Made by a program: the position numbers and the translations under genes. The notes below the pieces were generated by a model. The model did not search any database, was not told where the DNA came from, and was given only the letters and a program-made list of their open reading frames with translations. A stretch of 63,053 bases of DNA, filler included, from Platydemus manokwari (taxonomy: Eukaryota), in NCBI GenBank assembly GCA_037951405.1. It is 6 parts of 6 records of this genome, joined end to end, with 100 filler letters (N's around TTAATTAATTAA, not from the genome) between each part and the next. Parts side by side here need not be neighbours in the genome. Positions count along the whole stretch, not along the records: positions 43,516 to 53,790 come from JBBMOY011150438.1; 5 more parts are not named here. One strand, given 5' to 3'. This document shows positions 1-63,053 of the stretch, piece by piece (the first letter of the stretch is position 1; each line of letters starts with the position of its first letter).

Positions 1-1569
1 ATATATCGATAGAATGCAATAGGAATAATGCAGTTGTGATTATATTGCATAGAAATAATATGCATCTCTGTATCTGTTATAACGGTTTGCGATTTGATTA
101 ATTTTTTTGTTTCAATATGTGCTTCTAGTTGAATTTCACAAATATCAACGCAAGTGATAATTGAAGCATGGCAATGAGTCATATTTAATAAAACTATGAA
201 TGAACTCGATTCGTTTCGATATTCTGAAAACCAAATTAATGATAAGAGTTATAACGAATTGAAAATGGAATTATATATCGAAAGTGTAGTTTTTGTGAAA
301 CAAATGATGTTGATTATAACTTCATATCTGTGAATTGTAATACAAATTATTTCATAATTAAATAAAATTTTAAATAAACATGAATAAAGTTCAACTCAGA
401 AATCCGGATTTCCACTTTGGATTGTTTTAATCAAAATTAAAATAATTATTTCTCATATTTTAGTTACTGTAATTACAAAAATTGATCTTATTAATTTTCT
501 TAATTGTTTTAGGCTAGATTGTTAAAATACTTGATTAAAATGAGATAAAAATAATTATAAACGTAACCATTCACTTAATTAACCAGTCCTTTAAATGTAG
601 ACATCATTATAACTTGAGGTCTTTAATATTGGAAATTGAATGTGATAGAAACAATAAAGATTTTAATCCAAGATTCACCTTAATGTTCCATTCGTTAATC
701 TATTTCTGAGTTTCTAGTAAATAATTAGATTAAACCTGCTTGTATCTCAATAAATTATTTAAATATCTTTGTTAATGATTTCATTCGTGCTTTTTAAAAT
801 GCTTGACATAAAGTAGATAAAATATAATTCCAATGGTAACCTTTCACTAAATTATCCAATTCTTTAAACATTAGCAGCATTAGAAAATGTTGACTCTAAT
901 ATTGATAATTTAAAAAGATAGAAACGATAAAAATATACTATTCTCTTTCTTATTTCTTGGAATTGTAAACATAACCATAGATCTTACCAATTAATTATTA
1001 ATATCTTACAAATACTGGCACCACTAGCAAAATGAAATCATGGTATGTGATCTACAAAATTGAAACTATATTGAATTGTCTTTAGCATTACCTTTTCTAA
1101 AAGATTTTCAAATGTACAACAATGTAATTATTTATAATAATTTATTAAAATGAAATTCAAAACAAAACATTTACATGCTTCTATAAGATATATTTATTTG
1201 GAAATAATATTTACAAAGAAAAATAAATATTTCGAATGTATTTCATTACATATAATATTTGTAATATTTTCCTTCAAGGTCATTTTTCGCAATATTTACA
1301 CATTTTAAATTAGCTACTTATAAAACCGAGAATATTATTTGTTGATTATAATTTCTAAATTATAATATATTATTATGAGAATTTGGAATAAGTAATTTTG
1401 TAATATTTTCCTTCCTTTTCCGCCTACTCTTTAATGGTTTTAAAAGCTATTCAATGTTAAAAAATAACTACGACATTTATAGTTAGATAATATTGGAAAT
1501 TCAATTGATTTAAATAATCTGAACCACGTGCTTTTTCAAATTTTATTAAATTGTTGTCATGGAATTAAA

Positions 1570-4500
1570 TGACGTTTTTTACTGAAGACCACGCTAAAAT
1601 AAATGCTGTAACGAGAGGTATAGCTATAATCTTTGCTAATCTGCCCCAAAACACTCAAGAGTTATTTATTCTGAAGTTGTCGTTCTTCAATGCATCAATC
1701 CTGGACGCTGAAGAATGGTTCTAGACAATCAATGATTTTGCAGCATTTAACCAAATGGAGTTATCATTTGAATTTGATATGTTGTTGGGAAATGACATCA
1801 AACAACTGGGTCAAGAATAAAGCAGTATCAAAGAAGCTATTTCAAATGAAAAAATTGAGAAATGGTTTTTGAAAACTTTCGCACATGCCAAGACAATATG
1901 ATCTAGCAGCAATGCGGTAAAGACCAGATCAGAAGCGCCGAAGTTATGAACATCGGCTAAAAAAACTTGTAAAGGAAATATTTGACAACAAAAACACTCT
2001 TAAAGAAATTTCAAGACTTTTTATTCTGCAAGGTCAAAATAGCAAGAAGCTCAAAGAGTCTTTCACTCTCAAGCATGCAATTCCCGAAGATAGGGGGAGA
2101 GAGTTAGCTATCAATTTAGAGAATCTAAGTCCGACGAAACCGATAAACTTTATCAAGAAGACGTATGCCCACTTTGTATATGAAAGTAATCCGAGGATAA
2201 CCTTGCTAAAGGAGATTTCTTACAAAAAGCCAACTACAATCGTGCAGAAAAGAGATTTTAGTGTAAAGTAATATCATCGTACACCAGTTAAACAATACAA
2301 GATCAATGAAGGATATTGCTTCTAAATTTTACAACAATTGTAGAGGAAAATCCACACCCGTGATGATTATTTAAAACCATGAGCTTGCTTTTGCTGTGGT
2401 GAGCTTGGACAACGAAATTTTGAATGCCCATTGCAAAGGGCATTCTTTCAGAGAATGTCATTTGACCAGAAAGCCTAGTTACAATAATTCGAAAAAAATA
2501 CTATGCATTAATGACCAAAAAGATAGAGCCCATATTCAAAGCAGGTGACTGTGTGAGCTCACTCCGTGAGAGATAAAAAACTTGCATCAACCTCCTGTGC
2601 CTATCTGGTCAGTGAAATCGAGTCAATAAGAGACATCAGCTAGAGATAGACTAGAAGTAAAGAAGGAAGACGACAAGAGGAAGAGGAAGCACTCTACAGA
2701 TGTATCAAAAAGCAGATGGTAAATAGTAAAGTACAATTGATTGTAACAGTAAAAAGATTGAAATGTTATGGTATTCTAGTACATTAATAGCAGTAATAAA
2801 TAAGAGCGATTGAATACAAATCGGAGAGCCGCAACTAAAAATTACCTGGTGTATTTTCCAATACACATAAATCGTGTCTAAAAAAGATGAAAATTCCAAT
2901 AGTTTGGAAAAACAAAATTCTAATGAAGGAGTTCATCGTAGTAAAAGAAATTTCACCAGGATTTATCGAAGGAGTTAATACAATGAAGACTGTGGGATAT
3001 TCCTTACAGGGATAGAATCAATTAATGCCAAGAAAAACAGCGATCAAGACAGAATGGAAATGGCATTGAACAAGATCCGTACAAAAAGGAAACCTATTAT
3101 ACCGAACGCCAGAATGCAACCAATAAAGCAAAATTCAAGAATTGATAGAAAATTGTCTTGAAGGTAATTCCTTAACGCCATGCAAGAGCCCTTAAAATTC
3201 TCATTTGGTTGTGATTCCTACGAAAGATGAATCGATCAAAATGTGTTTAGACTTCAAAAAATTAAAGTTTTCTTTTCCGGTACCTGATATCCAAACGTTA
3301 ATGGACTTAGTGTAGAGCACAACAGTCTTCTCCACGATAAATTTAGGCCAAGCATATTATCAGGTGGAATTTGAGGAAGATTTTAAGTTGAAAACAGTGG
3401 TCAGCACTAGAACTGGGTAGTTCTGTTTTAACAGACTACCATGTACCGCACTAGTAAAGTTTCTAAGACTAATAAATGAAATATTCAAAGATTTGGTTTA
3501 AAAGGGCGTTTTGTTCATTTGGAAACTTTTTAGTGCATGGAAGAACAATATAGAAGCACAATGAGAAACTGGACAAAGTATTCAGGTTTATCAAATCACC
3601 AGGTATGAAAATCAATCCCGAAAAATGTGTATTTGGAAACAGAAAGTTGAATTGAAGGTATAGAAAATAATAACGACAAGTCAGAGATGATTAACAAATC
3701 AATAAAACCCGGTTGCATTACTCAGTTGAGGTCGTTCCTAGAATTATGCAATTATTACATACGATTTATCAAAGAATACGCATTAATTACGGCTGTATTA
3801 TACGCTATGATGATCGGAAGTAAAAACAAAATGCAGTAGACTACAGAACGTTAGGAAAGTTTTGAAAAGCTAAAGGAACGTTTATGCATGGGCCCGACAT
3901 TTCCCTTTCCGGATCCATAGAAAGAGATTATTTTACATACCGAAGCTAGTTTCGGAGCTAGTTGCATGACACTGGAACAGAGAGAGTAGTAACCTATGTT
4001 TCTAGAACTCTTAACAATCATGAAAAAGGTTATTGCGTCACGAGAAGGAAGCTTTTGAAAACCCAAGAGTTCACCATGCATTTTCAGCATCATTTGCTGG
4101 GAAAGAAATTTGAGACTTACACTGATCACAAGGCCTTGACATACATGAAGAAAACTAACAAACCGATTAGCCCTTAGTTTCAAATATGGTTTACAAACTT
4201 ATCCATATTTAATTTCAAACTTCAAAAGTTGGAAGGGATGGACTCTCAAGGATAGATGAAGCATTTTGTTCACAGTGCTTAGCTAATCACCAAGAAGCTA
4301 AAGAAGGCAAGCCAAAAAGTCGTTTTATTAATGTTGTCGAGCATTCCATTGGAAATAATGACGAACTCAGGAAGATTCAGCAAAAAGATACTGTTGTTGG
4401 TTCTATTCATAAATGGTTACAGAAAACGGAAACAAGAGTAAATTCAGCGATCAAGAAAAGTAAATATTTTAACAGTTTAGAGAAATATGAATTGTTTGAA

Positions 4501-5497
4501 GATATGGTGGTGTATAACGGGAATGGAAAGAAGGGAATTGTTGTGTCAAAGGTTCCCTTGCAGAAATATATGAGATACTTTCATTAGGAGTTATGGCATA
4601 TAGGTAAAAAGAAATTGGACGATTACATTTAAAAGATTTACTTCTCGCTAAATATATCACTAAGCACTGAACACGAGATACGGAATTAAGATATTTATTC
4701 TAAACACAAGGTTTGCACTGGACGCACTAAAGAGATTATGATTTCCAGGGAAGAATTTGGTCCTTTAGAACAGATCGATGTTGATGTTGCGCACTTTGGG
4801 GAATTTATGACTAAAATGAAATATTCTTTTGTTTATATAAATAGATTCCGCAAGCTACTAAGTATTTCCAAGTCCATTTTTGATAATTAAATCCATAGGT
4901 ATGGTGGCTCAAAATCAAAACTCACTGATAAGGGTAGAGTCTATGCGATATGTTTTGAAATATAACAAGAATTTACCTCCTCATACAAATATCAGGCAAA
5001 TGACTTAGCTGAAAGGACGATTAGGGCAGTCCGAGACATAGTGGTGATAACGATGGCATCAAAGAAACAGGCTTGGGATAAATTAATACCTCGGATAGAA
5101 TTTATAATCAATGCTATGTATCAGAGCTCAAACCAACATTCTCCTTTTGAAATATTGTTTGGACAAAGAATTAATATGCATGGCTTACGACTAAATGAAT
5201 CAAGCCATCACGGCCATATTATCGAAGAAACTTAAAATCAGCTAAAATCAGTAGCCACAAACCTAAAGAAATTCGATGCTAAAAAGAGGTTGTAGAATTT
5301 TCACAGTTGGAGAAGAAGTTTTAGTAAAGAAAGAACCACATAAGATAAAGAAGAATCGAGATCGTTATGAAGGTCCACACAAAATTTTGAAATTTTTAAG
5401 TCCACATCAAGTTCTTCTTGATTTCCAGGGACAGCCAAAACCTCGAAGAATTGAGTGGCTAAAAAGGATCTCAAAAACAACGGAAGAGGGAAGTTAG
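1570..5497 (+). mobile_element. Degenerate Ty3/Gypsy LTR retrotransposon internal region (gag-PR-RT-RNaseH-IN), many stops/frameshifts
   Basis: Gag zinc knuckle remnant ACFCCGELGQRNFECP (~2383-2430). RT remnants MCLDFKKL and VFSTINLGQAYYQVE (~3240-3370), and LRSFLELCNYY (~3725). RNase H ERVVTYVSRTLNNHEKGYCVTRRKLL...YTDHKALTY (3962-4177). Integrase EFTSSYKYQANDLAERTIRAVRD...WDKLIPRIEF...HSPFEILFG (4970-5235). GPY/F-like tail FTVGEEVLVK...YEGPHKI (5276-5497). Polypurine tract GGAAGAGGGAAG at ~5482. LTRs not recognisable. Confidence 0.88.
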
Positions 5498-5589
5498 ATA
5501 AAAAATGAGATTTGTTTAAATATTAGAAAAAACAAACGGTGTAATTTTGAATTAGAATAAAATATTGATGCAAACGAGTTATCTTTTTA

Positions 5590-5725
5590 CTATTATTATT
5601 ATTATTACTATTATTATTATTACTATTATTATTACTATTATTATTATCATTGATAATACAATTATTATTAATATATTTTTATTATTATTATTATTATCGC
5701 TTATTGTTATTGATTAATATTATTG
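5590..5725. repeat. Degenerate (ATT)n microsatellite
   Basis: Direct reading: tattattattattattactattatt... Confidence 0.9.
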
Positions 5726-7050
5726 AGCTTATTAAACACAAAAATGTATCACCGTGTTTGTAATCGGATTCATGTCTGGCATCTTATAAATATTTAATTG
5801 AACATTTATGAAATGCGGTTTATTGAATCAATAATGAGAAAATCTCCGTTGTAATTAGTTCTCTTATCTTTTTTCATTTCTGCTTCTACTGCTCCTGCTG
5901 CTGCTACTGCTGCCGTTCAAGCAACTATAACAAAGCAAATATATTCCTTTCCGATTTGAATTGAGAATTGTTTTCCATAACAATGTCTACAATTGCAAAT
6001 CCAATCCATTAATTATTTCTTTAATTTGTTTTCATGAACCATTTTTTCAAAAAAAATTTGTCTAATAAATGGCATGACAGAATATGATATCTCCATGACA
6101 GTTGACATGTGGAGCTAGCAACACACACACACACACACAATTGTTTGAATTTTAGATTCTCTAATCATTCTTTATGAAACGATAACTGATGATTGATTCG
6201 ATTAATTAATTGATCGAATCATAAAATCAATTATAAATAATCAGTATATCAACAAAAAATCAATTTATTGTTTGACCAATAACAAAATCAAATCGATAAA
6301 TATAATATCAACACACACACACACACACATATATCATTGGGCAATAATAGTATTGAAATATTGATAAATGCTGCCTGCATTGAAATGTGTCATTAATGTG
6401 GCTTATATTTCAGAAATTTTCCAGATAATTCCACCTTTTATCTCAAATAATCGTTTGATCTTAGATTTCTCAGTGATGGCATAAATAAATAGTCACATTA
6501 TTGACATGTAAAATTGAAAGAATTGTCGAATGACATTAATATTTCTATGTCCTAAGCTAAAAATGGATTATTAAATGCACAATTTCATTCAATCCTTTCC
6601 GCCCATTTGTCTATTAAATAATGTCGACATTTCTAATTGTGGTTGGATAATGATTTCTTCATAAAATTACTGGATTTATATCAATATATTTGTTTTAATA
6701 TCCTCGAATCATGTATTGAAGAAGTCATTGAAGAATCCCTTGAACTGTAATTGTTTCGTTTATTTTAAATCGATGGGGCATTTGTCAGGCAACGATACTA
6801 GCAGGAAAAACCGATTGATATTAACGCCAAATATTTTTGTATTATATTTCGATTAAAATCATAAATTTGCTATTAGATTGCCCATGATTCACTGTATAAA
6901 TATTTATCGATAAATATTTAGATAAATACACAGCATCAAAATTTGTTATTGGTCTTTAGATTATTATTATTACTAGTACTATTAGTAGTAATAGTAGTAT
7001 TGTTATTATTATTATTATTAATATTATTATTATAAGAATTTGATCAATAA

Positions 7051-7194
7051 NNNNNNNNNNNNNNNNNNNNNNNNNNNNNNNNNNNNNNNNNNNNNNNNNN
7101 NNNNNNNNNNNNNNNNNNNNNNNNNNNNNNNNNNNNNNNNNNNNNNNNNNNNNNNNNNNNNNNNNNNNNNNNNNNNNNNNNNNNNNNNNNNNNN
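7051..7194. other. Assembly gap (144 N, no linker)
   Basis: Run of N. Confidence 0.99.
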
Positions 7195-9391
7195 CAACGA
7201 ATATATAAAATTCAGTTAAGAGATTTGACTGTATAATTCCTCTTCAGCATTCTTGTAGCTGCCAACAAAGGCCTGCTGATGAGCCAAAATCAGTTAAATA
7301 ACTTGAACATTACCATGTCAGATCTGATCAGGTTGGTTTTTGGTTGCCATAATAATTATATCGAGCAATCTCAAATTCATCGACAACAAATTATCACTCC
7401 AATTTTCAGGAAACAGTCCATGATTAAAGCCCAGCGCAAAATAGCGACCTTGCCCGAGGAGGCATTGGAATACGTTATTGCTCTGCGAGAGGAATTACAT
7501 CGAGATTTGCTAGCGCGGACTCCTGATTTAGAAAAGCGGCAGTCTGCCTGCGAGGTACATTTGAAAATAAAGCATTTATAGTAATTGCAATTGACACGAT
7601 ATATAGCCACAGTTTAATGCCGAATATTGATCTATTTCCAATTGTTTTATCGGTCAGAGAGACCTCTCTCTCCCTCTATATGTATATGTTTATTTTACTT
7701 CGAAATTATGGTAGGAAATTGTTAGAAATAATATTTCCAACACTTTGAGTTGGGCTGCTCTGCTCGTTTTATCGTGCATCGATCATGCCATTAAATTTTT
7801 ATTTTACATTACGTCTAAGAATATCAATATAATATTTATTATTCTCTGATCTAATTTCATTATCTGAAGCGTTTATAAATTACGTCTACCATACACACTG
7901 AAATTAGATTGATATAATTCTACATATTGTATAGCATTAATCCAAAACCTGTAAATCCTTAATAAAGATTAATAGCAATTTAGCCATTGTGCCTAGATTT
8001 GATTGGATGGATTGATAGAGAAAAAAAATGACGTCATTTATAACAATTTCATGTAAATGTATAAAAACTGCTTAAGATATTTCGTCACAATTGGTGACAA
8101 AACCCCCTACAATTTTAAATGATTCCATGATAACGCATTATTTATGACTTTTTTTAGATATTTTCTGTTATGATATTTAACAGAGTTCTCCACTAAATTT
8201 CGAAACAATACTCTTATCCATCATTCCACATCGATTCGTTGGCCTGATTTTGCTGGTGATATTTCAGGTTGAGCTTCATAAAATGAAAACAATAAAAATA
8301 TATTTTACAATTACCATTGAGATGTGATTGTGTAGAATTCATGTAGAAAGAATAAACTAACTCTATAAGCTCGAACTAGGTTAAAATCAAATCGTTATGG
8401 TAACGTCCAAGATTAGAATGATCTGCCAGTTTGGAAATATACAATGCCCACTAAAACGCAGTTCTGCTGGGTATTGGGATGTTGTTGTGCATATCACCAG
8501 TGATGTTTGATAGATTAAATATCATAATTATCTCTCCGAAGAATAAGTTTCATTGAAAACAAATTGTTTTCAATAATTATTTTCATCCAAATCGTAATAA
8601 CTGTAATATATTGCGTGTCAGTAATTGATTTTCGCTGCTTTTCGATGGTTTTCTTTCAACGAAAATTGAAGATGAAAGCGATTTTATAAAAGTTAATGAG
8701 AGTGAAAATATCGATTCGATTTGTGATGCGTGAAATAATTTTCTATAAATATATAAATATACGACTTTCATAGTTCCGTCAGAGCCGACTTTTTAAAGTG
8801 CTTTATTCCCTTTCACAGAATTATCGACACAAGATTTGAGAAACAATTGATCTACTAGTATGGACGGAAATATCTATTTCTGTAATCATAGAAAAATCTA
8901 TAAGGCAAAATCTGATGTCTGAACTGCTTGGAAACACTTGACCAGTCTGATGGTTTTTTCCAACGATATAAAAAGAATTTAAGATAACTTTTCATTCTCG
9001 TTCAATGTCTCTCTTTCTCTCTCGTTCTTCGGAATAAAAGGAAATCTAAAGTTCCTTCCTGCTAATGATGATAATAATAGATTCTATTATATGCCAGATG
9101 GAATGATCAGAGTTGGAGATAATTATCGAGATTCATCTGATATCATCAAATATATTTCTTCAACACAACTCAATACAGCATCAATTATTCAATCCATTCC
9201 TATATCAATTAAGGTTATCAGTTTTCTTTCTCATTTTTTGCTGGGTTTTTTGCATCAATTAAAGCGAAGTAGTTTTTCTTTGTCGATTATCAATTTAATT
9301 GATTGGATGTGTGTTATTTATTTTTCGATCAATATTTTATGGTTGGTTTATTGATTTCTTTTCTTTCCTTACAGTTTATTGTATGAAGTAC

Positions 9392-9445
<54 letters not shown>
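9392..9445. repeat. (AAT)n microsatellite
   Basis: Perfect AAT run near the contig end. Confidence 0.95.
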
Positions 9446-9446
<1 letters not shown>

Positions 9447-9471
9447 TTTCTTGATTAATTTAGCTCGAACC

Positions 9472-9571
9472 NNNNNNNNNNNNNNNNNNNNNNNNNNNNN
9501 NNNNNNNNNNNNNNNTTAATTAATTAANNNNNNNNNNNNNNNNNNNNNNNNNNNNNNNNNNNNNNNNNNNN
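9472..9571. other. Artificial contig-joining spacer N44-TTAATTAATTAA-N44
   Basis: Exact 100-bp spacer with stop codons in all six frames; recurs five times. Confidence 0.98.
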
Positions 9572-9914
9572 CACAATTAAAATAAGAATAATAATAATAA
9601 TAATAATTATTAGTATTAAAAATAATAAAAAGTAATTATAATAATAAAAATAATCATAAAATGGTGTTAATAGTAATAATAATAATAATTTTAATAATAA
9701 TGTTAATAATAATATAAGGTTCAATTCAAGCAACTTGTCTTATATTTTCATGGTCTGGATTATATGTTATCATAATCTGAAGGTTTTATGTGATTCAATT
9801 TATTCGTGACCTCAATATATTTATAGGAAAGTAGTGATTTGAATTTCAGAATAATAATATATTACTATTTAGGGTATAAAATGATTAATGATACGCAAGT
9901 GAAAACGATGCGCA

Positions 9915-10272
9915 ACATGGGTGTTCTTAAATACATCGCGTGCAAAGATAAACCATGAATCATTTCTGACATTCACCAAGTTATTATCATAAAAACTGCC
10001 ACAATAAATTTGGAACTGTGCCAAAAGATTTGTCGCAGTGCTGCATTATGATTGGTTTATTGTATCGAACACAATGGAGAACAATTTTAGCCATCTCGTT
10101 AGTATTTATCAATATTGTATTCCTGTTTCTTTCATATTGATCATAGCTGCATCTTTTGTTCATTCATAGTTATCATTGTGCTCGGAATTCCCTTTCAACA
10201 TACAATGAAATTCATTGAAAATTTACATTCGTTTATCTTTTTAAATCGGGGGAAACTTTTTCGACACCCTGT
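9915..10272 (+). mobile_element. 3' end of a decayed Tc1/mariner-type DNA transposon (transposase C-terminus plus right TIR)
   Basis: Reads WGVLKYIACKDKP*IISDIHQVIIIKTATINLELCQKICRSAAL*LVYCIEHNGEQF, matching the mariner-like C-terminal pattern WGxLKxxVYxxKPxTIxDLKxxI...CxxxNGxQFEHL. It is followed by ggaaactttttcgacaccctg, the reverse complement of a CAGGGTG-type TIR start. Confidence 0.7.
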
Positions 10273-11058
10273 TTAATACAATTTTAACAATAAATCGATA
10301 AGAAACAATGAATAAAATCACCCAGATCTGGAGAGAAAAAACAAAAATACGATCTGAGATCATCATGAAAATAAGTACTTCCAAATCCTTAGGAGTGATT
10401 TTATGCTGGCAAACGATAGGATGTGTTTCAAATAAGTTCAAATATTCGAGAAGCCAGATTATATAGCTGTTTTTTTGGTCAAGTCAGGTTTGTATATGCT
10501 TTGATGTAGCTTGTTTTTTTGGTTTAACAAAGCACTGGGAAGATGGTAAGCTCGCTTTCATTTTCCAAAGTTGGAACCACATGGGATGGGCAGATAGAGA
10601 TTTTTGGGAACAATTAAGAATCTGAGGTCCAATCGATTGTCGACATGTGTGTTTATGTACATAACAATGATGCCTTTTGTATATATCTTGTCTGATTCTT
10701 ATGAATTATTATACTGTATTAGCTATTCGATTATTTTATTATTTTATTGATTTTTTTTGAAATTATTGATTCCATGATTTATTTTATTTGGATTTTTGCT
10801 CATACAAATTTTAGCAAAGAATAAAAATAAATTTTTAATAAAATTATAATATATCAAAATAATATGTGACGTAATCATATATGATTATAGCATAACCACG
10901 AGTGACTGATTTAAAATAATGTTTGGTCCTGATTCCGAATAACTGAAAACTTGCTGACTGGGAAAATCGAAGATTATAAAATTTGTTTCTAATCCGCACA
11001 CTAATCAGTACGGCTCAAAAAATAACATTAATACAATCAAGCTTGATACTACTCAGCA

Positions 11059-11425
11059 CGACGCTAATATTCGATACAAAAACGTAACCAAAAATAGGCT
11101 TTCAACTGGTAGTTAGCCATCTTAACATCGGTATTTATACTCGAGATATGTGTGCAATTTTTGTGTCATGTTTGTATCATATTTTGATTTGAGTGTTACT
11201 TTTCTATGTCTTTATTATGTTTATTGATTTTTAGATATTTGGAGTTGGTCAATCCCTATGCGTGTGTGCCGTTGCGTGGCTGTACCAACTTTTCCAGTTA
11301 TCATTTACCATCCAACTCAGATGTGATTGGTTGATTATCATGCCTGGATCGTTGTTTAGATGTCTATAGTTCTCAAACAAGGGTTCAAGGTGCAAATCCA
11401 TTTTTTCTTTTGCAGGATTTCATCT
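11059..11425. repeat. Dispersed repeat, copy 1 (diverged direct repeat of 11994-12375)
   Basis: Shared blocks such as ggctttcaactggNagttNgccatctt(a/t)acatcggtatttatactcgagat and ttttgatttga; colinear over ~370 bp. Confidence 0.85.
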
Positions 11426-11993
11426 CATTCAACAATAATAATAAATTGAAATATAATACCCATTAGTTCAACAATCACCAACAGACATGATTAAGCATTA
11501 ATTAGGGCATGTAAAATAAGCCAAGTTCTTTAGAATAAATATCAGATGTTGGTCAGAGAATAATTATTCATATTAAAATAAATATTATCTAATCGACAAG
11601 AAGTTTAATAGCATCAACACAAAAAATTAACCGGAAGTTCTCACTTTGAATCAATGAACTAATTCTTGTAGATAAAGATTTTCTTTATAGAAATAAAGTG
11701 GACGAACCAGCAACTTTTTTAGGAAGTATAAAAATATTGTGCAAGAACAGGTCTGCAAAAAAGAAAAGGTATATTATATAAAATTTTTACATTCCTGGAT
11801 GAATCCTATATAAAATTTTCGATAAGTACGATATTGTGGAATATATGCAAAAATTCTCGACCAGAAAAAATCTTTCACTTCATCAGCGAAGTATCGGCTT
11901 CTGTTGGTAATAAATTCTGTATAACCAAATTATTGCTGACTCTAAAATTCTGAAGTTGCAAACTTTATTTCCATTTCACGTACCAATCAGATA

Positions 11994-12375
11994 GACGCTA
12001 AAACTTAATACAGTATCTCAAAAATGCAACCAAAACATGGCTTTCAACTGGCAGTTGGCCATCTTTACATCGGTATTTATACTCGAGATCTGTGTTCAAT
12101 TTCTGTATCACTTTTGTATCACATTTTGATTTGATCTTCACGTTCTCATGTTACTATTAGACTTGTCGGTTTTTGCATATGCGTGATTGATCAATCCCCA
12201 TATGTGTGCCGCTGTGTAGCTATGTCCCTTTTTCAAAATATTGTTTTCAATTTATGTCAGCTGTGATTCGTTGATTACTATGTCTGTAGGATTATCCAGG
12301 CCTGCAAATACTTAAAGTGCTAAAACAAGAGTTTCAAGGTTCGAAACTATTTTTCTTTTTCAAGATTTCTCTCTA
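11994..12375. repeat. Dispersed repeat, copy 2
   Basis: Colinear diverged match to 11059-11425; partial inverted match at 58120-58200. Confidence 0.85.
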
Positions 12376-14414
12376 CTTGAGACGTCCATGATTAAAATCG
12401 TTTCTTTTGGTTTGAGTTAAATAAAGTATACGGAGATGCTAAAAACAGCTGTAGATATTTGATATCCAGGAATCAAAAGCTATTTCGGAATTCTTGTTTG
12501 TTTATGATCACTTTGTTCTTTATTAATAAACATGTAAATAAATAGGATTGATCACAGAGAGTTAATTGTGGAAGAGAATTATAATTATAGTATTTAGTTC
12601 AATAAAAATCGATATCGAAGAACTCATAATACATATTACTCGGAGAATAAAAATTTAAAACCAAAATAGAAAAATATCACATAGCAGTGACAGATGAAAG
12701 AAGTTTTATTTATATAACTGATATAAACTCGAACTCATAAATCATGTGCTCCATTTTTGTATATGCTCCTATTCTAACTAGTAAAATGTGTATCTAATTC
12801 TATTTTTTTAAAATTTTTTAAGTTAACACTTTAATTTCCCATTGTTATGATTAAATGTGAGTTATGATGTCACATTTATCTCGAATTTAATCTAATCCAA
12901 TGTCAATTGTAAGCCACTGCTGCTTTATGAAGCACAGATTGAAATCAAATTGAAAAGTCAGCACATAAAAGTTTATTAAACTAAATTATTTAAACAAAAA
13001 TAATATTTTCAATCTTAAATCTTTATATAAATCTTTTAATTTTAATTCATTTTAAAATCCTCACATTAATATTACATTTCAAACTTTTTAAAAATCAATT
13101 TAATCATTATAATCTATTTTATTGAAAACAAATTTTGAAAATGAGTAACAATTTGGATAATCTCAATGAATAAAAATGAAAACAAAGAAAAACAAAAATT
13201 TTGAAAGAATTATCTTTATCAATTTATTATTTATTAAATTAAAAATTCAATAAATAATCAATAATTAAGAAATTAATCACGAAAAATTATCAAGATAATT
13301 AAAATCAAATGACCTTACAAGCTCTAAAGAATCTGAAAGTCCAAAAGTTCAAAATGACCATGTTAAATAAAATAAATAGCGGTAAATTTATAAAAGGGGA
13401 AATTTTAAAAAATAATCAATAATAATAGTACTATTAATCCATTTGAGCTACCAGCAAGTTGCTTTCACAAATTTAATTTAAGAACAAGCGGACCAGCTAT
13501 GATTCACTAAGAATAATTCAAAACAGAATCAAGTATGGCATAATTTTTATCATTTTCACATTGCTTGTGATAGTATTGTGTTTTTGTACACTAATTTTGG
13601 TTGTCACTGGTTACCGAGTATTGGAATATTGTTCGGAGATAATTCTGAATTACTTTCACTAATCTAGCCCAACTTTAGCACATATTTGATCAAAAAATAG
13701 ATGTCTTACAAAAACTAAAAAGACATCTTATCTCTGTGCGAACCTGAAATTCGAGACGATTCAGGTCGATGGAATCTTTGAGATTTTACACAGCTTATAT
13801 ACTCAACAGGGTCTTCGTGGAAAATGGTAGAAAATCAAACAAATATCCTGTTCGGGTAACCCATTCGAGAATAAAGAGATCAAAATATTGATCGACTAGA
13901 ATACCTTCGTTTGAAATTTGTGTTTTCTCATAACTTATAAATCTACATGGCCATAAATGACTAGCATAAATTAAAATGTTTCGCTATGATTTCGCATATA
14001 AATCTGTAATATTTCCATGGGTTACGAATGATTTTCTAAACACAAGCGAGTCGTTAAAAATTTATAAATTTACTGTGGATTTTAAAATTCTTTTTTAAAA
14101 AATTTCCTCTTTGTATATTGTTAGCTCTATTTTAGTTGATACGAATTCTGCTTAATTCTCTCGACACATTTATAAATGAATAACGTAATGGCCTTGAAAT
14201 TAAAAGTTCACAATTCGTATGATTAATTCCGATGATCTTCATGAATTGATAGTTGGTAAACATTTATGATCGACTCTGATTATTTTCAAAAATAATGAGA
14301 ACCAATAAGATTAAACGAAGAAACGATAGGCTTTATACTCTTTTAATTTTCAAGGCTGATATGAAAGAAGGTTTGTAATGATCTGTTATGCTGTTTTTAT
14401 CATATTTTGTAAAT

Positions 14415-14739
14415 ATTTATCATCTCATCTAATACAAACAACAACCATATAGCAAATAAATAAGAATTGCAATAATATAAAACTATTCCCTCAGGTGATG
14501 AAATCCAGACAATTAGAGTGGCTGAAAAGATGGAGTGGGCTTAAAGGAGAGGCGAGTAAAGTGTTTAAATAAACAAACACGTTATTTTGTTTAAATAACC
14601 GATTGGCGGATTAGTTCAGTTTTTTAAATAAATATTATGCTTGCGAATGTCAATGACGTAACTGTAACAATTTATCATCTCATTTAATACAAACATCAGC
14701 TATATAACAAATAATTCAGAATTGCAATATTATAAAACT
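14415..14739. repeat. Pair of ~70-bp direct repeats (14415-14484 and 14670-14739)
   Basis: atttatcatctcat(c/t)taatacaaaca...agaattgcaata(a/t)tataaaact occurs twice. Confidence 0.85.
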
Positions 14740-15019
14740 CGCCACTTTCCATATCTTTACTGTAGATTCTTTTGATTTTTAGAGAATAAGATCAGCATAT
14801 TTATATCGTCATTCGGTGAAAATACTTGAATTTTAATAGTATCATAAAAATAATTTATAATTACAAAAAATATTAGATTCAATTACTTACAAATAATAAT
14901 CGATCTAAATTATTATAAATATTTATTATAAATATAATAAGACGATTATCTGATAAGCAAAAGTTTATTTAAATCATGAAATCAACATAAGAAATTCAAT
15001 CGAAGAATTTCATCATTAA

Positions 15020-15382
15020 TCAAAAAAAATGTGCTTCATTAAATGATTTTCTATCAGCAAATAGTGGGCCCCAAGGATTATTATTATTGTTGTTGTTGTT
15101 CAAGTTGTTGTTGTTGTTATTGTTATTGTAATTGAAATCTCTCTGAATGGATTGTCCGAGTCCATTACTAGATGGCATCATAGAACTCAGACCTCGATTA
15201 CAATTTCGGGGCGAATAATCAAAAAGATTTCTACACAAATATAAATTACATCAATTAAAACAAGAAAATATCAATGGAAAACCAACCGATTTTCTTCATG
15301 AAATCGATTTGTATTGAAATTTGCAATTGCAGTGGTCATTTTAATATTAGCTTCCAAAAAATTTCGATCTAGAATTTCTTCT
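15020..15382 (-). CDS. Putative 3' exons of an unknown gene with an Asn-rich tail
   Basis: Exon ~15382-15287 (EEILDRNFLEANIKMTTAIANFNTNRFHEENR) joins in frame across a 56-nt GT-AG intron (15286-15231) to exon 15230-15020 (NLFDYSPRNCNRGLSSMMPSSNG...poly-N...HFF*). Upstream exons not resolved; no family recognised. Confidence 0.4.
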
Positions 15383-16639
15383 CTTCAAGCACAAACTGGT
15401 CGAATTGAAAGGTCTGGTCGAGTTATTTGGAGTCTTGTTCGTTACAATTGGAACAATAAGGAACATACAATGGTACAGCAATTCTGGAAAAACAGAAGTA
15501 TGATCGATGAATATGTTTATTACATAAAATCTATTCAAAAACTTACAATTTATTGAATGTCAGATAGATTTACATTGGACGTCATTGGATATTTATACTG
15601 TTGATGGAGGAAAAAAACATTCGGAATTTGAAATCATCATTCTCCAATTATAGTGATATCACGCAAATCGCTGAAATTTTTGAGTGATCAAATTCGAATT
15701 TGAAACAGAAAGTCATGGAATTGTGATTTGAATATTTACATTAATAAGTTCAATATTTACATTATCTTGTGAAAACCATGAAAAATCTCTGATAATTTTG
15801 TCGTATTTGATTCAACAAATGGCATCAGGTAATTTTGAAGTTCAAAATTTCATTGTAAAATCACCTTCATCAATTGATTCCAATGGATGGAAAAGATTGC
15901 GACTATCTGAATGTCTGAAGTGATCATGATTAAGATTGGTAATAAATTGATGGTCACCGGCAAGTGAATTATGCATTGGTAAAAAAGATAAAAACCGAAA
16001 CTAAATCACTTCAATATTCGACATCTAAATCAATAATGTGTTTATCTAATGAGCTCTTCTTTACCCATAGATAAGATTTTCACTTTTAAACGATGAGTTT
16101 TTTCCAATCAACGTAAGGAATTCTAGGTTTTTTATTTCGCTTAACTATTTTTGAATTTTAATATTTTCATTGCTATTAGCATGGCACAAATCGATTTGTT
16201 TTGTATTGTACTTGATTTGGATTTTTTATCTGTTGTTATAGGATTTGGTTATTTGATGTTATTCGTATAACTCTCGAGAGTTCCCATTTGATTATTTTAT
16301 GATTGTGTTGTTGGATAATGATCGAATATACATGAATGTCATAGATCACGTATAAAGTGTACACGAGACTCTTGTCTGTGGAATTTATTAACAAAACATT
16401 TTATAGAATTTTAAAACATTAGAATTATTTTTATGTCTCAGATCCGTGTTCATGTGATAAATTATTAAAATCCAATTGGAAGAATTAAATTTCTCGTTTA
16501 ACTATAAATTTTTTAAAATCTAACTATAAAGAAAATAATAATATCGATTGGTAAGATTATCGAACATAATGTGAATGAGATAGAGTTGAAATGATATTTC
16601 ATTAATCGTTATTAATGATCCAGAAAAATATTGGATTGA

Positions 16640-17900
16640 ATGTTAAGTATCTCAATTTTTAGAGACATTGATTCCGAGCACATGTAAAGTACATATTCGT
16701 TATTGAGGAGAACTAATCTCTTTAATTTGATATTCTGGGTAATCGCCTATTGTGCATTGAGTTTCAAATTGTTTACAATTGTCAGTCAAAATATTCAAAA
16801 TCTTCTTACTAAGGAGGAGGTGCCATTCCTCATGTATGTTTTATCAATTCTGTCGGTGCAACAACGCCTTTAGTATTATTTCTGTCTAATGCAATCATTT
16901 AATTTCTGTTTTATTTCATTCGGAGAATTAGTTTTCCAAAACTTTGAACCATTTGGTATTCAAAATATTTCTGAATGATTTTATGTCGTTTTCCATCTTA
17001 TGTTCTTCAATAATCGTTAGATACATGTTAGATATCGAGTCTTCAGTTCATATACCTTGGCTTCTTCATAATTCTTGTGGAAAACAATGTTTTATCGATT
17101 CATGTCATACCTTTTATGTTGTTGTGGAAGCCCGCTTTAATAAATTAGAGTTTATAATCATGATAAAACTTATTGTCTATTCATGTTTAGAACTAAAAGC
17201 TTAAAGATTTGCTACCTGTTTTCAGTACAGCCTATGTTTAGTGATCCGTTCTTCTAGTTGTAATTTCTTGAATAAACAACAATCTCGTGAATAAGATGAA
17301 CTTTCTGACAAAATACCATTCTTGTGACTCACTAGAAGACACAATTTATACACCATAACAACTTCATTATGACCATCAGTGACTTGACTGAGCCCTGCTT
17401 CATCTGCAACCAAACTAGTACATTAATATATTATAAACATTACATGAGGATATAACAACAAAAAATGCTAGGTATTCTAAATATTTAGATGAGCAAAACT
17501 CTCATTGCATTTGGTTTTCCATTACCTATAAAGATTATTCAATCTTTGCATGTCAGTAAGTCTTGAGACCAAAAATGTCTTCAAAAGGTTTATTGTTCAA
17601 AAATGTTTTGCATCTGCTATGAAATCCAATAGCAAGTGGCATAGAAAAAGTGAGCCTGCTGGATAATTGATGCAGACAAGTATCGAATTATTCCTCTTTC
17701 ATACAAAAATTAAAAGGATATGTCATAGATGCTATGACCACTATTTTTAATAGAGTAGTTAATATGCTTTGTATTTGTCCCCACATATCAATAGATTGCA
17801 TTATTGCTTTCAAAGATATTAGACCCCGTGTTGTTGCAATATTATTGGATACTAAAGTTGTTATGCTCAGATAAAATTTTCTAATTAATCTACTCATCTT
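16640..17900 (-). mobile_element. Highly decayed Ty3/Gypsy pol remnant (RNase H-integrase)
   Basis: Minus strand shows AGLSQVTDGHNEVVMVY (RNase H-like, ~17350-17410) and ILTDNCKQFE...EYQIKEISSP (integrase core, ~16700-16800); boundaries approximate. Confidence 0.5.
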
Positions 17901-19116
17901 ACCGCTTGTGCCGAATTGATTGATTGAAAATTTTGATTTCTTTGCTCTTCAATCTTTATGATAATAAGAATTAATCGTTATTTTTCTTTTCTATTCATTT
18001 TATTAGAAATACTTTCATTGTGTAGGTCATATATATAAATGAAGTTGAATTCCTTTCAATACGATCCCTTTTATATTTTTCTAAACCCGCGAATGTCAAT
18101 CTCTACCATTTATATTCTGTCCTATTTTTATTAGAACTCTACAGAGTAACTGACTCTTTGAACCACGCTTCAATCTAAGATAAATGACAATATTTGTAAT
18201 AGTTTTCTCTTTTCACAGATTTTTGCGAGAATTTTTAATATCATGATTAAGTTCATCAAAACTGTCATTTAATTCGACACCTTAAATTGATTTCAAGTAA
18301 GTGAACCTCATTTATGATTCTCTTTCAAACTTGGATATCATGATTACTACAGGAAGACTCTTGATTTGAAAATCGAAAGTTGCAAAGCTTTGGATCTTAA
18401 ATTGTTTCACATTTCCACTGCGATATACGTTATTGATATTGTGCTAATATAAGTTTCCAATGCCTATTTTTGCATTATTTTCAGTCATTTTAGTAATGTT
18501 GGAAACGGCTGATCTCATTAATTATTATTATTGCATAACGATATTTAAATATTATTTCTATTATATATATAGCTAATATAAATTTTTTATCTTATTTGGA
18601 GTCACTCATGTTGAAAATTTATCAAATCTTCTACTAATAACCATTATTTAATAAAATCGTCAAGACTCGATTGTTATGAACATTTCAAAATCATTTTCTA
18701 AAAACCTAAACAATATTTAGAAGTAATAATTTTTTAATTTATATCTATTAATAAACACATTTAATATATAACTATTTCAAAATCAAATCTATAGAAGAGT
18801 AATAATAAAATATTTTATCTGAAAAACACATAAATTGAATTTATTATACACATTTTAAAACTTCATATTAATATGAAAATCAATTACATAATGACTAAAT
18901 AATAAAAAATTGGACCTCTAAATAACACGGATTCTTAAAATAAACACATTAAATATAAATTTTAATTAAAAACAAATTTATAATTATCAAGTCCTTCCGT
19001 TATAAGAAGGTTTCTATATTTTCATTAAGAAATAACTTATTAATTATTGCTTATTAAATTAAAGTAGGTTGTTTTAAAAACCTATTTCATAGATACAATC
19101 ACAGCGAAATCTTGAA

Positions 19117-20023
19117 ATGAAAAGTAAAAAATCAAAATGTCAAGATGAATTTATGGCAGCAGCCACAGGAGATTTGGAGTGGCTCAAGCAAAGTTTACGA
19201 GATAAAGAATCAAAGACTGATTATGATGAAAATGTGAATTCTATATTTTTACATAGTTATTTATTAATAAAATTGTATTAAGGGATTGAGTGCATTACAT
19301 TTGGCATCGATACATGGACGATTTGAATGCTTGAGATATCTCATTGAAGACCTAAAAATCGATGTTAATTGGCCAAGTGCGAATGGGTGGCGTCCAATCC
19401 ATCTATGTATCAATAGTAAGATTGGAAAACGCAGTCTACAAACTCTGCTCTATTTGATACACAAAGGAGCGAATTTGTCGATGTTTGTTTCTTGCTAGCT
19501 AATGTTTATCAATAAAATGTCTTGATAAAATATAGTTGTAATGAGGATTTGATCACACCAATTCATCAAGCGGCTAATGAGGGCCATTATGATTGCTTGA
19601 AACAATTAATCGAATCAGGTGGCAACTTCTCGTCTAAAGATCATCGAGGAAATCGCCCAATTGATCTCGCCAAATTATGGGGTCACAAACACTGTGCCAA
19701 GTATGTCATTGGCTATTAAACACCACGTACACACCTGAATACATACAGACAAATTCATTGACAAATTGACATTCAGATTATTGGCAACTCACAGCTGGCA
19801 TCAAGATAAATCGGAGAAGGTCAAGGAAAAATATGAATTGAAAAAATCGGAAATTCGAGAAATATTAGGAAAACTGGAGAATAATTTTCAAATTTCACCA
19901 GACAAGCGTTACACTGGTTCGCAAGCGTTTTATAAATGGTTGGAAGAAAATACAGGCGATAAAGCAAAAAAGAAAAAACCTGTTGATAAAGACGGTGAAA
20001 AGCAATTGAAAGAATTGGAGTAA
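19117..20023 (+). CDS. ANKRD53: Ankyrin repeat protein, ANKRD53-like; exons 19117-19233, 19283-19482, 19536-19700, 19777-20023
   Basis: All three introns are GT-AG and keep frame. Protein: MKSKKSKCQDEFMAAATGDLEWLKQSL...DENGLSALHLASIHGRFECLRYLIEDLKIDVNWPSANGWRPIHLCI...TPIHQAANEGHYDCLKQLIESGGN...DHRGNRPIDLAKLWGHKHCAKLLATHSWHQDK. The AAAxGxxEWL start and PIDxxKxWxHxxCAxxL...W.xDK end are typical of ANKRD53. The last exon may instead splice at GA|GTAAAT (20020) and continue. Confidence 0.85.
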
Positions 20024-20064
<41 letters not shown>

Positions 20065-20130
20065 CATTATTATTATTATTATTATCATTATTATTATCAT
20101 TATTGTTATTATTACTATTGTTATTAGTAG
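20024..20130. repeat. (ATT)n microsatellite
   Basis: Direct reading; it produces the spurious poly-N and poly-I ORFs 19895-20161 and 19930-20196. Confidence 0.95.
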
Positions 20131-20914
20131 TAGTATAAAACTCACAATAAATCCTCCCCAATAACCCATGAATTTTATGATTAAAAATACAGTCATTCGA
20201 TAGTTGCCTGCATTATATTAATGGGTGGAATAAATTGCTGAGTAAAAATAACCACATCACATTTCAATTTTTGATCATTAAAACCAAAATCTAATCGATT
20301 ATTAAAACAAAAATTATACATAAATATAAAACATAGAATTAAAAAATTATTAAAAATAATAAATCATATTACTTAATTTAATTTACGATTTCATGGCACA
20401 ACATTTATGAAAAGCAAAATCAATTATTTGACGTCTTTAAACTGCATCTAACGACGAAATGTATTTTTCCCCACTAAAAAATGATAGACAAATGGTGAAC
20501 GGGAATTTATGAAGAAAAGGGCTTTTATTGGGAAATAATTCCACTGAAATCAGCGTTAAATTTGATGATTTTGATATTTTGTGATAATATTTGTAAAATA
20601 TGGTTTCAAAACATCATTGATCAATTATCTCTATCAATAGTTATGGCACATTTAAATTGCCTTTGACTTTGAAAAGCCACTTGTAATTGATGAGAAAAAA
20701 TCACCCTCGTTCGATAGTTGATAGATATTAATAATACAATTACAAAAAGTACATCATTATTAATTTTTATGACTTCTAAGTGCATTTTTAATGACATTTT
20801 CTAATAATAATAGCATATTATCTTTTTTCTCTTTTAGAATAATAGTACGAACAAGTAGTAGAGCTGACACACACTTTCTTAATTTCATTACACACGTATT
20901 ATTAATGAAAAATA

Positions 20915-20981
<67 letters not shown>
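20915..20981. repeat. (AAT)n microsatellite at contig end
   Basis: Direct reading. Confidence 0.95.
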
Positions 20982-21081
20982 NNNNNNNNNNNNNNNNNNN
21001 NNNNNNNNNNNNNNNNNNNNNNNNNTTAATTAATTAANNNNNNNNNNNNNNNNNNNNNNNNNNNNNNNNNNNNNNNNNNNN
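20982..21081. other. Artificial contig-joining spacer
   Basis: N44-TTAATTAATTAA-N44. Confidence 0.98.
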
Positions 21082-24005
21082 GAGGGAGAGAGATTTATTT
21101 CATATCAAAACACCATGGCAGATTAGATTTTATGATTCAATTAATACCGATCTGATGTTTCATCAATTATATATTCATCAAAATAATAATTAGACGATTA
21201 ATATAATTGTTTTCAAATCGATTGGTTACACATTGATTAAATTTGGAACTAGCACAATTTCAATAGATCACAACAATGGATTTTATTGATTTATATATAT
21301 ATATATAGTTTTACGTCAATTAATCAATATAAATCAATTGAATCCCAATTATAAAATTATTTTTATAGGTTTGGGTTAAACCATTTCGATAATTAATTAT
21401 TTTCCATCTAAAAATGATCTAAACATCAAGTATTTATCAAAACTAATATATTGATTTCAATAGAATAACTAAAATAGAAAAATCTGTGAAAAATATTTCA
21501 TTGACAACAAAAGAACAATCAATTATTTCCATAAATAATCAAACAATTGTTTCATTACAAAATTTCTAAAATGCACGTATCCAGTGTAGACATTTAATAT
21601 TTTTATTGTCTTTAGTTAAAAGATTATTTATTCTGGCTTTATCATTTGGAATGTTTGATTTGATATTTTAATGACATATTGTTGTTTAAATCAGTGATAA
21701 TGTACAAGGAAAATCACAACCAAGATAAATCGATAAACATTATTGATAAATCTGATTATTTATAGTTATAATTTCAAAGGAAAAATTTTAACATTGATTT
21801 TGTCGAATAAAAACAATTTCTTCATTAATCAAATGGATTTGTTAATATTTTTGTTTCATTGAATCGGAACCAATAATAAAACATTGTCAATCATTTAATA
21901 AATAATGACGAAATCATCAGACTGTTGAAGATAAACATCATTCATTAAAAATCTCTTCTTTTTATAAGACAGAAAAATTTGAAATTACTTGAGTTGGGGA
22001 TAAGCAATCAGTTAATATTAATGGACACTTTCAATGCCATTATTAAATGTAATAAATACGAAAGGATTTTTGAAGGAAATATCGTAATAATATATAAAAT
22101 ACATATGTAGCTAAGAATTAAAATATAATTACAACATAATGTGATATAAAGATTATATTTCTATATTTATATAAATTTAATTCAATTATTTCCACCTAAT
22201 CTATTAATCGTTCGATGTCTCAACATGGATCAACAATATAGGGAATAACCATAAAATATGAATATGCTAACCTAGAATTAATTGTCGAGAAAATCGGCCA
22301 TATTTTAAGGAAAATAAATTGTTTCATTCTAAGCCATATCAATACATTATCCAAATTATATAGGCATTAATAAAACCCCAGAAAACAGCAGTGTTGGACA
22401 TTCAATACGATCAGTGGAATCAAAATTTGCACAATTTTTTTCAACGAATTCGATGTTTGTAAAGCGATTGTTGATATTTATCTTTGATTTATTTTTCAAT
22501 CAATTATTTCATGAAATAATGCAGAAAATTGTTGTTTTGTAAAACATTTCCCATTTCGATAATTATACCAATAGAGCACAATTATGTTGTGTTTCAGAGA
22601 AAGTAAATATTGAAAAATATATAAATATATTGTCAAAATACATTCCAATCAAATAAATGACCAACAATGTACACAAATCTAATAAATTATTCCATTAATA
22701 TTAACTCATTCGATAATCTAACTCAACTCAAGTAGCAGCGTTTTTTTGGGAAAATCCACTTTTCAATTTTGTCCCCATTAATGGGAACTAGCAGAACAAA
22801 CAAAATTCTACTTGTATTCAAATGGCACCGTGATTATCAATATATGCTCTATATTCAACTGTTCAAAATGATATCAATGCTATTATTCAAGCATCATAGA
22901 TATGATTCTGTTCATCATATCAATACATATATTCTATTCATCATAATTTATTACAAATCACAAATACATCGTTCATTTATCAATAATATAAGATTATTTA
23001 TTGAATTATATAAATGGTGATTCATTTTCTATGGAAGGAATTAATGTCAAGGAGAAAGAAACATTTTTCAGTATTGATAATCATTATTTTCATATTTATT
23101 GAAACATTTTCGTCAACAATGTTGATTTATATTTTTGTTTGGCAAAAATTAAAAAAAAACCATTTCTTTTCCAACATTGCTCTCCATAAATTACACCTGG
23201 ATTTAACAATAAGAAATACATTTTCTGTTCTCTCTCTGTCACACATTAATGTTTTGTCCAATCGATCTTATTGAAAACATTTTAATAATCAACCCGCATT
23301 GTTGAACAGCTGAATATTCAATAATTAATTGAAATTTAATGGATCTATAATGGGATATTGAATTTGTTTATAATTTATATGTTTGCTTGAGTGGTATAAT
23401 TGATAATTTAGGAAATGTGTTTTTTTCATAATTTTGATCAATAAATACAGTTTAATGAAGAGATCATAATGGAATATATAACGAGATATCATCATGTCAT
23501 TTCCTTCTTTTTCGAATCGAATCGAGATCATAATAAAATAACGCAATTCAAGCCATGACAAGCTTCAATGTGGAAAAATTAATAGAAAATCACTTAACCA
23601 AACACTAAAAATATGCAACAGCTTTCATTCATATTAAAGCTTACATGTGACATTTAGTTGACGAATTTATATTCTATTTGTCTCGGCGTTATTCGAACAA
23701 TATGGTTTAATATTAAGTGTTAGTTTAATAAATCAGAAAAAATCCATACAGTCCCAAAAAGTACATGTGGAAAGAATTTGTATATTGATCCTGGCAATGT
23801 TTTAGAAACATGATTTATAAAAATGGCTTATTAGATTCGTTAGTTCTTACTATGAGTCTTGAAAATTTAAAAATGTGGAGAAAATATGAAGAAATCACAC
23901 GAAATTCCGAAATAATCTTTATAAATTATTTTATTTTAGAATTTTATATATGAATTCAACAAATAAATTGATAATTTTATAAATTAAAGGAAATAATAAT
24001 AGCTT

Positions 24006-24693
24006 ATATGTGAACGCTCTATATAAGCAACTTCTATACAAGCAATATTCTATATAAACAACCTCTATATAAGCAACTTTTTTATGTTAAATCGTTCTGT
24101 ATAAGCAACTTCATTTTTGAATATAGATTGTTGACTTAGGTTTATGATTTTCGCCTGAACAAATATATAACTGTGATGAAACTGAAAAGCAATGAGAGAA
24201 AGAGTAACAGGCACACACAAATTAGATTTAATGATGATTGATAAATCAAAGTCCCCTCGATTTTTAAAAACAGGAGCTTGCCACTATATTATAAATCATC
24301 TAAAAATGCCTGGCAAACTCATGCACTATTAAGGGACTGGTACAATGATATGTTTATACCTTCAGTAACTCGACACCTAGAATCTAAAAATCTTTCAGTT
24401 AAAACTTTACTCTTAGTAGGCAACGCAACCTGCCATGGGTCTGAAGATAACTTTAATGGAGACCCGAATTTTAAAGTTATGTTTTTCCCTCAAATAATAC
24501 ACCACTATTGCATCCATTGGATCAAAACATTATTAAATCCCTAAAACAAAGCTATCGAAAACATTTACTTGCATGTATTGCAGCTTTAGGAGTAGAAAAT
24601 GGAATATATACTACTTTTCCCCTATAAGCAACTTTTCTATATAAGAAACTTTTTTTAAAAATTGGTTCACAGGAGTCGCTTATACAGATATAT
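24006..24693 (+). mobile_element. Internally deleted Tigger/pogo (DDE_1, CENP-B-like) DNA transposon
   Basis: ORF 24278-24544 LPLYYKSSKNAWQTHALLRDWYNDMFIPSVTRHL...KTLLLVGNATCH...FKVMFFP, then after a frameshift TPLLHPLDQNIIKSLKQSYRKHLL (DDE_1 motifs). Subterminal CTATATAAGCAAC-like repeats at 24018-24110 and 24622-24650, with an inverted copy (gtcgcttatacag) at the right end. Confidence 0.85.
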
Positions 24694-25139
24694 GTATATG
24701 TATATATGTGTGTGTGTGAAAATTTAAAATTCTGTAGAAAAGATAAATTTTTTCAAATTTTGACGGGAAAAAATTCTTTAAAAAATAACTTGAAAAGGAA
24801 TTAAAATTAAATTAACAAAATGACAATGATTATTACGAAATTACAAATAGATTCCAAGATAAGTTTGTGTCGGTCTGTGGCGAGTCTTCATAAATATATT
24901 AAAGAACTCATTTATCAAAAAAAATATTAATTGTAAGAACGGCAGAAGAAGATTTTATCAACTCAATTCTACAATAATAGAAATATTCCAATGCTTTCTT
25001 AAAGGAAAAATATGTTGATAACAGTTATGGATATTCCAAGATAATATTGTTGAACCCTTAAGCATTTACGCGTATTAATCTGCCAAATATTATGTCAAGC
25101 CTTGTCCAGGAAACATTACATAACGTTATTCAAAGAATC

Positions 25140-25995
25140 AATAATATTATTAATAATGACTATTTATCAATAATAAAACAAATATAAATAAATAAATAAT
25201 ATTATTTAATTACGTGATATTATTAGATATAAAATAAAATGATTAAAGCACATCTTAAATACGACAAAAAATCAATTAAAAATGATAAAAATAATAACAA
25301 AACAAATTATAAAATGAAGATAATAATTATTATAAACAAATCATATAATAAAAAATTATAAAATAATTAATTATTGATAAAATAATAAATCAATAAATAA
25401 TAAAAATATAATTAATTAAATTTTATAATTGAATCAAAAAAAGAAATAAATAATTAATGAAATCGTTATAATTAATAGAAAATATTAATTGAAATTAAAA
25501 TTAATTATTTATTATTTAAAACAATGGAAAATATTAACATATATTAAAATAATTGATAATTTATCACTTAATTAAAATATAAAATTTAATCAATTAATTA
25601 TTCAATGAATTCAGAAATTAAAAATAAATTAATTCATTAATTAATTTAATTAATATCAATAAATTTCGTCTCAAATATTTATATTAAAAAAATTTAAAAT
25701 AAATAATTTAATCAATAAATAAACATTAATTATAAATAATACTAATAATTACAATAAAAATAATAATCAGCAAAAATAAAAATGATATTTGAATTTAATT
25801 AAATAATATTTAATTAATAAAATTAATTAAAAATAATTAATACTACATTTTTAATAATAGTTATTAAATATTAATTAAAACTAATTTAATTAAAAATTAT
25901 TTATAATCAAATATTTAAATTCTTAATAATCACATTTATTATTACAGATGAGAATTATCATCATTAATATATAAACATAATATATTATTAATAAA
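25140..25995. repeat. Extremely AT-rich low-complexity tract (intronic)
   Basis: Nearly all A/T with degenerate AAT/TTAA words; follows the GTGAGT donor of the gene at 26001. Confidence 0.8.
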
Positions 25996-26000
25996 CTCAC

Positions 26001-26678
26001 GGTTTCGACATGCCTTGATAGAAATGAATTGGGATTGTTCTGCAATAATTGAACAGCAATGATACAGTCGTTGCGATATCTTTCCTACATTTAACCATTA
26101 TTGTTATTCGGATATCATCAAAAGAAGCCTTACACAATCATTTTGTAATTCCAAAATAAAATTTTGCGACGATTCATATTTGGATAAAATATCTTTATAG
26201 CTTTCATCTAGATTTGATTTATCAATGTTAAATTTGTCAACCTGGAATTGATTTGGTTAAATATGTAAATCATTTATAAAACACTCAACTAAATTCAAAA
26301 TCCGTTCTTCTAGTTCATGATTAAGACGACTGATTCGCTTATGACTTTCGTGTAATCTAAGTAATGTATAAGTGAATCACTGGAATAAAAACCAATGCCT
26401 TTCATATTTCTCCTTGTGTCGAGCGATTTCATCGTTCAGTTTAGAAACATCTTTCTTGTAACGATCTTTTAAATCCGCTATTTCGATATCTAACTTGTTA
26501 CTAGTATTATGGCTATCCTTAAGTTTTGACTTGTATTTTTCGATTTCATGATAATAATCTAAGCTATATTTTAAATATTATTATTAATTCATTACTTTCT
26601 ATTGAAATGGCCAGTAAATATCTCTAACTTGTTAGAATCACAGCAGCATTTGGTTTTGCCATTTGTATTTGAGCTCAT
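26001..26678 (-). CDS. TJAP1/BEGAIN-family coiled-coil protein (partial); exons 26678-26596, 26563-26399, 26356-26290, 26241-26134, 26084-26001
   Basis: Spliced translation ...EIADLKDRYKKDVSKLNDEIARHKEKYERLHESHKRISRLNHELEERILNLVDKFNIDKSNL...LQNDCERYRNDCIIAVQLLQNNPNSFLSRHVET. The RxNxELExxxxxxxxxF and RYRxDCxxAVQLL motifs are characteristic of TJAP1/BEGAIN. Introns of 32-49 nt keep frame. Missed by the ORF track. Confidence 0.8.
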
Positions 26679-29600
26679 ATCTGTGTCTTTAAAAACTAAA
26701 ATATTTTCACGAAGCATTCAGATACAAATAATGAATTAATTGAAAATTCTATAAATAAATTATTAAAATTAGATTTTTCAAATCTTCACAATAATGTGCG
26801 TCATACTTAAGATTAACATTTAACTTAAACAAAAGGTCATCTTTATATAATTCTAAATTTATTTTGACTTAAAAAATTTTTAAAAACAATGTTTTTTATT
26901 TAGAAGATGTAAAAATCATGCATTAATATTTGATTTATTTAAATTTAAAGGCAGAAGAAGAATTATTTAGAAAATTACTTTAGAAATATTATTTTTGAAA
27001 TAAAATAATATTAGTTCTAATTAATAGATAAAATAATAATATTAGTTCTAAAATAATATTAATTAAAATAAAGTTATAACTAAGATTGACGATTTTTCAA
27101 TTTATAAGACTTTCTGTTCTAAATAAATGTTGCTGCTTTACATTTTATATTTTAAATTATAAATTTACTCATACATTATGAAAATACGTTATACCGTTCA
27201 GACAAAATTATCTATCTACTAATGTTTTACTTTGATCCAAAACAAGGGATCTTTTTCACTTTCTTCCCAATGGAATGTGAAGTATTGCATTAATTTTAGA
27301 ATTATTTATGAACTAACTTGGATTTTAAAATTTAATTAAACTGTTTGATTGCAAGTATGAATAAAATAACAAATAATCCGAAGTTGAAAAATTATTGTAA
27401 ATAAAAATAGATAAAACTCGACAAATTTTATTGTACCTATTAAAATCAACGATAATTGGGTATGGGATCAATTTTACTAAATATCAATATTGAACAATTC
27501 TTCAAAATTTCGTAATATCTCTAACCAAACAAATCAGAACCAAAACCAATAGACAAACGTAAAACATAATTAAGTTAATACCAAATTAATGAAAAGGAAT
27601 TTTCAGCAGAAGTATATATATTTATATTTATTGATATTTAACATTATCATAGCATTAAATTTACTTTATCATCTATAATAAATTTATTGTTAATCATATT
27701 TACACATCAATCTTTGAATGCAGATTGCGTAGACATTATTGATAATTAAATTATGCAGTAATCTAACATAGTATATAGTGATTTTAAATTTTAATGTGTA
27801 TTCCTAAAGTAATAAAGCCTTAAAAATAAAAACTCAAAATAAAATCTAAACTTTCAAAATATATTGAAAACGAATTTTGAGTTACAAAATAGAGTTAACA
27901 AATTTGAATTTATCAAAAAACTTTACAATAAAATTTCGTAATTACTTAAATGGGTGGCAATTTCAAAACATGATATACTCAATAATCAAGAAATTGAATG
28001 ATGACCGAATGATCAATAAGCGATAAGCAATCTGATTGACTGACCAAAATGGCATATGACTAGGGTCAATTTAGGAGGCAAAAATTTGGTATTCAATTAA
28101 TCGAAATAAAGTATACATCAGGTATTCGAATTGTTTGAGGTTTAATTGATGATTGTTGCAATCATTCAAAGATTGAAGGTTTAAAATCGATTTTGTTAGA
28201 TAGCAATACTAGAACAAATAAAGAATTATCTATTGAAATCTGATACTTTAATTCTGGTAATAATAATTATAAAATCACATATTATCATTTTAAATATATT
28301 ATTTTTTGTGAAAACAAGGTGAGGAGTACCCTATTTTTAACTTTCACAAGCCTAAAAGTAGAACCATAAAACAACTCAAATCCTACTTTTGAGGAAGCCG
28401 AAAATGACGGATATTGTATGTACATAAACATAAAATTAGTCACTGGACGCATACAGGAGTATCGCCAAGATATTAAGTCAATACACAATCAGCAAAAACA
28501 ATTCAGAACACTAATGAAGTCATATGACGTCAAACACAGATCTGGGATCAACGCAGTACACACACATCGAAGAACAATCAACTCAATCCAATTCAATATT
28601 GGCATTGACAATAATTCTGTGATTTTATTTACCGGCTTGATTATTTAATGTTTATTTCTTTCGCATTTTGGACATTTTTAACTACTGAATCAGTTAATTT
28701 TATTAAAATAGTATTTCAAAATAAAGGATTATTGACGAATTGATAATTTTATTTAAATGAATAATCAATACAAGATAAATCATTTTAAGATAAATCAGTA
28801 TAAGAATGATAGAATAATATAATAGATTAGTATAAGGTGTTTATGATTAACTATTTTCATAAAAGAATCGATCATATAAATAAATATTTATTAGCTGGTT
28901 GCATAACATGATAAAAATAATTATATTGTTATTTATTTCAAATTAAAATAAAACAAATATCTGATAAGTGATCTAAGAATCAATGCGAATTTAATAATAT
29001 AGTTAATTAATATTTAACGAACAAAAAAATTAAATAATAAAAAAACCCAATATTTTTTAATGCTTCACAATGCGTCACAAGTCCTCAAATCGACTTAATT
29101 AATGCTACGACCATGTTTTGTAGTGAGAAAAGATATGGACTGGCTTGTCAGAATCTCTTTGTCAGCTCCAAGTTGGCATTACTGAAATGTTTTGGACTTG
29201 ATGATGACACTTTTAAATGGAAAAGGGACAAATAATTGATTATGATGCTTTTTAACGGGTTTGTTGGGAGGTTTCCTCATTTGAGGAAAGGTGCAGGTGG
29301 GTATAAGAGATTAATTAATTATTGTCCAGTTAGGGCGGTATTTGTGTCGATATTCTGTCTAAAGCAAATAATCTTGTTAATAAACAGTTATTCTATGAGA
29401 AAAAGACACTGTAAAGACACTCATTTTGATAATGACAATAACAGTGCATATTCTAATTGTTTTTATTTTTATAAATATCCTAAAATGTAAATATAATATG
29501 TATTTTTATATTAAATTTCTATTTTTATAATGATTATATATAAATATTAAATGTGAATAATATTAATCAGTCGTAATATTTAGCTTTTATTTGCATGATA

Positions 29601-30859
29601 AAAATAATAAGTATAGCTTTTTTAAAGTTGTGTTTATTAAGTTTTATTTTATTTTTCCTCAGGGAAAGAAATGGCGAATTGTAATTTTATTACAAACATA
29701 ATGTTATAATCAACCCACATAAAATCCAACCAACCATTAATGCAAAAATTAATCAAATGAATTACCCAGCATTCAATTCGGATTTTAGCTAAATTATTCA
29801 ACAGTTTCGTAAATAGGGAAAAGAATAATTTTAAATCAGCAACATATTTTACCTGATGATAATCGGTATAAATAGGTTCACTAAATTTAAGTTTCGTTTT
29901 TGAGACAGTCAATAAATTTCTGCAAAGCCAGTGACGTTAAGAGAAGATTACTAATTTATATATAAGATCTTTTTAGAGTTGATCATTTTTAAAAGAATCA
30001 CATTTGAGTAGAGTTAAGAAAGATGTAGCAAGGTTTGCTTCTCTTTTCAATGAAAAAGAAACAAATTTTGTTGGATTTTACCAAGACTTTCAGTAGAACT
30101 TGGAAATAATGATAAAATAAATCAATATCAATGGTATGTTTGTAGAAATTTATGGCTAAAAACTTGATTTGATGGCAATTTATCCCCGAGCCACAGTAGC
30201 GAATTGGAAAGGCTTTCTTTTGGAGATATTAGTAATATGGACAAACTGGGATATGATGATACCGCAGAATTAAAGGACTGGACTAGTAAGGAATCTGAAA
30301 ACTCAGACAATTCTCTGGATACATTATTTAAGTAGAGAGGGTGAATTAGGGTGTAGAAGCGAATATTAGTTGATTTGGATAAATTTATATAATTTCAATT
30401 ATTCAAAAGAACGAAATTACTCTCCGGCTTTCAATTACCTTAATTGTTGATGTTTAATAATTTTTGTTTGTATTATCAGTTGTAAAGGATCACATAATTC
30501 CGCGTATAAAGCACAATGACATTTGCTGCGCATTAAGCAATCGAAAGCGATTCGAACAGTTGAGTGTGACAAATCGAAGAATCGTGATAATCCAAATTAA
30601 TTTATTGAAAGTGCTCCAGAGACATACAAATTTCATATTGTTAAATACGAGTTTGAATGAATTCCACACAATTTATTAATCGGATAATTGATAAAGCTAT
30701 ATCGGGGTTATACTTAAAGCGCAGCTGAGTGAATATTTTGCTTATAAGCGCTTAATTTGGGTCTATATTATTATATTCTTAATATCAGTCTCAATACTAT
30801 ACTATAAGCTCATTTGAACATAGAACTAGCTAGTAAATAATTTAACACCGGTGCTTTTG

Positions 30860-30959
30860 NNNNNNNNNNNNNNNNNNNNNNNNNNNNNNNNNNNNNNNNN
30901 NNNTTAATTAATTAANNNNNNNNNNNNNNNNNNNNNNNNNNNNNNNNNNNNNNNNNNNN
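30860..30959. other. Artificial contig-joining spacer
   Basis: N44-TTAATTAATTAA-N44. Confidence 0.98.
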
Positions 30960-31337
30960 ATAAATAGCCATATGATATGTAAATTAAAAATTTATTTGTT
31001 GGAATGAATAATTTAATCAATCATTTTATCGAAATACTTTGCACTTAATAAAACAAATATTTGAATATCAATTGAATTTTGATACTGAGATTTGAATTGC
31101 ACATGGACATATAAATATTGATTTTTTACATACTTTTTTTGATAATGAATAATTTGCCAAGCTTCTAAAAATAATTTACGATTTTAATTCCATAGGTGAA
31201 ATGTAAGGTTATTGTTTTGAGATGGTTAAGTCAACTTTAATAAAGTTTTATATGATCTGTGTTGTCTTAATTCGTTAACTCGATTTTAAGAATGAAATGA
31301 AAACATAATTTATAATCAAACAAGTCCATTTTAGTAT

Positions 31338-31635
31338 CATCACAACTCGATGCACATTAAGTCCATAGATTATAATACCATCACTTATCGATGCCCTAAA
31401 AAAGGTCCAAAATGTTAAATATCATCACTAATCGATGGTCAAAAATAAGAACCAAAATGTGTAATTTCATCATTACTAGATGCGCGAAATTTTTTTAATG
31501 TTTAATATAATCACTATTCGATGTGTGAAAAATGTTGAAATTGTGATTACATTCTTCATTAATCGATGGTCAAAAATTAAAGCCAAATGTGTAATTTCAT
31601 CACTACTCGATGCACGAAAAAAGTTGAAATTGATT
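31338..31635. repeat. Minisatellite: seven CATCACTAATCGATG-like cores at 41-45 bp spacing with a 130-bp higher-order period
   Basis: Cores start at 31338, 31379, 31423, 31468, 31509, 31554, 31598. Confidence 0.85.
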
Positions 31636-33559
31636 GCAAGTAAATAATTATCGATAAAGTTAAGATAAACATTATATATCTCCAAAGTTTAGTGGAAAAT
31701 TATTTCAGTCAATTTTTATATTTTTTGCAAATAATATGATTTCAAAAGTTTAATAACAATAATTACAATTAATTTTATTTCCAAAAAATTTATAAATGAT
31801 AACTAAAAATGAAATTTTGCGTAAAATATTTTGAAAATTATTGTGGTGCTAAATTGCTTATTTTTTCAGATTTTTATTAAGCTATCTAACGGTAGTGGAC
31901 ATGAAAATGTAGTGCCAGACACATACCAGTATACTGACAGAAGGCACATCTCATTATTTTTAATTATAAAAAAATATAGTTAATAAAATTTTAATTTAAT
32001 TTCATAAATTATTCCATGCTATTTTTAAGTGGTTTTAAATGTGTTTTAAAAAGAAAAAACCAAATGAGAAATTTTCCCTAATTTTCAATGAATTTTTTCA
32101 TGAAACATTTGTTCAATTTGCAAATGTTGATAAAATTGAAAATAATATGAAAGGTTTTTACGCAATTTTTCATTGATAAAACTCATAAGGTCAATAATCT
32201 TGACGATTTTTTGTTTTATTTTGAATACTATCATTTGTTGGTTTCCTGTATCAATGATATCCTTATTGTAGATGAAATCTTGAAAGAAATTAAAGAAAAA
32301 TGGAAAGAATATAGTGTGTTTTGGGAATTTTTACAATCGATTCAATGATGATGGTGTTCGTGCTACTTACAATTTTCAGAAGCTTTAATTTTTGCCTGTA
32401 ATTATATATGCTCTTGATGCTCTTGAATTCGTGATGATGATATTGTCATTGATGAAATGTAATAAAATTCCCACATTGTCTTGATGTATCATTATTTAAA
32501 TGTCAGTAATATTTTTGTTTTCTTAATTGACAAGATGTGACTGTGAACCTTATCTATATTTTTGTTTCATTTAATCAAGTTCACAATTTTTAAAAATGCT
32601 ACAATTTGTATTGTTTGAAAATATTAAGTTTTATTTAAAATTGTTATTTTGAAGGTTGCTTTTGTAATGTTGCTTTTTTAATTTAAAAAAATAGTGTGGG
32701 TGAACTTAATCTTAAGAATTTCACTATAACATGAGATGGTCTAGTAGTTATGTGAAGGAAGTGGGAAATTATTCAAAAGAAGTAATATTTGGAGAAATTG
32801 GGGTATGATATTAATTATAATTATTAACCATTAAAATGTGAGACTAAATGCGGTTTTTGTGCAAAACAATCTCCATGTGGCTTTGAAGCCGTTATATAAG
32901 TTGATTGAAATATATTTACATCTATAATTATGATTTTCACGAATATTTTCTATTTGTTTTGTTGAATTAATCAATAAAGAAAGATGGTTGTTAAAGCAGA
33001 GAACACTGGTATCTTTTAATAGTAAAGTGGCAAATATAAAGCTGTTCGGCATTATTATATAGATACTGAGACGGAAAAATTGATAATTGAAGTTCATTTG
33101 CCATTTCTTTTACAGAAAAGTTCCATTTGATTCTATTTATATAATTGGTTTTATAGTAACTCAATCTTGAAGTAAAAAATGGATGAGCACAAGGACAAGA
33201 ACAATGTTACTCCTATGATAATTTTCAAAATTTGGCAAGATTGTGTTTCTCAGAACGAAAATAATTTCAACAACCAATTCTTAAAAAGAAAGTTGATTGT
33301 AAGGATTCTGAGAATAGTGTAAATATAACATTCCCAGCAAATTAATTGAAATTTGGAAGCAGAATTAACAGTTTTGAGACACAAAGTGGATAGTTGGATC
33401 GACACACTCAAAATATATCACAAAAATTCAAGATACATTTAAATGAAAAATTTTAAAAAGAGGAAAATTAAAATACTGGGAAAATAAATTGTGTAATTGT
33501 ATGACTAGTTTTGTAGAAAGCTCATGGCAACTTTGGAATATTATGAACAAAAGTACTAA

Positions 33560-34520
33560 GGTTTCAATGGGAGTCTTGGACTCAATTGTGTTGTCACTAC
33601 AGGTTTAGCACTTCCTGGTCTTGGGTAGAAATAACCTTTTACCACTGAATTTAAATTGACCAGATTTAAATTGCCATCGAATCGTTACTGCAGTGGAATC
33701 GATAGTCCCCGTACTCAACCATTGCATTGATGACCTTTATGGGACGACCTATAAACATAATGCAGTGGTTGCAATTTTGGCTATAAGGATTATTGTTTTA
33801 GAATATAATGTCAACATCCACTGCTCGCCAACTAAGGTGAAGACCTCTTTACGTCCTGACTTAAAAATCCGAACTTCGGGATTCTGGAATTGTAGGCTCA
33901 TGGTTTCGAAAGTCCTCTCGCAAGTGTATTGTATGGTTGTTATGTGCCGTCGTTTGTGCTCATATGTAATTGCTTGATATGTGTTTTGGCAAATAGAGTT
34001 TTCCTTTCCTTGTGCGTTTAGATGGCTCTTCCTCTTCGATGTCGAAATTTAGGAGTTCGGTGTGTTGATGTGGATGGTCTCTTTGCCATCTGTACCATGG
34101 TCACTGTAGTGGCCTCTCGATCTCACAGTCCATTGGGTCGTTATCAAGTTCACTGGCAGTAACTTGTGATTGTGTGTCAATAGAATGGATTTGTATGATT
34201 CTACTAATTTTGGGAATTTTTCCGTGTCCACTAGCATAGTTTTGTCTGTGTTATGATTTGTTATTGCTTCTTTCGGCAGGAAGTGATCTCACCATTGATC
34301 TTCATTTTGCAGGTAAAAGGCTCGAATTTCCTCGGCCACCCGTGAAGTTCTTAGTTTGTGCAACTTTCCCAGTGTGTAGTTTGGTATTACATTTCTAAGT
34401 ATTTTTGAGAACTTTAGCTGGCTGGCTTGTACTAGACCTTAATTCTCAAAACACTTTGCAAGGTCTCTAATACCTAGAAGGCGTAATGATTGAATTTTTA
34501 ATGTTACTAGCATGTCTGCT
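33560..34520 (-). mobile_element. Decayed LTR-retrotransposon pol remnant (probable Gypsy RNase H-integrase)
   Basis: GC-richer island; minus-strand fragments SLRLLG, NYAS, GKLYLPKH...AHNNHTIHL (integrase HHCC-like start) and WRAVDVDI; heavily interrupted. Confidence 0.4.
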
Positions 34521-35189
34521 ACTTTATAGTCGACTAAAATATGTTTGTTAGAAGCTCTCTAGACGTCATGTCTAAATTTAGCAACAGCTTAATGTTTTTA
34601 GCCACTTGAGTTACTAAATTGACCTATACTATTTTTAGTACTGACGTGGTTACTAAAAATAAATTTTGAAAAATTTCTTTCTTTTGACCTTTGGTTTTAT
34701 CTGGGGGACCTTGAATTTGTTCAAACAAAAGAATTTGTTATAAAAAACCAAAATTTTTGTTTTATTTATTTTTAAATAATTTAATGTGAAAATTTTTGAA
34801 TTTTTTTCATTTTATTTTTTCTATCTAGTCTAAGAATTTTTAAAATTTAATTTTTTTTATTTTTATATATATTTATGGTTATGTCATAGTTTAATGAGTC
34901 GGGTAAGGTTGGATTCCACAATTTCACAAAAATTAATGTAATGATCTCACTACTGATAAATTGGTATTTAAATTATGTTGGTAATCGCGAAAATTCTAAT
35001 ATGACAAGTGTTATCTACCTATCGGCTTTATAATATCGTCTGAGCTTCATAAAATTAAGGTTTGTAGTGATCTGAACCTCAAAAATACATAATTTACTTT
35101 GTTTCCCCTTTGATAAAATTGTATCAATTAATTCTTCTTTTTATTTGGTTTGGAAGATTAATTTTCCACATTTCGATACACAGTACGTT

Positions 35190-35700
35190 TTGATGAATTG
35201 CATTTTATTCTCATTTCGAAGAAAGTCTTCAACCTAACCTCTCAGGAATTGACAAAATTTTAAAATTTCCGGTTCCAAAAGATGAAGTTGCTGCCTGATT
35301 ATTTATGGAATTAGAAAGTTATTATAGAAAGTTTATAAAAAATTCTGTCAAAGCAAATCATTTTTAAGAAAAACATAATATTGTGGTGGAAGACGAAACA
35401 GCAGCAAGTATTTCAAAAGCAATCTTATATTATGACATCAAAATATGAAGAAACCTTTTATTGTAATAATGGATGTTAGTGAATTTATTTTCAAATCAGT
35501 TTTAGGTCAAAAATGGAGAAAACGTTCATGATATAGCATATAGCAGAAAATCGTTTAAGAAACGAGAAAAGAATTGCTCAACAATCGTAGAAGAAGCTCT
35601 ATCTATCTTCTTTGCAGTCGCTCATTTTGGTCAATATTTATTGCACACCGAATCACAATCAATTGAAATAGCTTAGAAATCATAGAGATGTTGCGAGTAG
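35190..35700 (+). mobile_element. Gypsy RT-thumb/RNase H remnant
   Basis: IDKILKFPVPK..., KKPFIVIMDVSEF...SVLGQ, IAYSRK...REKNCSTIVEEALSIFFAVAHFGQYLL. Confidence 0.7.
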
Positions 35701-36019
35701 GTTAATTATATGGATAAAGACATTGCAGTAATATATAGAAAATGGTTACAGATCAGTGGAATAAGTGGAAAACCTTGTCGAAAATTAAAAAAATGCAAAG
35801 CTGCAAATCACCTACAGAGCAATAAAAGATCACTCAGGCATGACTCAGTTAAAAGAAGACAAGTAGATAAAAACAAGATAAGTACATTCAAGACACTACA
35901 ATTAGTTTCGGATAACTCAGCGGTAGTTATTATAGAGAAATATATGTGATTCTTCTTAAGCTAAATGATATCACTTAGAAGTTTAATTTTCAAATTCAGT
36001 AAATTCATGTGTTTATAGA

Positions 36020-36560
36020 TTGTTTAGTTTTTGCAAAGATTTTCTCTTCAGTCGATCTCGGACAAGCGTTCTACAAAGTTGAGATTGCAGAAAATTCATA
36101 GAATGTAGCTGCTTTCAGCATAAAGATGAACAACCAACTTTGCATAAAATGATGCATTGTTTATTTGATGATTTGTTATTCAAAATGATTGTTGTTTACC
36201 CCGATGACATAGTGATATATACCAAATCAAAAGAAGAACATGCATCTATGTTAAAAAGGATTTGAGCGAATTCATATAAATGTCTTTCAATTAAATTAAA
36301 TTTTTTGGTCACGTTTTAATCAAAGATAGAGTGAACACAAAATTGATAAAACTATTTAAATCATAAACGCTCAAGAACCACAATGTACATCAGAGTTAGA
36401 ATCATTTCTGGATCTTACAAATTACTACTGAAGATTCATCAAGAGATATTCACAGTGCGATATCTGAGAATTATAAACTTCATATTGGACCAAACATGCA
36501 GAGAAAGTTAAATGAAATTGAAGACAGTCAGATTACAAAAGACAAGTCGAAAATAGTTTT
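36020..36560 (+). mobile_element. Gypsy RT palm remnant (separate fragment)
   Basis: AKIFSSVDLGQAFYKVEI, LFDDLLFKMIVVYPDDIVIYTKSKEEH (YxDD), ESFLDLTNYY*RFIKRYS. Confidence 0.75.
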
Positions 36561-37949
36561 TGCTTGTGAATAGCGGTTGGTAAAAAGCTACGTAAAGGGC
36601 TTCTGTTTTACATGGAAAAGAACCTTTGGTCATTAAGGAATTCATTGTACCTTTTATACAATGTCCCACTTTTGTCCCACAATTCGTCAAGTTTATATAT
36701 AAAGTGATAAGTCACTTTGAAAGTAAATAGATAGAAAGATTGCTAGATAGGGTACCATAACTTAATAGTTATGAAAAAATAAATATTCCATTCGGAATTA
36801 ATGTTTTGAACGTATACAAATAATGCAAAATTCACTTCACCGTAAAATTTATAAATTCCATACAAATGGGATTGAGATTTTTCCGACAGTGTCGTGCATT
36901 TATACGATATTTTGCTACATTTATTGCCCTAATAATATGAACATTTTTCTTTGGCTCTTGAAATAGGATAATTACTCCAAGTAATCAAATATCATTTGAT
37001 GTACCTCTCTATTTTTCATTAATTGCGTGATATTTCTAAAATTTAATGGATCAATTATTTTTCATTTTTTTAAACATTATAATTATCTTTATTTTATATA
37101 TCATATAAGAAAATATGAACGACTTATCTTTTTTACATTATCATACGATGATCGACAGTGCTTAGAAAATTATAGTTTTGTAACCCAAACGAAAAATATT
37201 TAGACAAAAGGAAGAACAGATTAAAAAACATTCTCCATCCCACTGAACTCTACAATAGGCTATGCTCGTTAAGCCTTATATTGAATCAGATTATAAATAT
37301 GAACTGAGTAATTAAGTAATTTTTGTAATTACATTAATTAAAAATGTCTATATAGACATCAATTAAATTATGTATTAATTTAATCTTCGATTTGCAATTT
37401 TTAATTTGATGTTTTTTAAAACGTAATCAATATTCTATATTCCTATATTTTGCTTTTCCGACCTTTTAATTAATATTTGAGGTAATATTTAGATATTTAT
37501 TTTTGAATTTAAAATGTTATTTAAAATGTATTATTATCATAATCAAGGCAAATAGATATATACTTATTTTAGAACAAAATCAAAAGCTTAATTAGAACAA
37601 TAATTGGATATTCATGAGTACATAATTACGCTAATTATCTTTCTCGTGATTAATAGGGATTTTTGCGCTTTTCTTGACTTTCAATGGCATTTGTTTGATT
37701 TGAGCATATCATTCTCATAAAACGTGCTCTGAAAAAATAATATGCGAAATATGATACTAGTCTTCGTTTCTGTACAGAAAATCTACAGAGAAAGACTGAT
37801 ATCGCATTATTATTATCAATCCAAAGCAATTTATAGAAGAAAATTAATCTTATATTATTGTGGTTTCAAATGAATTTTTAGGAAAATTTAAAATTTTAAA
37901 ATAATAAATGTATTCTTAAATACTATTTCAGCATTAGACATTGGGATTT

Positions 37950-38890
37950 TTAGACTTGTGAGAATTCATTCATGAGATCACGGGGAATTATGATCAAGCG
38001 TCATGAATTATTCATAAGCAATAAAGAAAAATCGTCTTTAAATCTCCAGTGGCTATCCTATCAGCAGTGTTGAGTCAAAATGTTATTTAAATAAAATAGA
38101 TAGATGAATTGAGAAAAGGGAATTCAAGACAAATTTAAAAAGCGGAATGAATGCAATGGAGTTCCAAAGGAAATGCTACGAGATTTGTGAACTTCAATAA
38201 TAAATAAGTACTAGAGATAAACTAGAAAGAAGTAAAGATGTAATAATTCCTGAACTTGACGAATATGATTCGAAGAAAGAGAGCACAATAATAAAAATTT
38301 GAATGGTAAAAAATTAGACTTGGATATAATTGTACTAAAATATATTTTTGTACTAAATATATTTGGAATAACATGCATAATAGGAAGGTGAGGGATATTT
38401 AGAGATCAAGTCAAAATGCTAAATTTCCATAAACAATGTTAGGATTGAAACACGATTGAAAGGCAAGATCTGTAACGATGAATTTGAAATCAAATAATGC
38501 TTTAATGGTTATGAATCAATTCTAATGACAACCAAGTTTGAGATTGAAATTACAAAATTGATCAAACATTAGATTTAATCAAAAAGAGTCTGATTTCATA
38601 GAATACATTATATTTAAAAGCAGATGTTGAATAATAAATTGGAAAACTATTGAGAAACAGAATTATTTTATATTGTAGAATAATAGATTTTGCCAATGTT
38701 TGTGGTTCAAAAAATAGATCTATAATAATTGAGAAGTCTGTTTAAAACATTTAAAAATAAACTGAAAAACTTGATTGTTCTGGAATATTGTAGAGGATTT
38801 CTCAACAATCGATTTGAACAAATATTCTCTTAAGTAAAATGGACGAAGATGAACACTTGAAGCCGACGTTAAGGTTAAGGATAACATGTA
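37950..38890 (+). mobile_element. Very decayed Gypsy-like gag/pol remnant
   Basis: Purine-rich pseudo-coding stretch ending in the RT-like FSTIDL motif (~38800); extent uncertain. Confidence 0.35.
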
Positions 38891-39278
38891 GAAGGGCATA
38901 ATTGTTATCTCACAATTTTAATATTAAAGAATTATTAAAATACGCAATTGAATAAATAAATTTCTTCATTTACTCTAGGAAAAATATCTTTGGTCAAAAA
39001 CATAAACATTTTTTGTGAATAATGTCAATGAAACATCAATTTTAAGTTAAAACATAAACTAGAATTGAAAATAGAATCTATATAATATCATCTTTATATA
39101 ATTACAAACAAGTGATTTCAAACTATCAAATAAATTTTCAAAAAATTAAAAATATTATTTTCTATTTCATTCGCAAGAAATTTTTAATGCTTACACTGAA
39201 AAAAAATATCAAAATAAAACATATTCACATGTAACTATTCGTTGAAAATTCTAAATAAAGTTTTTGAAGAATTATCAT

Positions 39279-40376
39279 TTATAGCATTTTCGTTTCATCA
39301 CATGATTCGTTGTCATTTCTTAGATTATCTGGATTGACAATTGCCTTTTGATTTTCATTGGTATTGGGTTTTATAAATCGAATTTCCAGTGATTTCTTAC
39401 AACAGATAACAGATCGAAGCGTGTTTCTAAATTGCTTGGACATGATACAGTAAATGACGAAATTACATGGATATGAAATAAGAACAACTAAATCGCAAAT
39501 TGTTATCAACATTGTAAATAAAGGATCGTTCAACTGAAATCTAAATGTTTTTCCAACTGTATATGCCGCTATTGTGGCACCGGTTGGTACTTCGACAATC
39601 AGAAATAATATCAACACAACTAACAACATTTTAGAAATTGAGTTGGACAAAGAATCAGATCGGTGAGATGACATCGCCTTTTTGGAGGACTTTTGAATCA
39701 ATCGACTATGATTTCTTTGTGCTTGACCAACGGCTCGGATTAGGAAAACAGTGAAGATTGATAAAACAAAACATGGTAAAACATTAATAAGACAAATTCT
39801 TAACCAATAGTAAATCACCAGTATGTCATCGTTAATATAGAAACACTTGATCACAAAACCTTCTGAAACAGAGCTAAAATGAGCCATGAAAGTAATGCAG
39901 TGGCAAAGTGTACTTGTTATGAACACAATGTAAATACACCATTTTGCAGACTTTATTGACCAGAAATGATGAATAACAAGTGGAATTCTAATATAATAAT
40001 ATCTTTGAATAGCTAATATCAATGTAAGCCAATTTGCTGCTGTATGGAATATAGTCGGTAAAACCACTGTTAGATAGTGATTTATGAAAGCTTTAAATGC
40101 AGTAATTGAATTGACAAAATCTGAATCAAGTTTCGCCAAATACATTGGTAATGGTATGAGTCCAGTAAGTAAATTTGCTATAGCCATTCCAAGGAGAATG
40201 ATATTTGTAGGGGAAATCATGTGCGGTTTCGTAAGCACAATGCATACTATGATATTCGTAATAAATGTTATAATTATTGCGATTGGTGAAATCTGACTTT
40301 TAATTAAGTATTCAAATCCGTTTTGGTTCAATGATGCAGGACTGCAATTTGATTCATTAATCGTAGAATTCGTCAT
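39279..40376 (-). CDS. Class A (rhodopsin-like) peptide GPCR, sex-peptide/MIP-receptor-like, intronless, 365 aa
   Basis: Seven hydrophobic helices and N-terminal NxS/T sequons. TM1-2 TNIIVCIVLTKPHMISPTNIILLGMAIANLL; TM3 FHTAANWLTLILAIQRY (QRY in place of DRY); TM6 FLIVEVP; TM7 SYPCNFVIYCIMSKQFR. These match SPR/myosuppressin/FMRFamide-type receptors. Confidence 0.93.
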   Translation of the reverse strand: MTNSTINESNCSPASLNQNGFEYLIKSQISPIAIIITFITNIIVCIVLTKPHMISPTNIILLGMAIANLLTGLIPLPMYLAKLDSDFVNSITAFKAFINHYLTVVLPTIFHTAANWLTLILAIQRYYYIRIPLVIHHFWSIKSAKWCIYIVFITSTLCHCITFMAHFSSVSEGFVIKCFYINDDILVIYYWLRICLINVLPCFVLSIFTVFLIRAVGQAQRNHSRLIQKSSKKAMSSHRSDSLSNSISKMLLVVLILFLIVEVPTGATIAAYTVGKTFRFQLNDPLFTMLITICDLVVLISYPCNFVIYCIMSKQFRNTLRSVICCKKSLEIRFIKPNTNENQKAIVNPDNLRNDNESCDETKML

Positions 40377-41817
40377 GGATATTTTAGATCATTTAAATTC
40401 TGTAATCATATATGGGAGATAAAAATAATGCAAGACATTCGTTTGATTTAAAATTTATCAAAAGACACTTTTTGCAATTACTTTATATCAGCGCTTTCTG
40501 TCTGCACTATTTCATCAATATTTTTAAACGATGGATTTTAATTTGCTTTTCTGTACTGATATTTTGCAATTAAATTAAACAAATAAAAATTAATGAATCG
40601 AATCAAAGTTTACCAATCTATTTGATTGAGTTACATTATTTACTTTCAAATATTTTTAAAAAGCAAAATTTAATTGAACAATTAATGAAATGATAAGAGT
40701 TAATCAATCAAAATTTGAAAATATTTTTGGTTGTGAAATTGATTATTACAATTTTCTGACATGTTAAAATGCGAAATTTGATACAAAAAAATCTGTTTTA
40801 ATAAATCTCCTTGAGGTAATATCAAATAACAATATCAATTAATCAGAAATATTATCAATTTAATTGTCGATTTTGTATTCATAAGGAAATCCTACATAAA
40901 ACCAATTATAAATATTATACTCTTAAAACACATTTGTCGTTTTAATGTACAATGCTTTTTTCATAACTCAGTAGTTTAAAAGTTTAGAATTAACTTTATT
41001 CCCAAAGTTTAAAATTTTACCCGAAACCTTGGTTTTTTAATGCAAAAATAATGTTTTTGAAGTAATTTTAAATTGAATATATTGATTACTTTTTAATTCA
41101 TAACCAATGATACTATTATTATATTTAAAATTTTATATTCCATTAGTACAAAAATTTCAGGTGAAAATGTGTATAATAATATGATATTGAAATATCCTGC
41201 TTAACATTTTTATTGATCGATATTTAAACTAAATATCTTAGATAAGACTGTGTCAAAATTATTATGTTAATCATACATATTTTGATGAGTGTAAAAAACA
41301 TTTTAAGATTACCGTCAGTACTATCAATGAAGAATATGCAAATAAAAACCTAATAAAATTAAAATCCCACAAAATAAATTTAAACAGAATCAAAGAATTT
41401 AATGATAATTTCAAAATTAATTAGATGTATAAAATAAAGTAGATTTATAAAAGAAGTACGAAGAAAACTCTAATTATTGTTATAGCTTATTAATAAACCA
41501 AATTATCAATAATAGATATCAGATAGATAGTTGAAAGGAATTTTCTTGATTAATATGGGTTTGAAATAATTTAAATAAATTTAAATATTTTCTTGAACAC
41601 AAAAAAATAGATAATTTTCAACCAAAAAACTATCGAAAAATTTCTATTTTAATTATTAAGTATTGATAATAATTTTTTATCAGTTTTAAATGAATTATTC
41701 CGATAATTTTGACATAAATACATGAATATTAATGTTGTACATCATGTTATATTTATTTATTATTTAATTTTCATTCTATCAATTAATATTTATGGAAAAA
41801 TATCAAACAAATAGTAC

Positions 41818-42057
41818 TTTTTCACCCAAATAATTGAACAGCATACGGATAACTGAAGCTCCCTTTGAATAGGAGATTGTGTCAAAAATTTCTGAAATTT
41901 CTGCAGGACTTTTAACTTCCACCTAAAGACCATATAAAACCAATTCATTTATGGATATTTTTCAAAAGTCACACAAAATACAAACTTCAATTGGATGAGT
42001 AAAAATCATGGAATCCAAATGCATTGTTCCTAAATACTCGTTGACCACAAATCGATT
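41818..42057 (-). CDS. Two internal exons (42057-41986, 41922-41818) of an M1-family aminopeptidase (puromycin-sensitive/aminopeptidase N-like)
   Basis: [24 protein letters not shown]|[35 protein letters not shown] contains the M1 signature HPI...[18 protein letters not shown]. Canonical AG/GT boundaries, phase 0, 63-nt intron. Other exons not found. Confidence 0.85.
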
Positions 42058-43415
42058 CTGCAAACCCATTAAAATATTATATCCATTTATTAATTATTAT
42101 AAAATATTTGTTGTTCATAATTTTATAAAATTAGCATCAATCATATTTATGATTTATATTAACTGGATTGTTGGTATTTATTTTTATTCTAGTTAATAAC
42201 CTTATTATAAACAAATGAATATTAAGAATATGATCAATTTCGTGGTTCATTTGAAGTTTAGTCATATTTTTTTTTATTTAAAAATAACAGAAAATTCAAC
42301 AACATTGCCCTTCGTCAAACAAAGCCATAAATTTAGGTAGAAGTAAAAGCAATTACCCGTCGTTATAGAGAATAAATATCGTTCTAACTCTGTACAAATA
42401 ATTGGATCAAATAAATTAAAATGAGTTGTAACTTGATATATCAATTGTTTATAATACAATTTTTTGATATAAAACTTAGGATAACTTATCGAGCAATTCA
42501 TAACACAATAATTTAATATAAATAATGAGCTTTTCATTGAATAGCTAAATCATCAATGTTATCAATATTACTTAGAATTTTAGAGATCTTTGTTCAGGTG
42601 TTCTTTGAAATATAGTCAGTAGAACACACTATATTTTCTACAACAGACAAACTTCTCTAAAACAAATTATAGCCAGGTCAGAATAAATATACAACAGAAG
42701 TTCCGCGAATATTCTTGTTATAGTAATAAAATATTATTAATAAGAAAATTCACATCAATCATAATTTATTGGGAAGTACCAAATCCAATAGACCAATTAA
42801 ATCAGTCTGATTAGTGTTTCGAAACGCATCATTTTTATCTTCCATTTATTTAATCCTTGCCAAACTATATGAAAAATAAAATTAAGATTATTTTACAAAT
42901 TATATCTATTCATTTTATCATAACTTCATTAGTGCACGAGTACTTTAGGGTTCGGTCCAAAAAGATTGATAATGTCTTTGTTAGTAGCTAACACTTCTTT
43001 ATATTTCATGTTTAATTCAGAAGACATAATTTTATCACACCAAATTATATATATTACAATCTTTTCGAACAAATTTCCGAACATTCTTTAAAAATTAAAA
43101 TTAAAATGCACACATTTCAATTTTAAATTTTAAAAATGATTTTTCAACATATATTTTTTGAGAGGTTACGGTAATGGTTTGAGCAAGATAAATACAAATA
43201 TTAAATATTTTTTAATATAATCAATTACAGATATTTTTTTTAATTATTAATCGTAATCTTATCTAAATTATAAACTCCACAGTCTTCATTTTGACTACAT
43301 GTTAAAAAGCGAATTTATCAATGTGAACATTACTTACTATATTCATCCAGTGTTCACCAAAATCATACGAATTATATACTCTGAACATACCGTTTAGAAA
43401 CCCAAATTTTTTGAT

Positions 43416-43515
43416 NNNNNNNNNNNNNNNNNNNNNNNNNNNNNNNNNNNNNNNNNNNNTTAATTAATTAANNNNNNNNNNNNNNNNNNNNNNNNNNNNN
43501 NNNNNNNNNNNNNNN
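43416..43515. other. Artificial contig-joining spacer
   Basis: N44-TTAATTAATTAA-N44. Confidence 0.98.
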
Positions 43516-46500
43516 GAATTAAGGTTTGAAATTGATAAAATTAATAACAAGTTGTGGGTTAATAGTTATATGTTAGATAAAAAATCTGGCTTAATAACAG
43601 AAAACAAACAAAATATTGATAAACTTGATTCTTATAAAACATATAAATAATTTATAAAACATATTCATTACTATTTTAAATAAAATTAATATTAACCTCA
43701 TTAGTTAACATGTTATTATGTAATAACACCATTTCAGTGAATAATTTTAATTCATCTAATTCTAATAATTTAACGAACCAAAAAGATTTAAATAAAACTC
43801 TAATTGGTCTCGAACCTATAACTAACACGCCTGTAGCTCAAAATACATTATACCAATTAATTCAATCCCAAATAGATCAATTTACCCAAACCCTCGATTT
43901 AAATGAAAATAACTTAAGTAATTTAACTCCTACCCCTTACCAAATTCCACCAATATCTCCTATAATTAATAATAATACTAAAATTAATAATACTCCTACC
44001 CTAACCCTAAACTACCTGGTATTTTCTGGCCTTTATGCAGTGCATTGAAATTCATATTTACCCTTAGATACTTACCTGGTGTTCAGCAACTATGACCAAC
44101 AAAGTGATTCAACACTGAGGGATGGATTACGTCCCAAATGGATTACGTAATGACGTACCGGCACATCTAACTTTTATGCAGGATCCCGAAAGTGCGTTCA
44201 AAAACCCAAAAAAGCAAAATCACTACTTAACTACTAAGAACCTCAACGAAGATAAAAAACCTATTCTGGAAAATACCCCAACATGTCCAGCCAACCTAAC
44301 TACTGGAAAAGCATTGGGACCTCACCTTCTCAATACTGGGAAAGTCAGAACAAGAAATCTAGTGCAACACAGACAAGCATATCAAGCAACCCGAGCGCAC
44401 AACCAGAACAGACTAAGGTAGACTCAAAAATACCAAAATTCAAAACACAAGACACAAGAAATGGACCTACCGTACTGTCCCCGCTTGATCTTCCGAAGAC
44501 AACCAATCCTACAAAATGTAAGGTAACCATATCAAAACAGGGGACAACTTCTCCACTTTCTCTGGCTTAATCAATTACATCAGCTCCCTCACATGCCTAT
44601 GTGACTCATGTCGTATTTCTTCTCTCCAGACCATATCTCCCCAAAAAAGAAAAAATGCTTCAGACCCACGAAGACATACAAGAAACATAGCAAAATCAAC
44701 CACATGAAGGATCAATTACTATGCAACTGCACCAAATGCCATATACCTCCAAAGCCTTCCGCAAACTCAACTGCCTCCAATCTAACGATCCCAAACTGAG
44801 ATGCACCGCTATTAAAAGCACATCAAGAAAACTGGAGCGAAACTAGCATTCAATAGTCTACAATATATCAAATGCGGCTGCAAAGAATGCACAAAAGCCT
44901 TCAACACCACCATATGACCAATACTAAACTTGGAAACCATCAAATCTTTACCAACAAGCGAATTACTGCAAAAATCTCCCAACCCGAAACCAATAACAAA
45001 ACAAGACTGTCAGATTAATTTCCAGCCAGCTGTAAAGGATACCGCACACCAACTCATGCATATTACAGCTCTTCTGACCTGCTCATGCGTGACATGCTAC
45101 ATTTCTGGACAATTAAAAATCCAGGAGCTATCAAGCAGATGGAAAAAATTCAATAAATATTTCCAGATTCAACCTGCTAGCAATAAAAAGAAACACACAG
45201 TCAGCGAAACACCCTCTGAACACAACGAAATTGTCCACCATGATGAAATCTCAAGCGATGAAACCCCACAAATAATCGAGGTGAAGACTGCGAAAAGGAA
45301 CATTGAACCAATGTCCGATCTAGTCCCAACTGAAATTGTTAAAGACATGGGTGACATCCTCCTAACACAATGGACTATTGGCTCACCAAACTCAGCATAT
45401 ACTCTTTCAGATTCAGAGGATAACTCTTCCCAGTCAGAAGAAGCCATTACCGCTCATCCAGTCACGATAGACCAACCTCAAGAACAAATCGTACTGACGC
45501 AATACTTATCGAAACTATACGGAGGAGTAAACCAAACCCCCGCCTATATGACCCTGACAGATGATAAGAATGGAAAATGCAACATGTGCACATAGATATA
45601 TCGCTTTCCATTTGCGAACACTACAATAGTTCCGAAGCACTTCAACCAATCACACAACATCGCAATCAAATCTGAATTTGCAATCCAATGCTACTGTGGA
45701 TACATCGGACCAGCTACAGGCTTCAAATACCATCTTGATAATCATGCCCAACAACCCAAGAGGCAAACTGACGACACAGATATCGATGCTCTACCGCTAT
45801 CTAACGAAGAAATACAATCACAATGACTAACCAGCTCTGCGATCGAGGTCTTCATTCACAACAAAATCACAGACCCCGCCACCAACATCTTCATAAAGCC
45901 TCAGCCAGCTATTGCCATCCTAAAGAAGGACTTCAAAACGTTCTACGAATCCTTTTCCTTCAAGAAGCTTGCAACTTGGCTAAATGCTTACTGGCTAATC
46001 CACTGGAACAACAACTACTGAAACCTCTACATCGCAGATCGCCTCAAAATGTCATCCTACTTCATTGACCCAGCCACTAAATTTCTATCAGCCGAACAAA
46101 GATGCCTATGGAACAAACTGGATAACCTTTTCCAGAACTTATGCGCTCTAAATGATGGACTTATCCTCAACCAGTCTATCTTACCAGACCTGCCACTCCA
46201 ACTCAATTCACACGACTGTGGCCTCTTCATTATTCAGCATGTCCTCGACCATGTGAACAACTCACCAATCTACTACACACCGGTTTTCCCACAACTGCGC
46301 AACGACATCAATAAAGTAATTTCGGATACCATTTTATTTAGAAAACTCGCCACACGGACCGACAAAAACTCTGGAACTTCGATGAACCCAATTTTAATAG
46401 ATGCAATTAAACTGAATGAAACTAACGCCGCGGACCTGACTCAAATACTCACCTCTGCTCGGACAGCTATTTCGTCAATGGACACATCTAGATTTGCACC

Positions 46501-47039
46501 AAAGAAAATGATCAAATCATCCGTCCTTCACTTAATGGACGAATCATCCTCCGATTACAAGCTCAGAACCCTAAGAAAACTCTACGAAATATTATGCCGT
46601 CAACCAACCCTACTGCGACTACGAATAGTGATGACATAATACAACACTATACCCAGACTAAACCGAAACCTTTATCAGCTAACTTCTGCCCACCTATGCC
46701 TAGATACGATGACAATTCAAATCTTAAAGAAATCTCAGTAGGAGAAATAGCAAACACATTCGAGAAACTAGCAAAATCCTCCCCTGGCAACGATGGGATC
46801 ACTTACAGCGATTAGAGACGAATGGACCCACAACACCTCTTTCTTCAATCACTTTTCAACAAAATACTTAAATAAAAAACCATCCCAAACCAGTGGAAAG
46901 AATTTAACACCAACTTGCTAATAAAACCGGGTAAACAAGACCTAGCTCATAATAATTTCCTGGAGGCCAATTGCGCTCACAGATACCTCATATCGTATCT
47001 TCACCACAATTCTCAACCTCAGATTATTGAAATGGATAG

Positions 47040-48299
47040 ATGCTGGAAGCCTATTATCAAAGAACCAAAAAGCCCTGTTTTGCCTCCGACGGGTGTGCGG
47101 AGAACAACGCATACCTCTTCTCTCTCCAAGAATATGCAACACAGCAGAGCAAAGACCTCAATCTATGCTGGATAGATCTCAAAGAAGCATTCCCAAGCCT
47201 TCCGCACGATATCAACAGGTTTACACTCAAATCGATTGGCTGCAACTCCCACTATATCGAAATGATACAGACCTTATACGAGGACAGCAGGACTACCTAT
47301 ACTTGTGGAATAATAAAGACTCCACCAATTCCAATCTACCGTGGTGTCAAACAAGGATGTTCATTGTCAATGACATTGTTCTGCCTAACAATTGACTTCA
47401 TCCTACGCTCATCGGCAAATATACCGGAACCGCTGAAGACCCACAACACCCAACTCTCAACATTGGCCTACGCTGATGACATAGTGATCCTAGCAAATTC
47501 CGGTGAAAACCTTGAACTCAGACTAAACCACATCATAAATTCTACTAATGATATTCAGTTAACCATAAATGCCAGCAAATGTGGATACTTCACCAAAAAC
47601 CCAAGGAATCAGATTAATCTCACCATTAACGAAGAACCAGTACCAATCATCGATGCGGAAAATCTATACAGATACCTTGGCGTCCCTTTTGGTCTCCCAA
47701 AAAGATCCCCTGTTGATAATATCTTACAAACAATTATATCTGACTTTGAAGCCATTGCCGAATCAAGACTGCATCCATCGCAGAAGTTGGCAGCATACAA
47801 TATCTTCCTGCACTGGCGACTTCCCTTCCACTTCCGAATTCAACAAGTCGAAACGATAAAATTGGACTCCAGAACACTAATCAATGACGACAATAACAAC
47901 CTCGTACAATCCTTTGACAAAAAAATACGACAAATTAGTCGCAGAAATATGAAGATGGACGGATCCAACTCTAGCAATAACTTCTTCATGTATGCCCCAG
48001 CGAAACTCGGCGGTATTGGTCTAACCACCTCACTCATGAAATACTGTATCCAAAGTGTGGTCGGGGCCTTCCGGTACTTAACTAGCTCAGACCAACAATT
48101 CAGAGACTTCATAAAGGACCACATCATTTATGTTGTGAAAAACAGAACTACGGAATCTTGCGACCTCAATACTGCCTTACTATGGATCTCGGACAAGTTG
48201 ACCACCAATAAATCCAGCTCTTCATCAACGTGGTGGACCAAAACCAGATTTGCGATAAGGAAACTAAGAAAAATAGCCATCGACATCCAGTTCTTCTAA
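47040..48299 (+). pseudogene. Reverse transcriptase core of copy A (largest open fragment, 419 aa)
   Basis: Non-LTR RT motifs DLKEAF, GVKQG, YADD; flanked by stops and frameshifts. Confidence 0.92.
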
Positions 48300-48523
48300 C
48301 ATAACACCGAAGTCCTACTGAAAATTTCAATCGATTAGGATAAAACCTACCACTTCAACTTTGACAACAAAAGAAAACTATCAGATATCCTCCATGACTC
48401 AGTCTTCATGTACCACTTCAATGAATGGAAGACTATGAAAAAACAAGGAAGACTCGCTCATTGTTTCTCTGCCTCGTACATATCGCAGAAACCACTAAAA
48501 AACTGCAACCTCTCGCCTGAGGT

Positions 48524-49192
48524 ATGGATATTTTTCCAACAAGCAAGAAACAATCTCCTTTTGCTCCGTACTTTATCAAAAAGGAAAAATCGACGCTCTG
48601 CTTAAGATGCCTTACTGAAAGGGAAACAGATGCCCATATCTTTATACACTGTCCCGCAGTACTTGGACTTGCATCGAAAAGACATGCGGTGATTCTCGAC
48701 CATCTTGAACACTACCTCAGATCGTTAGGTTTCGACACGGACATCGATATGACACCGCCTGAGATGAACACGAAACTCAGGCCTGACCTAATCACCAGGA
48801 ACAAGGTAAAACGCCGTGCCTACATAGTGGATCTAAAAATCCCTTTTGATATGGCTGAAAACTTCGAAAAACACAGACTTCTAGACTTCGAAAAACACAA
48901 GGCAATCGCTGCCGAAATCAGGACCAAAACAAGATTCGAAACCAGCTTAGATGTGCTCTGCTTAGGAGTACTTGGATCTTGGGACCCAATGAACAATGGT
49001 GTACTCTCCAACATTGGACTCGACAAAGCCCAAATCACTTTCATCGCAGGGTTTCTGATAAGCTCTTCACTGAAAGATGCCTTCGCCACCTACAAGGCCC
49101 ACACGGATATGCGAAACCTCAAGCCCCCGTCTTGGGTTAGGGCATTCAAACAACTAGCCGGACCTACCAATGATTCGCAGCAGAATCGATAA
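48524..49192 (+). pseudogene. CCHC knuckle plus restriction-like endonuclease domain of copy A
   Basis: C-x2-C-x8-H-x4-C, RH, PD...D-L-K, GVLGSW. Confidence 0.9.
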
Positions 49193-49343
49193 GAATTATA
49201 AGAATCCAAACTGGAAACTTGTCAAGCAGATATTCCGAGCACTACGGAAATGAACATATGCAGTACAAAAGATGTGAGGACTTGTGCCACCGCATCGATC
49301 AGAATATTATGTTTATATTAAATAAATTTTAGTTTAAAAAAAA

Positions 49344-52300
49344 TACTGTTTTATAATAACGATGCTTATTTTCAGGATTATCTGGCCTATGTACAGTGGA
49401 GGGAGAATGAACGATGATACTCAAGCCAATTCTACTCAAATACAATGCTCCCATCAGTCGGCAGTTCTTTCCCATTCCCACCCAGGCCAGGTGTCCAAAA
49501 TGAAATAAATGGAACTTTAAATTCTCCAATAGAAAATTTAAAAGAAAGATAAATTATAAATCTCGTTATTCTAGATTTAGACGTCCTACTACGAAGAGTT
49601 TTAACTCGAGCAGAAAAACTTAGAACGATTATAAATCATTACATAATCATTGTAATAATAAATCATCCTATAATAATTCATTTAGGAACCACGCTCCCAC
49701 TGGCCATGATGATTTTCAAACTAGAATCCCTGCTCAGGATCATATCAATCGTAACTTTGACTCTTATATCCATAATCTTTCTAATTCTAGACCTCTGGCA
49801 CAAAGACTTTGACTTCGAAAATATCCAATTTGACCACAGAAGATTCCCAATTATCCCTCAGAGCTCACTACACACTGAGAATCGATCAAATCAAGCACCA
49901 ATATCATACTCTACTGCTTTACAATCACAACAAAACACCCAGCATAATCAATTACGTAATAACAATATTGTAAATAATTCACCCACTTTTAGATCTAACC
50001 AACAATTCCCGATCCCACAACCCCTACCTCCTGCCCCTATACCATCTAACATCTAATGTTAACAATGGAAATCTTCAGCAACAATCAGGAGATAACTTCA
50101 TCATCCCTAACAAGTGGACCCCACAACAGTCCCATTTCAACCCAAAAACAAACTTCCAAAGCCAAAATAGATTTGAAGCTCTCCAAAACTTCAATGGTGA
50201 TATACCACAATCAAATCATAACCAAAAACCGATTCATAAGCCTTTTAATTACCATAATTCTAATAAAAAATCTAATTTTAATAAATCTAGATCCACACAG
50301 ACTACTGCCACACCCCCGAAACTGACGAAGGATAGTCCCCCTACCGCATCACAGAGCATCCAGCTTAGGGGTCGACAGGCGAATGGCTGTGATCGTGAAA
50401 ACGAGCAGTCGAGAGATTCTATCAACTTTTTCCTAAAACTTGTTTTATGTATTTTTCATTTTATTAATATAAACAACTCAAATGACCTTATAAGCCTATT
50501 AATTTTTAATAAAATTAACATAAATAATTTAAAAAAAACTATCAACAATAAATTTCATAATAATAGGACCAACAATATCGTTTTAAATATCACCTTAAGT
50601 ATTTTTAATAAAATTAATATTAACTCCATTAATAAATTTAATATGTTATTACGCAATAACAAAATTTCCGTAAATAACTATAATTTAACAAATCAAAATG
50701 ATTTAAATATTGCCTTACTCGATTTAGAACCCACTACTACTCCCATAGATAAAATTGACCAACTTATTCAATCGCAAATCGACCAACTTACCCAAGCAGT
50801 GGACCTGGATAATAATTTAAATAATAATTTAAATAATCCTACTCCTACCCCCTACCAAATAAGACCGATATCCCCCAGAAGTAATGAAACAATAATAAAT
50901 AATAATAAAATTAAAACCGACAACTCCACCAGTGTTGATCCCGATGATAAAATTATTTCCTCCGACTCAGAAATTGAATATATAGGACACACGCCCAATA
51001 GCTCTTTTAGTACATCACTTAATTTATATGGCGGGGCTCCAAATAATACTGCGCATATGATTATGCTTGACGATAGGACATCCAGTTGTACAAACTGTGA
51101 TAAAACTTATGTCTTCCCATTCACGTATAATAAGAATATCATAAAACATTATAATGATAAACATAATAAGGAGATATCCACTGAATTTAATATATTATGT
51201 CATTGTGATTTTATAAGTAATAGCATAGGTTTTAAGTTCCACAATGACGAACATAAGAATGCAATTATAGAAACGGATATCGACTCTACTTTTGAGGAAA
51301 TTCAAATATCACCATATGATTTATTGGCCCAATGACTGTCTAGTTCAGTCATTGAGGCATTTATTAAGTTTAAGAACCCTAACCCTATTGAATTTATATT
51401 TATAGAACCCCACTCTTCCAGTGCCATTTTAAACCGTGACTATGTAAATTTCTATATGACTTTCCCATTCCCCAACTTAGCATCATGGAAAGTAGCATTT
51501 TGGCTCATCCATTGGAATAACAGGCACTGGAACTTATATATAGTTGACCTCAATAATAATTACTCATATTATATAGATCCCGCTACCTTTTATTTAACTG
51601 AGGCCCAAAAACATTTATGGACTACTTTAGATAATTTAATTCAAAATTTAACAAAAATTAATTTGAATATTTTATTAACTCAAAATATTATCCCAAATCT
51701 CCCGAAACAAATCAACGACACAGACTGTGGACTATTCGTCATACAACATACACTAGATTATTTTACCCAGTCTGACATATGTCATACACCAAACGCCGAT
51801 TTTAAAATCCAATAAATTAAATAATAATATTACACAATCAACTAATAATCCCCACCCATTAATATTGGAAGCGTTAAAATTATTAGGAAATGACTCCCCC
51901 GACCTCACGCATATACTCACATTAGCCCGCAATGCATTAATAGCAATAGACCCTACACGATTCACAAATAAACAAATTATTAAGCCCTCAGTTCTACATC
52001 TTAAGTCCCCACAATCATCTGACTTTCGGCTAAGGCAACAATTCACACAACAACCCAAAAAAACAATTTATAATTTATTAACGTCATCAAATCCTCTCTC
52101 ACTACCAACACTAGATAACATAATTGACCATTTTACTATACCACCACCGCCACCATTACCACCGAGTTTCAACCCTGACTTACCTATAGGCAGAGATAAT
52201 TCCAATTTAAAACCGATTACCTTAGATGAACTAACAGCTTGCCTTAAAAAACTATCAAACTCAGCCCAGGTTCTGATGTCATAAGATTTAGCAACTGGAA

Positions 52301-52514
52301 TAAATTAGATCCCAACCTTAATTATCTACTAAATCTTTTTAATAAAATTTTAGCTAGCAAAACTATTCCAGATCAGTGGAAAAGTTGTAAAACTATTTTA
52401 TTATTAAAACCGGGCAAAGATAATTATATTCTATCACATATCGTAAACTCTTGGAAACCAATTGCTCTGACTGACACATCATATAGGATTTTCGCAACCA
52501 TCATTAACAATAAT
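49344..52514 (+). mobile_element. NeSL/R5-type retrotransposon, copy B: putative 5' region and decayed ORF1-like segment, ORF2 N-terminus, Zn fingers and Ulp1 protease; 3'-truncated at the start of RT
   Basis: ORF 50643 is homologous to ORF 43710 (MLLxNNxISVNN...QLIQSQIDQxTQ...TPTPYQIxPISP). Contains CTNC...KHYNDKH; protease WLIHWNNRHWNLY...YIDP...KQINDTDCGLFV with H/D/Q/C intact; LSNSAPG..., IPDQWK, NSWKPIALTDTSYRIF; then an abrupt end. The 5' boundary is inferred. Confidence 0.85.
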
Positions 52515-53570
52515 GTGGTAAATATGATGGGTGAGATTCCAAATATATATCATGTAGAAGAATTAGATGAAAATTATATATTAAAAAGTATAGACAAAGA
52601 TCAAAAAGTTGTATATACTAAAGATGTTCTAAAGCTTAGTAATATAAATTTAAATAGTCTACATCTTTATTTATGTGAAGTACTATTTGAACCTTTTATA
52701 AATAATGATATACCTGATGAAACATGCAAAAAGATACGAAAATATCATTTTGATGCAAAGTTCTTTTTAGAACTGGAGGCGATATTGTATCTTATAATTT
52801 TTATGTGAAAGATAAAGTAATGATCAACATAAATATATATTTGGTTTAGCACATAAACCTAAATTATTATTTATTTCAACCACCAATTGTGGTTTTTTAA
52901 ATGATTTGCTTTATGATTTTTATCTATATAATGAATAAATATTTCCTAATTTTATTTAAGCTATATCTAAAGAGATACTTAAATTAGAAAAATATTTGGT
53001 TGATTATAATAACCATATTAACATATATATAAATAAATAGTTTTTTTAGTTTTCTTTTTCATAAATATTGAAAATATCTGCAAGAACTAAATCATTATGC
53101 TTATCAAAAGTGATATATTTATATTTTGTATTCCATTGTTTATTTGTAATAAAAGTAAAGTCTTCTTTTTCTAAAGTATTACTGAAATAATCTGAATATA
53201 TTAAATCTTTATCCCTTTTATTTAATTTAAACAAAATAACGAAATTGAAATTATTTCTAATTGTTTTCTATGGCAAATCAATTCAACTTTGTGAACCATA
53301 AATACTATTGCAATTATTATGTCTTCCTCTTGTATAATAAGCATACATAATTTTCTGGTTCTTCTCTGTCACACAATCATCAAAAGTTATTAAATTCTTT
53401 TTTGTTTTATTTAAATCTGAAGGATTCATAATTTTACCACATTCAGAGTTATTACATTTAGAGTTATTAGAGTTATAGAGTTATTACATTTTTCAAGAAA
53501 TCTTTCTGTACAAAGTTCAGAGATTTCTTTTATTGTTAAATTTTTATCAAAGTTGTCTTGGTCAGTAGTA
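52515..53570. mobile_element. Polinton/Maverick (virus-like DNA transposon) fragment
   Basis: Abrupt switch to very AT-rich, virus-like coding sequence: an unknown + strand ORF (52515-~53040, frameshifted) convergent with a packaging ATPase on the minus strand. Confidence 0.7.
53046..53450 (-). pseudogene. A32/FtsK-HerA-like DNA packaging ATPase of Polinton type (C-terminal half, frameshifted)
   Basis: IMNPSDLNKTKKNLITFDDCVTEKNQKIMYAYYTRGRHNNCNSIYGSQS (Walker B FDD, arginine-finger RGRH, SQ), then FDLP*KTIRNNFNFVILFKLNKRDKDLIYSD. Confidence 0.8.
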
Positions 53571-53790
53571 TGTTACACCAGTGTTTGACGCCGGGGGGCT
53601 CAAAAATGAATCACATATGATACATGCTTTTACAATTGGCAAACTACTACACTATTTTACTAGGATACTATTAATGGATCTTAGTTTTGTAATTTGCAAA
53701 TTTCATAAATATAAAAAACTAAAAAACTAAAAAAACTAAAAATCTGCGTAATTTAAATATTTTTAAGTGATATAATTTTAAATTCCTATT

Positions 53791-53890
53791 NNNNNNNNNN
53801 NNNNNNNNNNNNNNNNNNNNNNNNNNNNNNNNNNTTAATTAATTAANNNNNNNNNNNNNNNNNNNNNNNNNNNNNNNNNNNNNNNNNNNN
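53791..53890. other. Artificial contig-joining spacer
   Basis: N44-TTAATTAATTAA-N44. Confidence 0.98.
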
Positions 53891-54039
53891 GTATGTTAAT
53901 GATTTGCTACAGCACACACACAAGTGTTTACATCTGGTGTCAAATTCCGGTTATTAAGTTATAGACCAAATAATTTATACTCACATATTTGTAGTCATTG
54001 ATATTAATTATTATTCACTGATTAAAGAACTTTATTTCT

Positions 54040-55595
54040 TATATCTTATTAATCAGTTGCATTAATACAATATGGTGTATGCAGCTGGTGATGTTAAATT
54101 TTCGTTTGCTTGTCAAGACTTTCAACAACATTTTAATTGAGCATCATCAGTTAGGGCAACAGTGCAATACTGGAAACAGAAGTTTGAAGAAACTGGAAAC
54201 TAGGTTGTGATCAGGAAGACAATCTGATGAAATCATGAAGAAAAAGGTGGTAAATTTTGTAAAAGAGAATGATGGGACAGTTTTCTTTGATCAGTATGCG
54301 CTTTATATGTTACAAAAGCGTCTTTTAATAGAGTTGCAATTAGGAAACCTGCGATGTATGTGATCTGCGGTTTTTCGAGACCAATGATGTTGAGAACCCT
54401 GTTGTTTTTGGGGTCCCATGAGCCAAGTACTCCTATGCAGAGTACATCTAGTGAGGTCTCGTATCTGCTTTTCGTTTTAATTTCTGAAGCAAGTGATGGG
54501 TACTAGGGACTGCTGGTCAATGAATGAAGATATGAGTGTCAGTTTCCTGCTCCGTTTTGCATCTTCGGCATAGTGTTGATTTTCCCATTTTGATGATATA
54601 TGGGCTGTAATTGAGAAAGAGAAGATTGTTTCTGTTCTGGAATGCTAAGATCCAAACTTCCGGTGATAAGTCGAAATTTTTGAAAGGTTTCTGCGATAAA
54701 TGGCTGGCCGAGAAGCAGTGTACAAGTCTTCCTTGTTTTTTCATTTTAGCTCATTCGTAATAGAAATTCATAAAAATTGAGTCATGCAATATGTCCGATA
54801 ATTTTCCCCGATTATCAAAATTGAAATTATACGTCTTGTCGTTGTCCACGGTTAATTTGAGAAAGACATCGGTATGGTGATTATAAAACTCCTCGTCAAT
54901 TTTGATTTTCCTGAGTTTTCTGGCAGCGAACCGAGTTTTGGTCCACCATGTTGCTGCAGATGATGATTTCTCAGTGGGCAGTTTGTCCGGTATCCAGAGC
55001 AGCGCAGTTAGTAAGTCTTCTGAGTCGGTCACTCGGTGTTTGACGATATTAGTGATATGATTTGCGATGAAAGTTCTGAAGTCATGATCCGGATTCGCAG
55101 GTACCTGAAGGCTCCGACTATGCTTTGGACGTAGTATTCCATTAGAGACGTGGTAAGTCCGATTCCGCCGAGTTTCGTTGGAGTGTACAGAAAATTGTTG
55201 TTGCTGGATTTTGAACCGTTCATATTTAGAATTTTCCGTGAGATTTGGCGAATTTTCTTTTAGAATGATTGAACTATTTGGCCGTGTTAGTCTGTAATTA
55301 ATTTTCGTGAATTCAAATTTGTGGTTTTGACCTGTTGAATTCTGAGGTGGAACGGCAATCTCGAGTGAAGAAATATATTGTAGGCCCGGAACTTCTGCGA
55401 AGGATGTAGTCTGGAGTCTGCAATCGCTTCGAAATCGGTGATAATTGATTCCAGTATGTGGTCCACCGGTGTTCGTTTTGATAGTGCAAAAGGCACTCCG
55501 AATTATTTATATATTATCCGAGCCCATGATTGGTATTGACTGGTCGAAAATTGTCAAGCCGATACGGTTCCTGAAGTTCTTTGAAAAGTGATCGC
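54040..55595 (-). mobile_element. NeSL/R5-type retrotransposon, copy C: 5'-truncated 3' portion (RT thumb, CCHC, partially deleted RLE)
   Basis: Minus ORFs align with copy A: DFEAIADSRLHPSQK, KLGGIGLTTSLMEY, TWWTKTRFA, KKQGRLVHCFSAS, CRRCKTEQETDTHIFIH, LDVLCIGVLGSWDP, KAHTD. Confidence 0.9.
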
Positions 55596-57754
55596 AGTAA
55601 TCGCACAGTATATATATATATGTGTGTGTGTTTTGTTATGAATCATTAGATGAGTTTTATATGTGGAATAACGAGCTGTGTAATACAAAACAGTATGCTT
55701 ATGGTTAATTCAATAATTTTATCTAATATTTGTATAATTGGTAACAAAATAAATAATAGAAAATAGAGAAAAGTAAACAAAAGTAATCACTTAAAAATTA
55801 TTAATAATTATCAACATTAAGCATTTATAGAAAGTAATAATATATGGAAAGTGAAACTATTTGTAAAACATGAAAAAGAACATAAAAATACAATCAATAT
55901 TACCATACATTTATTATTCTCCATTTATTATTTATTTAAAATATACAGGTGAGCTAAAGAATTCAAGCACCTATCTCTGCTATTTTGATAAAAATCAACA
56001 CGAAATTTCAATGTGCACTAAACAATTGATAAATTGTTGAAAGTGAGATTATACAGGACTATTGTTGAAATAACACATTAGCACGTGTAATAATAATAAT
56101 TCACCTACAATAACGCTCCATAATAAGTCTCCTTATTTCCATTTGTGTAATTCAGTCTTCTTATTTAGTCTGAAGTTAAGAGTTGAATGAAATAATAAAT
56201 ATAGTCTATTGGAAGGTGGATTTTGTTATCTAGTTTATCATAATGATTAATATAGTAACACCCAATTCGCAGTTGTAATAATAAGCTATTTTATAACAAT
56301 AATTATTATAATGATAACCGTTAATAATAATCATGCATAATAAACAATCTAAATCTTAACGCAATGGTACTTATAGTAGTTGTTAGAAATAGGATATTTT
56401 GCCGTTTCCTAAGTGAGGCACCATACTGTTACAGATGTAAAGATGTAAATTTAAACCACCACCACTTTGACCTTTGAGCGATCTGAAAAAAATGGAACCA
56501 ATCTTAAAGGAAACACAGGAAATAAAAAGATTACAAAATCTATATTAGAATCTAGGTGAAAAAATCAATTGAGGTTATCTAACTCACACTTATATAGGAC
56601 ATATATAGATACGAATTATAATCATAGTTAAGTCATAAGCACATTCAAGCATAATATTTATTTGAAAAACTACACTAATACGCCAACCAATTATTTAAAC
56701 AAACACCACGTGATTCATTATTTAATCACGTTACTATCATCAATTGATGAAACCGGGAAAGTTAAATGAATATGATAACTAGTTCAGACATATCTTTGGA
56801 CAATTGGGAAGACTAAAACATTATTAAGAATGGAATAGAAAGAAAATGAAAAGAGTTTACATGAATTATTTATGCTACAACATGAAATACCATTGTTAAA
56901 TGTGCATGGATATACCCATAAGCATGAAACCATACCAGTTACCATATGCGCACTTAAAATCGAGTAGAAATGTTTGAGAATAATGTTGGGTATATCACAA
57001 ATTAATCAAAAGGGTCCCAAGAACCAAGGAAAATTCCCTAAAAAGGGTCATTACACACAAACCCGATAGCTACATGTGCCTTTATCCAATCAGATTCGTT
57101 CTAATGTTAATCCATATTTAGAAGCTAAGAATTGACGGGCACATGCCTACAAAAGGTAGCAAGCTCAAATATCCGCGAATGACATGAGAGATTTAAGGAA
57201 AATCTTAAGTAAATCGATCTGCAAACAAATCCAGCAAATTAAAAACGAAGATCTACGACATCAAGTAGACACACCCAATGGGTCTATAAAAGAGGTTGAA
57301 TTCCATAGATTCTTGCCCGTATTTTGGGTCAGTAACTTTAGTGCTTAGCTTATGTGTGATTTTAGTAATCAGGCTTTTTTTTATTACTCTTCATTCTAAT
57401 TTTAAATTTCGGGAGCTGATCCCATCTTGAGTGATTTTCTTTGTGAATTGCGTAAAGATTTTTTATTTTCATTATTGAGACTTTGAGTGTATTATTTTAG
57501 TTAATACATATTTGTAGATACAAATTGTTGTTTGATAATCCAACAATATTATTATAAAACTCGGCTTTTGGGCGTCGTGATCCAAGTTGTATGGGTAAAA
57601 AAGAAAGGTGGTAGTATCACATAGTATGTGGATAACGGTAATTAATATGGTTACGAGAAAAGATACACACTCATTACTCTTTTCATTATTCATTTATGAT
57701 AACATAAGAAATTCTCAAATTTTTTTTATTGACATAAATAAAGGATATTAGCAA

Positions 57755-58060
57755 TTTGCAATTAGGGAGGAGGATAAATATCAAACAACGCTCGTCGATG
57801 ACAATGGGCCATTCGAATTTATTGTGTTACCATTCAGTCTTCTTACTTATAGATATTTCTAGAGGTTTAGAATAACACTTAATCGACATAGAAAAAAATA
57901 TTTAAAATATTAAAATTAGCATGCTTGGAAATTAGAGCTTTTAAATGCAAATGGGCTCGTCAGAAGTCATATATATTGGCCATAACATTTCGAGAGAAGT
58001 TTTGAAACTAAAACCTGCGCGAGCAATTAAATTACTAAAACTTCAGATTCCAATTAATAT
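57755..58060 (+). mobile_element. Gypsy RT remnant
   Basis: IREEDKYQTTLVDDNGPFEFIVLPFSL...HLIDIEKIFKILK...KCKWA...GHNISRE. Confidence 0.65.
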
Positions 58061-58119
58061 TGATTAAGAGTATATAAAATCGATAAATTCAAAAGGAACT
58101 TGAAAAATAAAAGTTAAAA

Positions 58120-58200
58120 TCTAAACTTGAGAAAAAATTACACACAAATCTCAAGTGAAAATGATGATTTAAAGATGCTCTAATGCCAGTTGAAAGCCGA
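58120..58200. repeat. Partial third copy (opposite orientation) of the 11059/11994 repeat
   Basis: aaaaattacacacaaatctcaagt...aagatgctctaatgccagttgaaagcc matches the reverse complement of copy 1 (AAAAATTGCACACATATCTCGAGT...AAGATGGCTAACTACCAGTTGAAAGCC). Confidence 0.7.
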
Positions 58201-58671
58201 ATAATATGACATTTTTGTATTTGATTTATTGAGTATTTTTGAAAAACTTGAAATTGGTGATGTACATGATACGTTTTGGGGTCACTCTCTTTTTATGATT
58301 TATTATTCTTTCTTTTGATTGATCGATACTACGACTTAATCAGTGCTCTGAGTCCGTTATTGACCCTCAGGTAGTATTTTGACCTTATGAGTTTTATTAT
58401 TTTGTTCGCCTCGACGATCACTTCTTATATGACGATAAGTGGATCGGCGTAGTAATCGATATTAGGTTTTTATCTTAACTTTATCTTCTGATCTTGATTT
58501 TACTTTTCTCACTCGGTCCTCACTCGTTTTTTAATCAGTCTCTATTTTATTTAATTAACCAAAATTATTTCAAAATAGGTGATGAATGGCAATGAAGATC
58601 ACTGCTATGAATTTGTGATACCTTATATCAATTCAACAAATTCAACTCGGTTTATGGTTATGAAATTTTAT

Positions 58672-59114
58672 TGTGGTTACAATCATACAATTATGAGTTA
58701 TAAATTACTACTTCTACCGTACAATGAATACAAATGATTTTATGAAGCTACTTTTATACACATAAACGACGGGATTTTTATACAATTCAGAGGGTTTTCC
58801 GAGCTCGGCTCTATAAATAGGGAGAATATGCGTTATAGATAATTGAATACGTGATTTTAAATGTATTATCTTACTGTTGTTCTTCCAGTAGAAAATACTG
58901 GGCATATCCTAATCCCTGTCCGGCAATGAGTCGTCGATATTGCGTTCAGGTTATTGTAAAAGTTTGCCTACCGTATCGTATGTGGCGTCCTTATTGTGCC
59001 CCTGTCCTGTGTCTTTAAATTGTATCTATATCGTGCCTTTTAATTTGCTATTCTATTGTCCTTATATTGTGCGTGCAGCGACAACAGTCACCGCCATATA
59101 TAGGCAGCGGTGAG
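58672..59114 (+). mobile_element. Probable Gypsy 5' LTR followed by a tRNA primer-binding site
   Basis: GC-richer non-coding block, TGTGG...CGCCA(T)A ends, TATA-like ctctataaataggg (~58809). It is followed by taggcagcggtgag, resembling a TGGCAGCGGTGGG tRNA-Leu-type PBS and able to pair with upstream TCACCGCC. Confidence 0.5.
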
Positions 59115-60233
59115 TCATCCACAGATATTCTCTGTGAATTTAATTTAAAACCGTGCATATATGTTTAATGCACTATGACTTATCGTGGCAGAGAGAATTT
59201 TTTTGAAATTAAATAAGGCAGAGAGCATTTCTTTGCGAATATTAATCCACGGAAATTTATTTTATTTAATGCACTAATATTATTTTATTTCAGCTGTTTA
59301 TTTTATTCGCAGTGCGCGATAATTTATTGCGCTGGATTATTTCATGGATAAATTCACTATGTGTTTTGTTTTAATCAGTGAATTTATTATAAGGCAATTT
59401 TAATGTATTTAATTTTATTATATCATTGCCACGTTTCTTATCATTTATAGGGTTTATTGAAGTTTAAATTACGTATTATATTATATTATATATAACTGTA
59501 TATTATTATATAATATCCCTGTCAACTATTAAATTTCCCTGAATTTTCATAAAAAAATGTTTTTTTCGTGCAATTAATGTTAAAAATTGTCATAGGCTCC
59601 AAAACCCAACATATATTATGTAGTATATATATATTATTATATCTCATTATATATTATTATAATAAATGTGAAGTATTTATTTTGACTCAAATATTATTTC
59701 GTATACATTCTAAAGATATATTCAGGATTTATCGTAAAATAAAAAAAATAAAATTCTTACGTTTCCCTTCATGATTGTAAAATGATTTCTAACATTAATA
59801 AGTAATTTTTCTAAGAATATCGACATAGATATGAATTTTGCAACAAGTTATTATTGATTAGAAACAAATTATTGAAAGTGAATAAAACTAAAATTTACCA
59901 GTCAATATATGATTTTATTAACTTTTTATTCTCTTTGGATAACATTTCTTTATAAAAAAATACGTTTATCGGAATATCATAAAATGAATTTTTTAGATGA
60001 TTATTTTTTAGACAAGGGTTCATAATGAAAATTTAAAAAGGTTTTTCTATTGATAAAGTCACAAAAGAGGACTATATTTTAAAAAGATAAAGTCTGTACT
60101 AAAGAAATAGGTTGTTTTAATTTTTTAATTTCTTTAAAGTCAAAAAAAATTAAAAAACAATTAAATAGTCTTGTCTTTTCATTTTTAGTCAAAATTCTCA
60201 AGACAAATTTCTAATCAATGATACTAAGATATT

Positions 60234-60690
60234 TTAAATTTTTCGTCTTTTATCCTCAAAATTTGATTCTAGTTTAGTTTTCCTTGGTTTTAGTGGTTTC
60301 GCATTTTTACAGACCATAACGAAATCATCATCATTGAAAATGTTAAAATCATAATTACTAAACGTTTTATCAGCATTAACATTACATGAATTAGCAAATG
60401 ATTTTTTATTAAGCGAATTATCAATATTTGTTTTCAATCTTTTTTTAAAAATAGGGAAATCATTAGCAATATCATTAGAATTATTACGATTATTTATGTT
60501 CAAAAAATTATTAATAAAATTATCAAATTTCAAAGTCAAAATTAACATACGTTTTTCAACTGAATTCATTCTTGAAACCACAGCATCATCAGAAATTCGT
60601 CGTTCAGCATTTTCAAAAAATCCTTACTTTTCAAATATTCGTAAATTCTTTTTGATATCATCGAACATGAAATATTCGTCATACCCCTCA
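60234..60690 (-). pseudogene. Possible TE gag/ORF1-like fragment
   Basis: 115-aa ORF with coiled-coil start, KSFA and DDDFVMV motifs reminiscent of LINE ORF1 linkers; no diagnostic domain. Confidence 0.25.
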
Positions 60691-60729
60691 AATTAAGTGG
60701 AATTGCGTTAATAAAGCTTGACACATAAA

Positions 60730-61270
60730 TAGCACTGGTTGCCTCATTGCTTCTTGCATTTTTATTTACCTTCGTTATCGAACATCACTTCAAAGAGAAT
60801 GGTTTAGGTGCTATAGTAACAGAGTATTTTGCTGCTCAATTTCTGAAGACAAAAAAATAGCCCTTGCATATTTGGACCACAGTTTTTATTGACCGACATG
60901 TTCAAAACCATAAAAGAGATACTGTAAGAATGTATTATATGTGCAAAGAGAAAGATGTATCAATTCTGAACTAAGGAGTTTCTACTCCATCGGTTAGGCT
61001 CTTAATCTCAAGTGCAAATTTTGGTGGTCATTGCCCAAATGTACACGATACATAATAACAAGAAATATCTAGTAGTCATTATCGACAGATTCAGTAAGCT
61101 AGTGAGCCGCACTGCTAAATCTATTTGAAGACAAATTTAGATGGAAGACGTGTTCAAAATGAAGTATCAAACAAGAATTCAACTCCTCATACCAGTGGAA
61201 ATCGAACGGACTGGCGGAAATAGTCATCAGGGCGGTACGTGATGTCATAACGGCTACTTTAAAGAGTATA
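60730..61270 (+). mobile_element. Gypsy RNase H/integrase remnant related to the element at 1570-5497
   Basis: QEFNSSYQWKSNGLAEIVIRAVRDVITA matches EFTSSYKYQANDLAERTIRAVRDIVVIT at ~4970-5050. Confidence 0.7.
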
Positions 61271-61276
61271 TGTAAG

Positions 61277-61409
61277 TAATGATAATAATAATGATAATGA
61301 TAATAATAATAATCATATAATAGTAATAAAATAATAATAATAATAATTTAATAGTAATAGTAATTTAGCAGTAATAAAAAAATGCTATAATTATAATAGA
61401 ATAATGACA

Positions 61410-61442
<33 letters not shown>

Positions 61443-61455
61443 ATAATAATAATGA
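61277..61455. repeat. Degenerate (AAT)n microsatellite
   Basis: Direct reading. Confidence 0.9.
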
Positions 61456-63053
61456 TACATTTATAATTAAGTTATTCTTTTAAAATAAGTCTTTAATGTA
61501 ATAATGAATCACTAATTGGTTTTTTACAAATATTTATTTCCGTAAATTTTGTTTTACAATCAATGCAAACAACGATCTGTGCTAAAAATTCAAAATGTGC
61601 CAACAATGAAATTTCAAATTCGTTGAGCGTATTGCCTAGAACCCTTTTAGTTTATATAAATATATTCTTTAAAAACATTTTGAATTTTTTTAAAAATACC
61701 TAAAAATAATTTCAGTTGCTTGAAATGAAATATTAAACGCATTTGAGCTTCAAATTCTCCTAAAATTTGAATATTTAAAGACATGAAAATCCAAGTCATT
61801 GAAAATTAACGAGGACCCCGTCTTTAGCATTAGAGACAATTTTTACAATGATTTTATAAAATAAGCACTGATATTAATAAACATATCTGTTATAAACTAA
61901 CTCTATTTAGAATTATAAAAATTTTAATTTTAAATCTTAAGAAAGTAGAAGTGTTGTGATTAGAATGGGAAATTGGTTTAAAAACTCTGTTATGTCAATC
62001 TTACACATCTTAAAATATGAGATATTAACTGAATTATACTGACAAAGCAAACATAGCATTTATTTATAAAATAAGTTATAAAATAATTTCAATTGCGAAA
62101 ATTCATTATAACGAAAGTATTTCGAAGGATCCTTTTTCTTAATTTAAGCCTATATCTGAAATTGATTAAAGTTAGGTAGCCATGACATTTAACCTCATTG
62201 GCTTTACATTTGAGATATGCTGTAAACCGATAGGGCCGGCATATGAAGTGTTTTATAAAGGCTCATCCAGAAATTCTTGTTTATCACAGAACCGTTTTTA
62301 ATCTTCAGCATTGTAAAATATATCAATATTATTGAAAAATTCGAGGAATTACAATTATAAGAAAATTTATTCAATAATATTAGTGTAAAGGCAATTCATA
62401 CTAAATAAAAATTTTGAAAAGGCTTAGATAATGTTCAAATATAAGGGCACGTGGATTTTAAAACCTGTGTGTCCGTTTAAACTTTCGTTTAAATTGAATT
62501 TTCGCTATTAATGGAGCATTACTTTATTATTCATATCCTATGATACAGATTGTTTGGCAAATCAAATAAATTGAAAAAAGGCAAAGGGTTAACTGGATAA
62601 ATAGTTGAATAATAAATTATCCCAACAAATCAATGTTTACATACCATTTTATATTAATCAATACACCAAGTACTAATACACGTTTTATAACGCATGTACA
62701 CCCTGGTATAATAAATGCTCCTAATAATAAGTGAACTAAAGATAGATTGTTCCTTTTATTTCTACAACTTTGATTACAATTCATTAAGAAATTAAACACA
62801 CATAAATATATTATTATTATTTTTATATTTATGAAATTTTAATGAAATGAAGTTTGTCAACCAACATTCTCATTTAAAATGCCGGACATATTGACGGCAA
62901 TGATTGTCCTAATACCAACTTTCTAATGAATTTTTAATTATATTATAAAATTATTGATTTAATATCAAAATTGATTATAATATTAGGTTGTCCCATATGA
63001 AATGTCCGATTTTCATGCACATATTTGAAGAAGCATAACTCATAAGAAAATAT

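What the first reader, a model, noticed from the sequence alone, without database searches (positions are those of the whole stretch)
45515..51035. Conserved L-x-G-G di-glycine motifs in Ulp1-bearing retrotransposons: a candidate self-processing polyprotein
Seen: both diverged elements have LYGG (copy A 45515-45526, SKLYGG|VNQTPAYMTL; copy B 51024-51035, LNLYGG|APNNTAHMIM). The motif sits exactly where a poorly conserved acidic/low-complexity linker meets the zinc-finger/protease block, and uses different codons in each copy (CTA TAC GGA GGA vs TTA TAT GGC GGG). Known: clan CE cysteine proteases (Ulp1/SENP, adenovirus protease) cut after Gly-Gly, and the adenovirus consensus is (M/L/I)xGG|x. 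Inference: the element's Ulp1-like domain may cleave its own ORF2 at LxGG, releasing the N-terminal leader from the ZnF-protease-RT-RLE enzyme. That would give a function to this poorly understood domain and imply virus-like polyprotein maturation in a non-LTR retrotransposon. I am not aware of this being described, but could not check the literature.
Basis: partly seen in the sequence, partly recalled or inferred. Interest (0 to 1): 0.75.

Follow-up and report, generated by a model that had tools for sequence, protein, structure and literature searches.

The report
Conserved Gly-Gly motif in protease-bearing retrotransposons
Two decayed copies of an unusual jumping gene that carries a SUMO-protease-like domain share a Tyr-Gly-Gly motif where their variable front part meets the conserved enzyme; a third distant relative has it too, so it is a credible but unproven self-cleavage site.

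Summary
LYGG is at 45515-45526 (CTA TAC GGA GGA) and 51024-51035 (TTA TAT GGC GGG), in two decayed R2-type non-LTR retrotransposons. Their order is a variable Cys-rich leader, [YF]GG, two C2H2 fingers, a Ulp1/C48 protease, RT and CCHC-RLE.

The only outside relative found among 1.8 billion representative proteins (P0001) reads RFGG|APN in the same aligned column. So aromatic-Gly-Gly is invariant in three lineages that share about 26% identity there. The P4 Leu is not conserved. It is the only GG in B and in P0001, both Gly-poor, and alignable sequence begins there. Contigs of other A-type copies keep Gly-Gly through a synonymous change.

No tool could show cleavage. The complex prediction gave no answer, the AlphaFold models were useless, and no further relatives were reachable. 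I rate self-cleavage as the best reading at about 0.45. The main rival is a structural turn, with the protease acting on host SUMO.

One new, unexplained feature: A and B both carry an in-frame TGA at the column of Ulp1 Trp448, one wall of the Gly-Gly tunnel. P0001's reading frame ends at exactly that column. This points to stop-codon readthrough, to UGA read as Trp, or to parallel decay.

The parts
43646..43995 (+). Fragment C: a 5'-truncated, B-type leader fragment (MLLCNNTISVNN...). It ends before the LYGG column and so does not bear on the motif.
   Evidence: 74-90% nucleotide identity to B 50600-50907; ORF 43710-44048 parallels B 50643 onward.
44068..44204 (+). Degenerate U1 snRNA-like stretch at the 5' edge of element A. 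It may be the insertion target or co-transcribed flank.
   Evidence: Rfam U1 model matched over positions 1-166, but only 8.8 bits, E 5.5. The first 12 nt are exactly ATACTTACCTGG. A weak lead only.
44205..49478 (+). Element A (GC about 0.41): a decayed, probably 5'-truncated RLE-type non-LTR retrotransposon.
   Evidence: ORF pieces and frames; Pfam RVT_1; R2 matches. Contig depth is highest at 49081-49478 and collapses after 49478, which marks the 3' end.
44594..45514 (+). A leader: four CxCxxC modules (44594, 44722, 44873, 45080), then an acidic, Ser-rich, unalignable stretch.
   Evidence: Regex and shuffles; tblastn to P0001 residues 603-875.
45515..45526 (+). LYGG of copy A (CTA TAC GGA GGA), followed by VNQTPAYMTLTDD.
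   Evidence: All three run-X1 contigs laid at this place read GGT for the first Gly codon (45523 A>T, synonymous), while the next two codons change amino acid (45528 Val>Ala, 45531 Asn>Ser).
45578..45745 (+). A: two C2H2-type fingers (C-x2-C-x17-H-x5-H, broken by TAG at 45593; and C-x-C-x11-H-x3-H).
45824..45826 (+). A: in-frame TGA (CAA TGA CTA) at the column of Ulp1 Trp448.
45791..46285 (+). A: Ulp1-like protease domain. It has a second TGA at 46019-46021 (Trp515 column) and Tyr in the catalytic His column (46016-46018). The Gln and Cys motif QLNSHDCG at 46199-46222 is intact.
   Evidence: Alignment to B and Ulp1.
47040..48296 (+). A: reverse transcriptase (YADD at 47469-47480).
   Evidence: Pfam RVT_1 E 2.5e-21; R2 protein 9nl2 E 1.7e-25.
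48521..49189 (+). A: CCHC finger (48599-48652) and restriction-like endonuclease (RPD 48779, VDLK 48827).
   Evidence: R2 C-terminal region 9nl2 E 3.3e-6; motifs.
49553..52510 (+). Element B (GC about 0.30): the 5' part of a second, diverged family. It is 3'-truncated inside the RT. Frame 2 from 49974 to 51812 is 613 codons whose only stop is TGA at 51333.
50361..50408 (+). B leader motif QLRGRQANGCDRENEQ, nearly identical in P0001 (QLRGRAANGCDRESEQ). It lies in a GC-rich island with a local depth peak in the contigs.
   Evidence: tblastn; depth 580 against about 60-77 in neighbouring bins; no Rfam match; fold z +0.68.
51024..51035 (+). LYGG of copy B (TTA TAT GGC GGG), followed by APNNTAHMIMLDD.
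   Evidence: it is the only GG in B.
51087..51254 (+). B: two C2H2-type fingers.
51333..51335 (+). B: in-frame TGA (CAA TGA CTG) at the Ulp1 Trp448 column. It lies in the 5' arm of a B-specific hairpin.
   Evidence: hairpin z -3.16, with no equivalent in A.
51300..51791 (+). B: Ulp1-like (Peptidase_C48) domain with the His (RHW, 51522), Asp (IVD) and Gln/Cys (QINDTDCG, 51708) columns intact.
   Evidence: Pfam PF02902 E 1.2e-11 against a cutoff of 20.7 bits; Ulp1 1euv E 0.0019 and SENP2 E 0.0021; ESM Atlas neighbours are all Ulp1 clusters.

Best explanation
The piece holds two pseudogene copies (A, B) and one fragment (C) of a previously uncatalogued group of R2-superfamily (restriction-like-endonuclease) non-LTR retrotransposons of the NeSL/Utopia type. 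Each encodes one long reading frame. Its order is a fast-evolving leader (with repeated CxCxxC-H modules in A and P0001), an invariant aromatic-Gly-Gly, two C2H2 fingers, a Ulp1/SENP-like C48 cysteine protease, RT, and CCHC plus RLE. This much is shown. Inferred: the [Y/F]GG followed by A/V is the site where the element's own protease cuts the primary product, in cis or in trans. That would free the variable leader and leave an R2-like enzyme whose DNA-binding fingers sit at its N-terminus. The parallel is ASFV pS273R and adenain, which cut their polyproteins after Gly-Gly.
For: Motif and codons. The conserved block starts exactly at the motif. A third lineage, P0001, was found without reference to the motif and has RFGG|APN in the same column. 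It is the sole GG in the Gly-poor B and P0001. In the contig rows shown, Gly-Gly is kept through a synonymous change while the flanking codons change. The C48 domain has an intact catalytic set in B. The RT and RLE are R2-like, and in R2-type proteins the DNA-binding fingers are N-terminal (domain layout of Utopia/NeSL in PMC4640811). [quoted passage not shown]
Against: Only three sequences exist, and two of them are pseudogenes. P4 is Arg in P0001, so the adenain-type consensus fails. Residues after the GG (APN..A.M.L.D) are as conserved as those before it, which would also fit a structural N-terminal extension of the finger domain. Characterised C48 enzymes bind a folded Ubl domain (textbook knowledge, not checked here), and none is apparent upstream. 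No second GG separates protease from RT. The complex prediction gave no answer and the AF2 models were unusable.
Confidence: 0.45

Rival explanations
1. The Gly-Gly is a structural turn or hinge at the start of the zinc-finger DNA-binding module and is never cut. The Ulp1-like domain acts on host SUMO (or another Ubl) conjugates, for example to blunt SUMO-dependent silencing, as is usually assumed for Ulp1 domains carried by other transposons.
For: The domain is C48 by Pfam and is nearest to Ulp1 and SENP2 by sequence. Conservation continues straight after the GG into AHMIM/AYMTL/FALLI, which the low-confidence AF2 model draws as a strand paired with the first finger. P4 is not conserved. Conserved Gly pairs are common at turns (general knowledge).
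Against: It does not explain why the only GG of two Gly-poor proteins sits exactly at the edge of the alignable region, in a protein that carries a Gly-Gly-specific protease. No SUMO-related evidence was obtained here.
Confidence: 0.33
2. The GG is a processing site, but for host ubiquitin-, SUMO- or NEDD8-specific proteases rather than for the element's own domain.
For: Host Ubl-specific proteases also cut after Gly-Gly (general knowledge). Nothing here distinguishes cis from host cleavage.
Against: Host enzymes of this kind need the Ubl fold upstream, and the upstream sequence is acidic, Ser-rich and unalignable. The co-occurrence with an element-borne protease would then be a coincidence.
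Confidence: 0.07
3. The shared LYGG is residual similarity with no function of its own (chance or neutral retention).
For: A and B are pseudogenes, and only three lineages are available.
Against: All four codons differ between A and B, yet the peptide is identical. A lineage with about 26% identity keeps FGG. The surrounding upstream sequence is unalignable.
Confidence: 0.05

Closest known systems
NeSL-1 (C. elegans) and Utopia-1_TSP (Trichinella spiralis): RLE non-LTR retrotransposons with an N-terminal Ulp1-like protease (PMC4640811, citing Malik & Eickbush 2000)
   Same: One long ORF with zinc fingers, a Ulp1-like cysteine protease upstream of the RT, and a C-terminal finger plus RLE. The nearest RT in the protein database within the length window searched is from a trichinellid nematode (Trichuris muris, 25% identity).
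   Different: Very distant in sequence. Only one relative of the finger region appeared in 1.8 billion representative proteins. It has a long leader with repeated CxCxxC modules and an in-frame TGA inside the protease domain. The flank is U1-like rather than SL1 or U2. No RT phylogeny was made, so clade membership is untested.
R2 retrotransposon proteins (solved structures 9nl2, 9dou, 8gh6)
   Same: RT (E 1.7e-25) and CCHC plus RLE (E 3.3e-6) are homologous, and the zinc fingers lie N-terminal to the RT.
   Different: Per PMC4640811, a protease is recorded only for NeSL families and Utopia-1_TSP among these elements. From general knowledge, R2 has no protease and no long leader.
ASFV pS273R and adenovirus protease (clan CE viral maturation proteases)
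   Same: [quoted passage not shown] This is the closest functional analogy for what is proposed.
   Different: By my recollection of MEROPS these are separate families (C63, C5), whereas the domain here scores as C48, nearest to Ulp1 and SENP. The adenain P4 Met/Ile/Leu preference is met in A and B but not in P0001.
Ulp1/SENP deSUMOylases
   Same: Pfam C48 membership, with the His-Asp-Gln-Cys columns conserved and the second Trp column present in B.
   Different: Cellular enzymes act on folded SUMO. Here the candidate substrate is a linear motif in the same polypeptide, and the first tunnel-Trp codon is TGA in both copies.
2A-like peptides at the N-terminus of APE-type non-LTR ORFs (PMC3708506), and retroviral or alphaviral stop-codon readthrough
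   Same: These are known ways for retroelements and viruses to separate, or to set the ratio of, N-terminal and enzymatic products.
   Different: No D(V/I)ExNPGP motif is present. I found no paper describing readthrough at a conserved stop in an RLE-type non-LTR element.

Membership tests
RLE-type (R2 superfamily) non-LTR retrotransposon | Reverse transcriptase of the non-LTR type | tested here: met
   Pfam RVT_1 E 2.5e-21; best PDB hits are R2 proteins, E 1.7e-25, ahead of LINE-1 ORF2p at 2.4e-8.
RLE-type (R2 superfamily) non-LTR retrotransposon | C-terminal CCHC finger followed by a restriction-like endonuclease | tested here: met
   A 48521-49189 aligns to the R2 C-terminus, E 3.3e-6; CLRC..H....C, RPD and VDLK motifs.
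RLE-type (R2 superfamily) non-LTR retrotransposon | N-terminal zinc-finger DNA-binding region | tested here: met
   Two C2H2-type patterns in A, B and P0001. This rests on pattern only; there is no Pfam hit.
NeSL/Utopia group | Ulp1-like cysteine protease upstream of the RT | tested here: met
   PF02902 E 1.2e-11 in B. The feature is described for NeSL and Utopia-1_TSP in PMC4640811.
NeSL/Utopia group | RT branches with the NeSL/Utopia clade | not tested
   No reference RT set was available. The only lead is the nearest database RT, from Trichuris muris at 25% identity.
NeSL/Utopia group | Site-specific insertion into SL1 (NeSL) or U2 snRNA (Utopia) genes | tested here: inconclusive
   No SL1 or U2 match. 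A weak U1-like stretch abuts A's 5' edge (8.8 bits, E 5.5). This is a single junction and the copies are nested and decayed.
Peptidase C48 (Ulp1/SENP) | Profile match above the curated threshold | tested here: met
   45.3 bits against a cutoff of 20.7.
Peptidase C48 (Ulp1/SENP) | Catalytic His, Asp, Cys and oxyanion Gln | tested here: met
   B has RHW, IVD and QINDTDCG aligned to Ulp1 SHW, IID and QQPNGYDCG. In A the His column is Tyr, which is decay.
Peptidase C48 (Ulp1/SENP) | Two Trp residues that clamp the substrate Gly-Gly (Ulp1 Trp448 and Trp515; residue numbers from memory) | tested here: inconclusive
   The Trp515 column is Trp in B and TGA in A. The Trp448 column is TGA in both A and B, and P0001's ORF ends there.
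Peptidase C48 (Ulp1/SENP) | Isopeptidase or processing activity on SUMO | not testable with these tools
   Needs an enzyme assay.
Self-processing polyprotein with a clan CE protease (ASFV or adenovirus type) | Gly-Gly-Xaa site at a domain boundary of the protease's own polyprotein | tested here: met
   [YF]GG followed by A/V at the leader/finger boundary in three lineages.
Self-processing polyprotein with a clan CE protease (ASFV or adenovirus type) | Aliphatic P4, as in the adenain consensus (M/I/L)XGG-X | tested here: not met
   Leu in A and B, but Arg in P0001.
Self-processing polyprotein with a clan CE protease (ASFV or adenovirus type) | Demonstrated protease-dependent cleavage | not testable with these tools
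   Complex prediction returned 'no answer', which is not evidence either way.
Programmed stop-codon readthrough | In-frame stop conserved across diverged members, with conserved coding sequence continuing downstream | tested here: inconclusive
   TGA at the same column in A and B, and P0001's ORF ends there. The protease, RT and RLE are conserved downstream. However, A and B are pseudogenes and the DNA for P0001 was not obtainable.
Programmed stop-codon readthrough | Stimulatory context or downstream RNA structure | tested here: inconclusive
   Both copies read CAA UGA CU(A/G). A following C is expected 47% (B) and 79% (A) of the time from Leu codon usage alone. The hairpin is found in B only, z -3.16, and not in A.

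The most novel reading that the evidence does not exclude
This family expresses itself like a small virus, in two steps. First, a conserved UGA replaces the codon of the first Gly-Gly-clamping Trp of the Ulp1-like domain. Most ribosomes therefore stop after leader-GG-fingers, and only rare readthrough makes a complete protease-RT-endonuclease. Readthrough of UGA is known, from published work recalled here rather than checked, to insert Trp among other residues. Second, that protease cuts at the invariant [YF]GG to release the multi-CxCxxC leader. The result would be a gag/pol-like ratio plus polyprotein maturation in a non-LTR retrotransposon. If instead the host reads UGA as Trp, the first step falls away but the second stands.
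Probability: 0.2. Interest if true: 0.8.

Novelty: new variant of a known kind. Interest (0 to 1): 0.55.

Why it matters
My literature searches found no stated function for the Ulp1-like domain of NeSL/Utopia-type retrotransposons. The original NeSL-1 paper could not be read. A conserved Gly-Gly at the boundary between a disposable leader and the enzyme gives a concrete, cheap test: mutate Cys or GG and look for the cut. If the test is positive, it would show protease-driven polyprotein maturation in a non-LTR retrotransposon. That trait is otherwise associated with LTR elements and viruses. The shared in-frame TGA at a Trp column of the protease, if it is ancestral, would add translational recoding to the picture.

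Tried and rejected
- Complex prediction with the B protease piece and a 35-aa LYGG peptide gave score 0.00 and 'no answer'. This is not evidence either way.
- AlphaFold2 of the B LYGG-finger piece (pLDDT 37.6) and of the B protease piece (pLDDT 39.9) was too poor to use. No fold search was run on these models.
- More relatives were sought in several ways:
  - phmmer against 1.8 billion representative proteins gave one hit, P0001.
  - Word-index searches with the B protease and with P0001 residues 820-977 gave nothing new.
  - The RT search gave only two distant RTs within the length window.
  - Two metagenome scans and two viral-contig scans found nothing.
  - Exact look-ups of ten window ORFs were not in the collection.
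  - The two ESM Atlas calls only confirmed the Ulp1 assignment and otherwise gave nothing.
- Malik & Eickbush 2000 (PMC1460889) is not held. I could not check whether self-processing was already proposed for NeSL-1.
- A ciliate-type code (TAA/TAG read as Gln) was considered and rejected. B's 613-codon frame has no TAA or TAG but has 39 CAA/CAG codons.
- A 2A peptide was rejected, because there is no NPGP motif.
- An HDV-like ribozyme or other RNA in the GC-rich island 50285-50430 was rejected: no Rfam match and fold z +0.68.
- A Ubl fold upstream of the GG was not supported by anything seen. It was judged by eye only.

Full report
**What is in the piece**

Places 43516-53790 hold no N. Composition splits the piece into AT-rich flanks (GC 0.21-0.24), a block at GC about 0.41 (44050-49500) and a block at GC about 0.30 (49550-52500).

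Six-frame reading, Pfam and PDB sequence searches show two retrotransposon copies on the + strand.

- **Element A (about 44205-49478).** It carries a Cys-rich leader, LYGG, two C2H2-type fingers and a Ulp1-like domain. Further on are an RT (RVT_1 E 2.5e-21; R2 protein 9nl2 E 1.7e-25) and a CCHC finger plus restriction-like endonuclease (R2 C-terminus E 3.3e-6).
- **Element B (about 49553-52510).** It has the same order as far as the start of the RT, where it is cut off. Its protease piece scores PF02902 Peptidase_C48 at E 1.2e-11. It also matches yeast Ulp1 (1euv, E 0.0019) and SENP2.
- **Fragment C (43646-43995).** This is a third, B-type leader fragment. It ends before the motif.

Both A and B are pseudogenes. 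A has stops at 45593 (TAG), 45824 (TGA) and 46019 (TGA) and several frameshifts, and Tyr stands in the catalytic His column. B has one stop (TGA 51333) and two frameshifts.

A is abundant in the one public run that holds the stretch. In total, 854 contigs match at 80% or better. Depth is highest at 49081-49478 and then collapses, as expected for the 3' end of a family of mostly 5'-truncated copies.

**The observation**

LYGG is at 45515-45526 (CTA TAC GGA GGA) and at 51024-51035 (TTA TAT GGC GGG). In a local A/B protein alignment, the sequence upstream is essentially unalignable. From LYGG onward the two copies align without large gaps through the fingers and the protease, which is about 50% identical.

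**Is it more than chance?**

A phmmer search used the B segment that holds the motif and the fingers. Against 1.8 billion representative proteins it returned one relative, P0001 (977 aa, from a 6.9-kb Logan contig; E 1.3e-6).

P0001 is about 26% identical to A and B over this region. In the same aligned column it reads ETRFGG|APNPQFALLIDQ...C..C. The three lineages compare as follows:

| Position | A | B | P0001 |
|---|---|---|---|
| P4 | Leu | Leu | Arg |
| P3 | Tyr | Tyr | Phe |
| P2-P1 | Gly-Gly | Gly-Gly | Gly-Gly |
| P1' | Val | Ala | Ala |

- Aromatic-Gly-Gly followed by a small residue is therefore invariant, but the P4 Leu is not.
- The proteins are Gly-poor. B has 13 Gly in 840 aa and a single GG (0.2 expected). 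P0001 has 22 Gly in 977 aa and a single GG (0.49 expected). In each case the single GG is this one.
- All three run-X1 contigs laid at the A site read GGT for the first Gly codon, which is synonymous. The two codons after the motif change amino acid: Val to Ala, which gives the GGA reading of B and P0001, and Asn to Ser. Only the best-supported rows of that table were shown.

Together this indicates purifying selection on Gly-Gly during the family's active life.

**What the upstream part is**

It is not only an acidic linker.

- P0001 has six CxCxxC-x(8-10)-H modules in its leader, plus one in the second finger. Shuffles give a mean of 0.07 such motifs.
- A has four such modules. B has none in the part present.
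- B and P0001 also share a near-identical QLRGR.ANGCDRE.EQ motif far upstream.

The part that a cut at GG would release is therefore a variable, probably zinc-binding protein of up to about 875 aa.

**Mechanism**

The case for self-cleavage rests on these points:

- The element carries a clan CE protease whose relatives all cut after Gly-Gly.
- The only GG of the protein sits at a domain boundary.
- Cutting there would leave the DNA-binding fingers at the N-terminus, as in R2-type enzymes.

The case against rests on these points:

- The domain is C48 by sequence, not C5 or C63.
- Characterised C48 enzymes bind a folded Ubl domain (textbook knowledge, not checked here), and nothing Ubl-like is apparent upstream.
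- Conservation is as strong after the GG as before it.
- There is no second GG between protease and RT.

Direct tests failed. The complex prediction gave no answer. Both AlphaFold models had pLDDT below 40.

I allowed for the fact that the motif was picked post hoc. On that basis I put self-cleavage at about 0.45, a structural turn with the protease acting on host SUMO at about 0.33, cleavage by host enzymes at about 0.07, and chance at about 0.05.

**An unexpected feature: a shared in-frame TGA**

The stop that interrupts the protease domain is TGA in both copies: A at 45824 (CAA TGA CTA) and B at 51333 (CAA TGA CTG).

- The alignment to Ulp1 places residues 4-12 of B's downstream piece (SVIEAFIKF) on Ulp1 TIIEFFMKY. 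This puts the stop at the column of the Trp in ...WLND.... From memory, that residue is Trp448, one wall of the Gly-Gly tunnel.
- The sequence just upstream of the stop is conserved among the three lineages: L-P-[LV]-S/I-Q-I-S...[DE][IL]. It resembles the I-T-x-x-D-[FI] start of the C48 domain. This resemblance was judged by eye and not scored.
- P0001's reading frame ends at exactly this column, in an alignment that has no gaps over its last 60 residues.
- In B this TGA is the only stop in 613 codons.
- A has a second TGA at the Trp515 column. It lies next to the His-to-Tyr change, so it looks like decay.
- All other Trp codons are TGG: 13 in A and 9 in B.

Chance coincidence of B's single stop with one of A's stops ranges from about 0.02 to about 0.3. 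The lower figure takes any of the 168 codons in B that are one step from a stop. The upper figure assumes that only Trp codons decay to stops. P0001 ending in the same column lowers the figure by perhaps tenfold more.

Three readings remain:

- Conserved UGA readthrough. UGA readthrough is known to insert Trp among other residues (published work recalled, not checked here).
- A host code in which UGA is read as Trp.
- Parallel decay.

The context argues for none of them in particular. A following C is expected from Leu codon usage alone, and the hairpin over the TGA is present only in B. A TAA/TAG=Gln code is excluded for the element. The piece contains no host gene that could settle the code.

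**Comparison with what is known**

PMC4640811 describes Utopia and NeSL as RLE elements with N-terminal fingers. It records a Ulp1-like protease only in nematode NeSL families and in Utopia-1_TSP. The present elements share that architecture but are very distant:

- The nearest RT in the length window searched is from Trichuris muris, at 25% identity.
- There is a single relative of the finger region in 1.8 billion representative proteins.

No paper among those searched proposes a Gly-Gly self-cleavage site or a conserved internal stop for such elements. The original NeSL-1 paper could not be read, so priority for the general idea of self-processing cannot be excluded.

**Verdict**

One detail, the L at P4, is not general. 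I file the elements as a new variant of the NeSL/Utopia kind. Stops were read through only as X inside scripts.

Noticed in passing
window 45824-45826, 51333-51335 (also 46019-46021): There is an in-frame TGA at the column of Ulp1 Trp448 in both A and B, and P0001's ORF ends at the same column. A also has TGA at the Trp515 column. All other Trp codons are TGG (13 in A, 9 in B). Possible readings are conserved readthrough, a UGA=Trp host code, or parallel decay.
   Followed up: partly
window 44068-44204: A U1 snRNA-like stretch abuts the 5' edge of element A. Its first 12 nt are exactly ATACTTACCTGG. The full Rfam U1 model is covered, but at only 8.8 bits (E 5.5). This may hint at snRNA-gene targeting, as Utopia targets U2. 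A second (C)TACCTGGT lies at about 44012-44022.
   Followed up: partly
window 44594-45100 (A); P0001 residues 85-700: The leader carries repeated CxCxxC-x(8-10)-H modules: six in the P0001 leader and four in A, against a shuffle mean of 0.07. They resemble the second finger (ILCFCGYC...H...H). They may be zinc-binding modules of a Gag-like N-terminal product.
   Followed up: partly
window 50361-50408 (GC-rich island about 50290-50420): QLRGRQANGCDRENEQ is nearly identical in P0001 (residues 126-141), within otherwise unalignable leaders. Contig depth peaks here (580 against about 60-77 in neighbouring bins). There is no Rfam match and no unusual fold. Its function is unknown.
   Followed up: partly
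window 51327-51358: A hairpin, CAAUGACUG/CAGUCAUUG, encloses B's TGA (z -3.16; 1 of 200 shuffles folds as well). It is absent from A, so it may be chance.
   Followed up: yes
window 50931-50963 (B), 45251-45286 (A); P0001 about 812-825: An acidic, Ser-flanked hydrophobic patch (SVDPDDKIISS; SSDETPQIIEV; SVISIDPDSVIL) lies 30-90 residues upstream of the GG. By eye it resembles a SUMO-interaction motif. Not tested.
   Followed up: no
window 43996-44013: Two CCCTAA units (ctaccctaaccctaaac) lie at the junction between fragment C and the U1-like stretch. They are too short to be called telomeric.
   Followed up: no
window 43516-43647 and 52520-53790: The very AT-rich flanks (GC 0.21-0.24) hold only short ORFs. 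A 44-codon ORF end (…DKLDSYKTYK, TAA) lies on the left. B's RT breaks off near 52510 into unrelated AT-rich sequence. C and B both keep their 5' parts but lack their 3' parts, which is unusual for non-LTR copies. This suggests nested insertions, deletions or assembly joins.
   Followed up: no
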